A stretch of 64,000 nt of DNA from positions 1-64,000 of IMG/VR virus record IMGVR_UViG_3300008108_000044. One strand, 5' to 3'. The notes under the pieces were generated by a model. That model did no database searches. It worked only from the letters and a program-made list of their open reading frames with translations, and had not been told where the DNA came from. Numbering within the stretch: the first letter of the stretch is position 1; every line of letters begins with the position of its first letter. This document shows, piece after piece, positions 1 through 64,000 of this stretch. Position numbers and translations under genes: made by a program. The stretch comes from a virus.

Positions 1-52
1 GATTAGTCCGAATTACATATTACTAATAAATAAAAAAAAAGGATTTGCAAAG

Positions 53-844
53 ATGGCATCATACGCAAGCTATAAAAAAATTGACGCTTCAGTGCAATTA
101 GATGATGGCACTCTTCCTACAGATGCGGTAGCATCTGGAGTATTTTGTACTTGGAATGTTAGATATTTTTATGGGAGTCCAAATAGATGTTCTGGTGGTT
201 GTTGCTGTCTTTGGACTGTTCCAACTGGTGTGAGAAGAGTTTATTTTGAACTGTGGGGATCTGGTGGAAATGGGCATGGAATGTGTTCAACCTCCAGATG
301 CCAACATTATGCTGGCGCTCAAGGTGGATTTTATAATACAAAAATGTTAACAGTCTGCCCAGGATGGCAATATACTATCTGTGCTGGCGGTGTATTCCCT
401 TGTGAATCTATAGAATGCGTATCTTGTCGTGGATGTGCATCTTATGTTAATGGATGCAATTTAAGTAATTTTTGTGCTGCAGGAGGAGATGCTGGATGTG
501 CAAATGGAGCATGGAACGAAGCTTGCTTCTCTGATTGGGGATATTGCTGCATGAGTCCTGGGGCATGGGGTGGTGATTTTGGAATGAGTAATCATAGAGG
601 TGCTTTCTTTATTCATCAGGCACAATGCCATTGTCAATGTCAAGGATCTTCACCAACGGCAGCTCCTTTTATTGGAACTCAAGTTCAAACTCAAATTCAT
701 GAATGTTGGATGCGTTGTGGATGCTGGACATCACCATATGGTCATGGTGGTCAAGGTGCAATGACAACTTACTGTGGTGGTGGTAACTGCTGCGGAACTG
801 GATCTACTGGAGGTCCAGGATTAGTTAAGATCAGTTTCTTATAA
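53..844 (+). CDS. Cys/Gly-rich putative tail fibre-associated virion protein
   Basis: WTVPTGV..VYFELWGSGGNG...GGPGLVKISF glycine-rich domain typical of phage fibre tips; very Cys-rich; follows an AATAAATA late-promoter-like motif. Confidence 0.5.
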   Translation: MASYASYKKIDASVQLDDGTLPTDAVASGVFCTWNVRYFYGSPNRCSGGCCCLWTVPTGVRRVYFELWGSGGNGHGMCSTSRCQHYAGAQGGFYNTKMLTVCPGWQYTICAGGVFPCESIECVSCRGCASYVNGCNLSNFCAAGGDAGCANGAWNEACFSDWGYCCMSPGAWGGDFGMSNHRGAFFIHQAQCHCQCQGSSPTAAPFIGTQVQTQIHECWMRCGCWTSPYGHGGQGAMTTYCGGGNCCGTGSTGGPGLVKISFL

Positions 845-847
845 ATA
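840..847 (+). promoter_or_regulatory. T4-type late promoter TATAAATA
   Basis: Exact TATAAATA upstream of ORF 880, followed by a GAAGGAG RBS. Confidence 0.6.
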
Positions 848-879
848 TTAATCGAAGGAGTTAACCTGAACAAATAACC

Positions 880-1638
880 ATGGCAGTAAAAATTATTTCA
901 GTAGAATTCGATCTTGGTCTACCAAATGAATATATGGTAGATCACTCTCAGTCTGAAGGTAAGACCCGTAAGTTTACTTATCACGGACCAGATAAAATCT
1001 ATCTTCAACTTGGCGAAGATGGAAAAGAAAAATATGGACCATTAACTGCAGATGAAATCATGGATGGCAGACCAATGCCAGCTGATGTTGTAGAATGGTA
1101 TGAGGTTGATTGTGAAACCAATCCATTGGTTTGTCAACTCAGAGGACCTGTAGTTAATGAACTTCAGGAGATGTATGATGAGACTCCATATCCCCATCCA
1201 AATTCTCCAGTTCTTCCAGGAACTAGTCAAATGATGGTTTATGGTCCTCCAAAACCTTGTGATATCTATGATGCTTTAACTGGAATTAAGAAAGAAGAAG
1301 ATGGTTCACTGTCTGTAAGAAAACTCTCTACACTTGAAGCAATTCATGGTGATGAGCATACTATCACTGAACTTGATCTTAAAAAGCAAAGAAATCAACT
1401 ATTATCAAATAGTGATGGACAAGTTGCTCCTGATATGCCAACTGAATTAATTGAAGAGTGGAAAGCGTATCGTCAAACATTAAGAGACTTTCCTGCAGTA
1501 ATTGAAGAAGCTGGAATTGACCCTAACATTGCTTTCTATATGTTCCCAGAAACACCAAAATCAGCAACTTCAAACGCAGAACTGCAATTGTTAATTGAAC
1601 AGCAAAGATTGCAAGCAGAGGCAGCAAATAACGGGTAA
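880..1638 (+). CDS. Phage tail fibre assembly chaperone-domain protein
   Basis: C-terminal LKKQRNQLLSNSD...EEWKAYRQTLRDFP motif of tail assembly chaperones. Confidence 0.7.
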   Translation: MAVKIISVEFDLGLPNEYMVDHSQSEGKTRKFTYHGPDKIYLQLGEDGKEKYGPLTADEIMDGRPMPADVVEWYEVDCETNPLVCQLRGPVVNELQEMYDETPYPHPNSPVLPGTSQMMVYGPPKPCDIYDALTGIKKEEDGSLSVRKLSTLEAIHGDEHTITELDLKKQRNQLLSNSDGQVAPDMPTELIEEWKAYRQTLRDFPAVIEEAGIDPNIAFYMFPETPKSATSNAELQLLIEQQRLQAEAANNG

Positions 1639-1665
1639 TATTACTGTTTGAATTTTATATAATAC

Positions 1666-2199
1666 ATGGATTATATTTTATACAAATTTGATTATATTAA
1701 AGATAATCAATTAGAATTGATAAAAGAACTGAAGATATCCCATGATAATATAGTAAAATATGGAGTCTTTGATACTACAAAGGCTTATATTTACTATAAT
1801 ATTTTTGGGGTATCTTCTCCGTCTATACACATGTATAGAATTTATCAAAAAGTTAGAGAGATTGTAAGAAGTAAATTTCCAAATGAAATACTTTGGATTC
1901 AATCTTGGTTAAATTATCATAATTATGATGAGGTTTTGGGTTGGCATAATCACAGTGCCAGTTGGCATGGGTATATATCTATAGAACCACAAGATACGGT
2001 AACTGAATTTGAGAATTGGACAATAGATAACGAATGTGGAAATATTTATTTTGGACCAGGAAGGCATAAGCATAGAGTAGTCAACCAAAGAAAGTATAAG
2101 GGAAAAAGAATCACACTTGGATTTGACATTATATTTGAGAATGATTATACTGGAGAGGTATCCCCAACGGAAAACTTTGGAGCAATTCCATTATTATAA
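1666..2199 (+). CDS. Putative 2OG-Fe(II) oxygenase-like protein
   Basis: SWLN..WHNH...H.V...RITLGFD pattern. Confidence 0.55.
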   Translation: MDYILYKFDYIKDNQLELIKELKISHDNIVKYGVFDTTKAYIYYNIFGVSSPSIHMYRIYQKVREIVRSKFPNEILWIQSWLNYHNYDEVLGWHNHSASWHGYISIEPQDTVTEFENWTIDNECGNIYFGPGRHKHRVVNQRKYKGKRITLGFDIIFENDYTGEVSPTENFGAIPLL

Positions 2200-2903
2200 T
2201 GTTTGAAATTAATACTGATTTAAAAGTAAAGATTCAAAAAATAGATGATATATATTGGTCTGCTACAGATACTGGATTGGTTACTTTCAATTCAGATGTA
2301 ATTGTAGAAAAAATGATTTTTATTATTGATGATTTTTATCAAAATCCAGATGAAATACGCGAACTGACAAAAGAATCTGAAGTATATACTGATAAAGATC
2401 GACTAGCTGGTGCAATAGGTAGAAGGGTTTGGAGAGAAGAACCAGAATTGATGTATGAAATGGCACATCAAATGTGTCATGTATTTGAGCAGTTATGTCA
2501 ACATGAAGATTGGCATTTGGAATTTGATAAACAACATCATTATACTAAATGGGATGCTATGAGGTTCGTTGTTAATGTGACGAACAATCAAGAAATTATT
2601 GATTCTGATAGAGACTGGGATACCATTTGTCATATTGATGGTCCGTACAATAAATGGGCATCTTTAGTTTATTTAAATACTCCAGAAGAGTATGGAGAAG
2701 AAGAGTCTACTCCTGGAACTGGTTTTTATTCTGTAGTTCAACCAGAAGCAGATGGAAAAATAAATAAACCAAAGTTGCAATATGTTTGCCCAATGAAGTA
2801 TAATAGGGCAGTATTGTATGATGCTAACATGATCCATGGTGCAATCATGGAGACTGATATGTATAAAGACTATGATAGACTTACTCAAATCATGTTCTTT
2901 TAA
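2199..2903 (+). CDS. 2OG-Fe(II) oxygenase-like protein (DUF6445-like)
   Basis: IIDDFYQNPDEIR, HID, SLVYLN, GTGFY, YNRAVLY..H, RLTQ. Confidence 0.65.
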   Translation: MFEINTDLKVKIQKIDDIYWSATDTGLVTFNSDVIVEKMIFIIDDFYQNPDEIRELTKESEVYTDKDRLAGAIGRRVWREEPELMYEMAHQMCHVFEQLCQHEDWHLEFDKQHHYTKWDAMRFVVNVTNNQEIIDSDRDWDTICHIDGPYNKWASLVYLNTPEEYGEEESTPGTGFYSVVQPEADGKINKPKLQYVCPMKYNRAVLYDANMIHGAIMETDMYKDYDRLTQIMFF

Positions 2904-2969
2904 TTGATCTAAATATTTGTAAATCATGCTATTATAATAGCAATATTAATTTAACTCTGAGGTTGAACA

Positions 2970-4082
2970 ATGAGGTCAAAGGCGTTTTTTATTAACGGCG
3001 GAGCGGGGCGTGTAATTTGCTCTATCCCTGCGCTTGAAAAATATGCAGAAACTCACGACGATTTTATTATCGTTTGTGAAGGAGGGACAGATTTTTACAA
3101 GGGTCATCCTACTTTACATGGAAAGGCATTTGATAATTGGCATAAAGGATTATTTGAAAACGAGATTAAACACAGGGATTGTGTATCTCCAGAACCATAT
3201 CGAGATTGGCATTATTACAATCAAAAATGCAGTTTAGCACAGTCATTTGATATTATAATCAATGAATTGGATTCTCCTAGAGATCTTCCTAAACCTAATA
3301 TTGTATTGAGTAAAGCAGAGATTGTTCAGGGTTTTAATATTGTTGAAGAGGTAAAAGCAGGAACGGGCAAAGACAAGGTTTTAGTTGTTCAACCTTTTGG
3401 TAGGTCAGTTGAACAATTGGGATCTGACTTTATTATTGATACTACTTCTAGAAGTTTTTCTTTAAATAATATTGTTAATATTATTAATGAACTTAAAAAA
3501 GATTATGCAATCATTATAATGAGTGAAATTCATTTTCCTTTAGAAGAAAATGAAGACAAGTCAAATTATAAAGTTGCTAGACCACAAATTCAAGATATGA
3601 GAATTTGGTCAGGAGTGATTGCTGCTGCAGATCACTTCTTGGGTTGTGATAGTATGGGTCAACATATTGCTAGAGCACTAGACAAGACTGCTACAGTTGT
3701 TACTGGTTCTACCTATCCAATTAATATTTCTTATCCAGATCATGCTGATTTTGATGTGATTGATGTTGGTGAAGGTAGACGAGTATATTCACCAATCCGA
3801 ATTGCAATAGATGAAGTTTCGGATCGTCTTAATGATGAATCAATGGAGTTGAGTCAATCTCAAGTTAAGGAAATTATTGATTCTGTGAAAAAAAGAATGG
3901 GAAAACCTGCTGCTTACACGGGATCCCTAACACTTCCACAAAAAGATATCGCTTCAAATGAATGTTGCCCTGCAACAGAAAAAAGACAAACCTTTAAATT
4001 TGATCCAACAAAAAATTCAAAGGGGTTTGGTAAACCACTTTTAGATAAAGAAACAGAAAATATCCTTCAAAAACTTAAGTGA
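2970..4082 (+). CDS. Glycosyltransferase family 9-like (heptosyltransferase-like) protein
   Basis: GGAGRVICSIPAL N-terminus and ADHFLGCDSMGQHIARAL (GT9 DS..HIA.A motif). Confidence 0.65.
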   Translation: MRSKAFFINGGAGRVICSIPALEKYAETHDDFIIVCEGGTDFYKGHPTLHGKAFDNWHKGLFENEIKHRDCVSPEPYRDWHYYNQKCSLAQSFDIIINELDSPRDLPKPNIVLSKAEIVQGFNIVEEVKAGTGKDKVLVVQPFGRSVEQLGSDFIIDTTSRSFSLNNIVNIINELKKDYAIIIMSEIHFPLEENEDKSNYKVARPQIQDMRIWSGVIAAADHFLGCDSMGQHIARALDKTATVVTGSTYPINISYPDHADFDVIDVGEGRRVYSPIRIAIDEVSDRLNDESMELSQSQVKEIIDSVKKRMGKPAAYTGSLTLPQKDIASNECCPATEKRQTFKFDPTKNSKGFGKPLLDKETENILQKLK

Positions 4083-4090
4083 GGTAAATC

Positions 4091-5893
4091 ATGGCAGAAT
4101 GGATCGCAGCTATTGCCAGAGGGCATAACTCTGGTGTTTGTCTTTTACATAATGGAGAAATTGTTTTATCCATTGAAGAGGAAAGACTTTCTAGACATAA
4201 GTATGATGGTGGACCTCTAGCGTCCATGGTTAAGATACTTGAGTATACTAAAAAACTTGATTATCTTGTAATCGCACATACTCAACCTTTGGGGTCAGCA
4301 GGAACAATTGATTTTACTGGTGATGATATTTACACTGGTATGGCAAGAAAACTTGGGTTGATTGATAGGAATCAAGATCCATATGATCATCCTCAAGTTA
4401 TAGATTTGAGTAGAACTCACCATAAACTTCATGCTGCATGTGCCTTTTATAGGTCTGGATTTAAATCTGCAGTATCTGTTGTTGTGGATGGTGCAGGTAC
4501 ATTTATTCCAATGAATATTGGAAGATCTCAAGAGATGAGTTGGGAACTTGAATCTATATTTTCTTGTGAATATCCAGCAAATATCAAAACTTTGTACAAA
4601 CATCAAGCAGGAAAAGGACCTTGGGGATCTGCATTAATTCCTCAGGTTGATAGTTCTGGTGAAGATGAGACTGGCACTCATGAATTAATTTTGGATGAGA
4701 GTGCTGGTATTACTAAAGCATATGAAGCAGTTACTCAGTATTGTGGATGGCCTCCTATTGAAGCTGGTAAAACTATGGGATTATTCCCATATGGAAAACC
4801 AAATAAAAAAGTACCTAAAATTTATACTGATGGTGGTGGGGGATTGTGGAAAACTTCTGATAGAAATGTAATTGTTCCAACCTACCCAAATGGCGCAGTT
4901 GTTAATGAAGGTAGATATGAATTTTTGTATACGCCAGAAGATTGTAAAGACTTGACATTGCTTGAAAATCGTAGAGATATGGCATATGCAATTCAAGTAG
5001 AATCTCAACAAATGGTATTGGATTTAATTCGTAAAGCAGTTGAGATGTCTGGTAATAATAATGTAGTTCTTTCTGGTGGATATGGACTTAACTGTGTTGC
5101 AAATTATTGGTATCTTGATCAGTTAAAGGATGAGAATATTAACTTGTTTGTAGAACCAGTAAGTAATGATGCTGGTACTGCAATAGGTGCTGCTCTACTG
5201 ACTTACTATAGAATTACAAACAGTAAAAAAATTAAAAAACAAATTGATAATCTTTATACTGGACCATCTTATATGTACACTGAACAACAAATACAAGAAG
5301 TTGCTTCAAAATATAACGCAACTTCTGTTACTCAAGCTTCCTATGAAGATGTAATTGATTTGATTACGGATAAAAATATTGTTGCTTTGTTCCAAGGAAG
5401 ATCTGAAGCAGGTCCTCGTGCTCTTGGCAATCGTTCTATTCTTTATGATCCTCGTGATCCAGATGGAAAAGATCATGTAAATAGAATCAAACGTAGAGAA
5501 TATTTTAGACCTTTTGCTGGATCTATTCTTAAAGATTATGTTCATGAGTGGTTTGATCTTCGTGGAATGGATGAGACTCCATTTATGATGTATGCTGTAA
5601 ATTGTCGAGATGGTATAGAAGAAAAAATTCCAGCAATTATTCATGTTGATGGAACTTGTAGAATTCAAACGGTAACTCAAGAACAAAATAAGCATTATTA
5701 TAATCTAATTAATACTTTTTATGAGAGAACTGGTTGTCCTATAATTTTTAATACATCATTTAATCTTGGTGGGGAACCTCTTGTTGAAACTTTAGACGAT
5801 GCTTGTAGAACTCTTGCTAACAGTTTAATTGAATATCTCTATCTACCTGAATATCAAACACTAATTACTATTAAAAATGAAACCCCTTCGTAG
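4091..5893 (+). CDS. Carbamoyltransferase (NodU/CmcH/TobZ family), full length
   Basis: H.SG..EEERLSR.K, HH..HA, VVDG.G, GKTMGL, SGG..LNC.AN, GPRALGNRSIL, RPFA, NTSFN. Confidence 0.92.
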   Translation: MAEWIAAIARGHNSGVCLLHNGEIVLSIEEERLSRHKYDGGPLASMVKILEYTKKLDYLVIAHTQPLGSAGTIDFTGDDIYTGMARKLGLIDRNQDPYDHPQVIDLSRTHHKLHAACAFYRSGFKSAVSVVVDGAGTFIPMNIGRSQEMSWELESIFSCEYPANIKTLYKHQAGKGPWGSALIPQVDSSGEDETGTHELILDESAGITKAYEAVTQYCGWPPIEAGKTMGLFPYGKPNKKVPKIYTDGGGGLWKTSDRNVIVPTYPNGAVVNEGRYEFLYTPEDCKDLTLLENRRDMAYAIQVESQQMVLDLIRKAVEMSGNNNVVLSGGYGLNCVANYWYLDQLKDENINLFVEPVSNDAGTAIGAALLTYYRITNSKKIKKQIDNLYTGPSYMYTEQQIQEVASKYNATSVTQASYEDVIDLITDKNIVALFQGRSEAGPRALGNRSILYDPRDPDGKDHVNRIKRREYFRPFAGSILKDYVHEWFDLRGMDETPFMMYAVNCRDGIEEKIPAIIHVDGTCRIQTVTQEQNKHYYNLINTFYERTGCPIIFNTSFNLGGEPLVETLDDACRTLANSLIEYLYLPEYQTLITIKNETPS

Positions 5894-7397
5894 AATTGTA
5901 ATCGTTGGCGGCGGAACCTCTGGATGGTTAACCGCTGCTTTTTTACTTAAAAAAGTAAGATCTTATTGTGAGATTGTAGTTGTTGATAAGACACAATCAG
6001 AAACTGTTGGTGTTGGTGAGGCAACTGTGCTTTCATTTAAACAGTTTATGAATTTTTGTGGTTTTGATGCTGAAGAATGGGTTCCAGCTATAGATGCGAC
6101 TTTTAAAAGTGGAATCTTGTTTACTGACTGGCAAAAAGAAGGAGCAGATCTTTGGCATCCATTTGCCTATCCCGAGTTCAAACACCTCAAAACAAATCTT
6201 TTAAATCTTTGGACATTAAATAAGGATAAAGATTTTTTTACTCATGGTTGTGCATTGTACAATCCAGCGGTAACTGAAAATAAAATTGATCCAACAAACT
6301 TAGGAACATATGCCAATCATATTGACTGTGGTAGGTTGGTTCAATATATTAAAACAAAAATATCGAATAAAATAACTTTTGTAAGTCAAGAAGTTGTAGA
6401 GGTTAAAAGAAATTCTAACGGTGGAATACAGTGTATCATCTTAGAATCTGGAGAAGAAATTGAATCAGATTTATTTGTTGATTGCACTGGATGGAAAAGA
6501 CTATTGGGATCTAAACCAGATACTGTTAATTGTAGGGACAGATTGTTTTGTGATACTGCAGTTGCAGGACATGTTCCCTATGATGATATTGAACAAGAGT
6601 TAACGCCTTATACAAAATGTTGCGCTGTTGATCATGGATGGATATGGAAAATTCCAACACAATCAAGAATTGGATCTGGATTAGTATTTAATCGTGATAT
6701 AACTGATCCAGAAGAAGCAAAAGAATACTTTGTTAGACATTGGAATAATAGGATAAGTAAAAATGATTTAAAATTATTGGATTGGACTCCATATTATCAT
6801 AATAATTTTTGGGAAGATAATGTTGTTTGCATTGGATTATCCGCAGGATTTATTGAACCTTTAGAAAGCACTGGAGTTGCATTAATATGTGCTGGTATTA
6901 TTGAACTTGCAGAAGGACTTAAAGGTAATTACTACAATGTAATGGATACTCTTGTTTACAATAAAAAAATGAAAGCGTTTTTTGAAAATTGTGTTGATTA
7001 TGTAAGTATGCATTATTCACATAATCAAAGAACAACGGGTAAGTTTTGGAAGTTTGTTCAAGATACTTATAATATTACTGAGACACAAAAGTTTTTTGAA
7101 AATGAAGTTCAAAACAATCCATATGAATTACCAACAGATGGTGATTATATGTTTGTTGGAGAAAATTGGGGTGTTTTATTGTGTCAATTATTAAATAAAA
7201 ATAATATTGAACCAAAAAATAATGGAATAACTTCTGATCAAGCATTGATCTTATCTGAAGACTTCTATAAAAATGAAATTGAAAAACATAAAAAATCTAT
7301 TTTACATAAAAAATTTGTTGATGATCTTTTATCTAGAATTGATAGAGGAGAACCAGCAAATATTCCTTTTAACTCGTCTAGTCCCGTTAAGATGTGA
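5877..7397 (+). CDS. Flavin-dependent (tryptophan) halogenase, PrnA/VirX1-like
   Basis: GGGTSGW, GVGEAT, ATFK (catalytic Lys), FVDCTG, WIWKIP, FIEPLESTG. Confidence 0.9.
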   Translation: MKPLRRIVIVGGGTSGWLTAAFLLKKVRSYCEIVVVDKTQSETVGVGEATVLSFKQFMNFCGFDAEEWVPAIDATFKSGILFTDWQKEGADLWHPFAYPEFKHLKTNLLNLWTLNKDKDFFTHGCALYNPAVTENKIDPTNLGTYANHIDCGRLVQYIKTKISNKITFVSQEVVEVKRNSNGGIQCIILESGEEIESDLFVDCTGWKRLLGSKPDTVNCRDRLFCDTAVAGHVPYDDIEQELTPYTKCCAVDHGWIWKIPTQSRIGSGLVFNRDITDPEEAKEYFVRHWNNRISKNDLKLLDWTPYYHNNFWEDNVVCIGLSAGFIEPLESTGVALICAGIIELAEGLKGNYYNVMDTLVYNKKMKAFFENCVDYVSMHYSHNQRTTGKFWKFVQDTYNITETQKFFENEVQNNPYELPTDGDYMFVGENWGVLLCQLLNKNNIEPKNNGITSDQALILSEDFYKNEIEKHKKSILHKKFVDDLLSRIDRGEPANIPFNSSSPVKM

Positions 7398-8023
7398 TGG
7401 ATTTAGTTAAAGCTTACAAAAATTTTATCAGTGAAGAAGAAAAAAATATTCTTAATACTTGGACCCTATCGAATTATAAAAAGAATTATTTTATAGATCC
7501 AAAAATGGATTCAAGAAAACTTGAAAATACAAAATTAACTACAAGATTTGCTAACCCTTTAGTTAATTATGGCAATCCTCTTTTAGATTCTTCTTCTCAT
7601 GATCATATAAATTTTGTAGTTTCTTCTAATCCAAATTTTGTTTATCCTCAAGTTGCTTATGATATACAAAAAAGAATAGCATTGACGTTTGAATTTGAAG
7701 ATTTTGGATTATCTCCAGTTGGTAAAGATGGAATTGTTAGTGAGATAAGTTTTGAAGGAGGAACTGTGCATCCACATGTTGATCCAGTTTGGTTTGACGG
7801 AACACAAACAGTTCATTTTAATTTCATAACACAAAAACCTTTGTCTGGGGGAATAACATATATTGAAAATCAACCATGGGAAGTTGAAGAAACTGATTTA
7901 TTGTCATATATTGTATCAAAAGCTGAACATAAAGTTGATGAGATTATAGGTACTAAAGAAAGAATACTTTGGGTATTCAGTTTTATGTTGTCTGAAAAAG
8001 ATACTGAGAGGATATTTTCGTGA
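7394..8023 (+). CDS. Putative 2OG-Fe(II) oxygenase
   Basis: HPHVD...GG...H.V..R HxD..H triad. Confidence 0.6.
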   Translation: MMDLVKAYKNFISEEEKNILNTWTLSNYKKNYFIDPKMDSRKLENTKLTTRFANPLVNYGNPLLDSSSHDHINFVVSSNPNFVYPQVAYDIQKRIALTFEFEDFGLSPVGKDGIVSEISFEGGTVHPHVDPVWFDGTQTVHFNFITQKPLSGGITYIENQPWEVEETDLLSYIVSKAEHKVDEIIGTKERILWVFSFMLSEKDTERIFS

Positions 8024-8427
8024 AAAAAGTTTTTGTAAATGGAACGTTTGATCTCCTTCACAAAGGACATCTTGAACTTTTAAATTTTGCTAAGTCTTAT
8101 GGTGATTACTTGATAGTTGCCATTGATACTGATGAACGAGTAAGAGAAAAAAAAGGGTTAACTAGACCAATATATAATCAAGACGATAGAAAATTTTTTT
8201 TAAATATGTTAAAACCTGTTAATCAGGTTGAGTTATTTTCTAGTGATGAAGAATTAGAAAAATTGATAAAAGGATTTAATCCTGATATAATGATTGTAGG
8301 ATCTGATTGGAAAAATAAACCAGTAATTGGTTCTCAATATGCAAAAAGATTAATTTTTTTTGATAGAATAAGTGACTATGCAACCACAAAAACAATACAC
8401 AGTATTATTAATAGGGGAAACCTGTGA
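8020..8427 (+). CDS. Nucleotidyltransferase, HldE/RfaE domain II-like (heptose-1-P adenylyltransferase)
   Basis: GTFDLLHKGH HxGH motif, RPI, GSDW, TT. Confidence 0.85.
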   Translation: MKKVFVNGTFDLLHKGHLELLNFAKSYGDYLIVAIDTDERVREKKGLTRPIYNQDDRKFFLNMLKPVNQVELFSSDEELEKLIKGFNPDIMIVGSDWKNKPVIGSQYAKRLIFFDRISDYATTKTIHSIINRGNL

Positions 8428-9157
8428 GGATAGTTATATCTACGGAACAGTAGATAGAATAAGTCCAGAAGCTCCTATACCAATTTTAAATTATGAACGA
8501 ACAGAAACTTCTTTAGGAATGTCTGCTAACGTTAAGAATAATCTTGAATCTTTTGGAGTATTTGTAAATCATATTACAAATAAAAAACTCATTAAGAAAA
8601 GAAGATTTGTTCATAGTGGATCTAATCAACAAATATTAAGAGTTGATGAAGATAATTTTGTTGATCCAATAAAACCATCTGAGGTTAGAAGTGCCTTTCT
8701 TCATTTAAATTATGATGCTGTAGTTATTTCTGATTATGATAAAGGATTTTTAACAACGCAAGATCTCAAAGTATTCTGTCAAAATTTTAAAGGTCCAGTA
8801 TTCATTGACACTAAGAAAAGAGATTTGTTTACTGAACCGAACGTAATATTTAAAATAAATCAGAGAGAGTATAACAATCTTATTACAAAACCAGAACCAC
8901 AGCATTTAATTGTTACAAAAGGATCGTCTGGAGTTGAGTATTGTAAATTATTATATCCAGTTGATAAAGTTAATGTGTTTGATGTTGTTGGTGCAGGAGA
9001 CACCTTCCTTGCAGCATTCGTTTATGCATTTTTACAATATGAAAATTATGAGGCAAGATTAGATTCTTCTATTAGATTCGCTAATAAAGCAGCTGCGATA
9101 TCTGTTCAACATTATGGATGTTATACTTTAACACAAGAAGATATTAGGAGTATTTAA
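8378..9157 (+). CDS. PfkB-family sugar kinase, HldE/RfaE domain I-like (heptose-7-P kinase)
   Basis: RISPEAPIP, ISDYDKG, DVVGAGDTF. Confidence 0.88.
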   Translation: MQPQKQYTVLLIGETCEDSYIYGTVDRISPEAPIPILNYERTETSLGMSANVKNNLESFGVFVNHITNKKLIKKRRFVHSGSNQQILRVDEDNFVDPIKPSEVRSAFLHLNYDAVVISDYDKGFLTTQDLKVFCQNFKGPVFIDTKKRDLFTEPNVIFKINQREYNNLITKPEPQHLIVTKGSSGVEYCKLLYPVDKVNVFDVVGAGDTFLAAFVYAFLQYENYEARLDSSIRFANKAAAISVQHYGCYTLTQEDIRSI

Positions 9158-9159
9158 AA

Positions 9160-10236
9160 ATGTCTGTTTATTGGGGAGTAAATTTATCTCATGATGGATC
9201 CATTTGTCAGTTGAATGATGATGGAGAAATTGATTGGTTTGTTGAGGAAGAAAGATATGCGAGAGATAAACAACTTGAATTGCCGTTATCTCCTATTCCT
9301 TTTTTAGATTACAGTGAAGAGATGTATCCATTGCAAATATCAGGTCTTTATGAAATTTGGGATAAAAGAAAAATAGAGGAATCCGCCAGACAATTTTCTA
9401 CTTTAGTTCAAAAATTTTTTAATAGACAAAACTGTAGTAGTAAAAAGAAAGTAACATATGATTTATTTTTAGAACATCATGTTTATCATGCGGCTTGTGG
9501 TTTTTACAATTCTGGATTCAAAGATGCTGCAGTATTAGTCGTTGATGGCATGGGAAATTATATTAACGATGATTATCATGAAGTTGAATCAATATATAAA
9601 TTTCAATATCCAAATAAGTGCAAATGTTACCATGTTAATGTAACAAATTCATTTATGAAATCTGATAAACATCCCTTTGACAGGCAACCAATAGGTATTG
9701 GCATGATTTATAGTGCAATATCAGACTACCTTGGATTTGGATCTTTGGGATCAGGTAAGGTTATGGGTATGTCTGCGTATGGGAAAGAAGATAAAAATAT
9801 AAAATCTTTTATTGTTGATGGTAAATTAGATTCCAGTCAATTCTATAGAACTAAATACGGAATTAATTTTATACCATATGATTATGTAAATTTTAAAGGT
9901 TTTTCAGTTGATAAAAACAATCCGAAGATACAAAATCTTTATAATCTTGCATATAGGATTCAAAAAGATTTTGAAGATTATATGAGTAATTTAATAATGT
10001 ATACCCTTCAAATAACTGGAGCAAAAAATATTGTTTTGACTGGTGGATGTGCTTTAAATTGCGTTGCAAATTATAAGTACTTGGATATCTTACCAAAAGG
10101 TGTAAAATTATATGTAGAACCAATTTCTACTGATGCTGGTACTGCAATCGGTCTTGCTAAATTGCAGTACCATCAACAAACACAATCTATGGATCCAAAA
10201 CCACTTAAAACTTTATATCTGGGATTAGAACAATGA
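9160..10236 (+). CDS. Carbamoyltransferase N-terminal (Kae1-like) domain only
   Basis: SHDG..EEER, HH.YHA, VDG.G, GKVMG, GGCALNCVAN; ends at LYLG and lacks the C-terminal domain. Confidence 0.85.
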   Translation: MSVYWGVNLSHDGSICQLNDDGEIDWFVEEERYARDKQLELPLSPIPFLDYSEEMYPLQISGLYEIWDKRKIEESARQFSTLVQKFFNRQNCSSKKKVTYDLFLEHHVYHAACGFYNSGFKDAAVLVVDGMGNYINDDYHEVESIYKFQYPNKCKCYHVNVTNSFMKSDKHPFDRQPIGIGMIYSAISDYLGFGSLGSGKVMGMSAYGKEDKNIKSFIVDGKLDSSQFYRTKYGINFIPYDYVNFKGFSVDKNNPKIQNLYNLAYRIQKDFEDYMSNLIMYTLQITGAKNIVLTGGCALNCVANYKYLDILPKGVKLYVEPISTDAGTAIGLAKLQYHQQTQSMDPKPLKTLYLGLEQ

Positions 10237-10565
10237 AAACTTATTGCGTTGATATTGATGGTGTTATTGCTAAACCACTTGGTATATGTAAAACTTGTAA
10301 ATATGAGTCATCTCTTCCCATAAAAAAGAATATTGAAAGGATAAACAAACTATATGACGAGGGAAATATAATAAAATATTTTACTGCGAGAGGTATGGGA
10401 ACGTATCAAGACGATGGTAACCTTGCGTCTGCAAGATGGAAAGAACTTACTGAACTCCAATTAAGAATTTGGGGATGTAAATACCATCAATTGATTATGG
10501 GTAAACCATCTGCGGACTACTATATAGATGATAAAGCAATAAATTCAGATGACTTCTTTAAATAA
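10233..10565 (+). CDS. HAD-superfamily phosphatase (capsule biosynthesis phosphatase-like)
   Basis: DIDG motif I, TARG, GKP, YIDDK. Confidence 0.8.
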   Translation: MKTYCVDIDGVIAKPLGICKTCKYESSLPIKKNIERINKLYDEGNIIKYFTARGMGTYQDDGNLASARWKELTELQLRIWGCKYHQLIMGKPSADYYIDDKAINSDDFFK

Positions 10566-10902
10566 ATTTGTCCCTAAAGGATGGGGATATGAAAAGTGGA
10601 TAGTCAATAACGAAAAGTATTGCGGTAAACTTTTATTCTTTGAAAGAAATAAAAGATGTTCTTGGCATTATCATAAAGTAAAAGAAGAAACTTTTTACTT
10701 GCATAGTGGTAAAATATATTTGTGGTATGGATGGGATGAAGATCTTGCAAAAGCTGAAATGAAAATAATGGAACCAGGTGATGCATTTCACGTTCCAATC
10801 GGATTAAAGCATCAGATGATTGCTTTGGAAGATTCTGAATTGTTTGAATTTTCTACAGAACATTTTGATGATGATAGTTATAGGTTGATACGAGGTGATT
10901 GA
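10549..10902 (+). CDS. Cupin-domain sugar isomerase-like protein
   Basis: KGWGYE, SWHYHKVKEETFY, H cupin motif 2. Confidence 0.75.
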   Translation: MTSLNKFVPKGWGYEKWIVNNEKYCGKLLFFERNKRCSWHYHKVKEETFYLHSGKIYLWYGWDEDLAKAEMKIMEPGDAFHVPIGLKHQMIALEDSELFEFSTEHFDDDSYRLIRGD

Positions 10903-11489
10903 TGATGTTGACGTTCAAAGATTTAATATATGAAAAGCAGGATGCAATAACAAAACAAGAATGTGCAGAATTTATAAAATGGTTTTGGAATAATACTGAT
11001 TTGCATGTTCAAGGAAAAGTTTATGGTGGAGTAGATGCATCATCTTTAAGTAACACTGTAAATTTAGACAGAAAAAATACAACTCAAGCATATCCAAAAC
11101 CAGAAGATCCTATTTCAGATACTATAACTAAAATTATTTTTTCTGGTTATGATGAATATGCCTCTAAATTACCAGTACCACAAGGACAACCATTATGCAC
11201 TACTACATATTCGATACGAGTATATCGCAAGGGTGAAGGAAAGTTTTTAGAACACGTTGATCAATCTGCTGGTCCAAATGTCACGAGAATTTTTGGTGTA
11301 ATTTTATATCTTAATACTGTGGATGATGGTGGAGAAACAGATTTCTTAGATTATAATTTAAAGATAAAACCAGAAGCTGGAAAATTACTTATATTCCCTT
11401 GTAATTATCTTTATCGCCATCAAGGAAATATTCCTATCTCAGATGACAAATATATTGTAACCGCTTTTATTAATTTTGCAGATGTATAA
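10902..11489 (+). CDS. 2OG-Fe(II) oxygenase (prolyl hydroxylase-like)
   Basis: HVD, ILYLN, GGET.F, LIFP...H.G, KY. Confidence 0.85.
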   Translation: MMLTFKDLIYEKQDAITKQECAEFIKWFWNNTDLHVQGKVYGGVDASSLSNTVNLDRKNTTQAYPKPEDPISDTITKIIFSGYDEYASKLPVPQGQPLCTTTYSIRVYRKGEGKFLEHVDQSAGPNVTRIFGVILYLNTVDDGGETDFLDYNLKIKPEAGKLLIFPCNYLYRHQGNIPISDDKYIVTAFINFADV

Positions 11490-12096
11490 TACTAATATTA
11501 CTAAACCATTTGGACCATGTATTTTAGAATGTATGTGTCCTAAAAATATATTAAAAAATTTTAATTCTTTTGTTGATGATATGGATCAAGAAACAAAAGA
11601 ATTGTGTTCTTCCAAATATAGTAAAGTTGATGGATTTCCTGATCTATTGGAACGTGGATTTGAAATTATATACTTGACCTCCAATCAGTGCGAAGAGATT
11701 GGATTTTCTAAATTTATTGCCGATGTTACGCCAGAATATCTTAAAACATTTGGAATTAATAGTGCTGAAATATTTTTTACTCCCGCACATTTTTCAGATG
11801 TATTTGTTGATGTTTGGGTTAATCGTTATTTCGTTGGAGATTATACGCCACCCCATGATCATAAGGGACATATATCTGGAATAACAATATTGGATCTTCC
11901 TAAAGATTCTGATTGGTATGATTTGCACAACTTAGAATTTATTTGGAATAATGAACATCATAGACCAGATCAAGAAGTTGGAAAGACTTTTTTGTTTCCC
12001 AGTACTCTTATGCATTGGGTTGTAAAACAAAAAAGTCTTTTAGAAAGAAGAACAGTAAGTTTTAATTTACTTGTAAATACTCCTCAACAGACTTAA
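11476..12096 (+). CDS. Putative 2OG-Fe(II) oxygenase
   Basis: WVN..GDYTPPHDH.G.ISG, LFPS.L.H.V, R.TVSFN. Confidence 0.75.
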   Translation: MQMYNTNITKPFGPCILECMCPKNILKNFNSFVDDMDQETKELCSSKYSKVDGFPDLLERGFEIIYLTSNQCEEIGFSKFIADVTPEYLKTFGINSAEIFFTPAHFSDVFVDVWVNRYFVGDYTPPHDHKGHISGITILDLPKDSDWYDLHNLEFIWNNEHHRPDQEVGKTFLFPSTLMHWVVKQKSLLERRTVSFNLLVNTPQQT

Positions 12097-12871
12097 ATTT
12101 ATAATTACCAATCCACTTCATATCTGCACATGTGTATGTTTGGTACTTACCTCGTAAATGCTCTGGGAAGGGAATGGTATTGATAGTACCGTTCTCTTTT
12201 TTTGCAACTAACTCTGCTACATGTTGAAATGATACTGGAGACCCTGTTCCAAGGTCATATATGCCACTCGGAGAGTTGTTATTAAGAACAATATCAATAA
12301 CATCATCTACACATATAAAATCTCTCAAGAATCTATCGGAACCTTCAAAAAGATTTAAAGAACCAGTTTCCTTAATCTCTTTGGTAAATTTACTTACAGG
12401 ACTTGCTTGATTTCCTTTATTTTCTTCTCCACTTCCATAAACATTAAAGTATCTAAATCCTTGAACGAGAGAAAATTTATCTATATTATCTAGAACAGTA
12501 TAATCAACTTGCAATTTAGATATTGCGTATTGATTTAGTGGATTTATTGTACTCTTTTTTTGATGTATATTTTGGTTACCGTAAACGGATGCTGACGATG
12601 CGTATTTAATTGGGATTTCATATTGGACTGCAATATTCAAAAGAGCACATGAGAATGCAACGTTATAGTGCCAAAGCTTATGTAAATCCTTTTCTGTGGT
12701 TGATGATATTGCTCCTTGATGTAGTATCAAAGATACTTTTTCCCATTGATCAAATTCTCTTAATAGTCTCCAAGAATCTTCTTGACCTATTAATAAAATA
12801 TCTTCTCCACTAGTAATCTTGTTTGCAAAATGACTTCCAATGAATCCAGATGAACCAGTAAGTATGATCAT
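12062..12871 (-). CDS. hldD: ADP-L-glycero-D-manno-heptose 6-epimerase
   Basis: TGSSGFIGS, HQGAISSTTE, YASSASVYG, PLNQYAISK, RYFNVYG, RDFI.V.D, YQ.YTCAD. Confidence 0.88.
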   Translation of the reverse strand: MIILTGSSGFIGSHFANKITSGEDILLIGQEDSWRLLREFDQWEKVSLILHQGAISSTTEKDLHKLWHYNVAFSCALLNIAVQYEIPIKYASSASVYGNQNIHQKKSTINPLNQYAISKLQVDYTVLDNIDKFSLVQGFRYFNVYGSGEENKGNQASPVSKFTKEIKETGSLNLFEGSDRFLRDFICVDDVIDIVLNNNSPSGIYDLGTGSPVSFQHVAELVAKKENGTINTIPFPEHLRGKYQTYTCADMKWIGNYKFKSVEEYLQVN

Positions 12872-12922
12872 AATTTTCCTATTATCATAAATAATAACAT
12901 AAAAAAGTCTAAAAGTATATCC

Positions 12923-13579
12923 ATGGCGTTTGGATCTCTAGCATCATACCCAACTACAGATAATTTTGCTCATATACTTTATACATCACCTTCATCTAAT
13001 TTTGTTGAAGGTAGAGTTTACGCTGTTAATATGGGATCTGTTCCAGTAAAAATTAGAATTGCAGTTCTGGGAACCGCTAATATAGATGACCTAGCAATAT
13101 CTGATTACATTATATATAACCATTCGATTCAAATTGGTGATAGGTTTGTAACGGATAAAATATTTTTAAAGGATGGAGAATCTGTCGTAGTACGTGCAGA
13201 TGTACCAGGTGTAAAATTTAGTTTCCGTGGGTCTGAGGTAGGATTAACAACATCTCTTTGTGGAATTATATCCGCGTTCAGTCCGTCAACAAGTCTAAAG
13301 ATAGGAGCGGGGCAAACTGTATTTAATTTACCAGCATCAATGGTAGAAACAGATGCAAATCTTTATATTACAAACACTTCTCCAGATTATGTTGAAGTAA
13401 GTGTTGGCATTGGAACTACGATTGGCTCCAATCATTATCTGGTGTATAATCAAAGAGTAGAACCTGGTCACTTTTTCTGTCAAGACGATATTAAATTGGG
13501 CGCAGGAGAAATTATTTTTGCCAAGTCTACTTCAACAAATGTAAACATTGTAGCATTAGGAAAAACAACTCATAGATGA
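12923..13579 (+). CDS. Putative virion structural protein with two internal beta-rich repeats
   Basis: Beta-rich duplicated domain (N..S...V.I...YI.YN...G); CATAAATA late-promoter-like motif upstream. Confidence 0.45.
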   Translation: MAFGSLASYPTTDNFAHILYTSPSSNFVEGRVYAVNMGSVPVKIRIAVLGTANIDDLAISDYIIYNHSIQIGDRFVTDKIFLKDGESVVVRADVPGVKFSFRGSEVGLTTSLCGIISAFSPSTSLKIGAGQTVFNLPASMVETDANLYITNTSPDYVEVSVGIGTTIGSNHYLVYNQRVEPGHFFCQDDIKLGAGEIIFAKSTSTNVNIVALGKTTHR

Positions 13580-13818
13580 TGAAATTTACAGTATATTCTA
13601 AGGACGGTTGTCCATATTGCAGCAAGATTGAACAACTACTTCAAGTTGCAGAACTTCAACATGTAATTTATAAATTGGGAAGAGATTTTACTCGTGAAGA
13701 GTTTTACTCTGAGTTTGGACCTGGGTCAACTTTCCCACAGGTTGTTCTAAATGATCAGCATTTGGGTGGTTGTACAGATACAGCACGTTATTTAAAAGAA
13801 AATAATATTATTGCTTAA
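13576..13818 (+). CDS. nrdC: Glutaredoxin
   Basis: CPYC, TFPQV, GGCTD. Confidence 0.9.
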   Translation: MMKFTVYSKDGCPYCSKIEQLLQVAELQHVIYKLGRDFTREEFYSEFGPGSTFPQVVLNDQHLGGCTDTARYLKENNIIA

Positions 13819-14459
13819 GCAAGATCGAATAAGAAGTTATTAATATACTTTCTAGCAAATTCTTTATCATAATATGATTTAAGAATTCCATATGCGGGAT
13901 CTGTATATGATAGGTGATGATCGTAACCTATTTGAAATATGTGGGATTGACCAGTCCCACATTTTTTTATGCAATCATTATACCGTTCTAAGTACAAATC
14001 TAGTTTGGTTAAATACTCTTCATAAAAATTTTTATCAGTATTTTTTAACCATAATTTTTTTGAAAAATATTTGTCTAAATCATATACCTTAGATACATTT
14101 TTTACTCTATCTGGTTGGTCGCTAAGGTATGGTAGAATATATTCATTCTCATATTCTTTATCCATTTTTAGTGGATGAAAATCTATAGTGCCAAAATATT
14201 TTTTATCTGAACACGCTACAAATTCTGTACCAAAAATTGGATTGAGATATTGGAAGTCTGGATATATAACAAGAGACTCTGCGATAAATTTATTTTTAAT
14301 ATTTAATTCACACAATCTAATTCTTCTTAACTTTTCTGTTCTCCATACATATGACTTTATTGTTGAGTTATCATCTTTAATTTCTTGATCTAACCAATGA
14401 GGCAGTTCTACATGAATTAGATTTGAATACTTATTAAATAATATATTCTTTACGCTCAT
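13815..14459 (-). CDS. Ferredoxin-dependent bilin reductase (PebA/PebB/PebS family)
   Basis: VIYP...P.FG.E, DFHPL, YFS, DPA.GILKSYY....KYI..FLF signature. Confidence 0.8.
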   Translation of the reverse strand: MSVKNILFNKYSNLIHVELPHWLDQEIKDDNSTIKSYVWRTEKLRRIRLCELNIKNKFIAESLVIYPDFQYLNPIFGTEFVACSDKKYFGTIDFHPLKMDKEYENEYILPYLSDQPDRVKNVSKVYDLDKYFSKKLWLKNTDKNFYEEYLTKLDLYLERYNDCIKKCGTGQSHIFQIGYDHHLSYTDPAYGILKSYYDKEFARKYINNFLFDLA

Positions 14460-14488
14460 TACGAAAGCACTATTATTCTGTATTTATT

Positions 14489-16108
14489 ATGAAAGTTCTA
14501 ACCATCTTATCTGGGCATGATGCCTCTGCAACTATTTTAAAAGATGGTGTAGTAGAACATTATTTTAAAGAAGAAAGGTACAGCAAGATAAAACATGCGT
14601 CTGGATATAAATTTATTCTTGATATAATAATGAATGGTCTTTTAGAAGACATTGATTATATTATTTTTTCTTCTACAGATAGTCAGGAGGTAAAGGATAA
14701 AACAGATCGTTTAATACATTCTATAAATCCAAAAATAAAATTTGTCGATCCAAAATATCAACACCATTTATTTCACTCTGCTGGAGCATTTTATAGCAGT
14801 GGATTTGATAAAGCATTAGTAATCTGTATAGATTCTGCTGGTGGTTATCCAGTAGATCCAGAGGTGTTTGAATCTGAGTCTGTGTATATTGCAGAATACC
14901 CCGCAAAATTTAAACCAATATACAAAAGATATTGGACAGCAAATCTAAAAAAAAGATTTGATAAGGTTGCAAATAATTGCAGACATGTTAGTAAACATGC
15001 AATAGATGAAATTAATATTGGAAATCTTTATAACAGTGCTGCTCTTGCAATAGGACAGACAGTGGATGATTGTGGGAAGGCGATGGGTTTATCTTCTTAT
15101 GGAAATCCAATTGAACAATTAAAATTTTTTGGAGATAAAACATCTGCAGTAGATTCTATTAAAAAATATTTTAAAGAACAACAAAAGTTATTAGATTACA
15201 TGATAGATTTTGACGATAATGCAAACTATTCTATGGAAATCACAAAAGATAACTATCAATTTTTTGCCAACTATTGTTACGAAGTGCAGAGACAATGCCA
15301 AGAGCAAGTTTGTGGATTAGTAAAACAATATATTAATGAAACTGGAATAAAATCTGTTTGTATAACTGGTGGTTACGCCATGAACATTATTACAAATTAT
15401 GATCTATTAACTAAATTTCCAGATGTTGAGTTTTATTTTGATCCTATTTGTGATGATAGTGGATTGTCAATTGGATCTGCAATGTATACCTACCGCAGAT
15501 TTTCTGAAGATACACAAATACTTCCTCTTAACAACACTTTTTTTCATGGACAGCAATATAAAGTTGATCAGATACCAGATGAATATGCTGATGAAAAACG
15601 GGTTGCAAGACTGTTATATGAGAATAAATCTGTTGCAGTATACAATGGGTTAGCAGAAGCGGGTCAGAGGGCATTAGGGAACCGTTCTATACTGTTTAAT
15701 GCATTGAATCCAGATGCCAGAGAAATTGTGAATCAAATTAAAAAAAGAGAGTGGTATCGCCCATTTGCTGCTATAGTACTTGAGGAGGATGCTCACCTTT
15801 ATTTTGACAATGTGATTCCAAATCTACATATGACAGTTTGTTTTCCTGTTAAGACAAATCTTATACCTGGAGTAACTCATGTTGACAATACATGTAGAAT
15901 ACAGACAGTAAGATCTGGTCATCTTTACTCTATTTTAAATGAGTTTAAAAACTTGACAGGGCATGGTATCCTATTAAATACCAGTTTTAATTTGGCAGGA
16001 GAACCTTTAGTCGAAACCCCACAGGATGCATTTAGGACTTTAAATTCTTCTTCTCTTGATTATCTTTGGTTTTATGAAACAAAAAAGTTGTTTAAATCTA
16101 ATTTTTGA
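14489..16108 (+). CDS. Carbamoyltransferase (NodU/CmcH family), third copy
   Basis: GHDAS, EERYSK.K, HHLFH, GKAMGL, RALGNRSIL, RPFA, NTSFN. Confidence 0.9.
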   Translation: MKVLTILSGHDASATILKDGVVEHYFKEERYSKIKHASGYKFILDIIMNGLLEDIDYIIFSSTDSQEVKDKTDRLIHSINPKIKFVDPKYQHHLFHSAGAFYSSGFDKALVICIDSAGGYPVDPEVFESESVYIAEYPAKFKPIYKRYWTANLKKRFDKVANNCRHVSKHAIDEINIGNLYNSAALAIGQTVDDCGKAMGLSSYGNPIEQLKFFGDKTSAVDSIKKYFKEQQKLLDYMIDFDDNANYSMEITKDNYQFFANYCYEVQRQCQEQVCGLVKQYINETGIKSVCITGGYAMNIITNYDLLTKFPDVEFYFDPICDDSGLSIGSAMYTYRRFSEDTQILPLNNTFFHGQQYKVDQIPDEYADEKRVARLLYENKSVAVYNGLAEAGQRALGNRSILFNALNPDAREIVNQIKKREWYRPFAAIVLEEDAHLYFDNVIPNLHMTVCFPVKTNLIPGVTHVDNTCRIQTVRSGHLYSILNEFKNLTGHGILLNTSFNLAGEPLVETPQDAFRTLNSSSLDYLWFYETKKLFKSNF

Positions 16109-16140
16109 TATATAATTTACAAATGGGAGCAACCGTTTTC

Positions 16141-16500
16141 ATGGAAGAGGAGATTGTCACACTTCACTACGACGTAGAGAAGGCAGTAGACTTTGCCTTT
16201 CAGGGTAAGTTCATCTTGGACTTTTACCAATATCTTAAAACAAACAATGCTAAACGCCGTCATGCTGAAAATTTTATTGGAAGCACTACTGCTGAGAGTA
16301 TCAATTGTATGATTTTAGAATTAGATGAATATCTAAAAGGTGGTCAGGACTCCGAACATAAACTTCTTCGTGAAGCGTATGGGCACATTCCTAAACCACA
16401 AGCAAGAAAAATAAAAGAATATCTTCATGGTATTCTTGAAGATGCCTGGAGATATAGTCATGACAAACGACCAGGAAGAAGGAAAAAGTCAAATAAATAA
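16141..16500 (+). CDS. Conserved cyanophage hypothetical protein
   Basis: ORF with LREAYGHIPKPQARKI motif; start uncertain (16123 possible). Confidence 0.6.
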   Translation: MEEEIVTLHYDVEKAVDFAFQGKFILDFYQYLKTNNAKRRHAENFIGSTTAESINCMILELDEYLKGGQDSEHKLLREAYGHIPKPQARKIKEYLHGILEDAWRYSHDKRPGRRKKSNK

Positions 16501-16678
16501 AACAGAATCCTCTGATATTAATCGTGGATTTGAGTTAATGTTGCGACATCGTAGCAGGAGGGAGAAAACGCCAGAACCTAAAACATTTGGTATAATGTTT
16601 GGGAAGGTAATCTCTCTCTTTAAACGAGAGATACACTTCCGATTTGAAATTTCACTTGATATCATTAAAAAACCATAA
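16460..16678 (+). CDS. Hypothetical cyanophage protein
   Basis: ORF (INRGFELMLR) in a tightly packed operon. Confidence 0.5.
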   Translation: MTNDQEEGKSQINKTESSDINRGFELMLRHRSRREKTPEPKTFGIMFGKVISLFKREIHFRFEISLDIIKKP

Positions 16679-16695
16679 CTCTCGGGAGAAGTCCA

Positions 16696-16926
16696 ATGTT
16701 AGCAGTAACTCTCACATTCTCTGCCCTCTTTTCAATAATGTTTTTGTTTTTGGGTGGAGTAATCGGATGGATCGCAAAGCAACACTTCTATGAAGGAACT
16801 GCGATAGCTTATACGCATCCCGAAATGTTTGACGAAAATGGGAATGTTATTCCCGATGAAATATTAGCTGTACGATTTGAAAACGCAAATGACTACTACG
16901 AAGACGAAGAAGGAGACGAAGAGTGA
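16696..16926 (+). CDS. Small membrane protein (N-terminal TM helix, acidic tail)
   Basis: Hydrophobic N-terminus, HPEMFDENG motif, GGGAG RBS. Confidence 0.6.
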   Translation: MLAVTLTFSALFSIMFLFLGGVIGWIAKQHFYEGTAIAYTHPEMFDENGNVIPDEILAVRFENANDYYEDEEGDEE

Positions 16927-17458
16927 AGCAGTTGAAGAACTGCAACCGAATCCTTTTCAATTTGAAATTTTAGATTTAGTTTCAAAACAAAGATCAAGTT
17001 CTAAAAAGGCAGAAGTCCTTCAGAAATATAGAAATGAAGGACTTGTTGCGTTATTGATTTGGAACTTTGATGATACTGCCATCTCTCTTTTGCCAACAGG
17101 AGATGTGCCTTATTCTAGAGTTGAAGAGCAGTCTGCATTTAATGATACCCTATCTGCATCTGTGGAAAAATTAAACAAGGTGCAAGGTCTCTCCAATGCT
17201 GATGAGTTTGTTCGTAACAGAGCAACTTCTATCCGTAAGGAATGGGAGAATTTTTACAACTACCTTCAAGGTGGTAATCCATCTTTAACTAGTCTTCGTA
17301 GAGAGACTATGTTCATTCAAATGCTTGAAGGTCTTCACCCTAGGGAAGCTGAAATCATGGTTCTTGTAAAGGATAAAAAACTTCAAGAGAGATATAAAAT
17401 TACTAAAGATAATGTGTCTGAAGCATACCCTGATATTCAGTGGGGTGGTCGCTCTTGA
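16889..17458 (+). CDS. Conserved T4-like phage protein (DUF6433-like)
   Basis: LP.GDVPY, RRETMFIQMLEGLHP.EA motif. Confidence 0.6.
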   Translation: MTTTKTKKETKSEAVEELQPNPFQFEILDLVSKQRSSSKKAEVLQKYRNEGLVALLIWNFDDTAISLLPTGDVPYSRVEEQSAFNDTLSASVEKLNKVQGLSNADEFVRNRATSIRKEWENFYNYLQGGNPSLTSLRRETMFIQMLEGLHPREAEIMVLVKDKKLQERYKITKDNVSEAYPDIQWGGRS

Positions 17459-17715
17459 ATATTAAAATCCTTCAGCAAAATTGTGACCCAGAAGTAGCAA
17501 AAGATAGATCTCTTCCATACAATTCCTATCTGGTTCATTACGAAGTTGATGGGGAACTATGTTATGATCTTATTACTTCTAATAAAAAAGTAGATACCTT
17601 TGATTACTATTGGGACAAGTATAGAGAAGGTCTCAAATGGTTCAAACAATCTGAGGGAAGAACTAATCCTAAACTCTGGGGAGCAAGTCCAAAAGAAAAT
17701 AAAAACAAAAAGTGA
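17455..17715 (+). CDS. Conserved cyanophage hypothetical protein
   Basis: ORF with LP.NSYLV, FDYYWDKY, G.NPKLW. Confidence 0.55.
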   Translation: MNIKILQQNCDPEVAKDRSLPYNSYLVHYEVDGELCYDLITSNKKVDTFDYYWDKYREGLKWFKQSEGRTNPKLWGASPKENKNKK

Positions 17716-17724
17716 GGCAACATT

Positions 17725-17931
17725 ATGTCCAGTGGATTTGGTGCTGAAAAAATTAAAGATGGCAAAGCAGTCGTAACAATTCATACTGATGAGGTTTCTA
17801 AACTTTTAAAGGAATATAAAAAACTTAAAAAGTATATGAAATCTTCTTTGTATAAAGTTAAAGTTATGGATGGCACAGAAGAGACTGTAAAGAATCTTTT
17901 GGAAGAATACGGCGATGATGAACTCACTTGA
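17725..17931 (+). CDS. Hypothetical protein
   Basis: ORF with GAGG RBS. Confidence 0.5.
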   Translation: MSSGFGAEKIKDGKAVVTIHTDEVSKLLKEYKKLKKYMKSSLYKVKVMDGTEETVKNLLEEYGDDELT

Positions 17932-18628
17932 CCTATTAAACTTCGACTGGGAAAAATATAAAAAAGATATAGATATCTGCGTCTCTAAAAAATACTTTTT
18001 AGATTATAACCCTTCAGTCATTGACGAAGGGTTTGATGCTTTTTATGTATCCAAAAAACATAAAATTTTATATATTCCAATATCTAAAAATGCTTCTACT
18101 TCCTTGAAGGATTCCTTGGACTTTGAACCAGTATATCAAGTACCAAATAGACATCGTGAGTTTGATTTACAAATACCAGAAGAATATAAAAGAGAATATA
18201 AAATATTGGTAATTGTCAGACATCCTAAAGAACGTTGGATATCTGGATTTAATCAATTTCTTAGTGACGTTGGAATATATTTGTCCACTTCAGATGCAAA
18301 GGATGTATTACTGGAACTGAAGAATAAAAAATTTATATTTGATGGACATACTCTACCTCAGTTAAGATTTATTGATTATTGTTTTCAACCTTCTGATATT
18401 AATTTTGATATTAATTTAATAAGAATGGATCATAACTTTGAGAGTAAGTTGGTTGATTTTATTGGTGAGGACTTTAAAATAAAAGAAAAAAATTTAATGG
18501 AAAAAGAACACTTAAAGATACAAAATCATGAGGTGTGCCACAAAATTTTTAATGATTATTGTATGCGACAACAACAGTTTATAAATGCATACAAAGAAGA
18601 TTATAACCTTTATAAAAATTCTAAATAG
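17915..18628 (+). CDS. Sulfotransferase family 2-like protein
   Basis: PAPS-binding motifs KNASTS and VRHPKERWISG; H.LPQ. Confidence 0.7.
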   Translation: MMNSLDLLNFDWEKYKKDIDICVSKKYFLDYNPSVIDEGFDAFYVSKKHKILYIPISKNASTSLKDSLDFEPVYQVPNRHREFDLQIPEEYKREYKILVIVRHPKERWISGFNQFLSDVGIYLSTSDAKDVLLELKNKKFIFDGHTLPQLRFIDYCFQPSDINFDINLIRMDHNFESKLVDFIGEDFKIKEKNLMEKEHLKIQNHEVCHKIFNDYCMRQQQFINAYKEDYNLYKNSK

Positions 18629-18648
18629 AAAATACTTATTTTTTAACG

Positions 18649-18975
18649 ATGGGAAAGCATTACTTATTGAATTTGTATGGATGTTCTTTTGTATTATTAG
18701 ACGATCAAGAATATCTAATTAAGTTATTAGAATCCGCTGCTTCTTTAAGTGGAGCAACAGTAGTTAATACAATATTCAAAAAGTTTGATCCACAAGGAGT
18801 AACGGTTTTAACTTTACTTTCAGAGAGTCATATTAGTATTCATACTTGGCCTGAGAAGGGAGAAGCTGCAGTAGATTTATTTACTTGTGGAGATTGCAAT
18901 CCTAAGTTGGGTTGTGATATGATTATACAACAATTATATGCATCAAATCATACACTTAGTTACATTGAAAGATGA
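18649..18975 (+). CDS. speD: S-adenosylmethionine decarboxylase proenzyme
   Basis: LSESHISIHTWPE (ES cleavage site), DLFTCG. Confidence 0.92.
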   Translation: MGKHYLLNLYGCSFVLLDDQEYLIKLLESAASLSGATVVNTIFKKFDPQGVTVLTLLSESHISIHTWPEKGEAAVDLFTCGDCNPKLGCDMIIQQLYASNHTLSYIER

Positions 18976-19103
18976 TCCACAGATTTTTTGATATTATTGA
19001 TCCAGTTTTAGTTGGATCAATAATGGGGACTCTTTTATTATTCCCCTTTGCTTTTTTTATTTACGACTCAGCAAAAAATCCAGACAAATATAATCATAAG
19101 TAG
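18972..19103 (+). CDS. Small membrane peptide (43 aa, not in ORF track)
   Basis: Manual translation MIHRFFDIIDPVLVGSIMGTLLLFPFAFFIYDSAKNPDKYNHK; ATGA overlap with speD stop. Confidence 0.5.
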   Translation: MIHRFFDIIDPVLVGSIMGTLLLFPFAFFIYDSAKNPDKYNHK

Positions 19104-19149
19104 TTGACAAATACTGACTTTTATTTTAAAATACAAAACATATAATGTT

Positions 19150-19353
19150 ATGGTTATGGATTACAAACCTTATTCTCCTGAGTGGCATCGCAAACGCTAT
19201 CTAAAAGAAGCGTTGGACAAGTATTTGGATGAATACATTGATAATAAAACAATCCTTGGAGATATCACTGATATTCTATCTGAACGTTCTGAACGAGCTT
19301 ATGAAGAATTCAGTAGGATTAATGATTTGGAAGCAATGATTAATACTAAATAA
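19150..19353 (+). CDS. Hypothetical cyanophage protein
   Basis: YKPYSPEWHR..YLK ORF. Confidence 0.55.
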   Translation: MVMDYKPYSPEWHRKRYLKEALDKYLDEYIDNKTILGDITDILSERSERAYEEFSRINDLEAMINTK

Positions 19354-19372
19354 CCCTATACGGAGATTGCAT

Positions 19373-19699
19373 ATGCTCTCTACACAATATCGCCTACGCT
19401 TGGAAGGTATCTGCAGCAAGATTGCCAGGCATGAAGAGGTGAGTTTGGAGGATATGATTTGGGCAGAGAAACTTGCTAATGCAAATAGATCTGCCGCTAC
19501 TATGCTTCGTCAAGCAAGAAGGACTGCAGAAAATCCTGACATGCAAGAAGGAGATATGGATGATTTTTTAAACCAACTTGATATTGGTGGCACTGGTCAT
19601 GAACGTTTTGGTAAACGTGGATTTGATAGTGTTGATGATATGGTTGATTGGTGGACTGAGGGAAGAGACAAACCAGAAGACTGGAGGCAACGGGACTGA
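19373..19699 (+). CDS. Conserved cyanophage hypothetical protein
   Basis: MLSTQYRLRLE...DMIWA.KL...DW.QRD; GGAG RBS. Confidence 0.6.
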   Translation: MLSTQYRLRLEGICSKIARHEEVSLEDMIWAEKLANANRSAATMLRQARRTAENPDMQEGDMDDFLNQLDIGGTGHERFGKRGFDSVDDMVDWWTEGRDKPEDWRQRD

Positions 19700-20172
19700 T
19701 GAGTGAAGTAACATTTAAAAAACATAGAGTATTCCGAGAGACAGAAGCAGTTGTCTTTTACGATATCTCTGTGGATGGATCTAATGCACAAGACCTTGTA
19801 TGTCACACTGGTGCCGCAATCTCACCACCAGATGATATTGTAGGGGCAAAACAATTTTATATTCACTATCACCAGATAGATCACAATCGTGTGCTGTCTG
19901 GACTTCGCACATTTGAGTTGGTGAATCCTGAATGGAGATACCCATATCACATCGTTCATCTTAATCGTTCTTCTGGTGCTCTAGTGATTCCTAAGATGAC
20001 CTTTCATCGTTCATATTCTGGTGCCGATGGTTCTATTGTCATCAACCAGGCAATTCGTGATGAAGAGTTTGATCCTGAGACAGAGTTTGTCCCCGTATCA
20101 GCAGCAAAAAATACTGAACTGTATCATATTCTTGCTCATGAGAAGCCAGTAATCCATACTTTGGGTGAGTGA
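19699..20172 (+). CDS. Cupin-fold protein of cyanobacterial type
   Basis: FYIHYHQ.D, L.IP...FHRS. Confidence 0.55.
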   Translation: MSEVTFKKHRVFRETEAVVFYDISVDGSNAQDLVCHTGAAISPPDDIVGAKQFYIHYHQIDHNRVLSGLRTFELVNPEWRYPYHIVHLNRSSGALVIPKMTFHRSYSGADGSIVINQAIRDEEFDPETEFVPVSAAKNTELYHILAHEKPVIHTLGE

Positions 20173-20185
20173 AGAAAAGTAAAAC

Positions 20186-20201
20186 TGTATCAGGAAATAC
20201 A
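20186..20201 (+). promoter_or_regulatory. NtcA binding site
   Basis: TGTA-TCAGGAAA-TACA matches GTA-N8-TAC with the preferred flanks. Confidence 0.65.
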
Positions 20202-20209
20202 CACAAAGC

Positions 20210-20238
20210 TTGCTATATAAAGTAACTAGGGGTATAAT
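20210..20238 (+). promoter_or_regulatory. Sigma70-type promoter
   Basis: TTGCTA-17 nt-TATAAT; the -10 is flanked by TAGGGG/CCCCTA inverted repeats. Confidence 0.7.
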
Positions 20239-20248
20239 AATCCCCTAA

Positions 20249-20502
20249 CGTTCATCCTATGACTAAGGCACTTTTGCTCTTGGCATGGGTTCCACTTCTT
20301 TCTATTTCTACGCCTCAACTTGCTAAATCTAATCAGGTGACAATAAGTTGCGACGCAGCGTGGGAACTAATGGACATCGTTAAAAACGACGATGTAGTAG
20401 ACCAAAGAAGAGAAGACCGATTGCTATCAGAACTCCGAAAGGATGTTGTGAAACTTAAGTGCTAAACAATTAAATAGGACGGAAGTAAGCCGACTCGGAA
20501 CG
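20249..20502 (+). ncRNA. Glutamine riboswitch (glnA motif)-like aptamer 1 with ORF inside the P2 loop
   Basis: CGTTCA-TCCTAT...ATAGGA-CGGAAGTAAG..GGAACG; P1 CGTTC/GAACG, P2 TCCTAT/ATAGGA. Confidence 0.65.
20259..20465 (+). CDS. Small protein with signal-peptide-like N-terminus and C-x36-C, nested in aptamer 1
   Basis: 68 aa ORF; ATG lies in the P2 5' strand. Confidence 0.55.
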   Translation: MTKALLLLAWVPLLSISTPQLAKSNQVTISCDAAWELMDIVKNDDVVDQRREDRLLSELRKDVVKLKC

Positions 20503-20505
20503 GAT

Positions 20506-20675
20506 CGTTCATCTATGGAGACACTCATTCTTACATGTTTACAAGCACAATTAATTGCTGGGAGAGTTCATCAACAGAACATTCCCAAACAAGCAAAGAA
20601 TGATTTAATTTGGGAGATCAAACAGATCTCTCCAAAAGAGTGTAAAATAGACGCAAAAGCCGACTGAAGGAACGC
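20506..20675 (+). ncRNA. Glutamine riboswitch (glnA motif)-like aptamer 2 with ORF inside the P2 loop
   Basis: CGTTCA-TCTAT...ATAGA-CGCAAAAGCCGACTGAAGGAACGC; directly upstream of the DUF4278 gene. Confidence 0.7.
20515..20667 (+). CDS. Small protein (50 aa, C-x34-C) nested in aptamer 2; not in ORF track
   Basis: Manual translation METLILTCLQAQLIAGRVHQQNIPKQAKNDLIWEIKQISPKECKIDAKAD. Confidence 0.55.
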   Translation: METLILTCLQAQLIAGRVHQQNIPKQAKNDLIWEIKQISPKECKIDAKAD

Positions 20676-20707
20676 TCTTTAACCTCAAAAACTAAGGAGA
20701 AAACCTA

Positions 20708-20869
20708 ATGTCACAAGTCACTTATAGAGGGTGTAAGTACAACACCGAAGATGCAAAAAGAGAGTATGTCTCTTGGTATAACCAAACTCATGCTCCTGCT
20801 CATCCACATAATACATATCGTGGAGTAGCATATCGTCCTTGTAATAATAACAAGGAGGTATCACAATGA
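20708..20869 (+). CDS. DUF4278 domain protein (53 aa; not in ORF track)
   Basis: MSQVTYRGCKY...NTYRGVAY, two YRG(V)xY repeats; AAGGAG RBS. Confidence 0.8.
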   Translation: MSQVTYRGCKYNTEDAKREYVSWYNQTHAPAHPHNTYRGVAYRPCNNNKEVSQ

Positions 20870-20967
20870 ATACTTACTTCGTTCGCTATCTCAAACTCAA
20901 AGCAAAGAAGGAAAAACTCCTTCACAATGCACAACTGAATATGGCAAAGCAACCACAAGTTGCTTAA
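20866..20967 (+). CDS. Basic 33-aa peptide translationally coupled to the DUF4278 gene
   Basis: MNTYFVRYLKLKAKKEKLLHNAQLNMAKQPQVA; GGAGG RBS and ATGA overlap. Confidence 0.55.
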   Translation: MNTYFVRYLKLKAKKEKLLHNAQLNMAKQPQVA

Positions 20968-20970
20968 TGT

Positions 20971-21000
20971 AAAGGAGGGGTTGATCCCCTCCTTTTTTTA
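20971..21000 (+). terminator. Rho-independent terminator overlapping the next promoter
   Basis: AAAGGAGGGG-TTGAT-CCCCTCCTTT hairpin plus T-tract; TTGATC-17-TATAAT overlaps it. Confidence 0.8.
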
Positions 21001-21031
21001 TAGTATAATTTAAAAGAGTTCTTCATCTAAA

Positions 21032-21196
21032 ATGGAAAGGGATAAATTAAAAGCATTGGTCCGTGATCTTAAAAGAATTGTTGAAGAAATAGAATCAGAG
21101 GTATTTTCAGATACTGATAGTTATATTTCTGAATATAATTATGGTATTACTGATTATGATGAAGTATTTGAGGATGATGATGGATACTGCGATTAA
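21032..21196 (+). CDS. Small acidic cyanophage protein (54 aa; not in ORF track)
   Basis: MERDKLKALVRDLKRIVEEIESEVFSD...DDDGYCD. Confidence 0.6.
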   Translation: MERDKLKALVRDLKRIVEEIESEVFSDTDSYISEYNYGITDYDEVFEDDDGYCD

Positions 21197-21749
21197 TATT
21201 TACCATAGGTATTTGAATCTCCCATTCACTATTGGACCACTGGACATATTTAAGCATTGTGATAATCAGATAAAACATTTTTACATTAATGATTATCCAT
21301 TTTATCCAATGGAAGAATTATTCAGTGATTTGGGATTAATACTGCATCTTAAGGAAGTTTTTTATACACCACCATTCTCTAAAATTCCGATTCATACTGA
21401 TCATGGGCACTATACAAACCATGCCAAAATCAATATGACTTGGGGACCAGATGAAGGTGTGATACAATGGTGGAAGAGTGATAAAGTTAAAAGGATGCAA
21501 TTGAACGGGCATCAAGATAACACGAGCGAATATCACGATAATCTGTGGGCAGAAGAAGAAGATTGTGAACTTCTTTATGAAGCAAATACCAATCGTCCAA
21601 GTCTAGTTAATGTTGGTATTCTTCACGGCACAAACAATCCCACACCGCATGGTAGATGGACGTTATGCTTTGTCCCAGTCAACCAAGCAGGTCAATTTAT
21701 TCACTGGGATTCCGCATTGGAAATTTTTAAAAATTATTTGGAGAGTTAA
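21180..21749 (+). CDS. Putative cupin/2OG-Fe(II) oxygenase-like protein
   Basis: IHTD...KIN...LVNVG.LHG.N...RW. Confidence 0.5.
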   Translation: MDTAINIYHRYLNLPFTIGPLDIFKHCDNQIKHFYINDYPFYPMEELFSDLGLILHLKEVFYTPPFSKIPIHTDHGHYTNHAKINMTWGPDEGVIQWWKSDKVKRMQLNGHQDNTSEYHDNLWAEEEDCELLYEANTNRPSLVNVGILHGTNNPTPHGRWTLCFVPVNQAGQFIHWDSALEIFKNYLES

Positions 21750-22466
21750 ATGTCTAATATTGTTAAACTGATTGCTGTTACTCAAGGTGCAGGAGAACTT
21801 TCTGGAAAGTCTGCACAGGAAGTAATTACATACAATGCTCGTGTAAGCAATCCAAGTAATCAACTTAAATTTGATACTGCTGCTGGACTTCTTCGGTATT
21901 GTATTAAGGAAAACCATTGGTCTATCTTTGAGCAAGCAGATATGACACTTGAAATTAATACCACTAGAGGTATCGCAGCCCAAGTGCTTCGTCATAGGTC
22001 GTTTACATTTCAAGAATTTTCACAACGTTACGCAGATACAAAATTACTTACTGATCTTCCTGAGGTTCCTGAACTTCGCAGGCAAGATGAAAAGAATCGT
22101 CAGAACTCAACCAATGATCTGGATGAGCATGTGCGTGAAAAGTTTGAGGGAATGATTGAGCAGCACTTTGAAGAGGCGCAACGTCTCTATGATAAGATGC
22201 TTGATCATGGAGTTGCAAAGGAATGTGCAAGGTTTGTGCTCCCACTCGCAACACCAACAAGAATTTACATGAAGGGCTCTGTAAGGTCATGGATCCATTA
22301 TATTGACCTTCGTTCTGCTCATGGCACCCAGAAGGAGCACATGAACATTGCAGAAGCAGCACGTTGCGTCTTTATCTGTCAGTTCCCTGATATTGCTAAG
22401 GCACTTGGTTGGGAACCAGAAAATTGTCCAGAGTGTAATGATGCTCCTTCTATTATCATTGAATAA
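21750..22466 (+). CDS. thyX: Flavin-dependent thymidylate synthase
   Basis: RHRSFTFQEFSQRY ThyX motif; HWSIFE; E.ARFVLP. Confidence 0.95.
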   Translation: MSNIVKLIAVTQGAGELSGKSAQEVITYNARVSNPSNQLKFDTAAGLLRYCIKENHWSIFEQADMTLEINTTRGIAAQVLRHRSFTFQEFSQRYADTKLLTDLPEVPELRRQDEKNRQNSTNDLDEHVREKFEGMIEQHFEEAQRLYDKMLDHGVAKECARFVLPLATPTRIYMKGSVRSWIHYIDLRSAHGTQKEHMNIAEAARCVFICQFPDIAKALGWEPENCPECNDAPSIIIE

Positions 22467-22490
22467 ATAAATTATCCTTCGGTATTAAAT

Positions 22491-22733
22491 ATGGCAATTT
22501 ATCCCATTATTCATAAAGAAACAGGTGAGAAGAAGGTTATTGAGATGAGCGTTCATGATATCCAACAATGGTATGTGGATAATCCTGAATGGCAGAGAGA
22601 TTGGTCCGAAGGGTGTGCTTCCGCCGCTGAAGTAGGTGAGTGGAAGGACAAACTTATCAAATCTAAACCAGGATGGAATGAAGTTCTGGAAAGAGCATCA
22701 AAAGCACCAAAATCCAACGTTAAGAAGATTTAA
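22491..22733 (+). CDS. Conserved T4-like cyanophage protein upstream of phoH
   Basis: MAIYP..HKETGE...GWNEVL; AATAAATA upstream. Confidence 0.6.
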   Translation: MAIYPIIHKETGEKKVIEMSVHDIQQWYVDNPEWQRDWSEGCASAAEVGEWKDKLIKSKPGWNEVLERASKAPKSNVKKI

Positions 22734-22736
22734 CTT

Positions 22737-23495
22737 ATGCCAAGTAGAAAAAGAAGAACCGATTTGCAACCAATTGGTGTTGGCATGACTGCCAAACAAA
22801 TGAAGAGAAGAAAACCTGTAAACATAGACTTTTTACTTGATATCGAACCTCTAAATGATAATCAAGCTAGATTATTTGAATCCTTTGATCAAGATAAAAA
22901 CATCGTTGCTTATGGTGCGGCAGGAACAGGTAAAACTTTTATCACTCTTTATAATGCTTTAAAGGATGTTTTATCTGAGAATACACCTTATGAAAAGATT
23001 TACATTGTAAGGTCTTTAGTTGCTACTAGAGAAATCGGATTCCTTCCTGGCACACACGAAGATAAAGCAGATATCTATCAGATTCCATACAAGAACATGG
23101 TTAAATACATGTTCCAAATGGCAACAGATGCTGACTTTGAAATGCTGTATGGAAATTTAAAGACACAAGGCACAGTTAGTTTTTGGTCAACTTCTTTCTT
23201 GAGAGGAACAACTCTTGATAAATCTATTATCATTGTTGATGAATTCCAAAACTTGAATTTTCATGAACTTGATAGTATAATCACAAGATCGGGTGAGAAT
23301 ACCAAGATTTGTTTCTGTGGTGATGCAACTCAATCAGACTTGCAAAAAACTAATGAAAGAAATGGTATCATCGATTTTATGAAAATTCTTAGAGTTATGC
23401 CTTCGTTTGATATTATTGAGTTTGGTCTTGATGATATTGTTCGTTCGGGTCTCTGTAAAGAATACTTAATTGCAAAACATGAATTAGGATTTTGA
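22737..23495 (+). CDS. phoH: PhoH-like ATPase
   Basis: GAAGTGKT, GFLPG, LRGTT, DEFQN, GD..QSD. Confidence 0.93.
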   Translation: MPSRKRRTDLQPIGVGMTAKQMKRRKPVNIDFLLDIEPLNDNQARLFESFDQDKNIVAYGAAGTGKTFITLYNALKDVLSENTPYEKIYIVRSLVATREIGFLPGTHEDKADIYQIPYKNMVKYMFQMATDADFEMLYGNLKTQGTVSFWSTSFLRGTTLDKSIIIVDEFQNLNFHELDSIITRSGENTKICFCGDATQSDLQKTNERNGIIDFMKILRVMPSFDIIEFGLDDIVRSGLCKEYLIAKHELGF

Positions 23496-24175
23496 TGTTT
23501 AATCACATTGATTTGAATCTTCCCAAGTTAAATCGGGAAACTATAGATGGTGTTCGTTATTATCAAGTACCAGACGATGGAGAACTACTTAAGTTAGTTT
23601 CTATTACTTCGGTAACTAGTCATAAAAATCGCCAGTTCTTTGCGAACTGGCGTAAAAAAGTTGGCGAGGCAGAGGCAGATAAAATTACACGACAAGCAAC
23701 AAGTCGTGGAACTGACATGCATAGTCTAGTAGAAAATTATCTTTACAATATTCCAGAACTTCCTAAAGTTCAACCATTGTCAGAATTCTTATTTAAAATT
23801 GCTCAAGCAGATTTAAAAAGAATAAATAATATTTACGCTCTTGAAGGTTCTATGTACAGCAAGGTTCTGGGAATCGCTGGGACCGTAGACTGTATTGCTG
23901 AGTTTGATGGAGAACTTGCAATTATTGATTTCAAGACATCAAAAAAACCTAAACCTGTAGAGTGGATCGAACATTATTTTGTACAATGTATGGCATATGG
24001 ATGTATGCTGTATGAACTTACTGGATTACAAGTAAAAAAACTTGTCATTATTATGGCATGTGAAAATGGAGAATGTGTTGTTTATGAAGAATACGACAAG
24101 TCAAAATACATCAAGTTACTCATGGAGTACACTAGAGAGTTTCTTAAATACAAATTGGAAAGCTATGCCAGTTAA
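23495..24175 (+). CDS. PD-(D/E)XK exonuclease (phage Cas4-like/exonuclease A)
   Basis: SITSV, RGT.MH, AGTVDC, IIDFKTS, Q..AY. Confidence 0.85.
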   Translation: MFNHIDLNLPKLNRETIDGVRYYQVPDDGELLKLVSITSVTSHKNRQFFANWRKKVGEAEADKITRQATSRGTDMHSLVENYLYNIPELPKVQPLSEFLFKIAQADLKRINNIYALEGSMYSKVLGIAGTVDCIAEFDGELAIIDFKTSKKPKPVEWIEHYFVQCMAYGCMLYELTGLQVKKLVIIMACENGECVVYEEYDKSKYIKLLMEYTREFLKYKLESYAS

Positions 24176-24434
24176 ACTAGAAGACGAGTTTGAAAAGGTA
24201 TTAGAAAAAAAGTTTTTTTGTCCAACCAAATTTGCTCAAGAGATTGAAGTTCTGGTTAAAAATAATAAGGACATGAATTATATTGATGCGATCATTCATT
24301 TTTGTGATAAAAATAGTATTGATCTGGAGTCAGTTCCTAAACTTATATCTAAACCATTAAAAGAAAAGATAAAGTACGATGCGATGGAGTTGAACTTCCT
24401 TAAGAGAACTTCCAGAGCAAAATTGGTTTTTTAA
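24165..24434 (+). CDS. gp33: Late promoter transcription coactivator gp33
   Basis: YIDAI..FC...LKEKI..DA.ELNFL; position next to gp59/gp32. Confidence 0.85.
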   Translation: MPVKLEDEFEKVLEKKFFCPTKFAQEIEVLVKNNKDMNYIDAIIHFCDKNSIDLESVPKLISKPLKEKIKYDAMELNFLKRTSRAKLVF

Positions 24435-24493
24435 TTAAGAAAAAGTCGGAAAATTTATCGCGGGGAAAAATCCAAAAAACCCCTTTTGTAAAA

Positions 24494-25081
24494 ATGACTC
24501 CTTTTGATGTATATAAAACTTACTTATCTTTGAAAAATCATTTTACAAAAGATAATTACGATTACCACAAATATTGTGGTAAAACTCGTGCGTCTTTGCA
24601 GTCCTTTTACAAAAGGAAGGATAGATATTGGTTTGAAAAACTAAGTAGACAAAAAAACGATCAGGAGATCGTAGATTATTTTGTTTCCAACTTTATTGTG
24701 TCTGGGGATGCAGACTCACTCTGGATTGGTGAAATGATTAGATCTGGAGAATCTGTGTATAATGATTGGAAACGGAAAAAGGAGTCTCTAACATATCTGT
24801 TTAAGGAAGAGACAGAATCTCTTTTTGGAGAATATGAATTAGATGCTGTTTTTGACTGTTCTAAAGGACATCCGCCATTATTAAAAAAATACTTGATTGG
24901 TAAAATTAGTTTAGAGACTCTTGTAATTTATGATCGAATATTTTTGTTTGGTAAACAATTTGATAAAAAATTGGATGATCCAGTTTGGCAGTTGGTATCA
25001 AAAAATATTAAAAAGTACAGTTCTTTCCTAAATATTGATATATTTAAGTTTAGAAAAATTTTAAAGGAGTGTGTATTATGA
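24494..25081 (+). CDS. gp59: Helicase loader gp59
   Basis: Y..YL.LKNHF...YDY.KY.GK...F.KRKD. Confidence 0.88.
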   Translation: MTPFDVYKTYLSLKNHFTKDNYDYHKYCGKTRASLQSFYKRKDRYWFEKLSRQKNDQEIVDYFVSNFIVSGDADSLWIGEMIRSGESVYNDWKRKKESLTYLFKEETESLFGEYELDAVFDCSKGHPPLLKKYLIGKISLETLVIYDRIFLFGKQFDKKLDDPVWQLVSKNIKKYSSFLNIDIFKFRKILKECVL

Positions 25082-25416
25082 GTTTTTTTGATTCTGAAGT
25101 CGTTCGCTCTGAAATAGCACATATTAATGAACTTCAGGAAGAACTCTATAATAGCATGTTCAAGTTTTTTAAGATGGACCGACAAGGAAAACTTGACCAC
25201 GTAAATTTACTCCAAAATTTGCTAGAAAAGCAAAAAGTTTTATACACAAGATTGTCTCTGTCTGACGATCCAGAGGCAAAAAAGATGAAAGAGAATATAT
25301 CTAAGTCTGCCATGATGATGGGTCTTCCAGAAGGCATGGACATGAACATCATTTTTTCAAATATGGAAAAGTTGATCCAGCAAATGAAAGATCAGGTCAA
25401 TAAAACAGAAGGTTGA
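25078..25416 (+). CDS. DUF1825 family protein
   Basis: MSFFDSEVV...RLSLSDDPEA. Confidence 0.75.
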   Translation: MSFFDSEVVRSEIAHINELQEELYNSMFKFFKMDRQGKLDHVNLLQNLLEKQKVLYTRLSLSDDPEAKKMKENISKSAMMMGLPEGMDMNIIFSNMEKLIQQMKDQVNKTEG

Positions 25417-25475
25417 CATACAAGGGGACTTGCACTATATTGGTAAGTGTCCACCGCAAGTCCCCTTAAGGACAC
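25413..25475 (+). promoter_or_regulatory. gp32 promoter with alternative stem-loops in the leader
   Basis: TTGACA-17-TATATT; inverted repeat AAGGGGACTTGC/GCAAGTCCCCTT; GTGTCC/GGACAC. Confidence 0.6.
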
Positions 25476-25511
25476 ACACAAGCCGAATCTCACAAAATAC
25501 GAGGTAATCTA

Positions 25512-26468
25512 ATGTCTTTCGCAGATCTTAAGAAGCAATCTTCTCTTGGTTCTCTTACTCAAAAACTGGTAAAAGAAGTTGAGAAGATGAATAACGGATC
25601 TAACGGCGCTGATGAGCGTCTTTGGAAACCAGAAATGGATAAAACTGGCAATGGTTATGCAGTTATCCGATTTCTCCCTGCTCCCGAGGGTGAAGATCTT
25701 CCTTGGGTAAAAATGTACTCACACGGATTCCAAGGTCCTGGTGGTTGGTATATTGAAAATTCTTTGACCACTATTGGACAAAAAGATCCAGTATCTGAAT
25801 ACAATCGCGGTCTTTGGAACAGTGGTAATGAAAAGGACAAAGAAACTGTTCGCAAGCAAAAACGTAAACTGTCTTACTACAGCAATATCTACGTTGTAAA
25901 AGACCCTGCCAATCCTGCTAATGAGGGTAAAGTATTCCTCTTTAAGTATGGTGCTAAAATCTTTGATAAGGTGATGGCAGCAATGCAACCAGAATTTGAA
26001 GATGAGGAACCAATTAATCCCTTTGACTTCTGGCAAGGTGCTAATTTCAAACTGAAACTTCGTAAAGTTGATGGTTATTGGAATTACGATAAGTCTGAGT
26101 TTGATCGTCAAGCACCCCTTCTTGAAGATGATGATGCTCTTGAAGGAATTTGGAAAAAGCAATATTCTCTTCAAAGTCTTGTTGCTCCTTCTGAGTTTAA
26201 AACTTTTGAAGAACTTCAAAAACGTCTTGATTATGTTCTTGGTAAGAAAGGAACTCCTCGTCTCCAAAATATGGACGAAGAACTCCAAAGTGAAGATGAA
26301 GGTCGTGGATCATTCACTCCTAGTTTTGGATCTCGTACTGAGAAATCAGAACTTCCAGAAGAACTTAGTGCTCAACTAAATTCTCTTGGTTCTTCTAAAT
26401 CAACTGCAGATGAAGAAGAAGAGGATGATGATGCTCTGAGTTATTTTCAGCGTCTCGCAGAGAGCTGA
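25512..26468 (+). CDS. gp32: Single-stranded DNA-binding protein gp32
   Basis: DKTGNGYAVIRFLPA, WYIENS, GANFKLK, NYDKSEF, acidic tail. Confidence 0.95.
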   Translation: MSFADLKKQSSLGSLTQKLVKEVEKMNNGSNGADERLWKPEMDKTGNGYAVIRFLPAPEGEDLPWVKMYSHGFQGPGGWYIENSLTTIGQKDPVSEYNRGLWNSGNEKDKETVRKQKRKLSYYSNIYVVKDPANPANEGKVFLFKYGAKIFDKVMAAMQPEFEDEEPINPFDFWQGANFKLKLRKVDGYWNYDKSEFDRQAPLLEDDDALEGIWKKQYSLQSLVAPSEFKTFEELQKRLDYVLGKKGTPRLQNMDEELQSEDEGRGSFTPSFGSRTEKSELPEELSAQLNSLGSSKSTADEEEEDDDALSYFQRLAES

Positions 26469-28853
26469 TTATTCATACAATCTAGGATTGTCTCCTTTTT
26501 TCAGGGTGTTGGACACATACTGTTCAGCACCCTCTTTGTATGTCATGATATTTTCAATATCATCTAAAACAATTCCTAAAAATTGTGGTTTTAGAATGTA
26601 GATATTTCTTTTTTTGTTTTCCTCTATCTCTTCATATTCATAGTTTGATACGGGAACGCAAGATTCTAAACCACTAATTTCTTCTATTTGTGAAGATCGT
26701 GAATCAAAATAAACTGTACCATAAGTTAATCTCTTTCTCCAGTTAAATCCGTCAAATTTCCATTCCTGTCCTGCTCTTTCAAAAACCTCATTTACTTGTG
26801 GAGTATAAAGTGGACCTGGTTTGCTGAATATTAGATCTGGTGGTGTATTATATCCTCTTCCTGGATTGGTTAATGTGATTTCTATTACACCACCATTTTC
26901 AGTTTTTAATGAAGCTGTTGCTGTAATTGGAGGCAGTGGATTTTCAATTACTGCTGTTGGCGCAGTTCTATAGTTGTAACCTCTGTCAACTACTATGACC
27001 TCATCTACTTGTCCATTTTTAATGATTACATATCCAGTTGCAGTTCTGTGTGGAATTGGTGGAGCAATATAAATGTTTGGTGGATCACCTTGCAAGTAAC
27101 CAGCACCACCCTTTGTAACTGTTATGGATACTATTTTTTCTGAAGTAGTTGTTCCAACACCAACTGTTGCCGTTGCTGTTGCTGTAATATCTGTAGTATA
27201 TTTGTAAAGTTTTCTATTATTAGTTCCACCAACAATGAATAGTGTTTCTGATGGATTTGCATATGCTTCTAGTGGGAAGGGATCACCACTGTCTGTTTGA
27301 ATATTACGAGTTCCTATGAGAGTAAATGTGTCTAGATCCCAATTTGACCCAAGTTCTAATACGTGCATTGATCTGGTGATAGATCCAGAAACATATAGTT
27401 TTGATCCATCATCCTTAAATGCAAAACCATTAATTAATGATTCTCCACCGATTAATGTTTGAATATTGATTTGTTGTACTGGTAGTGGATAGATCGTTGT
27501 AACATCCCAATCCACAAACATTGAATATTTTTTGATTGTATCTGGATCTTGTGTATCTATAATGAATAAGTGAGTTCCATCGTCTTGTAGTCTGACTCCA
27601 GACGATGTGGGCATACTGATTGCTCCAGCAACAGTTGCTGTGCTTATATCCCAGTCAGTAGACAAGTCATATTGTGCAATTTTAAAACCAGAGTTTGTTA
27701 AACCACATAAGTACATTCTCGATCCATCTGGTTTAAATTCTATACCAGTAATATAAAGGAAGGATGCCCCACCAAAATTCATTGTTCTATCTGCAATTTT
27801 TGTTCCACTTGTAATGTCATATGCAGATGATAATTCGTAATGTTCAATTACTCCACTGGTGTATGCACTTGCTCCATGGCAAGTGTAAACTCTAACACCA
27901 AGAGCATCCATAAAATATCCTTCAAATCCAGATTCAACTACAAAATTGGAGTCTGTAACAAATTGTGCGCTACTAATTACATCTGGGGGAGGATCAATTA
28001 CAATTGTTGGTGTAAACGTATAACCGTCTCCTGGATTTGTAATTACAATTGAAGTTATAGATCCACCTGCACTGACAACTGGTACTAATGTTGGTGGGAA
28101 TGTTGGCGGTGGATCACTAAATGTAATTGTTGGTTGGAATGTGTAACCTGTACCATTATCGATAATAGTAATTAAACCTACTTCCCTATCATCTGGAGGT
28201 ACGTTTAATGCAACATCAACAACACCTTTTCTTGGATTTGGTGGTGGAGTAATTGTTACTGATGCAATTCCAGTGTATCCTGTTCCTGGATTTGTAATTA
28301 CTACAGAGGTAACCTCACCACTATTTGAATTAACTGTTGCAGATCCTACGGCAAAGTCTCCAGGAATAACTGTTGGAAGTTGTACGTTTGGATCCAATTC
28401 AACTTCATATTCTGGTGCTTTATAAAATCCTTCATTAACTCTTTTTCCACCCTCAACTATAATATAATCTTCTTTGGTTCTGACTTCTTTTGTCTCATAA
28501 TGATGAATTCCCGAGTATAATTCTTCGTAACTTCCATACTTTTGAAGTAAATGTTCATTGAATGCATACTGTGTTTTTGGCCATTCATCATAAACATTAT
28601 TAATGTTATTTGCTAGTAAAACTAACCAATCTAGTGTTGGGTCATTATAAATTTTATCTGCTACTTGATCTGGTCTTTCATCTCCAAGAACAGTATACTT
28701 TTCAAAAAAAGATACGTTTTGGAAGATATCTTCTCTAATTTTTGCTCTTTTAAAAAGATTTTTTACAATAGTGTAATCTGATATGGAATTTTTATCCAAT
28801 TCTCTTGATACATATTCAAAATTAGGAACTTTTTTAAAATATTCTTGTGTCAT
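26469..28853 (-). CDS. gp53: Baseplate wedge protein gp53 with large internal insertion
   Basis: N-terminal YF...KNLFKR...ERPDQVA..Y....DW..L.N, HHYET; C-terminal VSNYEYE..NE.KR.IYILK. Confidence 0.8.
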   Translation of the reverse strand: MTQEYFKKVPNFEYVSRELDKNSISDYTIVKNLFKRAKIREDIFQNVSFFEKYTVLGDERPDQVADKIYNDPTLDWLVLLANNINNVYDEWPKTQYAFNEHLLQKYGSYEELYSGIHHYETKEVRTKEDYIIVEGGKRVNEGFYKAPEYEVELDPNVQLPTVIPGDFAVGSATVNSNSGEVTSVVITNPGTGYTGIASVTITPPPNPRKGVVDVALNVPPDDREVGLITIIDNGTGYTFQPTITFSDPPPTFPPTLVPVVSAGGSITSIVITNPGDGYTFTPTIVIDPPPDVISSAQFVTDSNFVVESGFEGYFMDALGVRVYTCHGASAYTSGVIEHYELSSAYDITSGTKIADRTMNFGGASFLYITGIEFKPDGSRMYLCGLTNSGFKIAQYDLSTDWDISTATVAGAISMPTSSGVRLQDDGTHLFIIDTQDPDTIKKYSMFVDWDVTTIYPLPVQQINIQTLIGGESLINGFAFKDDGSKLYVSGSITRSMHVLELGSNWDLDTFTLIGTRNIQTDSGDPFPLEAYANPSETLFIVGGTNNRKLYKYTTDITATATATVGVGTTTSEKIVSITVTKGGAGYLQGDPPNIYIAPPIPHRTATGYVIIKNGQVDEVIVVDRGYNYRTAPTAVIENPLPPITATASLKTENGGVIEITLTNPGRGYNTPPDLIFSKPGPLYTPQVNEVFERAGQEWKFDGFNWRKRLTYGTVYFDSRSSQIEEISGLESCVPVSNYEYEEIEENKKRNIYILKPQFLGIVLDDIENIMTYKEGAEQYVSNTLKKGDNPRLYE

Positions 28854-28855
28854 CT

Positions 28856-30397
28856 TTAGTAACCGATTGAGTGGTTTGAAGTATCATAATCTGAAGAGTA
28901 AATTGGTTCTAATTCCATGAATTGTAAATTGATTGTATATGAAAGCATGGCAGCATCTTCAAATGATACATAACTTCCATCTGGAGTATAATCAACGGTG
29001 CAAGATTGAAGAGCACAATCTTTTATTAAGTTTATACCACCATGATTTTCTTTATCGTTATGATAATATGTAATACCAAAGACATTGGGTGCTTTTAAAT
29101 ACAGTTCTGAAGATGTTGTTGCAGCTGCCATATTTCTTTTAAAAAAGTTGATGATTTTTTTTACCATTTCACCTTCAGGTTTTGATCTGGGAGTAAGTTT
29201 AAATTGAAAATTAAATGCTCTTAACTGTGGTCCTTGGAATAAAAGCTCTGTATTTGGATTAAATACTGCACCACCTAATTTAGGTAAAACTTGAACACCA
29301 ACTGCTTGTTCTGTAAAATAAGCAATAATTGCTTTTTGAACATCGTCAGAATATCCTTGACCCGTATTAACCGCAGCACTAACCGCATTTTTTATTCCTT
29401 CAAGTCCTTTATCTATTCCTGAGATTGCTATAGAGGAACCAACAACTTGTGCTGGATTAAAAGTTTCTTCATTCCATCCAACAGTATTTGTATCTGTGAT
29501 TCCAGTTTGAAATGGTAAAATAACAGTTTCCGTTGTAGATTGATTTTGTCTATCTCTTGTAGTTACTGCATTTTGACCTGTCCCGATTGTACTAGAAAAT
29601 CCAAAAGTACTATTGTTAAATGTTTTGTTACCATATTTTTTAGCAGAAAATTTTATATAATCCATTCCCTGTGTCCATTTTACTGGATATCTTAATCCAC
29701 CACTAATGGTGCCATCAGGATTTTTTCTCTCCTTATTTGATTCTGGAATTGTGGCTCTATTATCAGTTATGTCAGTGAGCACTCCACCAATATCATTGGT
29801 TATTGATTGACCCAGTTGAGTGGCGCTGGCACCCCGATTGGTGGTATCAGGATTATCTCCATCACCGCCACTCTGCTGTTGCTGCTGTTGGCCCTGTCCA
29901 CCTGGTCCGCTGCTAGGTGGAGTTCCGATTGGACGATTTGATCCGATTCCATTATTTGCAGTAAACCTGGTCCCTATAACAGACCTTGCGGCAGCAATTT
30001 GTGGATCATTTAACGATTGTCCTGTACGACCAATACTGTCCTGATTAATGGTATAATCTACTGATCGATTAAAATTTTGTGCAGTAGTTCCGTTATTGTT
30101 TATTGAATTAACTAATGTTGAACTTCCTAAAGTTTCTGCATATCGTGTTGAATGCCACCTGTTATCTCTTCCATACACAGCGATTGTGTTATTCATATCT
30201 AGATCTTCTGCTTGACGAAGAGCATTATATGTTTGCCTAATAATCCGAGTTTCTCCAGTTCTAGGAACAAAAACAGATCTATACTGTATATCGTTTGTAT
30301 TTGGCAAAGATTGTACTGGAGATATTAATATTTCAGTACCATCTGAACCATTTCTATTGTTATTAATGGTTCCTGCTGTTGTGCGGAGTATAGTCAT
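28856..30397 (-). CDS. gp48: Baseplate tail tube cap gp48
   Basis: LRYP, NPNTELLFQGP.LR.FNF.F...P, C.L....VDYTPDG, F.ELEP. Confidence 0.85.
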   Translation of the reverse strand: MTILRTTAGTINNNRNGSDGTEILISPVQSLPNTNDIQYRSVFVPRTGETRIIRQTYNALRQAEDLDMNNTIAVYGRDNRWHSTRYAETLGSSTLVNSINNNGTTAQNFNRSVDYTINQDSIGRTGQSLNDPQIAAARSVIGTRFTANNGIGSNRPIGTPPSSGPGGQGQQQQQQSGGDGDNPDTTNRGASATQLGQSITNDIGGVLTDITDNRATIPESNKERKNPDGTISGGLRYPVKWTQGMDYIKFSAKKYGNKTFNNSTFGFSSTIGTGQNAVTTRDRQNQSTTETVILPFQTGITDTNTVGWNEETFNPAQVVGSSIAISGIDKGLEGIKNAVSAAVNTGQGYSDDVQKAIIAYFTEQAVGVQVLPKLGGAVFNPNTELLFQGPQLRAFNFQFKLTPRSKPEGEMVKKIINFFKRNMAAATTSSELYLKAPNVFGITYYHNDKENHGGINLIKDCALQSCTVDYTPDGSYVSFEDAAMLSYTINLQFMELEPIYSSDYDTSNHSIGY

Positions 30398-30398
30398 T

Positions 30399-31043
30399 TT
30401 ATGGTCCTTTGAAGTCCTGATCGTTTTGACCGTATCCCTTATATATTCTTGACCCCCTCAACATATTTCTAAAGGATTTGTTATTTTGTTTCCAAATATC
30501 TTCCAAAATTAAATCATTCTCTTGACCATCTTTAATAGATACAAATCCTTCTAATGGTAGGTTAGCAACAGTAGTCCACTCACTAAAAGCAATATCTAAA
30601 AGTAGACCGTCGATTCGGCTTATTATATATTTAGATATCGAATTCCAAGGAAGTGTTAATTTTCCTTGCTGTAAATTTTCAATTACAAATTTTCTTTTAA
30701 TTGGATGAATATAATGTAAATTACAACCCATAAAAGATCTTCCATCAAAAGAAATGACGTATACAAGTGGGAAAGGATCAAATATTTTTACATCTTTTTT
30801 AAATGGGGGATTGTATTCAAACATATAAATATGTCCTTGCCTTGGAACTCTTCTTAGTAAGTTCTCGTCCTGCTCTTCTTCATCTTCAGCATTATCTGCT
30901 CTCTCATCCAAAATCATTTTTTTGGGATTTGATAGATATTTTCTAGTTAATCTTCTAAATGCTCTTCTATAGAAAAAGGGAGACCTTCCTTTTTCTATAT
31001 CAACCTCTTCTTTTAATTCTTCAAAAAGAGTTTTTTTTGCCAT
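30399..31043 (-). CDS. gp2: DNA end protector protein gp2-like
   Basis: G.IYMF.Y, D.FPLV, G.NLHY; synteny with gp4. Confidence 0.7.
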   Translation of the reverse strand: MAKKTLFEELKEEVDIEKGRSPFFYRRAFRRLTRKYLSNPKKMILDERADNAEDEEEQDENLLRRVPRQGHIYMFEYNPPFKKDVKIFDPFPLVYVISFDGRSFMGCNLHYIHPIKRKFVIENLQQGKLTLPWNSISKYIISRIDGLLLDIAFSEWTTVANLPLEGFVSIKDGQENDLILEDIWKQNNKSFRNMLRGSRIYKGYGQNDQDFKGP

Positions 31044-31487
31044 TTATTTGATTCCTAATTCGTCTTCTGTGATTATCTTGAATTCTAATAATCTATCTTT
31101 ACACCATTCTTCTGCAGCTCTCCATTTTGCTTTATTTACTTCATATGTTTTTGCTTCGTAAATAAAATTTTTGGTCACTCTTGATTTTCTTTGAGGTGGC
31201 ATTGTTTGCCGTTTAGGTTTTACCTCAACCACATAAGTTTTTATTCTTCCAGTAGATTCTTTTACCTTTATAATAAAATCTGGATAATATCGATGCACTT
31301 TTTTATCTATTGGAGATATGTATGGTATAAAAAATTCTTCACTTGCCCACTCTAAAATATTTTCATTTAAATCACACCAAGAACAAAATTTTCTCTCCCA
31401 ACTACTTCTACACACAATATTGTTAGGATTTCCTTTGTATTTTTGTGGATACGATGGTTTGTACCGACTTTTAATACTTTCGTTCAT
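31044..31487 (-). CDS. gp4: Head completion nuclease gp4
   Basis: KYKG, RSSWE, W.SEE..IPY, RYYPDF, EVKP, N.AKW.AA. Confidence 0.92.
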   Translation of the reverse strand: MNESIKSRYKPSYPQKYKGNPNNIVCRSSWERKFCSWCDLNENILEWASEEFFIPYISPIDKKVHRYYPDFIIKVKESTGRIKTYVVEVKPKRQTMPPQRKSRVTKNFIYEAKTYEVNKAKWRAAEEWCKDRLLEFKIITEDELGIK

Positions 31488-31528
31488 TAAATTGGATACA
31501 TATATTATATAAGGTTAAAAGTATTTAG

Positions 31529-32464
31529 ATGGCAACCCCACCAAATCAATATGCTGTCAGTATGAATACCTTGAAAAGTAGGATTCTTAATCCTTCTTTA
31601 ACTTCTCATTATTCTGTTGTAATAGATCCTCCATCTACTGCACCGAACAATGGAACAACAATAACTGCTTTATATAAAGAAAAATATCCAGATCTTCCCC
31701 AATATGATAAAGGATTGATGGAATTGACATGCACAGAAGCATCTCTTCCAGGGTCTAATATGGGTACAATTGAGACCATGGACTATACTGGAGTTACTGA
31801 AAAACATGCATATCGAAGAATATTTGACGACACCATAGATTTTACTTTTATTGTAACCCAAGACTCTAATTATCACCAAATTAGATTTTTTGATTTATGG
31901 ATGTCTTACATATTAAGAGAAGGTGAAATCAGAGGACTCACTGATTTGAATAAAAATATTTACTATAGGGCAAGATATGCAGAAGATTATCAAGGAACCA
32001 TAGCTATTTCTAAATTTGAAAAAAATATGGGGTATAATAATACCTCACCAGTTCCAATTTTAACTTATAGATTTATTGGTGCATATCCAAAACAAATAAA
32101 TTCTATACCGATTTCATATGAAGCATCGGAATTGTTAAAAGTTACAGTATCTTTTACGTATACTCGTTATTTTGTAGATAGACAATTAATTAAGATTGGA
32201 GGAAGCAATTCTCCTGTACCTAGTCCACAAGCTCCAGCGAATCCTGCAGCGGCGCTACAAAATCCACAAGCACCATCAACACAATCCTGGAGGTATAGTC
32301 AGGCAGAACTTGAAGCATTTAGAGGAGCAGCTGCTTTATCATCAATCGCATCATCGCGTAATGCTGATAGATTGTTATCTGGTCAATCTGGATCATCAGC
32401 TGCAAATAGAATAGTTGATCAGAGTTACAATAGAGTTCTTTATGGATCTCCCACCCCACCTTAA
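31529..32464 (+). CDS. gp54: Tail tube initiator / gp19-gp54-like tail tube protein
   Basis: C.EASLPG, F..W, AYP..I....SY, V.F.Y; divergent from gp4. Confidence 0.65.
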   Translation: MATPPNQYAVSMNTLKSRILNPSLTSHYSVVIDPPSTAPNNGTTITALYKEKYPDLPQYDKGLMELTCTEASLPGSNMGTIETMDYTGVTEKHAYRRIFDDTIDFTFIVTQDSNYHQIRFFDLWMSYILREGEIRGLTDLNKNIYYRARYAEDYQGTIAISKFEKNMGYNNTSPVPILTYRFIGAYPKQINSIPISYEASELLKVTVSFTYTRYFVDRQLIKIGGSNSPVPSPQAPANPAAALQNPQAPSTQSWRYSQAELEAFRGAAALSSIASSRNADRLLSGQSGSSAANRIVDQSYNRVLYGSPTPP

Positions 32465-32498
32465 TAAATAATCACACTGAAACTTATATCAGAATATC

Positions 32499-33218
32499 AT
32501 GCCTTTACCTAAAATATCTACACCAACATATGAACTTGAATTGCCATCATCTGGAGAAACAATTCAATACCGACCATTTTTAGTAAGAGAAGAAAAACTT
32601 CTTGTCCTTGCACTAGAAAGTGAAGATACAAAACAAATTACTACTGCAATTAAAACAGTAATTAAAAGTTGCATTTTGACTAAAGGTGTAAAAGTAGAAA
32701 CACTACCAACTTTTGATATTGAATATTTGTTTTTAAACATTAGGGGAAAATCAGTTGGTGAAGAATTGGAAGTCAATGTTGTTTGTCCAGACGATGAACA
32801 AACATTAGTTCCAATTACAATTAGTATTGATGATATTAGTGTTAAAAAAAGCGAAGATCATGTAAAACAAATTAAAGTTGATGATAGTATTATGATGGAA
32901 ATGAAATATCCATCATTAGACCAATTTATTAAGAACAACTTTGATTTTGCTTCTGGTGGAACTGTTGAACAGTCTTTTGATTTGGTTGCTAGTTGCATTG
33001 ACCAGATTTATACTGAAGAAGAATCTTGGGCAACATCAGATCTTCCTAAAAAAGAAGTAGTTGAATTTTTAGATCAGATGAATTCTTCTCAATTTAAGCA
33101 GATTGAAAAGTTTTTTGAGACTATGCCAAAACTATCTCATGAAGTTAAAGTTAAGAATCCAAATACTGGAGTTGAGAGCACTGTAGTTCTGGAGGGACTA
33201 TCAAGTTTTTTCGCATAG
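32499..33218 (+). CDS. gp26: Baseplate hub assembly protein gp26
   Basis: MPLPKI.TP.YEL.LPS, YRPFLV.EEK.L, FL.IR.KSVGE, GL.SFF. Confidence 0.9.
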   Translation: MPLPKISTPTYELELPSSGETIQYRPFLVREEKLLVLALESEDTKQITTAIKTVIKSCILTKGVKVETLPTFDIEYLFLNIRGKSVGEELEVNVVCPDDEQTLVPITISIDDISVKKSEDHVKQIKVDDSIMMEMKYPSLDQFIKNNFDFASGGTVEQSFDLVASCIDQIYTEEESWATSDLPKKEVVEFLDQMNSSQFKQIEKFFETMPKLSHEVKVKNPNTGVESTVVLEGLSSFFA

Positions 33219-33229
33219 CCCTCTCGCAC

Positions 33230-33397
33230 ATGGATTTAGAGAATTATTATAAATTAAATTTTGCGTTAATGCAGTACCATAAATATTCATTAACTGAAAT
33301 TGAAAATCTAATTCCATGGGAGCGAGACATTTACGTTGCTCTATTGAAGGCTCATTTAGAAGAAGAGAAATTAAAGCAACAACAAAATGGCGGATAA
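33230..33397 (+). CDS. gp51: Baseplate hub assembly catalyst gp51-like (55 aa; not in ORF track)
   Basis: Manual translation MDLENYYKLNFALMQYHKYSLTEIENLIPWERDIYVALL... Confidence 0.8.
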   Translation: MDLENYYKLNFALMQYHKYSLTEIENLIPWERDIYVALLKAHLEEEKLKQQQNGG

Positions 33398-35801
33398 CCC
33401 AAAGCATGTAGAAAAATTTATATCTTATTCTTCTGTTCAGGCAAAACGTGGACTTTGGAGGTCCATTCTTGCTGATCGAATTGAGTATGCTAAGCATTTA
33501 ATTGCTAATAATTACAAGGTTGATCCAGATAGAGTAGTAAGTATATTTTTGTCTGCTTGGGATAAATCAACAAAAGATTATCCGTCTCCAAAATATGCTA
33601 GACCACAAAACTCAACAGAGTGGTTATCTTTTAATGAGTATATTTTATATCTTTGGAAGTATTATGTAGAAGACACTCAAGCAAGAAAAAAACCACCAAA
33701 AGAACCAGATCAAGGCACTACTGAAGATAAAAGTTCTAATAATCAGACACCTCCGCCAGGAAAGGAAAGATTATATGATGGTGTAGGAGAAGGTGATCTT
33801 GTTGATGAAGATGTTGATGAACGTATATTAAAATTATTGGGTATTGATGATGTATTCGATATTGATTATGCAACATATCTGTCTCTGTTAAGAGAAAGAA
33901 TGGCTGCTGCCAGAATGTCTGGTAGTAATATACCATCAGAAGAGGCAGAATTATTAACAAATGAATGGAAAAGGGTAAAGGGTAAAGTTGGAAGATTTAG
34001 AATCAGGAAAAAGAATGTAAACACTGAAGGATTCGGTGGTGGAGGACCTTTAGCAATAAGAACTGGATCATTTTTTGTTGCACAAAAAGTAGCATTTCCA
34101 GAAAAGACAGAACAAGATACTAAATTAGTTGGTCTTGCTGCAATCGCAGAAGATATTGCAGCAATTAGAAAATCTGTTGTGTCAATTGTAGATCTAATGA
34201 CTCAACAATTTTCAACGCTCCGAAAACAAATGGAGCAAGATAGGAGAAGGAGAGAAGGTAAACAACGCGCAGATAAAGAAAATTTATTAGAAAAGAGTGG
34301 AAAGGCAGCATTAGCATTAGCTAAAAAAATGCTGTCTCCTGTTCAAAGTTTACTTGATAGAATTATACAGTTTTTAACTACGGTTTTTCTTGGGCATCTT
34401 GTATTAAAACTTTGGAGATGGTTGGCAAATCCAGAGAACAAGGCAAAACTGGATACAATTTTAAGGTTTATAAAAGATTGGTGGCCTGCTTTACTTGCTG
34501 CTTTTGTTTTATTTGGCACTTCTGCTGGAAGTTTAATTAGAACTGTTATTGGAACACTAACTAAACTGACTATAACTATGGCAAGAAAGGGCATTCCAAT
34601 GCTCTTAAACTTCTTGCGTAAAAATCCTTATGTTGCTGGTGCATTAGCAGTCACTGGATTAGCGATTGCTGCAAATGAAATTACTGGACAAAAACAAGCA
34701 GCTCCACTCCAAGCAGATCAAAAAGCAAAAGCGCAAAGAGGGGAAGGTGTTTATTTAAGAGGAACAGATACTGGAATAGATAAAAGTCCAAGTGTTGGTG
34801 ATTTGGGTCCAGTTACTCCAACTGGAATGATTCAGGGCGCAAGTGGTGGTGGAAAGATTCTTAATCTTAAACCACAACCAACAAAACCCGAACCGATGCA
34901 ATTGGATGCGTTTACGGGTGGGGCACAAATAACAGAGGAGTCTGGAGTTCCAATCACTGGTGCAGGTAAAGATACGCAGTTAGTTGCTGCAAGACCAGGT
35001 GAAATTATCATATCAAAAGAAGCAGTAGACAAGCATGGAGCTAACTTCTTTTTAAGACTTAACAAGTCTGGTGGAGGAACCAACATTCCTAGAATGGTTA
35101 ATAATGTTCAACTTGCATCTGGTGGTGGATTGGTCGGTGGTTTTATGGATTGGTGGAATAAAGGTAGAAATGCCAGAGTTCCAAATGAAAATACTGCGAG
35201 ATTTGGAGGATTGCAACAGTATCTCAAAAAATCTCCAAACCCAATGACTTTATTTGGGGATGATAAACTTCAAATTACAAAATCAAATAAAGCATTTAAA
35301 TCTGGTGCTACTGGGTATAGAGGATGGAATCCATTTAAAGCATTTACTCCTAATATGGTAAAAACTGGTCCAACACCAGCAATTCGTCAAGCTGTTGAAA
35401 GACCAATAAGAGCAATTGCCCCACTTATTCCACAAGCTGGAAGAATGTTAAAAGTTGGTGGTGCTTTAGCTGGACCTTTATTGGATGCTGCTTTTCCAGA
35501 ACCAGCATTTAATCCTACTCTTGATGATGCAAGAAGGATGGGATTCCCAATGGGTCCACAATCTTCTTCTCCAAATAGAGTATTGCCAAAACCCAATACA
35601 AATTTATCTGCAAACATACCAGCACCACCAGAACATAAAATAACCATAACTACAGCAACTATAAATCAAGCAAAAAGAATTAAACAGGATAAATCTGTGG
35701 GAATGAGAGGAGTTAATGCTCCAGAAAAAACATATTATCCAAGTACAACTAGATCAAAACTTGCTTCAATCTACGGAATAAGAGGAGTGGCATTGACATA
35801 A
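33387..35801 (+). CDS. Putative baseplate hub / tape-measure-like structural protein
   Basis: Coiled-coil plus hydrophobic helices, G.D......PGE.I motif; lies after gp26/gp51. Confidence 0.55.
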   Translation: MADNPKHVEKFISYSSVQAKRGLWRSILADRIEYAKHLIANNYKVDPDRVVSIFLSAWDKSTKDYPSPKYARPQNSTEWLSFNEYILYLWKYYVEDTQARKKPPKEPDQGTTEDKSSNNQTPPPGKERLYDGVGEGDLVDEDVDERILKLLGIDDVFDIDYATYLSLLRERMAAARMSGSNIPSEEAELLTNEWKRVKGKVGRFRIRKKNVNTEGFGGGGPLAIRTGSFFVAQKVAFPEKTEQDTKLVGLAAIAEDIAAIRKSVVSIVDLMTQQFSTLRKQMEQDRRRREGKQRADKENLLEKSGKAALALAKKMLSPVQSLLDRIIQFLTTVFLGHLVLKLWRWLANPENKAKLDTILRFIKDWWPALLAAFVLFGTSAGSLIRTVIGTLTKLTITMARKGIPMLLNFLRKNPYVAGALAVTGLAIAANEITGQKQAAPLQADQKAKAQRGEGVYLRGTDTGIDKSPSVGDLGPVTPTGMIQGASGGGKILNLKPQPTKPEPMQLDAFTGGAQITEESGVPITGAGKDTQLVAARPGEIIISKEAVDKHGANFFLRLNKSGGGTNIPRMVNNVQLASGGGLVGGFMDWWNKGRNARVPNENTARFGGLQQYLKKSPNPMTLFGDDKLQITKSNKAFKSGATGYRGWNPFKAFTPNMVKTGPTPAIRQAVERPIRAIAPLIPQAGRMLKVGGALAGPLLDAAFPEPAFNPTLDDARRMGFPMGPQSSSPNRVLPKPNTNLSANIPAPPEHKITITTATINQAKRIKQDKSVGMRGVNAPEKTYYPSTTRSKLASIYGIRGVALT

Positions 35802-35802
35802 T

Positions 35803-38781
35803 ATGGCAACCTTAGATCCTAAAAAATTATTAAATTCCTCTAGTGGTTCTGGTGGTAGATTGGCATCACAACCAAAAATGTTTTTGGTTCCAATTAAAAA
35901 TACTCAATATAAACAAACTGTTGATTTATCTCAGGAAATAGAAGAAACTAATGTATCTGATGCTGATCAAAAAGTAATAGATGATATAAAAGTTATTCGT
36001 GAAAAAGTAGTCAAGATAGAAGATATTCTTAAACAGTCAATTAAAATAAATCTTAAAAAAATACAACTTACTAGGAAGCAGGAAGAGAATCAAAAAAGAA
36101 AAAAGCAAGAAGATAAATTAGAGAAAAAGAAGGATAAATCAGAAAAAGGAGTTCCAAAACTTCCCATTCCTGGAATGAGTTTTATTGATAGAATAAAACA
36201 ATTTTTAGGAACAATTTTTACTGGATTTTTAGTACTAAGATTAGTTAAGTTATTACCACAATTGGTTGCTTTTATAGATTTTATAAAACCAATCAGTGAT
36301 TTTATAATGGATTTTGCTGCGGGAATGTTTGACAAGTTTATATGGGCGATTGACACTGGATATAAAATTGTAGATGGCGCTCAAGCCAAAATGAAAGAAC
36401 TTTTTGGTGATGATGGAGAGAAAAAATTTAAAGAATTTACAAGCACATTTACTAAGTTTATGAATCTCGCAATCATTGCGGGAATGGCAACGATGGGTGG
36501 TAACGATCCATTACGGGATCGTAGATTTGATGGACCACAGAGAAGAGGATTTGATCGTTCTGGAAGACGAGTATCTAGAGGAGCACAACAAAGATATAGA
36601 CAAAGATTTGGTGATCGCAAATATCAAGAAAGATTTGGTAGAAAAAATTTAAATAGACTTAATAAAGGTGCTCCTAAACCAGGACCTATCGATCCACTCT
36701 CAAGAGGATTGCAGAGAGGCGTTACAAAAATTGCTGGCAAAAACGTAGGAAGATTTGCTGGTAGATTGCCAATTGTTGGTCCATTAATTGATTTTGGAAT
36801 TAGGACGTTAATCTTTAAAGAACCTTTAGGAAAAGCAGCAGCTGGTGCTGTTGGTGCTGGTGTTGGTCAAGCACTGGGAACTTGGTTAGGTGGAACTGTC
36901 GGTACGGTTGCTGGATCAGTAGTTCCAATTGTTGGTAATCTTATAGGTGGTGCTGCTGGTGCTACAATTGGTGGGTTATTGGGTGGATTGATCGGAGATC
37001 AAATAGGTGTTAGTCTTTATAATGTTATCAATAAATCAAATTCAACTAAAATTGAAGGACGAGCAGAAGGTGGTTCAGTTGGTGGTAAAAGAGGATATGA
37101 TCCAGGCAAAAAGAAAAAAAAGCGTAAAGCAATACCAATTCAAAAAGTAAAAACCGATAAGACAAAACCTGGATTATCTATTGGGCAAGATAAACTTAAA
37201 AAGATATATGGATCTCAAGCAAGCACTACAAAACCACCACTATCAGTTTTAGTTAAAAGTTCTGAAAAATTAAAGAAACAGGGGTCATCAATTTTTGGTA
37301 AGGTGATGTCTTTGGGAGTTGATTATGTATTGGGAATGAAACCATCAACGTCAACTAAAAAAAGTATTGCTAAAGCTTTTGCTGGACTATTTGCACAAGC
37401 AAGTAATCCTGATATGATGCTTGGAGAACTTACAAGAACGTTCCAAGCTTTAGCTGAAGGTGGTGAAGTTGGAATACAACAAAGAGAGATGTTGAGGAGA
37501 AATCAGTCAATAATTGATTTGATGAGAGGTATAGAAACAGCACTTAATAAAGATTTTAATATACTGAATACCATACTAGGAATTCCTACTCAAGAAACAA
37601 TACCTCCAGGGGATGATGGTGGTATACCTGGAGCAAGACTTCGTGATGGATCTAGTGCTCAAATAGAAGCAGATCTTTTGGAATATTTTACCGCACTCTA
37701 TGGAAAAAATGGAGCTATTGGAATTGTTGCAAATTTAAGAAGGGAGAGTGGATATAGAGTAAGCACTCCTGATAATTCTCTTTATGAAGGTATGGCACAA
37801 TGGAGCAGAAATGCAAGATGGCCAAGATTTGTTGAATGGGCACGGAACAAAGGATTGGATCCATATAGTAGAAATGCACAAGCACAATTTATTGCAGTTG
37901 AACTTAAAGAATTAGGAACTGCAAGCAGAATATCTGCTGCAAGAAGTCCTGAGGAAGCTGCTAGTCTTTTTTACAATGAATTTGAAAGGGGAGCCCACAG
38001 TAGACCTGTAGTTGGTGCTAGAAATTATGATCCAAATAATCCACATGAACGATTAAATAAATCTTTTATAGGGGATATTTCAGGTAGAAATCCAAACATT
38101 GGTAGAAGAACAAGAGAAGTTGTAGTAAGACCATCACCTCAATCTGTACCTGGTAATTTAATAGATACTGGAATAAAAGATTCATCGGGAAGACCAATTA
38201 AACTTAAAGGTGTTATTGCCAATGCTTTTGTTGATATGGCAGCAGAAGCAAGACGACAAGGAATTAATATAGGATCTGGAATTTCAAATTCATTGAGATC
38301 ACCAGAACATAATGCGAGAGTTGGTGGCGCAGAAGGATCTAAACATTTAACTGGAGAGGCATTTGATATCAATTGGAATTCTCAAGCTGGAGTTTGGATA
38401 CGAAATAATGCCTCTAGGTTTGGATTTCAATTTAATAGTTATTCTGGAGAATCCACACACTTTGATTGGGTTGGTGGATACACTCCAATAGCAAATAGGA
38501 GATCTCCTAGACCAACTAGAATTGCAGCAGCTCCTGGAACAAAATACAGTTATCAAGGAACAACAATTTTTAAGGGAACTGATGGTAAGTTTTATGAAGA
38601 AAATAGTGGAGGAAATCCACTAGAGGTTGATAAGCGTAATTGGGAATACATAAAACAAAGAGGAAATTTATTGTCGGTGCAACCAAGACAAAACTCAACG
38701 GATATAGCATCATTACAACAAAAACCATCATATGATCAAGGATCAACAACTCATGTGCTTATTGTGGAAAAAACTGGTTAA
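35803..38781 (+). CDS. Tape-measure-like protein with phage tail lysozyme and M15 (D-Ala-D-Ala) peptidase domains
   Basis: Glycine zipper; GIVANL.RESG..GMAQW (tail lysozyme); S.RS....SKH..G.AFD...E.THFD (M15). Confidence 0.7.
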   Translation: MATLDPKKLLNSSSGSGGRLASQPKMFLVPIKNTQYKQTVDLSQEIEETNVSDADQKVIDDIKVIREKVVKIEDILKQSIKINLKKIQLTRKQEENQKRKKQEDKLEKKKDKSEKGVPKLPIPGMSFIDRIKQFLGTIFTGFLVLRLVKLLPQLVAFIDFIKPISDFIMDFAAGMFDKFIWAIDTGYKIVDGAQAKMKELFGDDGEKKFKEFTSTFTKFMNLAIIAGMATMGGNDPLRDRRFDGPQRRGFDRSGRRVSRGAQQRYRQRFGDRKYQERFGRKNLNRLNKGAPKPGPIDPLSRGLQRGVTKIAGKNVGRFAGRLPIVGPLIDFGIRTLIFKEPLGKAAAGAVGAGVGQALGTWLGGTVGTVAGSVVPIVGNLIGGAAGATIGGLLGGLIGDQIGVSLYNVINKSNSTKIEGRAEGGSVGGKRGYDPGKKKKKRKAIPIQKVKTDKTKPGLSIGQDKLKKIYGSQASTTKPPLSVLVKSSEKLKKQGSSIFGKVMSLGVDYVLGMKPSTSTKKSIAKAFAGLFAQASNPDMMLGELTRTFQALAEGGEVGIQQREMLRRNQSIIDLMRGIETALNKDFNILNTILGIPTQETIPPGDDGGIPGARLRDGSSAQIEADLLEYFTALYGKNGAIGIVANLRRESGYRVSTPDNSLYEGMAQWSRNARWPRFVEWARNKGLDPYSRNAQAQFIAVELKELGTASRISAARSPEEAASLFYNEFERGAHSRPVVGARNYDPNNPHERLNKSFIGDISGRNPNIGRRTREVVVRPSPQSVPGNLIDTGIKDSSGRPIKLKGVIANAFVDMAAEARRQGINIGSGISNSLRSPEHNARVGGAEGSKHLTGEAFDINWNSQAGVWIRNNASRFGFQFNSYSGESTHFDWVGGYTPIANRRSPRPTRIAAAPGTKYSYQGTTIFKGTDGKFYEENSGGNPLEVDKRNWEYIKQRGNLLSVQPRQNSTDIASLQQKPSYDQGSTTHVLIVEKTG

Positions 38782-38803
38782 ATAGTAAATATAACTTCAA
38801 AAA

Positions 38804-40105
38804 ATGGCAGGAAATACTCCAAATACAAAGGCAGAATCTGGTAATATTACTAAGTGTTTGATACACTCTAAAAAATCTGGAACCGCAGATATTTCTGCTG
38901 GAATAGTAGATTTTTCGTATTTTGAAAGTATTTTGGATGCTTCTGTAAGAGTCACTTTAATGATTATTGATACTGGAAATAGTCAAGGAGGAGCAGAAAG
39001 TCTTGCTATTTTATATAAGTTAAAGTTGACTGGTTTTGAAAAAGTAGAATTAAGTTTTAATGATAATAATGGAAATAAATTGACTTTTAGTGGTAATAAT
39101 GCGCTTTATATTGATAAAATTAGGAATGTGATCTCATCATCAGAAACTACATTTTATGTTCTCGATCTTGTGTCTAAAGAATTATTAGCGAATGATTTTC
39201 TAAAAACAGAAGTCTATCAAAGATATGATGGAGAACTCTCGGCATCTGTTGGTATAATTTTAAAAGAAGTATTAAAATCTAAGAAAAGATATCTTAGTGA
39301 TCAATCGGAAAACAAAGTTAATTTTTTTGGATCTGGTAAAAAACCATTCCAGGTAATACCAGAAGTTGCAAAACTTGGAATTCCTAGTGGTTCAAAAAAT
39401 TCTGCAGGATATCTCATATTTGAGACATATGATGGATATAACTTTAAAGGAATTGATAAATTATTTGATGGATCACCTAGAAAAAAATTAATTTATAACA
39501 GTTCTACTTTATTGCCACAAGGATATGATGCAAAAATTATTCAATATACCTCAAAGAAAACTGTAGATACGCAGAAAAATTTAGTAACTGGTGCATTTGG
39601 TGCAAGACTAGAAACCCGTAATCCAGAAAAACAAATATTCAATCCAAAAGCAAAAGAGGTAAAAAATAAAGATCAAAAGCCAAGAGGTGGAACTGAGTTA
39701 TCTGAAATACCAGAAGAATTTGTTAGAGATTATGGTGAAACTAGTAAAAGAATTAGTCATGCAATGGATGTTGGAGCATCTCCATCAGGAAATAAAGGAA
39801 GACAACTTGAGAAAAGAAAAGAAGAAAATGTAGAGTCTGCTAAAATTTTAGCTCAATCGGCAATGACTTATAATAAGTTGTTTACATTATCGACAGATAT
39901 TACTATTGCTGGAGATTTTAGTTTAAGAGCTGGTCAAATGATTCACTGTGATTTTCCAGAACAATCTTCAAAAAAAGAAACTCAAACAAATAAAGAATTA
40001 AGTGGTATATATATCATATCGGACATATGTCATTATTTGACACCAAAACAATGTCTTACTATAATGACTTTGGTTAGAGATTCTTACGGTAGGAAACCAA
40101 GATAG
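38804..40105 (+). CDS. Baseplate hub protein (gp27-like)
   Basis: YFESI, FET.DG.NF, I.GD..L.AG, SG.Y.I....H, L.RDS. Confidence 0.6.
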   Translation: MAGNTPNTKAESGNITKCLIHSKKSGTADISAGIVDFSYFESILDASVRVTLMIIDTGNSQGGAESLAILYKLKLTGFEKVELSFNDNNGNKLTFSGNNALYIDKIRNVISSSETTFYVLDLVSKELLANDFLKTEVYQRYDGELSASVGIILKEVLKSKKRYLSDQSENKVNFFGSGKKPFQVIPEVAKLGIPSGSKNSAGYLIFETYDGYNFKGIDKLFDGSPRKKLIYNSSTLLPQGYDAKIIQYTSKKTVDTQKNLVTGAFGARLETRNPEKQIFNPKAKEVKNKDQKPRGGTELSEIPEEFVRDYGETSKRISHAMDVGASPSGNKGRQLEKRKEENVESAKILAQSAMTYNKLFTLSTDITIAGDFSLRAGQMIHCDFPEQSSKKETQTNKELSGIYIISDICHYLTPKQCLTIMTLVRDSYGRKPR

Positions 40106-40117
40106 GATTCATTTTAG

Positions 40118-40330
40118 ATGGAAAACATTCAACAGCATATTGATCAAGATAAAAAAATTCTTGATGATCCAACAATTTCTCCACAGGCTCGCAGACACAC
40201 TGAAGAAGAATTGTCTGCTCTTGAGGCTTACAAAGAAAATCATCCTGGAGAAGATCATGATCCAACTCCACTAGAACTATATTGTGATACTCATCCAGAC
40301 GCAGCAGAGTGTAGAGTTTACGACGATTAA
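40118..40330 (+). CDS. cp12: CP12 Calvin cycle inhibitor
   Basis: PTPLELYCDTHPDAAECRVYDD C-terminal CP12 motif. Confidence 0.92.
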   Translation: MENIQQHIDQDKKILDDPTISPQARRHTEEELSALEAYKENHPGEDHDPTPLELYCDTHPDAAECRVYDD

Positions 40331-40334
40331 ATAA

Positions 40335-42695
40335 ATGAATTTAGAAACTATACCATATTATAATATTTTTGAAGATTCATCATTTAAAAGTGGTTGGACA
40401 GGAGTAGTTGCACCAAGAGAATCTTGGAGTACAAATAGTCAAGAAGAGGGTACTAAAGATCCTAAAAAACTTGAAAATTGGGGTAAAAGAGTAAAAGTTA
40501 GAATAGAAGGGGTTCACCCAGATTCAAGACAAATACTTTCTGATGACCAGTTGCCTTGGGCAGAGGTTAGATTGGGGTCAGCGGGATCTGGGCATCAAGG
40601 GGCTTGTCTTATTGGTGGAATAACTCAAGGAACTAGAGTATATGGAATATATGAAAAACCAGAAACAAAAGAACTCCCAATTATTTTGGGATGTTTGGGA
40701 GTAAATGACGAAGTTCCTCTTTCTAGAACAGTTCCCACCAGTGGATTTGCAAATATCTCTGGATACGTAAATGGTGGTAATGGATTATCTGATCTTGTTG
40801 CTGGATACAACATTCCTGCAGTTCAAGGTTTGCCATTAGAGGGTGGTTGGCATTCAAATGTCTGGGGAATTTCTGATATCAATTTGATGAAGGAATTTTC
40901 ATACGGGATTGCTTCACCAACAGATTGTGAAAAAGTTCCATTAAATGGAATTATGAAATCAATGCAAGAATTGATTCAAAAGGTTGAAAAGTGGCAAAAG
41001 CAACTATCAGAATGGGAAACAGCAGCACAAAAATGGATTGGTGATAAGCAAGCATGGATTCAACAAAAAACACAAGAAGCACAAATATTCATTACAGAAG
41101 GTATTAAATGGATATTTAAAGAAATTCGTAAATATGTTGAAGAAGAAATAAACAAAAAAACCAAACCAATTAAAGAAGCATTAAATCCACCAGATAGGGA
41201 TAAAGCTAAAGTGGGTCATGATGCCATGATGGAACTTATAACATGTCTGTTTAATAAGTTAATTGGCAATCTATTTAAAATGATTGGTAATTTTTTAAAT
41301 GGAATGTTTGATCGTTATATCAATGTGCCAGCATGTGCAGTATCTAATTTTATTGCAAGTTTATTGGGCAATACAATCGGTAGAATTGCTGGTGCTGTAG
41401 ATGCAATTATTAGTTCAGTTTCTGGATTAATTGGTGGTGTTTTTAGTTTAGCGAATTCTATTTTAAACCTTTTAAAAGCACTTGCTGGATTTTTTGCATG
41501 TGAGGAAGATCAGGAATGTCCAGAGACAAAAGAATGGAATATATTTGAAGGGGGACAACCATCAGCAATTTTTGATATAAATTCAATTGTAGGTGCTGCT
41601 CAAGGAATTGCATCTGAAGCACTGGGATTGGTTGGTAACGCTACAGGATTAATTGATAGTATTGCTGCTGCTGTTGATTTTGGAGACCTATTTAATAGTG
41701 CAGTTAGTGCTACAAGTGGTTGTAATATTGGTCCAGTATTTTGTGGTCCACCTCAAGTAACATTTTGGGGTGGTGGCGGCAGCGGTGCCAGAGGTAATGT
41801 TATAGTTAGTGCAATTGGAGACATACTTGGTGTCGATGTACGTGCTGGCGGCGGTGGGTATACTAAAGCACCATTTGTTGACATTAGGGATAATTGTGGA
41901 AAAGGTGCTGGTGCATCTGGAACTGCTTTAATTGAACCTGATGGTGGAATAAATCCAGATACTGGAGAACCAACTTATAGGGTTACCAATGTTGTTGTTG
42001 ATAATCCTGGCGCTGATTATCCTTCTAGACCTGATGGTGATTTGGGTGGAGATGGTAGAGTTTGGGCACCTGCGGAAAATACCGTTGTAAGAACACCAGA
42101 TGGTAGATGGGAACAATATCCTCCAGGATCCGAAATACCTCAAAGAGAAGGTGATACTATTTTTTCTCCAGAAGATCGGCAAATTTTACAAGGAGGAGTT
42201 CCTATAACAACTCTTCTTCCAGAAACTACTGCTGATGCAGGTATACCAATTGATAATCAAATTGCTAATGCTAGAGGTATAACAGATATTCCTGGCACGG
42301 GAATTAATGGTGCTACTGACGTTAGCGCATTTCCAGTCATCAATGTGGGTAGTTATCCAATTATTTTATATCTTTGTGATCTTATTATTGATAATGCTGG
42401 AATAAATTATTCTGCTGGTGATCAGGTTGTAATTGAACCTAATACTGCTGGTGCTGAGGTTGAAGCTACTTTTGGTCCATTTGGAGTTGTTACTGGAGTT
42501 AGGATTACTAATCCTGGTAGTGGATTTACAGAAAGACCAGAGATTTACATTAAATCTGAAACTGGTTATAATGTAGTATTACAACCAGTTTTCTGTGTAA
42601 GAAGAATTGGTGATGATACTGAAGGAAGAGATTTAACAGATCAAGAAAAGTTCAATGTTATCAGAGTTGTAGACTGCGTAGGTAGGATCGATTAA
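40335..42695 (+). CDS. gp5: Baseplate hub / spike protein gp5-like (N-terminal OB fold)
   Basis: RVKVRI.G.H...LPWA...G..V.G....P.ILG. Confidence 0.7.
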   Translation: MNLETIPYYNIFEDSSFKSGWTGVVAPRESWSTNSQEEGTKDPKKLENWGKRVKVRIEGVHPDSRQILSDDQLPWAEVRLGSAGSGHQGACLIGGITQGTRVYGIYEKPETKELPIILGCLGVNDEVPLSRTVPTSGFANISGYVNGGNGLSDLVAGYNIPAVQGLPLEGGWHSNVWGISDINLMKEFSYGIASPTDCEKVPLNGIMKSMQELIQKVEKWQKQLSEWETAAQKWIGDKQAWIQQKTQEAQIFITEGIKWIFKEIRKYVEEEINKKTKPIKEALNPPDRDKAKVGHDAMMELITCLFNKLIGNLFKMIGNFLNGMFDRYINVPACAVSNFIASLLGNTIGRIAGAVDAIISSVSGLIGGVFSLANSILNLLKALAGFFACEEDQECPETKEWNIFEGGQPSAIFDINSIVGAAQGIASEALGLVGNATGLIDSIAAAVDFGDLFNSAVSATSGCNIGPVFCGPPQVTFWGGGGSGARGNVIVSAIGDILGVDVRAGGGGYTKAPFVDIRDNCGKGAGASGTALIEPDGGINPDTGEPTYRVTNVVVDNPGADYPSRPDGDLGGDGRVWAPAENTVVRTPDGRWEQYPPGSEIPQREGDTIFSPEDRQILQGGVPITTLLPETTADAGIPIDNQIANARGITDIPGTGINGATDVSAFPVINVGSYPIILYLCDLIIDNAGINYSAGDQVVIEPNTAGAEVEATFGPFGVVTGVRITNPGSGFTERPEIYIKSETGYNVVLQPVFCVRRIGDDTEGRDLTDQEKFNVIRVVDCVGRID

Positions 42696-43285
42696 TGGCA
42701 AAACCAAAGCTTCACAATCCAGTAGAACTGGGAAGTAATTATGGTCACTTAAAACTTGGACATATTAATACAAATAATACTGTCTCTGGTGTTCTTCTAA
42801 GAAATGCTATGCCAGGTATGGCAGCAGAGCAGTATCTTATGTTTATGTCAACTGGTAAAATGGCAGGAAGTACGATAAATCGTTGTCCTGGTGTTTATCA
42901 AATTCATTGTGGAGAAAAACCAGTAAATAATACCTCATTTATGTTGAGGGCAGCTTCGGGGGATATTGTTATCTCCGCACCAGTTGGAAGAATTAGGTTA
43001 GAAGCAAGAAATATTGATTTAATTGCAAATGGTGGTAATAATAAAAGCGGACACATTAACATTGAATCGAATGAAAAAATTACCATCAGATCAAAAAATG
43101 TAGAAATTAATGGAGATTCTGTTTGTAAATTTTTATCATCTGGAACATGTGAAATTGTTGGCAGTGGCGCATTAAATTTTTATGGTGGATTAATTGATTG
43201 TGCAGATTCTTGCACAACATTAAAACCATCCAAAGGTACATCAAAATTTGAAGATCAGCAAAGAACTGGAGGATTTTTGGCATGA
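42695..43285 (+). CDS. gp5 C-terminal beta-helix-like spike protein
   Basis: Repeating GDI.I.A..G.I.L.A.NI beta-strand pattern. Confidence 0.5.
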   Translation: MAKPKLHNPVELGSNYGHLKLGHINTNNTVSGVLLRNAMPGMAAEQYLMFMSTGKMAGSTINRCPGVYQIHCGEKPVNNTSFMLRAASGDIVISAPVGRIRLEARNIDLIANGGNNKSGHINIESNEKITIRSKNVEINGDSVCKFLSSGTCEIVGSGALNFYGGLIDCADSCTTLKPSKGTSKFEDQQRTGGFLA

Positions 43286-44052
43286 AAGTACCCGATTTAA
43301 CAGTTAAAAAAACCTTCTATTGTGGAGTAGGTGATCCAAGTTTGGTTCTTGGTAAAGGACCACTTCAAACTAGAGGAGGTTTTTTTGCTGAAGGTCCAGC
43401 TATTATTGGATCTATCCCACCATTTTTAACTGCAACTTTGATGGTGGGACCATGTGAAAATTCGGATATGATCAAACCTCCCTTGATTCCAGGGGCATTA
43501 TGCACGGGAATTAATAATCCATATTCACTTGCTGTTGATGGTCCAGCGGCATTTCTGGGAGTAGTCGATACAAACGCTAACGTTAATGTCGGTGGAAATT
43601 TAATCACTCAAGGAGAAGTAATGTCTCGTTGTGGTGGACATATTCTCTCTGCTAAAAAGAATTTTGACATTCCTCATCCAACAAAAGAGGGATGGAGACT
43701 TCGCCATACTTGTCCAGAAGGTCCATCAAATGATGTATACATAAGGGGTAAACTTAAAAACAGTAATGTAATTGATCTTCCAGATTACTGGGCAGAATTA
43801 GTAGAGACTGATTCTATTACTGTATCAATTACGCCAGTAGGAACTCATCAAAATATTATTGTCCAATCTATAAAAGACAATAAAGTTTATCTTCACTCAT
43901 CTACGCCAATTAACTGTCATTATCATGTTTTTGGTGAACGTAAAGATGGAGAGAAGTTAATTCCAGAATATCAAGGGTCTACACCAGCAGATTATCCTGG
44001 TAATAATGATGAATATTCTGTATCTGGATATCACTATGATCGTAAAAAATAA
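43282..44052 (+). CDS. Virion protein with KxFDIxHP C-terminal (chaperone-like) domain
   Basis: KNFDIPHPTK...LRH.CPEGP..VY.RG...LPDYW. Confidence 0.55.
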   Translation: MKVPDLTVKKTFYCGVGDPSLVLGKGPLQTRGGFFAEGPAIIGSIPPFLTATLMVGPCENSDMIKPPLIPGALCTGINNPYSLAVDGPAAFLGVVDTNANVNVGGNLITQGEVMSRCGGHILSAKKNFDIPHPTKEGWRLRHTCPEGPSNDVYIRGKLKNSNVIDLPDYWAELVETDSITVSITPVGTHQNIIVQSIKDNKVYLHSSTPINCHYHVFGERKDGEKLIPEYQGSTPADYPGNNDEYSVSGYHYDRKK

Positions 44053-44054
44053 CA

Positions 44055-44702
44055 ATGGCTGAATTTACTCTTAACTCATCAAATAAATCAAATTGTAAAG
44101 ACGAAGGAATCACTGGTCCTTTTTCTTCAAAATTTGATTATATTTTAAAATCAACAACTGGTGATCCTGATTATCCAGCAGAAGCATGTACTCCTTGGAT
44201 TCATTACAATGTTAAAGTTGGAAATCTAAAGGCAGATGCTCTTGTTCAGGCACAGGATGTTAAGACTGCTGCGGTCGGATCATTGAACGCAAAGGCTGCA
44301 ATTTGGGATGCTAAAAAATCGTTTGATATTCAACATCCCACTAAACAAGATCATCGCCTTAGATATATTTGTCTTGAGGGACCAACAGCAGATGTGTATT
44401 TAAAAGGTAAACTTATTAACGAATCTTATATCCAATTACCAGATTATTGGAAAGATTTTGTTGATATGGAGAGTCTTGTAATAAATCTAACTCCTAATGG
44501 TCATTGGCAAGAGTTATTTGTTGATAAGATTGAATGGGGAGATAGAATTTATATTAGAAATAATTCTGGAACGGCGATTAATTGTGATTATGTTGTATTT
44601 GGTGAGCGTATTGATACCACCAAAAACATTTCTGAATATCAAGGCTTGACACCAGCAGACTATCCAGGCGATAATAGAGAGTACAATATTAACGGTAAGT
44701 AA
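44055..44702 (+). CDS. Paralog of 43282 with the same C-terminal domain
   Basis: KSFDIQHPTK..RLRYICLEGP..VY.KG...LPDYW...EYQG.TPADYPG. Confidence 0.55.
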   Translation: MAEFTLNSSNKSNCKDEGITGPFSSKFDYILKSTTGDPDYPAEACTPWIHYNVKVGNLKADALVQAQDVKTAAVGSLNAKAAIWDAKKSFDIQHPTKQDHRLRYICLEGPTADVYLKGKLINESYIQLPDYWKDFVDMESLVINLTPNGHWQELFVDKIEWGDRIYIRNNSGTAINCDYVVFGERIDTTKNISEYQGLTPADYPGDNREYNINGK

Positions 44703-45376
44703 TGCACCGAGTACATGAAGCATTCCCTTTGATTGTTTATCAGGGAATGGTGGAGTCCCAGGATAAAATTAAGATTTACTTAGAAGAACTTCGTGATTAT
44801 TGGTTTGATGGATATCAAAATGAAAGTCCAGAGTATTCTGGTAGGATTTTTGCACATCAAAATGAGATTTATCGTCCATTTTTTGAAGAACTTCGTACCC
44901 ATGTAGATAATTATTTTGGATACCTTAATGTAGATTATTCAAAACTTGATTATCATATTATTAAATCGTGGGTTGGATATCATAAGGATGATGATACTCC
45001 ATCAATTAAACCTCACAATCACAATGCATCAGATTTAAGTTTCGTATATTACGTTAAAACTGATGAAACTTCTGATAAGTTTTGTGTAGCACAGGAGAAG
45101 AATCCTAATGAGTGTGTGGGTGATATGTTTACTGAAGCATTGCAAAAGAATTTAATCACTGGATACAATCGTTATAATTGTAATGTTTACAGTATTACTC
45201 CAATTGAAGGAAGCGTAGTAATCTTCCCTAGTAAAATCGGGCACTTTACTCAAAAGTTTACTGAGAGGAAGGGTGAACGTCTTGTCATTCCTGGTGATAT
45301 CCGAGTTACTTTAAAACCACAAAACCCAGATTATCATCAAGGATCTACTCATCCTTCTCAGTGGTTACAACTCTAG
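44702..45376 (+). CDS. Putative 2OG-Fe(II) oxygenase (TIGR02466-like)
   Basis: SW...PHNH..S.LSFVYY, EG..VIFPS...H, R. Confidence 0.7.
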   Translation: MHRVHEAFPLIVYQGMVESQDKIKIYLEELRDYWFDGYQNESPEYSGRIFAHQNEIYRPFFEELRTHVDNYFGYLNVDYSKLDYHIIKSWVGYHKDDDTPSIKPHNHNASDLSFVYYVKTDETSDKFCVAQEKNPNECVGDMFTEALQKNLITGYNRYNCNVYSITPIEGSVVIFPSKIGHFTQKFTERKGERLVIPGDIRVTLKPQNPDYHQGSTHPSQWLQL

Positions 45377-46085
45377 TCGGTTCATGTTTTTTATAAATTT
45401 TTTGAACTTCTGACATCCAGGGTTCATCTCTCATCTTCCAATCCATATCATAATCCAATGTGATATGTTCGGAACCAATATACCTATTGATGTATGATTT
45501 GATTAGGGTTTCTCCAAGGGAGACATCACCCCAATCATTATCATGCATCTCTTTTATTCTGGAGTATAATTTAAGATATTTTTTCATCCAATAGCAATTA
45601 CCATGTGCAAAGTAATCTACATATGAATCTTCTGGATTACATGGTCCTGGATGTACTTTCCATGCTGGTATAACTAAATCTTTTTCTGGTTGAAGTGTAA
45701 AATTTTTAATAGAGAAGTCTCCTCTGCATTTTATGATGGTGTTATATTCCATAGGATCAAAAAGACGCAATCCTAAGTAATTTGCATACCATTGTCTGAG
45801 AATTCTGTATGACCACTCTCTTCCATTTATTTCTAATCCATTTGGTCTGAACTCAAAATCTGGAAGAGTTTCTTTGTCTCTAAACAAGCAGTTTTTAGGT
45901 TTATATTTTTGTATTATTCTATCGGTGTCAATATTTACAATACCAGAACCCATATAAAGTTCTGAATAATTGTAAGAGCTAATATATACATCTGCAGAAT
46001 ACTTATCAATAAGGTTTTCTTTTATGTTGGGAAAATGATTCTCCCAATTTCTCATGTAACCTGTTAATAATAGAGCAACTTTCAC
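45345..46085 (-). CDS. Putative glycan-modifying / glycosyltransferase-like protein
   Basis: KVALLLTG..R, DVYI, R.D, D.FA pattern; GTG start assumed. Confidence 0.4.
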   Translation of the reverse strand: MKVALLLTGYMRNWENHFPNIKENLIDKYSADVYISSYNYSELYMGSGIVNIDTDRIIQKYKPKNCLFRDKETLPDFEFRPNGLEINGREWSYRILRQWYANYLGLRLFDPMEYNTIIKCRGDFSIKNFTLQPEKDLVIPAWKVHPGPCNPEDSYVDYFAHGNCYWMKKYLKLYSRIKEMHDNDWGDVSLGETLIKSYINRYIGSEHITLDYDMDWKMRDEPWMSEVQKIYKKHEPTRVVTTEKDE

Positions 46086-46116
46086 AATAAATATAAAAAA
46101 ATACATATAATGATTT

Positions 46117-46869
46117 ATGGGAATTGTTGTAACAAAATTACAAGAAGATAGGGAAACTCTTTTACGGCAAAATCAAGTACTACCAGAAAGAATTTCCGTT
46201 GCATCTTCTTTAAGGGATGCTTTTAATGGACCATCTGCAAATGCTGCTCAACAAAGCTTAAATACCGTTAATGCTGCAAATGCGGTTAAAGTTCAAATCA
46301 TTGCCATTGGTGGAAATACTGGACTATTAACAACAAGATATGGTTCCAGTACAGCAAATATTACATCACAGTATGGAAGTATTGTATCTGGAGTTGGCAC
46401 TGCCACTGCTGTATCTTTGGGTATTGCTGGATTAGGAACAGCAATTATTGCGTATGGGACAGTCACAGCAGATGTTCTTAAATCTTATGACTATCCAAAA
46501 ATTTCTGGAGGAAATTATGGATCTGATTATCCATTCACTGGAGAAGGATATGTTACTGTTACATCTTCTAATGTTGGACTTGGCGTAAGTACACGATTAT
46601 TTCAAAATAGTGGGTCTGAACTGGGAAAGGTATTTGATATTATTGGTCCAGCAGTAGATGTAACCACCCTTATATCGCAATATAATTCTGGAATTGGTAC
46701 TGTATCATCTCAAAACAGTGTTGCCACAGCAACTCAAAAGATTAAGGGAGAATATGAATTGCAAGTTTGGGGTCTTAATAGACAATTACAGGAAAATAAT
46801 GAAAGATTAACCGAAATTAATGAAGCTCTTGGTTATGCAAATGATCCTGGATACGGAGGACCTTGGTAA
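46117..46869 (+). CDS. Putative virion structural protein
   Basis: Gly/Ser/Thr-rich with coiled-coil ends; AATAAATA upstream. Confidence 0.45.
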   Translation: MGIVVTKLQEDRETLLRQNQVLPERISVASSLRDAFNGPSANAAQQSLNTVNAANAVKVQIIAIGGNTGLLTTRYGSSTANITSQYGSIVSGVGTATAVSLGIAGLGTAIIAYGTVTADVLKSYDYPKISGGNYGSDYPFTGEGYVTVTSSNVGLGVSTRLFQNSGSELGKVFDIIGPAVDVTTLISQYNSGIGTVSSQNSVATATQKIKGEYELQVWGLNRQLQENNERLTEINEALGYANDPGYGGPW

Positions 46870-46875
46870 GAGGGG

Positions 46876-46904
46876 TTGACAACCCAGAAGCAACGTCGTA
46901 TAAT
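46876..46904 (+). promoter_or_regulatory. Consensus sigma70 promoter for the tRNA region
   Basis: TTGACA-17 nt-TATAAT. Confidence 0.85.
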
Positions 46905-46969
46905 ATATGGGTAATCAGTTGAGGGGTCGCCCAAGTCTCAGTTTAGATCTCTCAATGATTACCCCACAC

Positions 46970-47040
46970 GCGAATGTGGTGTAGCGGTAACATCCCATCC
47001 TTCCAAGTTGGTGTCACGGGTTCGATCCCCGTCATTCGCT
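46970..47040 (+). tRNA. tRNA-Gly(TCC)
   Basis: GCGAATG/CATTCGC acceptor stem, CTTCCAA anticodon loop, GGTTCGAT T-loop. Confidence 0.9.
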
Positions 47041-47103
47041 TGGGGAAGTGATCCTGCGGTTCTGTCCAAGAGCTCTCCTTCCCCTTTTTACAAACTGAAT
47101 ATC

Positions 47104-47352
47104 ATGAAGACAAAACCTTTTTATTCCGACCTAATTGAAATGCCTGTAAAGACAACACCAGAAAATGTCAAGGAAGCAAACCTAGGTCTTTTTAATTGTA
47201 CGATGACACTTCCTGCTGCCGCAGTTCACTGTGGTATGACACAGAAGGAAATGAAAATGACCTTCCGTGAATATTTGAAGTATCATCCACCCACTTATGG
47301 GAGCGTGGTGGAATCGGTAGACACACCAGACTTAAAATCTGTCGGGAATTAA
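47104..47352 (+). CDS. Cyanophage hypothetical protein; 3' end overlaps tRNA-Leu
   Basis: M.LPAAA.HCGMT.KEMK.TF motif; ATG at 47104 (47140 also possible). Confidence 0.5.
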   Translation: MKTKPFYSDLIEMPVKTTPENVKEANLGLFNCTMTLPAAAVHCGMTQKEMKMTFREYLKYHPPTYGSVVESVDTPDLKSVGN

Positions 47353-47383
47353 TCCTGTGGGGGTTCAAGTCCCCCCGCTCCTA
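47299..47383 (+). tRNA. tRNA-Leu(TAA)
   Basis: GGGAGCG/CGCTCCT acceptor, CTTAAAA loop, long variable arm, GGTTCAAG. Confidence 0.9.
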
Positions 47384-47460
47384 CTGGGAGGAGTAATAAA
47401 GGGATAGAGTATAACTCTCCGCCTCCCTCCAACTAAATATAAAAAAAGATGGTATGATGC

Positions 47461-47748
47461 ATGAAGCTTAAAATTACTAAAGCTTATTGCTGGCACTCAC
47501 CAGAAAAATCAATAAGAAACGTAGTAATGATGTACTTCATAAATTCTATACCATTTACATGGGATGATTTAACGGAAGAGGAAGAACAAAATCCAGAAGT
47601 AGTAATTCAAGCAAATAATAATGTTGTATATACTGCTGAAGATTTATTCAGAGCTTCTGCTTATTTGATAATGGAAGAAGCACATCCGTGTTTTTTTGAA
47701 ATGGAATTAGAAAATCCTGAAGTATTGGCAGAATTAGATGATTTTTAA
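47461..47748 (+). CDS. Conserved cyanophage hypothetical protein
   Basis: MYFI..IPFTWD...YLI.EE.HP. Confidence 0.55.
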   Translation: MKLKITKAYCWHSPEKSIRNVVMMYFINSIPFTWDDLTEEEEQNPEVVIQANNNVVYTAEDLFRASAYLIMEEAHPCFFEMELENPEVLAELDDF

Positions 47749-47749
47749 T

Positions 47750-47821
47750 GCCCTTGTAGCTCAGTGGTAGAGCAACGGTTTTGTAAACCGTTGGTCGCTG
47801 GTTCAAATCCAGTCGGGGGCT
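47750..47821 (+). tRNA. tRNA-Thr(TGT)
   Basis: GCCCTTG/CGGGGGC acceptor, TTTGTAA loop, GGTTCAAAT. Confidence 0.92.
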
Positions 47822-47839
47822 TTTAGTTTTAGTAGAGAT

Positions 47840-48943
47840 ATGATATTTGATGCTACTCATAATGAATATGATTTGAGTAAATATCCTTTACCACAGATTG
47901 TTTTATCTGCGGTTCAAAAATATTATCCTGATGTAGATAATTTACAATACTTACATGAACATGTGCCTAAAGATTCCATTGGCGAATTGGTAAAATATCT
48001 AACCAAAGATTTAGCAGATACTAATTTTTATGTCTTGTTTGACAAGATGGTTGAAGAGTATGTTTTACCAAAATTAAATACCGATATTTTGATACAAAAA
48101 TTTGGAAACGTAAGAATTACTGTTCCTAATCAAGATCAAAATGGCACTGTTTTACCATTTCATCAGGGAAGATGGGTTGGGAATGGATTAGGATTAAGAA
48201 CAGTTTGGTTACCATTTACAGAGACTTTTGATAGTAACTCTTTGCAAATTATTGGAATTGATAAAAGTAGAGAGATTACAAAAAAATCAACATCGGAAAA
48301 ATGGTCATATGAATCTTTGCAGGATGTATGTCTGCAAGAGTGTTATCCTGTAAATATGTCTCCTGGAAACTTTTTACTTTTTACTCAAGAAAATATTCAT
48401 GGAGGAATTCCAAATAGAACTGGAAAGACTAGAATGAGTATTGACGTTAGACTTTTATTGAGGAATGGACAACCACATAGGAAATGGCCAGGAGCATACT
48501 TTAGGAAATTAAATGACACAAATATTCAATCTCGTAAAATTAAAATTTTACCTGAAGAAAGTGTGATCACTTATGCCGAGTATGATGGATTTAAAACAAG
48601 GTATATTGATTTGTACTTTCAAACATTAACAGTCAGGGAATATTGTAACAGAATGGGATATAAATTCCCACATCAAACGGGAGACAATGAGGGTAGAGAT
48701 CATACGTTTTTGGAATATTCAATCAAAAATACACAACTAAATCATATCATTTTGTTTAGTATTTTTTCTCTTCCTGATGACAAATTTAGAAGATCATATA
48801 TAATGAATCTTGCATTAGAACATAATTGCAAACTTCATTTTGCGAACGAAGAATTTGTTCTTGACAGTCAAGAAATGATGGAAAAAATAGAATATTTAAG
48901 ATCATTCACAACCGATTGGAGTAATCCTGCATATGAAAATTAA
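47840..48943 (+). CDS. 2OG-Fe(II) oxygenase-like domain fused to a 'sporadic carbohydrate cluster'-like domain
   Basis: LPFH...VWLP..H...N.TGKTR.SID.R, then FSIFSLP...LHFANE. Confidence 0.55.
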   Translation: MIFDATHNEYDLSKYPLPQIVLSAVQKYYPDVDNLQYLHEHVPKDSIGELVKYLTKDLADTNFYVLFDKMVEEYVLPKLNTDILIQKFGNVRITVPNQDQNGTVLPFHQGRWVGNGLGLRTVWLPFTETFDSNSLQIIGIDKSREITKKSTSEKWSYESLQDVCLQECYPVNMSPGNFLLFTQENIHGGIPNRTGKTRMSIDVRLLLRNGQPHRKWPGAYFRKLNDTNIQSRKIKILPEESVITYAEYDGFKTRYIDLYFQTLTVREYCNRMGYKFPHQTGDNEGRDHTFLEYSIKNTQLNHIILFSIFSLPDDKFRRSYIMNLALEHNCKLHFANEEFVLDSQEMMEKIEYLRSFTTDWSNPAYEN

Positions 48944-49094
48944 TCTCTGGTATTGTAAAGATATGGATCTTTGGCGATGGACTCTTACAGATGATCATCG
49001 TCCAGTTGTTCGCCAAGAGTCTGGACAAAGACCAAATTTGAGAGACGCTATGAATGATGTTGCAACCACCGTAGAGTATCTAATGACAAAATAA
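48933..49094 (+). CDS. Small cyanophage protein (53 aa; not in ORF track)
   Basis: MKINLWYCKDMDLWRWTLTD...QESGQRPNLRDAMNDVA. Confidence 0.6.
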   Translation: MKINLWYCKDMDLWRWTLTDDHRPVVRQESGQRPNLRDAMNDVATTVEYLMTK

Positions 49095-49147
49095 TAAACT
49101 CTAGTGTATGAATAAATAAATCATAATAGCCATCCTAGAGTAATAAA

Positions 49148-52100
49148 ATGGGTCTTAGTCGCTTAGATAATTTTCTGAAGAATAGTAGAGGCGATATTCT
49201 ATACGTCGATCCCTCCAGTATAGACTCTACAGATAGTATTGAAAATCAGGGTAATTCATTAGTTAGACCTTTTAAGACAATCCAAAGGGCACTAATTGAG
49301 GCAGCAAGATTTTCATATCAAAAGGGACTTGATAATGATAGATTTAGTAGAACTACCATTATCGTATATCCTGGTGAGCATGTAATTGATAATAGACCTG
49401 GATGGATTCCAATTCATGATAATCCAATCACAGGAAATAATTGGTTAACGAGAAGTGGTGCGTCAACAAACGACCTTACGGAATTTACTTTAAATAGTGA
49501 TTTTGATATTGATTCACCAGATAATGATTTATATAAAATGAATTCTGTCTACGGGGGAGTTATTATTCCTCGTGGTACTTCTATTGTTGGTATGGATCTT
49601 CGTAAAACTAAGATTCGTCCAAAGTTTGTTCCAAATCCATCTGACGATACAATTGATTCAACTTGTTTGTTTAGAGTAACTGGTACTTGTTATTTTTACC
49701 AATTTACATTTTTTGATGCTGATCCAAACTCAAACGTATTTAAAGATTATGGAACCACAAAATACGTTCCTAATTTCTCTCACCACAAATTAACTTGTTT
49801 TGAGTATGCCGATGGTGTCAATGATGTAAAATTTAAGGATACTTACTTAGATTACAATACAAATAGGACAGATCTTGACATTTATTATCAAAAGATCGGA
49901 TTGGTTTATGGATCTTCAAGTGGAAGAGAAATTACTCCAGATTATCCAAGTGCAAATATCGATGTTCAATCAAAAATTGATGAATTTAGAATTGTTGGAT
50001 CTAAAGGACAAAATGTTGGTATTTCAAGCATTAAAGCTGGAGATGGTGTAACTTCTAGTAAGAAAATTACTGTTGATCTTGTTGAATCTATTGGTGGTCT
50101 TGACGTAGATACTCCAATTAGAATTGAAGGTATTCCTACAGGTGGATATAATGGATCCTTCGTTATTAAAACAGTTGAGTCTCCAACTAGAATTACTTAT
50201 GAAGTATCTTCTGCGCCAGGAAATGCTCTTCCAGCAATCGTATCTGGTGCTCCTACATTAAACATTGTTGTTGATTCTGTAACCTCAGCATCTCCATACA
50301 TCTTTAACTGTTCGTTACGTTCAGTGTATGGAATGTGCGGACTTCATGCGGATGGAAGCAAAGCCGATGGATTTAAGTCCATGGTTGTTGCACAATTTAC
50401 TGGAATTGGTCTGCAAAAAGATGATGCTGCATTTGTAAAATATAATGCAGTTTCTGGTGTATATGAAGACTCTACTGCTGTTAGCAATCTTCACACCAAT
50501 TCTTCTGCTGTATATAAACCAGCTTACGAAAACTTCCATATTAAGGCATCAAATGATGCATTCCTTCAGTTAGTATCTGTGTTTGCTATTGGATATGCAA
50601 ACCACTTTGTTGCTGAGTCTGGTGGAGACCACTCAATTACAAACTCTAACTCTAACTTTGGTGCAAAAGCAATTGTTTGCCGTGGATTTAGAAATGATGC
50701 ATTCCCAAGAGACGATACGGGATATATTACACATATTCTTCCCCCACAAAGAGTAGAAAGTAGTGACATAACAATTGAATTTGCTCCAATTGATGTTGAA
50801 AAAACAATATCAGTAGCAAATACTTCAAGACTTTATCTTTACAATGAATTTAATAGAAATATTCCACCAAAATCTGTTCTAGAAGGATACAGAATTGGTG
50901 CAAAAACTGGGGATAAATTAAAAGTTGTAATTAATATTGGTAACGTTGGTGTTACCAAAGAAGCTACAATTATAATGCCAGAAACTCAGGGAACTGGTAT
51001 CTATGAAGTTTCCTCAACAAAATTAGCTACTATTGGTAGAACCGCAATCGGTATCAATAGTATTACATCAAATATTTTTACAGCAACAGAACCGCACCAA
51101 TTTACTAATGGTGAATCTGTTCGTATTTTGAGTGATGATGGAGAACTTCCAGATGGATTGAGACATAATCAAGTTTATTATGCAATTACTTCTGGAATCA
51201 ATAGTGATCAAATTAAATTAGCACAAACATTTAATGATACTGTAAGTTTATCTGCAATTACAGTCAATAGTAAGGGAGGAATCCTTCAAGTTGAATCTAG
51301 AGTTTCTGATAAAAAATCTGGAGATATTGGACATCCTATACAATATGATAGTGCAATAGGACAATGGTATATTACTGTAAGTCAAACCAACAATAACATA
51401 TACAGTACTATTGTTGGACTTGGAACTGCTGCTTTAGGAAGAGCAACTCCAAAAACATTTATTAGTAGAACTCCAGACAATAGATCTCTTGATGATAGAA
51501 TCTATAAAGTTAGATATGTTATTCCAAGAGATTCGACTGTTTTAGGAAGACCACCAGAAGATGCATTTATTCTTCAAGAATCTAGTAGCACAGTTGGATT
51601 TACTAATGCTGAGGTTGCCAAGTTTAAGAGCATTGCTCCAGCAGTTTTATCTAATACCTCAGAATTAAGGAATCCCAGATTTATCTCTGGCGCTAGTTGG
51701 GATGCAATTGTTGGACTTGCAACATTTACAACAGATATTCCTCATGAATTATCTGTTGGATCAAAAGTACAAATTTTTAATGTTGTATCAACCTCAAACA
51801 CAACTGGTTTAGGATACACTGGATTTAATGGTGTTTTTACCGTCCTTGATAATCCAACTAGAAGAGAATTTACCGTTGGACTTACAACAAATCCTGGGGT
51901 ATTTTCCAATAATATTAATCAAAGAACCTTAGATCTTCCTAGATATGAAAGAAAAGAGTTTAATAATACTCTTTATATTTACAGAAAGGAAGCAGTACAA
52001 GAATATATTCCAAATGCGAAAGATGGTGTTTATCACTTAACATTATTAGATTCTTCTTCATCTCCGCAAGTTTCTCCATTCCAAAATCTTAGATTCTCGC

Positions 52101-54967
52101 AACCAGTAAGAAATCTATATCCACAACTTGATCGTGATAATCCAGTATCTGATCCAGATCAGACAAGAACGTTTGCTCTTCCAACACCACTTGGATACAC
52201 TGAAATTAATAATCCTCAGAATAGTATTACAAAAGAGGTTATTAATAAAAATATTAGAGACTTTGTAGTTGGTGTTGGTATTGTCGAGCTTCATTCATCT
52301 TCTGGAACTTCTCATACAATAACTACTAAAAAAGATCATGGATTAAATTATATTACTAGAGTTGGTATTACTAGTGCTGGTCTTAATTATGGTGATGGAA
52401 CTGGGAGTATTCAGACTCTTTATAATGCTAAACTCGTAGGATTTGCTGGATCAACGACTGGTAAATATGCAACTGCTAATATTGAGATTGACTCCGCTGG
52501 TTCAATTTCTGCAATTAAAATTGTAGATGGAGGATCTGCGTTTGGAATTGGTAATACTCTTGCTGTTGTTGGTGTAGGAACTACAAATGGATGGGTTCCT
52601 GGTGTTGTCACGGTTTTAGATATTCATAATAGTGTTGGGGATATAATCAGAATTGATGGCATCCGTGATAGTAGATTTACTGATTATAACAATCTATACA
52701 AGATTGTAAATGTTCCAACTGGTGATGATCAGAATGTAACGGTATCTTCTGCATCCACAATTTATGCTCGATATCAATTTACGGGCGCTCAACCAATTAC
52801 TGGCATTAATACAAATGGTCTCAGTAACGTTAATGCTACGGTTCTTTCTGACGTTACTGCTTATGTAACTGGTCCATCAGTAGGAATATCCTCATTAACA
52901 TATAATAATGTTACAGGTATTGCTAGTGTTGTAACTTCAAACTCTCATGGAGTTTTAGTTGGAAATAGAGTAGTATTCTCTGGATTTAATCAAGAACTCT
53001 ATCATGGTGAGTTTACAGTAACTGAAGTTTATAATGTAAGTAGTTTTGCTGTTAATGTTGGTGTAGGAACAACAAATCCAATTGCTTCTGGATCTGGTGA
53101 TGTATTCCCAGTTGGATTTAGCGCACAAAATGATACAATTGATTTTGCGGATGAAGCATCATCTTCAAGACTTGTCTATCAATATGCAGGGATTACAACA
53201 ACATTAAGCGTTGCATTAATTGATCCAACAATTAATACACTCACTGTAACAAATGCAACTAAAATTGGATGGGATTTGGGTGATTATATTGTTGTTGATA
53301 ATGAGATTATGCGTATTAGTGAGTCTATCACTTCTGATACTGCAATAGATGTATTCCGTGGTCTATTCGGAACCCAGAAACAAGTTCACCCCGTTGGGTC
53401 TGTAGTTAAAAAAGTTAGATTTAAACCAGTTGAATTTAGAAGAAACTCAATTATTCGTGCTTCTGGACATACTTTTGAATATCTTGGATTCGGTCCTGGT
53501 AACTATTCAACAGCATTACCAGAAAGACAAGATAGACAATTTAGGAGTGTTGAAAGAATCCTATCACAATCGGTATCTGATAATGGAGGAACTCCATTCT
53601 ATAATGGACTAGATGATAAAGGTAACGCTTACACAGTCACTAGATTTACTAGTGGCGCAACGGGACAAGACTTGCTTACCAGTGCTCCAATTCCTACAGT
53701 AAGAGGTGAAGATCTTACAAGTGGTAGTGATGCGGTTGGTTTTGACGTTGATTCAACAGAACAATTAACTGTAAATCGTGGATTAAAAGTTGATGGTGGT
53801 AAGGACAATAATATTTTATCTGAGTTTAACGGACCTCTTGTGGTTAATGAAAAGTTAACCGTCAATGATTCTGTAGAAACAAATAGTATTCTTATTCAAG
53901 GTGATCAAATCATTGCAAGAGAATATACCATTGGTATTGCAACTCCAGCAATTGCTGGTAACGTTGGTAATGTTGTATATGATGCAGAACCACCTTCTGG
54001 TGGTGAAGTCGGTTGGGTTTACACCAATGATAATTACTGGAAAAAGTTTGGACCTATTCAATCTGGTAGTGATAATTATTATGTTGGTTTATGGAGCGGT
54101 GCATTTAAAGGTGATGGATCTGGATTGAGCAATGTATCCGACGTTTGGGTATTTGATGGTGTTGGTATTTCAACTACTACTAACGTCGGTGTTGAGACAA
54201 CTTCAGCAAAAGTTGGTTATTCATTGTACGTAGCTGGACCAACACTATTTGAAAATAACGTTGAATTTAGAGCAACGTCCTTAACTTGGAATATCACTAA
54301 TGGATTCTTAGTTAATACTGGTATTAGTACATTTAACCAGCAGGTTAACATCAATACTATGCGAGTAATTGGTATATCTACATTTAGAAATGATGTTCTA
54401 ATTACTACAAATGATCAAACGACTGGTGATATTGATGGAAACTACCTCAGATTCCAGCAAACAGATCTTGCATTAAATGCTTCTTATACTTATGGTGGTG
54501 TAAAATTTGAAGGTAGAGATATTGGTAATGATGGTGAGCGTGGATACATCAAGGGTGTATCTGAAGGAACTTCTGGTCAATTTGCATTAATATTTGGCAC
54601 ACAAGGATCTGGACCTTCAGCACCACAAGAAAGACTTAGAATCAACAATGCTGGTAATGCTACCTTCTCTGGTACTGTCACTGCAAACTCTGATGAGAGA
54701 TTAAAGGAAAATGTTGTTGGAATCTCCAATGCATTGTCTAAAGTTCTATCTTTAAGAGGTGTTGAATTTAATCGTATTGGTCAAACAGATCGTGAGATTG
54801 GTGTTATCGCACAAGAAGTTGAGAAAGTTCTACCAGAGCTAGTTCACGAGGGTGTTGATGGTGTTAAGTCTGTTGCATACCAAAATATGGTTGCTGTTCT
54901 AATTGAAGCAATCAAGGAGCAGCAAGCACAGATTGACGAACTCAAAGCACGATTGGACAATCTTTGA
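49148..54967 (+). CDS. Large tail fibre / virion structural protein with C-terminal S74 intramolecular chaperone
   Basis: MGLSRL.NFL, PFKTIQRA, beta-rich body, SDERLKENV...G.IAQEVE...VAY. Confidence 0.8.
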   Translation: MGLSRLDNFLKNSRGDILYVDPSSIDSTDSIENQGNSLVRPFKTIQRALIEAARFSYQKGLDNDRFSRTTIIVYPGEHVIDNRPGWIPIHDNPITGNNWLTRSGASTNDLTEFTLNSDFDIDSPDNDLYKMNSVYGGVIIPRGTSIVGMDLRKTKIRPKFVPNPSDDTIDSTCLFRVTGTCYFYQFTFFDADPNSNVFKDYGTTKYVPNFSHHKLTCFEYADGVNDVKFKDTYLDYNTNRTDLDIYYQKIGLVYGSSSGREITPDYPSANIDVQSKIDEFRIVGSKGQNVGISSIKAGDGVTSSKKITVDLVESIGGLDVDTPIRIEGIPTGGYNGSFVIKTVESPTRITYEVSSAPGNALPAIVSGAPTLNIVVDSVTSASPYIFNCSLRSVYGMCGLHADGSKADGFKSMVVAQFTGIGLQKDDAAFVKYNAVSGVYEDSTAVSNLHTNSSAVYKPAYENFHIKASNDAFLQLVSVFAIGYANHFVAESGGDHSITNSNSNFGAKAIVCRGFRNDAFPRDDTGYITHILPPQRVESSDITIEFAPIDVEKTISVANTSRLYLYNEFNRNIPPKSVLEGYRIGAKTGDKLKVVINIGNVGVTKEATIIMPETQGTGIYEVSSTKLATIGRTAIGINSITSNIFTATEPHQFTNGESVRILSDDGELPDGLRHNQVYYAITSGINSDQIKLAQTFNDTVSLSAITVNSKGGILQVESRVSDKKSGDIGHPIQYDSAIGQWYITVSQTNNNIYSTIVGLGTAALGRATPKTFISRTPDNRSLDDRIYKVRYVIPRDSTVLGRPPEDAFILQESSSTVGFTNAEVAKFKSIAPAVLSNTSELRNPRFISGASWDAIVGLATFTTDIPHELSVGSKVQIFNVVSTSNTTGLGYTGFNGVFTVLDNPTRREFTVGLTTNPGVFSNNINQRTLDLPRYERKEFNNTLYIYRKEAVQEYIPNAKDGVYHLTLLDSSSSPQVSPFQNLRFSQPVRNLYPQLDRDNPVSDPDQTRTFALPTPLGYTEINNPQNSITKEVINKNIRDFVVGVGIVELHSSSGTSHTITTKKDHGLNYITRVGITSAGLNYGDGTGSIQTLYNAKLVGFAGSTTGKYATANIEIDSAGSISAIKIVDGGSAFGIGNTLAVVGVGTTNGWVPGVVTVLDIHNSVGDIIRIDGIRDSRFTDYNNLYKIVNVPTGDDQNVTVSSASTIYARYQFTGAQPITGINTNGLSNVNATVLSDVTAYVTGPSVGISSLTYNNVTGIASVVTSNSHGVLVGNRVVFSGFNQELYHGEFTVTEVYNVSSFAVNVGVGTTNPIASGSGDVFPVGFSAQNDTIDFADEASSSRLVYQYAGITTTLSVALIDPTINTLTVTNATKIGWDLGDYIVVDNEIMRISESITSDTAIDVFRGLFGTQKQVHPVGSVVKKVRFKPVEFRRNSIIRASGHTFEYLGFGPGNYSTALPERQDRQFRSVERILSQSVSDNGGTPFYNGLDDKGNAYTVTRFTSGATGQDLLTSAPIPTVRGEDLTSGSDAVGFDVDSTEQLTVNRGLKVDGGKDNNILSEFNGPLVVNEKLTVNDSVETNSILIQGDQIIAREYTIGIATPAIAGNVGNVVYDAEPPSGGEVGWVYTNDNYWKKFGPIQSGSDNYYVGLWSGAFKGDGSGLSNVSDVWVFDGVGISTTTNVGVETTSAKVGYSLYVAGPTLFENNVEFRATSLTWNITNGFLVNTGISTFNQQVNINTMRVIGISTFRNDVLITTNDQTTGDIDGNYLRFQQTDLALNASYTYGGVKFEGRDIGNDGERGYIKGVSEGTSGQFALIFGTQGSGPSAPQERLRINNAGNATFSGTVTANSDERLKENVVGISNALSKVLSLRGVEFNRIGQTDREIGVIAQEVEKVLPELVHEGVDGVKSVAYQNMVAVLIEAIKEQQAQIDELKARLDNL

Positions 54968-54973
54968 TCTGGA

Positions 54974-54998
54974 CGGGGGTTGACAAACCCCCTTTTTT
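54974..54998 (+). terminator. Rho-independent terminator overlapping a promoter
   Basis: GGGGGTT-GACA-AACCCCC plus T6; TTGACA in the hairpin and TATAAT at 55005. Confidence 0.75.
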
Positions 54999-55034
54999 AT
55001 GGGTTATAATGACTGGAGTTTACAAGCATAGCAC

Positions 55035-58000
55035 TTGATCAACATTTATATGGACACCCTTCGGGGTGCAACCAACAGTTTTAATGTGGGGGAGACGCAC
55101 TTCTCTTGGGAAGAACGCCACCGTGGCAGTGACTACGGAAAGGCAAAGCAAGTGCTGACTCAACTTGACTCAAACTATGATCGCTGTGCTTGGTGGACTG
55201 ATGTATCTACTCGTACAGATAAGGATCATCACCACGATTCGATTATCCATGCTTGGTTGCTGACTCTTCCTGGCATCAAAAAGATTGGTCAAGAGACTTT
55301 TGAGTTTGATCCTAATCTCTATACTCTTGAGATCATTGCTCAGATGATCTATGAGAAGTTTTTCTCTGGCAAACAAGAAGAATACGAAGATTTTCTTCCT
55401 CGCCCCTATCAAAATAAATTCCTGGATAAGATCAGTCGTGCATGGAAGCAGGCAGAATATCTTGAGTTCCTTCTCTTTGCCAAGTGCCGTGCAGGTAAGT
55501 CTGCAATGGTCCTTAAGCATATCGTAGATAGCAATTATAAACTTTCGATTGTTTGTTCTCGTCAAAAATCTCCTGAGGGATCTTGGAAGAATGATGCTAA
55601 GAGGTTTTTCCGTACTATCAAATATATTTCTGTTAAGGACCCTTCTTGGGAGGTTCAACTTGAATATTGGATGCGGCGTGATGTAAATATCGTTCTCTGG
55701 GGTACGGTTCAAAGTATCATTAAGCGTCTTAACAAGATCAGCAACGTTGATTTTGTTGCTTTTGATGAAGCACATATTGGTGGCACGGCAGATCAATTTG
55801 TACAAGTTAAGAATGCATTGAATGCTCGTACTTGCTATATCTCTGGCACTGCTCATAAACTATGCTGGATGTTCCCTGAGGAAGATCAGAAGTTTGTTTA
55901 TACTTATTTTGATGAGCAACTAGATGTTCAGCGGGGAGTTTTTGAGCGCCCTAAGATGAATGTTGCTTTCGCAAAGTATCAAACTGCAGCATATCAGGAA
56001 TTGTTTGGTGACGATCCTGATGCAATGAAAAATATCTTTACTATGAAGGGTGATAAGTTCCTTCATGAGTCTCTTGTTCGTGAGTTTATTCACAACTACT
56101 TTGGTCCTCAGCGTGAGATTCGTATCGGAGATCGTCTTCTTAAAGGAACCTATCACATGATGGCAATGCCCAGTGTGAAGGCATGTCATGCATTTCAAGA
56201 GTTGGTTAGCTGCTATTATCCTGCTCTGGTAGTTACTTCCGATACTAAGAATGATCAAGATGATATTAATCGCTTTCTGGATGAACACTCTAAAGCACTC
56301 ATCATTACTCAGTCTGCAAATGTTCTTGGTGTGACTGCTAAGAAGATTGATACTGTTATCAACTGTCGTGGTGGAGAATCCATTGAGTTTTGGACTCAGT
56401 TTGCTTTCCGTGGTGGTTCAGGTGATCATGACTGGTGGGTGATTGATTTTGATGCTCAGCGGTGTCTCCGTGCTATTCACACTGCTTTCCAACTTGCATG
56501 TGATAATAATCCATCTCTTTCCCAATATAGTGTGGTGGACTTTACCAATATTCATGAGTGGAACAATGGATTTCAAATGCTTTCCAAAGAGATGCTTGAA
56601 GATGCTCTTGCTGCTGACGTTGAAGGAAGCATCTCTACCATCACCAGTATTGTAGAATCTCTGGATCTCAGTAAGATTAGTGATTTTAATCTAAAACTCA
56701 AAACCGATCTTTCCACGGTTATGAAAGAATCGCAACTTAACGATGAAGGTGCCAATAACAAAAGTTGCATCGTTCGGGAGACTGAACGTGTAAAAAAGTC
56801 TGATGACCTTGATACTCTGAAGAAGCAGACTGTCAAGGCACTGCTTGAATCCATTCCCTTGACCATGTTTTACATTATTCGTAATGGTCAAAATGTGTAC
56901 TCAATCAATGATGTTATTGGATCTGCAGTTTATCCTTCTGTCACGGGTGATTATGAAGGCATTCTTGATGAAGTGATCTCCAAGAATCCTCATAGCATTG
57001 AACTTTTGACTCGTCGTATTGGGATTGTCTCCAACAGCATTCAAAAAAGTATCAGGGAATCTGTTTCTCACACTATCAATGAACTGTCTGTTTCATCTCA
57101 AACTCAACAATGTATTCCTGTTGAACTTTTTGATTCTATGATTGACAACTGTAGTGACCTTTCTAACGTTTATATGTTTGGTGATCCTAGTGGTTCTCAT
57201 ACTGCCCGTCTTTTGGAAAGGGACGTGAACCCGAATAACATTACTGTGTGGGAGAGTTGCGACAGTCATCGTAATCGTGTAAAATATGTAAATGATAGTG
57301 TCAACGTTGTTGGTTCTCACCCAAATATGAAGTTTACTGCTATTCTTGCCAATCCCCCATATAACGACCCAACCAAAAAAGCGAAGAACAATAAACTTTG
57401 GCCTATTGTGGTTGAACAACATCTTGAATTGATTGCTCCTGGTGGAGATTTGTGTGAAGTTACTCCCGCATCTGTTCTTGGAACCACTGGTAAGGGTAAA
57501 AAGTTTATGAAGTTGTTCTCTACAAAGTATAATCTAAAAATGATTGATTATACTGCGGATGATTATTTTACGGAAGGTGTTGCTATTTGTCGTTGGCATC
57601 TTACGAATGAACCTTATCAGGGTAAAACCACTGTCATTACTCATGATGGTTCCTTCACTTGGGATTTGCGTGATGGTCTTCCTGTTGTTGGAGATGCCGC
57701 TCTCAAGCATTCTATTCTTAATAAAATTGCCAACTCCAGTCATCCTCGTATTCCTCTGAAGATGGGTCAAGCAATTGGCAAGGAAGATCACATTCCTGAT
57801 GGTAAGTATGAGATTTACCACTCTTCTAAAAAAATTAAACGTACTAATATTGTTCCTACAACAGGAGATATGCTAAAGTTTATTGTTCCATTCTCTTCTA
57901 CTTATAAGAGTGGTGGTATCTTTACCTCTAATGGATGTGTTGGTATGTTTAATTGTTGGTGTCCCATTACTTCGGAGGAAGAAGGAGATCGTCTTAGTAA

Positions 58001-58178
58001 AATCTTTGACAATAAAATCATTCAGTTCTTTATTGATAATTATAAAAAGACTGCAGGATTTACTCCTGCCATTAAGAATGGTGAGGTTCCTGATATTACT
58101 GATTACACTAATTTGATTGAACAGTTTGGTTTTACTGAAGAAGAAGTTGAATATTTGAATCGTATCAATGTCATCTAA
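55035..58178 (+). CDS. Fused GIY-YIG-like nuclease / SF2 (type III Res-like) helicase / N6-adenine methyltransferase-TRD protein
   Basis: IY..VGET N-terminus; PRPYQ, AKCRAGKS, DEAH, SGT, Q...RG; ILANPPY and VTP. Confidence 0.7.
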   Translation: MINIYMDTLRGATNSFNVGETHFSWEERHRGSDYGKAKQVLTQLDSNYDRCAWWTDVSTRTDKDHHHDSIIHAWLLTLPGIKKIGQETFEFDPNLYTLEIIAQMIYEKFFSGKQEEYEDFLPRPYQNKFLDKISRAWKQAEYLEFLLFAKCRAGKSAMVLKHIVDSNYKLSIVCSRQKSPEGSWKNDAKRFFRTIKYISVKDPSWEVQLEYWMRRDVNIVLWGTVQSIIKRLNKISNVDFVAFDEAHIGGTADQFVQVKNALNARTCYISGTAHKLCWMFPEEDQKFVYTYFDEQLDVQRGVFERPKMNVAFAKYQTAAYQELFGDDPDAMKNIFTMKGDKFLHESLVREFIHNYFGPQREIRIGDRLLKGTYHMMAMPSVKACHAFQELVSCYYPALVVTSDTKNDQDDINRFLDEHSKALIITQSANVLGVTAKKIDTVINCRGGESIEFWTQFAFRGGSGDHDWWVIDFDAQRCLRAIHTAFQLACDNNPSLSQYSVVDFTNIHEWNNGFQMLSKEMLEDALAADVEGSISTITSIVESLDLSKISDFNLKLKTDLSTVMKESQLNDEGANNKSCIVRETERVKKSDDLDTLKKQTVKALLESIPLTMFYIIRNGQNVYSINDVIGSAVYPSVTGDYEGILDEVISKNPHSIELLTRRIGIVSNSIQKSIRESVSHTINELSVSSQTQQCIPVELFDSMIDNCSDLSNVYMFGDPSGSHTARLLERDVNPNNITVWESCDSHRNRVKYVNDSVNVVGSHPNMKFTAILANPPYNDPTKKAKNNKLWPIVVEQHLELIAPGGDLCEVTPASVLGTTGKGKKFMKLFSTKYNLKMIDYTADDYFTEGVAICRWHLTNEPYQGKTTVITHDGSFTWDLRDGLPVVGDAALKHSILNKIANSSHPRIPLKMGQAIGKEDHIPDGKYEIYHSSKKIKRTNIVPTTGDMLKFIVPFSSTYKSGGIFTSNGCVGMFNCWCPITSEEEGDRLSKIFDNKIIQFFIDNYKKTAGFTPAIKNGEVPDITDYTNLIEQFGFTEEEVEYLNRINVI

Positions 58179-58584
58179 AAATAAACATAACAAGCAACAT
58201 GGATCTAAATTAGATAGATCTGATGAGAGAATTAAACAAACTCAGGAAGTTTTTACACCTCCTGAGTTGATTGATAAGATGATTTTGGATCTTCCAGAAG
58301 AAGTTCTAAAAAATCCAAATTCTAAATTTATTGATAATTGTGCTGGTGATGGTAATTTTTTAATTCAATTACTTCAGGCACTTAGAAAGTATCATAGTGA
58401 ACAGCATATTGTAGATAACATGTTGTATGCTGTAGAATTAATGGAAGACAATCATAAAGAATTGTGTAGGAGACTTGACGTTCCAACAAATCACCCCCAT
58501 TATGTGTGCTATAATGCCCTTGAGTATCACTACAGGTTTGATGGGACGCTAGGACCAACTACTTTAGACCAATTCTATAACTGA
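58168..58584 (+). CDS. Stand-alone SAM-binding half of an N6-adenine DNA methyltransferase
   Basis: EVFTP (motif X), IDNCAGDGNF (motif I), YAVEL (II), NAL; no NPPY. Confidence 0.7.
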   Translation: MSSKNKHNKQHGSKLDRSDERIKQTQEVFTPPELIDKMILDLPEEVLKNPNSKFIDNCAGDGNFLIQLLQALRKYHSEQHIVDNMLYAVELMEDNHKELCRRLDVPTNHPHYVCYNALEYHYRFDGTLGPTTLDQFYN

Positions 58585-58636
58585 CCACTAGCTCCCCTCT
58601 GGGGGGCAAATTTTGCTGTATAATATTCCTATCGTT

Positions 58637-59875
58637 ATGACACCCATGCAACTTCGTCCCCACCAATCCGAAGCACTTGCCATCATGGAGCGTATCCTCA
58701 AGGGTATGATAGTGGTTCCCACTGGCGGTGGTAAGTCCCTGATTGCTATCATGGATGCTGTACGCCAATTCCTTTTTGGCAATAAGACCATTGTAGTGGT
58801 TGCTCCTCGCCTCATGCTTGCTCGTCAGTTGTCTGCCGAGTTTACTGAGCACATTACAAATGCTTCTGTGATGCATGTCCACTCTGGTAAAGATCTTCCT
58901 TACTTCACCAGTACCAAACCAAATGAGATCTTCTCCTGGTGCTATCATACTAAAGGTAACAAGTTGATCTTTACCACGTACCAATCTTTGCATCGTATTC
59001 AAGAAGCAAACATTGCTGTTGATACTATCTACTATGATGAAGCGCACAATTCTGTTAAAAAGAGTTACTTCCCTTCCGTCAAGCATTTCTCTGCTGTTGC
59101 TGACCGCAGTTATTTCTTCACTGCTACTCCTAAGTATTCTTCCACTCCTGCCAAACCTGGGATGAACGATACTAGTGTGTATGGTGGCATTATCTACAAT
59201 GTCCCTGCTCCACGCCTTGTCAAGAATGGTTCTATCCTTCCTCCTAAGATCAATGCCATCAATGTTGGTGGCATTCGTCTGAAGGGCGAGGAGGCAGCAG
59301 AGAGGGATTGCATGACCCTTCTGGACACTCTGTACAACGAAGATTGTATGGAGAAGGTGCTGATTGCTGCTCCTAACACAAAGGTCATGATTCGTATGCT
59401 TGCGGAGACTGACTTTATGAAGGAAGTTCAGTCAATGGGTTACGATCTTCTTTGGATCACTAGCAAGCATGGTGCATTCCTTAATGACAAGAAGATCACT
59501 CGTGAGCACTTCTTTAACCTTGTCCGCGAGTTTGGTGCTGATCCTGATAAGAAGTTTATTGTTCTTCACTACTCTATTCTCAGCGAAGGTATCTCTGTCC
59601 CTGGTCTTACTTCTCTGGTTCTTATGCGTCAGATGAACGTGATTGAGATGTGTCAGTCTGTTGGTCGTGTTATTCGTCTCCATCTTGACGATGTGAAGCG
59701 TATTCAGGATGGTACTCTGACTCCTGGTAACCTACAGGATTACACCAAATCGTTTGGTTTGGTCCATGTTCCTGTGTACAGCAACGTTGGTATTGCCACT
59801 GTTAAACGCCTACAAAACGTGGTTGACACTGTGTTTGTTGAAGGTCAACCTGCAATCTCTACTATTAAGAGGTAA
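58637..59875 (+). CDS. DEAD/DEAH-box SF2 helicase
   Basis: LRPHQ, PTGGGKS, DEAH, TAT, LSEGI, QSVGRVIR. Confidence 0.9.
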   Translation: MTPMQLRPHQSEALAIMERILKGMIVVPTGGGKSLIAIMDAVRQFLFGNKTIVVVAPRLMLARQLSAEFTEHITNASVMHVHSGKDLPYFTSTKPNEIFSWCYHTKGNKLIFTTYQSLHRIQEANIAVDTIYYDEAHNSVKKSYFPSVKHFSAVADRSYFFTATPKYSSTPAKPGMNDTSVYGGIIYNVPAPRLVKNGSILPPKINAINVGGIRLKGEEAAERDCMTLLDTLYNEDCMEKVLIAAPNTKVMIRMLAETDFMKEVQSMGYDLLWITSKHGAFLNDKKITREHFFNLVREFGADPDKKFIVLHYSILSEGISVPGLTSLVLMRQMNVIEMCQSVGRVIRLHLDDVKRIQDGTLTPGNLQDYTKSFGLVHVPVYSNVGIATVKRLQNVVDTVFVEGQPAISTIKR

Positions 59876-59877
59876 TT

Positions 59878-60051
59878 ATGTTAGAAGGATTTGTAACAAA
59901 AGATGGTTATGCTGCCGTACCATTTGGCAAACAACTTATGATCATCTATAATGGAGAGCAACTGGAAGTATGTAAAACTATCAGATCTGCTAACAATTTT
60001 ATCAAGAAACACCGCTCACAACCTCAATCTGGAACTGTATTTGTAAAATGA
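59878..60051 (+). CDS. Small cyanophage protein (57 aa; not in ORF track)
   Basis: MLEGFVTKDGYAAVPFGKQLMIIYNGEQL...; GAGG RBS. Confidence 0.6.
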   Translation: MLEGFVTKDGYAAVPFGKQLMIIYNGEQLEVCKTIRSANNFIKKHRSQPQSGTVFVK

Positions 60052-60242
60052 AAACTAAATTTGTTTGTGTAAGTCCTATTAGTAAGGAAGCAAAATTCAA
60101 GTTCAATTCCGATATGCTTCAATTTCACTCTTGTAGGGTTAAAGAGGAAGATTCTTCCCGTTACTACCTTGAGTCTTTGAACAAATCTTATTACTTCTGG
60201 GTTGATAAGAAATCAGATCCTAATTGGAGAATTGAAAAATGA
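60048..60242 (+). CDS. Hypothetical cyanophage protein
   Basis: V.PIS..AK..F...L.SLN..Y.FWV...D.NW. Confidence 0.55.
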   Translation: MKTKFVCVSPISKEAKFKFNSDMLQFHSCRVKEEDSSRYYLESLNKSYYFWVDKKSDPNWRIEK

Positions 60243-60463
60243 AATTGGAACCATCTTCTGATCCTAGTACTTTGGTTAAAATTACGGTTGATCAGGAAGG
60301 ACTACGGACAATGATTAAAGCTGCAATTTGTGCCATTAGATATGGTGAAGATTGGAATTTTGGAGATGAGTATGATCTAGATCTCACTCCATATCATGAC
60401 ATGCGAGATCGTCTTATTGAAAAATACAGGGAGGTTTATTCCGATGAAAATTTCACAATCTGA
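60239..60463 (+). CDS. Hypothetical protein
   Basis: ORF in an overlapping operon. Confidence 0.45.
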   Translation: MKLEPSSDPSTLVKITVDQEGLRTMIKAAICAIRYGEDWNFGDEYDLDLTPYHDMRDRLIEKYREVYSDENFTI

Positions 60464-60626
60464 ACTTAAGCACCAACGTCTTCAGGCATGGTTGCGTGAA
60501 CATGAGTGTGATGATATTGAATATCTTGGTGAGAAAGGTGGTGAATACTGGTATCGTATTGGACCACATGAAATTACATCCGACCAATTTGAAGACATTG
60601 AATTCGTCGGTATGGTAGATGATTAA
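60444..60626 (+). CDS. Hypothetical cyanophage protein
   Basis: H.RLQAWLRE...EYLG...WY.I; GGAGG RBS. Confidence 0.55.
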   Translation: MKISQSELKHQRLQAWLREHECDDIEYLGEKGGEYWYRIGPHEITSDQFEDIEFVGMVDD

Positions 60627-61104
60627 ACAATTTTTTGTAGAGGATGAAGTAAGCGATTACTTTAATCTTCTACTTCTTTTTGTTTCTGATAACGCCGATG
60701 TCTATAAAGACTCTAAAAATAGTTCTTTAAGTAGTAATTGTTTTTCTACATTAAATCTTTTAGATAAAGTACCATCGGAAAAATTTTATAACTATATTGG
60801 TATTCTTTTATCTTTATGTCAACGCGAGTTGAATTTAAACTTGGAATATTTTTATATTCATATGGTAAACTATGAGAATGGTGGTGACATGAAAATTCAC
60901 CAACATATTCACAATGAGGATTATAGTTTCATATTATATTTAAATTCCTGCACAGACGGAAATACCATTCTTCACTTGGATAATAAAACACATAAAGTAA
61001 TTCCTGTTAAAAATAAGGTTTTACTATTCCCATCAAATATTCCTCACTCTGCAGAATATTCAAACTCTAAAAAAGTTTTGGTTGGTGGATTAAAATTAAA
61101 ATAA
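60619..61104 (+). CDS. Putative 2OG-Fe(II) oxygenase
   Basis: HQH..EDYSFILYLN..G.T, LFPS...H, K.VLVGG. Confidence 0.7.
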   Translation: MIKQFFVEDEVSDYFNLLLLFVSDNADVYKDSKNSSLSSNCFSTLNLLDKVPSEKFYNYIGILLSLCQRELNLNLEYFYIHMVNYENGGDMKIHQHIHNEDYSFILYLNSCTDGNTILHLDNKTHKVIPVKNKVLLFPSNIPHSAEYSNSKKVLVGGLKLK

Positions 61105-61115
61105 AGAGAGAACTT

Positions 61116-61298
61116 ATGGAAAAAGAACAAAAACGTCGTGATGCATTCAACCTTTTTTATGAAAGTGTTCTAAAACCTGATCATGATTTAAGGCAACAAG
61201 CGCACGAGCAAAAATGTTTTCATGAACTTATGGAGTGGAGGGAAGAAATTTTACATTATCTAGATAAGAAAAGAGCAGAAGATTTTACATATGAGTAA
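61116..61298 (+). CDS. Conserved cyanophage hypothetical protein
   Basis: F.ESVLKPD..LRQ.AH.Q.CF.ELMEWR. Confidence 0.6.
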   Translation: MEKEQKRRDAFNLFYESVLKPDHDLRQQAHEQKCFHELMEWREEILHYLDKKRAEDFTYE

Positions 61299-61303
61299 TT
61301 AAT

Positions 61304-62122
61304 ATGCTAAAAGTACCTCATGAAATACAACTACATGTAACACACTCTTGCAATTTAACTTGCGAGGGATGCACTCATTATATGAACCAAGGACACTCTG
61401 GTTCTGTAACTTTAGAAGAAGCTGCAAAATGGATGGATAACTGGAATACAAAAGTCCTTCCAATGAGGTTTACTCTGATGGGTGGTGAACCAGCACTACA
61501 CCCAGATCTGGTGGAGTTTGTTTATTTGGCAAGGAAGAAATGGCCAAATTCGTATCTTGATTTGATATCGAATGGTTTTTATTTGTATAAACACCCAGAT
61601 CTTTGGAAGGCATTAAAAGAAACTAAGACAACCTTAGGAGTCTCTGTACATTCGGATGGAGATCCTGAGTATAGAAAAAAGTTTGAACCAGTCTACCAGT
61701 TAATGAAGGAGTGGATTGCAAAAGGTGCTCCAGTTGAGATGAGACCCTCAATTATTCACTGGATCAGGCAATACAAAGGATTTGGGGATAAAATGGAACC
61801 GTATGAGGACAATGATCCAAAAAAAAGTTGGAAATATTGTGTCTCAAAATTGTGTGTGCAATTACATGAAAACAAGTTGTGGAAGTGTCCAGCGTTAGCA
61901 TATTTGCCGATGCAAGCAGAAAAATATAATCTTTCTGAAAAATGGGATCCATATCTTAAATATGTTCCGTTAAATAGTGATTGTACAAAAGAGGAATTGA
62001 AGGACTTTTTTACTCGTAAAGAAGAGTCTTTTTGTTCTATGTGCCCTGCAAAAGAAGAATTCTTTACTCCACAAAATCCATTATTACCAGTAAGTTATTG
62101 GAAAAAGTTATATGACACTTGA
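61304..62122 (+). CDS. Radical SAM protein
   Basis: CNLTCEGC (Cx3Cx2C), GGEP, SNG, C-terminal Cys cluster. Confidence 0.88.
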   Translation: MLKVPHEIQLHVTHSCNLTCEGCTHYMNQGHSGSVTLEEAAKWMDNWNTKVLPMRFTLMGGEPALHPDLVEFVYLARKKWPNSYLDLISNGFYLYKHPDLWKALKETKTTLGVSVHSDGDPEYRKKFEPVYQLMKEWIAKGAPVEMRPSIIHWIRQYKGFGDKMEPYEDNDPKKSWKYCVSKLCVQLHENKLWKCPALAYLPMQAEKYNLSEKWDPYLKYVPLNSDCTKEELKDFFTRKEESFCSMCPAKEEFFTPQNPLLPVSYWKKLYDT

Positions 62123-62762
62123 TATATCACCAATCTATCCTGAGGATCCAAGAGTCATAGAACATTTTGATTTCTGTGGTAATACAATTTATAGGGCATA
62201 TAATCTTTTAAGTAAATATGATATGCGTAATTTACTAGAAGAGGTTGATAATGAACTTGAAGTTTGTGAAGACAAATGGGATTTGTCTGTTGAAGCAACA
62301 AATAGATTATCGCAACGTAAATTGTGGTATAAAAAAAGCTGGACAAACTTTTTTAAGATGGTGAAAAAACATCTTTATAATTATTCAGAAATAACTAATG
62401 ACCCCAAAGTTAAAGAATATAAGGTCCAATCATATTGGGCAAAAAGAATGAGGGGCACAACTGAAGAAAATTATGGGAATGAATTGTATATAAATTATGG
62501 CAACAGTCATAGTCATGACAATTTTGATCTTGGAATGATTTATTATTTAAAAAACCCATCAAGAATATATGGAACCTTAATTGAGAATAAGGACAGAGAA
62601 ATTATTATTCCTGGAGATGAAAATTCTTTACTAATACATCATTCACATATAAATCATCAACCAGTGATGCCACCACCAATTGTGGCAAATCAATATTATA
62701 GATGTGTTATAGTTGTTGATTTTATGCATCCATCAAAGGTAGATTACTATGAAGGCAAATGA
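62112..62762 (+). CDS. Putative 2OG-Fe(II) oxygenase-like protein
   Basis: HSH...IYYL..P...GT...H.P...R. Confidence 0.5.
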   Translation: MTLDISPIYPEDPRVIEHFDFCGNTIYRAYNLLSKYDMRNLLEEVDNELEVCEDKWDLSVEATNRLSQRKLWYKKSWTNFFKMVKKHLYNYSEITNDPKVKEYKVQSYWAKRMRGTTEENYGNELYINYGNSHSHDNFDLGMIYYLKNPSRIYGTLIENKDREIIIPGDENSLLIHHSHINHQPVMPPPIVANQYYRCVIVVDFMHPSKVDYYEGK

Positions 62763-62982
62763 TAGAATAAAATATGCAACTATTGTTGAAAAAATTAATA
62801 AAAGAAGAATATCTGAATTAACAGAAGAAGAATATGATTGGTTGAAGTATCATCCAGATTTAATTGCTAAGATAAAATTCCAAAAACAAAAGAATGACAT
62901 AATTAAGTCAAGTTCTGGCAATAAAGATACAATAGAAGAGATTTTATTTGAATTGGACTTGTCAGATCGGATGTTTAGATGA
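62749..62982 (+). CDS. Hypothetical protein
   Basis: ORF only. Confidence 0.4.
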   Translation: MKANDRIKYATIVEKINKRRISELTEEEYDWLKYHPDLIAKIKFQKQKNDIIKSSSGNKDTIEEILFELDLSDRMFR

Positions 62983-63010
62983 TATAATGGGTTGATACTT
63001 TTTATTGAGT

Positions 63011-63751
63011 ATGGATTATTTTTTTCCAGTAATTCATAATATTTCTCAAGTTCTGAGGGAATTAAAACAATTAGATTACAATATCATTAATCAGGATCAA
63101 TTTTCTATTGTGAATTGTAATAATATAGATTCTCCACTCTTACGGGAAATTAAAGGAATTGCTTTTGATCTTAATGGAAACATTATTGCAAGACCATATC
63201 ATCGGGCATTTACTTTAGATACTCATGATGAGACGGAATATAATAAAACCATAAAGCAATTAAAAAAACTTAATGTTTTTTTAGAAAAACTTGATGGCAC
63301 AATGATTTATCCAGTACCAACTCCTTATGGATATAGATTAACATCTAAAGATGGTATCGGAAGTGCGTCTCTTAATGCTGAAGTTTTTATTGCGAATAAA
63401 ACCCAGTATAATGAGTTTATAAAAATATGTTTGTCTAAAAATTGCACACCCATATTTGAGTGGTGTTCTTTACAGAATAAAATAGTGGTAGAATATCCAG
63501 AAGAAAACTTAATTCTTACTGGATTGCGTAATGTTAAAACTGGTGTATATTGCAAATATAAATTTCTTCGTAAACTTGCCACTAACTTAAAAATTCCTGT
63601 GGTAAATAAAGTGTGTGTTGATTACTATGATATTGGATCTTACATTAACACAATAAAAACACAAAAAGAATCAGAAGGAGTAGTTGTAAAATTTGATAGT
63701 GGACATATGTTTTATATTAAATCGGAAGAATACTTAAAACAACGAAGTTAA
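63011..63751 (+). CDS. T4 Rnl1-type RNA ligase (nucleotidyltransferase domain)
   Basis: RE..GI.F, EKLDGT (motif I), FEW, EGVVVK, KS..Y. Confidence 0.8.
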   Translation: MDYFFPVIHNISQVLRELKQLDYNIINQDQFSIVNCNNIDSPLLREIKGIAFDLNGNIIARPYHRAFTLDTHDETEYNKTIKQLKKLNVFLEKLDGTMIYPVPTPYGYRLTSKDGIGSASLNAEVFIANKTQYNEFIKICLSKNCTPIFEWCSLQNKIVVEYPEENLILTGLRNVKTGVYCKYKFLRKLATNLKIPVVNKVCVDYYDIGSYINTIKTQKESEGVVVKFDSGHMFYIKSEEYLKQRS

Positions 63752-63756
63752 CTTCT

Positions 63757-64000
63757 ATGGAACATCTAAAAATCAGACCACATCAAACAGTGTTGGTATT
63801 AAACTCTAGTTATGAACCAATTAATTTTACTAATTGGAAAAGAGCAGTTATTTTGGTTTTAAAAGAAAAAGTTCAAGTTATATCTGAGAGAGTAATTAGG
63901 CTTCTTAATTACATTAAAGTTCCAGTTGACTATGCTGCAAAATGTAAACCATCCAGAACTGCAATATACAAAAGAGATCGTAATACTTGCCAATATTGTG
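63757..64000 (+). CDS. HNH endonuclease (partial, runs off the window)
   Basis: VLVLNSSYEP...WKRA...VIRL...SR..IYKRD..CQYC. Confidence 0.8.
   Translation, partial: MEHLKIRPHQTVLVLNSSYEPINFTNWKRAVILVLKEKVQVISERVIRLLNYIKVPVDYAAKCKPSRTAIYKRDRNTCQYC

Follow-up and report, generated by a model that had tools for sequence, protein, structure and literature searches.

Can an aptamer still be an aptamer when a whole protein-coding gene sits in the loop of one of its helices? This question is raised by a locus in the window analysed here, which is a stretch of 64,000 nucleotides (positions 1 to 64,000 of the IMG/VR virus record IMGVR_UViG_3300008108_000044). An earlier note on this DNA had described two consecutive elements resembling glutamine riboswitches, each with an open reading frame (ORF) inside the P2 loop, and had proposed that folding of the RNA and translation of the nested ORF exclude each other. 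The record is 79.5 kb long and about 38% complete according to CheckV, its closest DNA relatives are T4-like cyanophages (Kyanoviridae), and the public runs in which this stretch occurs are metagenomes of lakes and fresh water. Three tRNA genes (Rfam, 56-72 bits) are clustered at 46970-47821 of the window. Type-1 glutamine riboswitches often occur in tandem (PMC2864571, PMC9481103, PMC6212724), and in the Synechocystis gifB/IF17 leader glutamine turns expression on (PMC6212724). We consider it probable that the locus is a tandem type-1 glutamine riboswitch leader of a gifB-like operon in which the P2 loops have been replaced by genes and which would switch in a glutamine-dependent way. The features are listed in Table 1.

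Table 1. Features of the tandem aptamer locus, in window coordinates.
Feature	Position	Strand	Details
Sigma-70-like promoter	20210..20238	+	TTGCTA-17-nt spacer-TATAAT; consensus scan, 10/12 matches
Aptamer 1 of the tandem glutamine riboswitch	20247..20505	+	Covariance model R1: 52.5 bits, E 2.9e-13, full model length
Aptamer 1, P1	20249-20253 with 20498-20502	+	
Aptamer 1, P2	20255-20260 (TCCTAT) with 20474-20479 (ATAGGA)	+	Loop of 213 nt
Local hairpin, 5' end of ORF1	20256..20289	+	CCUAUG (P2 5' strand and AUG) with CAUGGG; in the minimum free energy structure (MFE)
ORF1, 68 aa, in the P2 loop of aptamer 1	20259..20465	+	
Aptamer 1, core	20480-20497	+	CGGAAGUAAGCCGACUCG
Aptamer 2	20506..20674	+	R1: 29.8 bits, E 3.9e-8, filters off
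Aptamer 2, P1	20506-20510 with 20670-20674	+	
Aptamer 2, P2	20512-20516 (TCTAT) with 20647-20651 (ATAGA)	+	Loop of 130 nt
ORF2, 50 aa, in the P2 loop of aptamer 2	20515..20667	+	
Aptamer 2, P2 extension	20521-20526 with 20638-20643	+	
Aptamer 2, core	20652-20669	+	CGCAAAAGCCGACUGAAG
SD-sequestering hairpin (predicted)	20675..20699	+	CUCUUUA (20675-20681) with UAAGGAG (20693-20699); in MFE
DUF4278-like (gifB/IF17-like) gene, 53 aa	20708..20869	+	
Basic ORF, 33 aa	20866..20967	+	From the ORF list; conserved and annotated in S-SRM01
Intrinsic terminator, end of the transcription unit	20971..21003	+	10-bp stem with 6 G-C pairs, and T run

Both aptamers contain the conserved core ACG[G/C]AAGUA... 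/ ...GGAACG, with CGTTCA at 20249-20254 and 20506-20511 and GGAACG at 20497-20502 and 20669-20674. The positions given before for these boxes, for the P2 strands and for both ORFs all agree with the sequence; only the 5' strand of P1 in aptamer 2 had to be corrected, as it starts at 20506 and not at 20507. Rfam reported no glnA match in the window, neither in the gathering scan (the gathering cut-off of RF01739 is 35 bits) nor in a scan at E <= 10, and none in the whole record. The likely cause of this miss in the window is the length of the P2 loop inserts and not missing aptamers. When short-loop aptamers of relatives at the same locus were scored with RF01739, they reached 35.6, 34.2, 33.5, 33.3 and 28.9 bits, and outside P2 the halves of the window aptamers are identical to such short-loop aptamers. 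Aptamer 1 has the same core as the DSL-LC02 aptamer scoring 35.6 bits, and the core of aptamer 2 is found again in short-loop aptamers of relatives, but these were not among the ones scored with Rfam. In the Rfam alignment of the relatives, P3 is no more than a 2-bp AG/CU helix, and the CC-to-UU changes fall in the P3 loop. Related phages differ in their loops: S-CREM1 has short loops in both aptamers, and its record annotates a glnA riboswitch there; S-PM2 has short-loop forms too; and in DSL-LC02, DSL-LC03 and S-SRM01 a normal aptamer 1 is followed by an aptamer 2 that holds an ORF2 homolog. In one related phage the UCCUAU/AUAGGA stem closes a loop of 8 nt (short-loop variants are seen at metatranscriptome joints).

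To span the inserts we used an insert-tolerant covariance model, R1, trained on 47 short and 18 long phage aptamers. The training set left out the two cargo families of the window, and the annotated pairs were restricted to P1 and five P2 pairs. With default filters R1 gave a single match in the 64-kb window, which is aptamer 1 and in whose alignment P1 is paired, and with the filters off a second match was obtained, which is aptamer 2. A resemblance of this order is well beyond chance. A covariance search after deletion of the inserts had been suggested before; R1 answers it in spirit, as it matches both elements across their inserts. Canonical short-loop homology, the covariance-model matches, P2 covariation and coding-type substitutions (see below) together support the claim of tandem glutamine aptamers that each carry a protein gene in the P2 loop.

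For either aptamer to form, its P1 and P2 strands must meet over a long distance, 213 nt in aptamer 1 and 130 nt in aptamer 2. Among 200 unique long units, P2 pairs 3 to 5 each occur as two or three Watson-Crick types: pair 3 is C-G in 110 and U-A in 85 units, pair 4 is A-U in 79, U-A in 69 and C-G in 41, and pair 5 is A-U in 108 and U-A in 75. These positions are paired in 96.5% of cases, versus 56% with shuffled partners and 22-53% with slid partners, and taking a single representative of each stem type gives 87% versus 57%. The P2 strands never vary within each cargo type of the window, which is neutral as to their pairing, and the P1 strands are likewise invariant, so that the covariation signal stems from the comparison between cargo types. 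The covariation across homologs that the earlier note had asked for is thus present in P2. For aptamer 2, RNAalifold predicted P1, P2 and the extension helix independently from 62 sequences; 96.4% of the cells in the pair counts are paired versus 20-58% with a slid partner, double changes occur in three pairs of the P2 extension, and P2 with its extension is present in the unconstrained MFE. Cargo variants that lack the extension have P2 itself lengthened to 7-8 bp. For aptamer 1, forcing P1 and P2 costs 1.7 kcal/mol over the MFE. RNAalifold, run on 28 unique relatives, predicted a local hairpin where ORF1 begins, in which a single pair covaries (A-U in 20, G-U in 6 and G-C in 2); this evidence is weak, since these bases also code for a conserved peptide. 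The hairpin could form in place of P2.

The four P1 strands are identical, which makes the topology of the tandem ambiguous. The 3' strand of P1 in aptamer 1 and the 5' strand of P1 in aptamer 2 (20498-20510) are complementary and may form a GAACG-GAU-CGUUC hairpin in competition with the two P1 helices. We therefore have to consider an interlocked topology in which the outer P1 strands pair, the junction strands form this hairpin and the tandem is one composite element. The MFE of the whole leader indeed has the outer strands paired (20249-20253 with 20670-20674) and does not show two separate aptamers, and the 3-nt linker is strongly conserved (CGGAACG-N3-CGTTCAT, at least 119 IMG/VR loci). 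The P2 strands, however, match within and not across the aptamers (UCCUAU/AUAGGA versus UCUAU/AUAGA), single aptamers of the glnA class fold alone, and some relatives (L048, L050 and L154) have an inter-aptamer linker of 21-22 nt instead of 3 nt. As the P1 strands are invariant, they provide no covariation to choose between the topologies, and the MFE of a single sequence is not decisive as an arbiter for the whole leader. Overall, we regard the interlocked form as rather unlikely.

Another possibility is that the long-loop units have lost glutamine binding and that their halves now serve as translation contexts, RNA-stability elements or recombination linkers. This would fit with the failure of Rfam to detect long-loop units, with the slower folding that a loop of 130-213 nt should cause, and with one relative in which the 3' strand of P1 in aptamer 2 has decayed (L026:1125-1175, GAAACA for GGAACG). 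Against such decay, the core nucleotides are invariant whereas the ORF interiors vary freely, and the long-range P2 helix covaries. Moreover, phages with two long aptamers, such as this one and Syn19, do not have a short aptamer at all and yet both cores are intact. The invariant aptamer strands include the codons of the IDAKAD tail, indicating that the constraint at these codons acts on the RNA. Loss of ligand binding is in our opinion improbable.

What do the loops encode? ORF1 has a hydrophobic N terminus that looks like a signal peptide (judged by eye only), and its cysteines C31 and C68 are kept in nearly all relatives. Protein-based retrieval gave 246 relatives of ORF1 and 269 of ORF2 in IMG/VR. 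The dN/dS ratio of ORF1 is 0.18-0.37 in frame versus about 1 in the other frames, and that of ORF2 is 0.20 in frame versus 0.69 and 2.4 out of frame, with the variation in ORF2 concentrated at third codon positions. The coding-type conservation that had been named as a check on the nested ORFs is therefore found in both (in-frame dN/dS 0.2-0.37 versus 0.7-2.4 out of frame). The ORF2 frame runs through the 3' strand of P2 and the ligand core, and its UGA lies 2 nt before the 3' strand of P1. When ORF2 was aligned with the marine cargo (45 sequences), two cysteines, C8 and C43, were the only invariant columns. AlphaFold2 models ORF2 as a two-helix hairpin (pLDDT 86, helices 8-19 and 25-37); the model of ORF1 is of low confidence (pLDDT 64) and has no hairpin. 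A proposal that ORF1 and ORF2 are paralogs of one family was dropped as unsupported (hhalign probability 0.2%). Based on dN/dS, codon positions, conserved cysteines and the helical-hairpin model, both nested ORFs are genes.

The opposite reading, in which the inserts extend P2 as structured, non-coding RNA and the ORFs are there by accident, could appeal to the better folding of the region compared with shuffled sequence (z = -5.0). It would have to explain why the variation falls at third positions, why dN/dS is low only in the ORF frame, why almost every one of the hundreds of relatives keeps its frame open (a truncation, at 35 aa, was seen in one ORF1 homolog), why the cysteines are kept, and why a confident helical-hairpin model is obtained. 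We find it hardly credible.

Database searches suggested no function for the cargo: Pfam gave no family, the PHROG entries all read 'unknown function', nothing but unnamed viral clusters came from the ESM Atlas, and a Foldseek search against the PDB had no match at E <= 0.001. ORF1 matched no Pfam and no PHROG family, and ORF2 showed a weak match to PHROG 504 (E 1.2e-3, 19.5 bits). The marine aptamer-2 cargo matches PHROG 504 strongly (E 5.8e-24), and the marine aptamer-1 cargo is PHROG 6471. There are at least 1799 database clusters for the cargo, all 'hypothetical protein' among the matches listed. Many database entries for aptamer-2 cargo (P0009, P0017-P0020, P0023 and others) are 75-98 aa long and not 53 aa; these are probably gene calls that were extended upstream through the preceding aptamer.

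In all complete loci retrieved by protein, the ORF is nested inside an aptamer. There were eight apparent exceptions, which turned out to be cut contigs, the variant with the 21-22-nt linker and one decayed P1. For the marine loci retrieved in this way nesting was found in 16 out of 16. Classified by the loops of aptamers 1 and 2, the loci (not de-duplicated) are long/long in 80 cases, short/long in 56, long/short in 20 and short/short in 2, so inserts are present or absent independently of each other. The cargo is diverse, and the same subfamilies are found in either aptamer. The junction pattern given above also served as a cargo-independent census of IMG/VR: among the matches listed, one or both aptamers are long in 74 of the 101 fully classified loci (about 73%), with a few spurious calls of a 'long' aptamer 1. 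A relative of the marine aptamer-2 cargo is encoded in 309 cultured cyanophage records, always as a 'hypothetical protein'. Syn19 has long loops in both aptamers (Syn19_186 and Syn19_187), and there was no Rfam match at that locus. Among 185,579 cellular species genomes, a pattern for the freshwater cargo type only gave one match, on a 3.7-kb contig of a metagenome-assembled genome (MAG) that is probably phage.

The geometry of the units is regular. In 189 of 191 units the ATG of the nested gene is 9-11 nt past the point where CGUUCA begins, and in 121 of 126 aptamer-2 ORFs the stop codon is the UGA or UAA of the core. This bears on a reading in which the small genes are passengers in a permissive P2 loop. 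They would gain a strong promoter, their translation would not be meaningfully regulated by glutamine, the ligand would control only the downstream gene, and interference with folding would be a tolerated cost. The independent coming and going of the inserts and the exchange of cargo subfamilies between the two aptamers are what one would expect of passengers; P2 loop length is free in this family, and the conserved aptamer halves would be suitable joints for recombination. On the other hand, the position of the ATG and the shared frame and stop are too regular for neutral cargo, every cargo type keeps or extends the closure of P2, and a free-standing copy occurs in none of the complete loci. 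We consider the passenger reading less likely than regulation by glutamine.

The stretch from promoter to terminator is transcribed as one unit, as seen from the promoter and terminator scans and from the depth of RNA contigs. The promoter scan predicts a transcription start at about 20245, and this agrees with the end of a metatranscriptome contig (X17), which stops at 20245 and abuts Illumina adapter sequence. Contigs from four metatranscriptomes, each from a different study, cover the unit. Contig depths were used qualitatively, and they do not support a rigorous ranking of expression. In these terms, depth jumps in the bin 20229-20275, reaches hundreds to thousands over 20229-20745 in the richest runs (X15 and X16) where flanking genes have about 50 or less, and drops to about 0-2 at 20981-21027. 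Two smaller metatranscriptome runs show a weaker rise over 20229-20745, and within the unit the depth is uneven, with a few bins near zero.

Two further elements were seen around the promoter. At 20228-20246, just 5' of aptamer 1, the TATAAT -10 box lies between the arms of an inverted repeat (AGGGG ... CCCCT), and in relatives other but again complementary arms flank the same TATAAT (AGAGG/CCTCT, ATGG/CCAT). This arrangement resembles the promoter-stem-loop cassettes of T4-type phages. Upstream of the promoter, at 20186-20199, lies an NtcA-type box (GTA-N8-TAC); S-CREM1, DSL-LC02 and several IMG/VR relatives likewise have it 5' of their tandem aptamers. It is centered about 52 nt ahead of the predicted start and not at the canonical -41.5.

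The tandem sits in a 5' leader, the promoter (20210-20238) and the aptamers being followed by a 53-aa gene, which had been called DUF4278 before. Its Pfam match to DUF4278 (E 2.5e-4, 21.8 bits) stays under the cut-off of 25.3, and we therefore call the gene DUF4278-like. It also matches PHROG 5049 (E 6e-12), and the same gene follows canonical tandem aptamers in S-CREM1, S-SRM01 and DSL-LC02. Presumably, the 53-aa gene is under the control of the tandem switch. The DUF4278-like gene and the 33-aa ORF overlap by ATGA (20866-20869), which suggests translational coupling, and in S-CREM1 a single ORF seems to unite features of both. The predicted hairpin that would sequester the Shine-Dalgarno (SD) sequence is present in most relatives of the window type (-4.4 to -5.7 kcal/mol) and absent from a second class of leaders. 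This hairpin is weak, and as a universal expression platform it was rejected, since it is missing from some relatives.

How could one RNA serve as aptamer and as message? That the ATG lies within the 5' strand of P2 and that ORF2 ends in the aptamer core, as stated in the earlier note, was confirmed in the sequence. No Shine-Dalgarno sequence was found upstream of the nested AUGs. As the same nucleotides are used by both processes, we infer that translation and folding are mutually exclusive: a folded aptamer and a translating ribosome could not share one RNA molecule. The 3' half of each unit would be made only well after the 5' half, which may allow a first ribosome to load ahead of aptamer folding. 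Once formed, the glutamine-stabilized fold would hold the AUG in P2 and block further initiation on the nested gene, and the DUF4278-like gene would be switched on by glutamine, as in the Synechocystis gifB leader. A ribosome terminating on ORF2 would cover the 3' strand of P1 and the adjacent anti-SD CUCUUUA, and this could couple ORF2 to the downstream gene. The net result would be that low glutamine favors the mini-proteins and high glutamine the protein resembling an inhibitor of glutamine synthetase (GS). One observation that counts against this explanation is that the AUG of ORF1 is also paired in the local hairpin at 20256..20289. Going one step further, and tentatively, the locus could be a 'gene-in-aptamer' bifunctional RNA, in which the aptamer provides the context for start and stop, one ligand reciprocally controls two sets of proteins, and the aptamer halves act as joints for the shuffling of cargo.

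Riboswitch aptamers are usually taken as non-coding, and both Rfam and the published surveys leave out units that are interrupted by an ORF. The loci described here indicate that in abundant cyanophages of marine and fresh waters, long-cultured isolates such as Syn19 and S-RIM2 among them, conserved genes routinely lie inside aptamers of a well-studied class, and many phage glutamine riboswitches have probably been overlooked. In the published survey of tandem arrangements, domains were counted as tandem only if there was no ORF in between (PMC2864571 and PMC9481103 are the sources on tandems). PHROG 504 and PHROG 6471, which correspond to T4-like gene clusters 430 and 936 in Syn19, are annotated as hypothetical proteins only, and their position inside an aptamer was not recorded in the phage records inspected. 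They would now become tied to the nitrogen status of the host during infection, which would give a handle on their function. The locus also offers a natural system in which to study how ribosome loading and the long-range folding of an aptamer compete kinetically.

Compared with the type-1 glutamine riboswitch (RF01739), the elements described here share P1 (CGUUC/GAACG), the core, the variable P2, the frequent tandem arrangement and a place 5' of a gifB-like (DUF4278-like) gene. They differ in that the terminal loop of P2 is a gene of 130-213 nt with its start codon in P2, in that the ligand core of aptamer 2 contains a stop codon, and in that the Rfam model is blind to such units. In the literature that we searched on glutamine riboswitches and cyanophages, nested aptamer ORFs and tandem glnA RNA, conserved genes nested in a riboswitch hairpin were not found. 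The only precedent that we found for translation inside an aptamer is the B12 riboswitch of Mycobacterium tuberculosis metE, where the upstream ORF uMetE2 is translated in the P9-P10 extension of the aptamer and interferes with the output (PMC11260477). The likeness is that an ORF, there shown to be translated, lies inside the aptamer domain. Whereas uMetE2 is short and is treated in that paper as a cis-acting modulator of MetE expression, the cyanophage ORFs form families of 50-68 codons that are under purifying selection in hundreds of phages and carry invariant cysteines. Group I introns, which carry homing-endonuclease ORFs in peripheral loops and whose helices close over long distances, are alike in that a functional folded RNA tolerates a whole gene in a terminal loop. 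In contrast to these introns, the host RNA here belongs to a ligand-sensing aptamer class and is not a ribozyme, the cargo is without endonuclease features, and the aptamer itself contains the start and stop codons.
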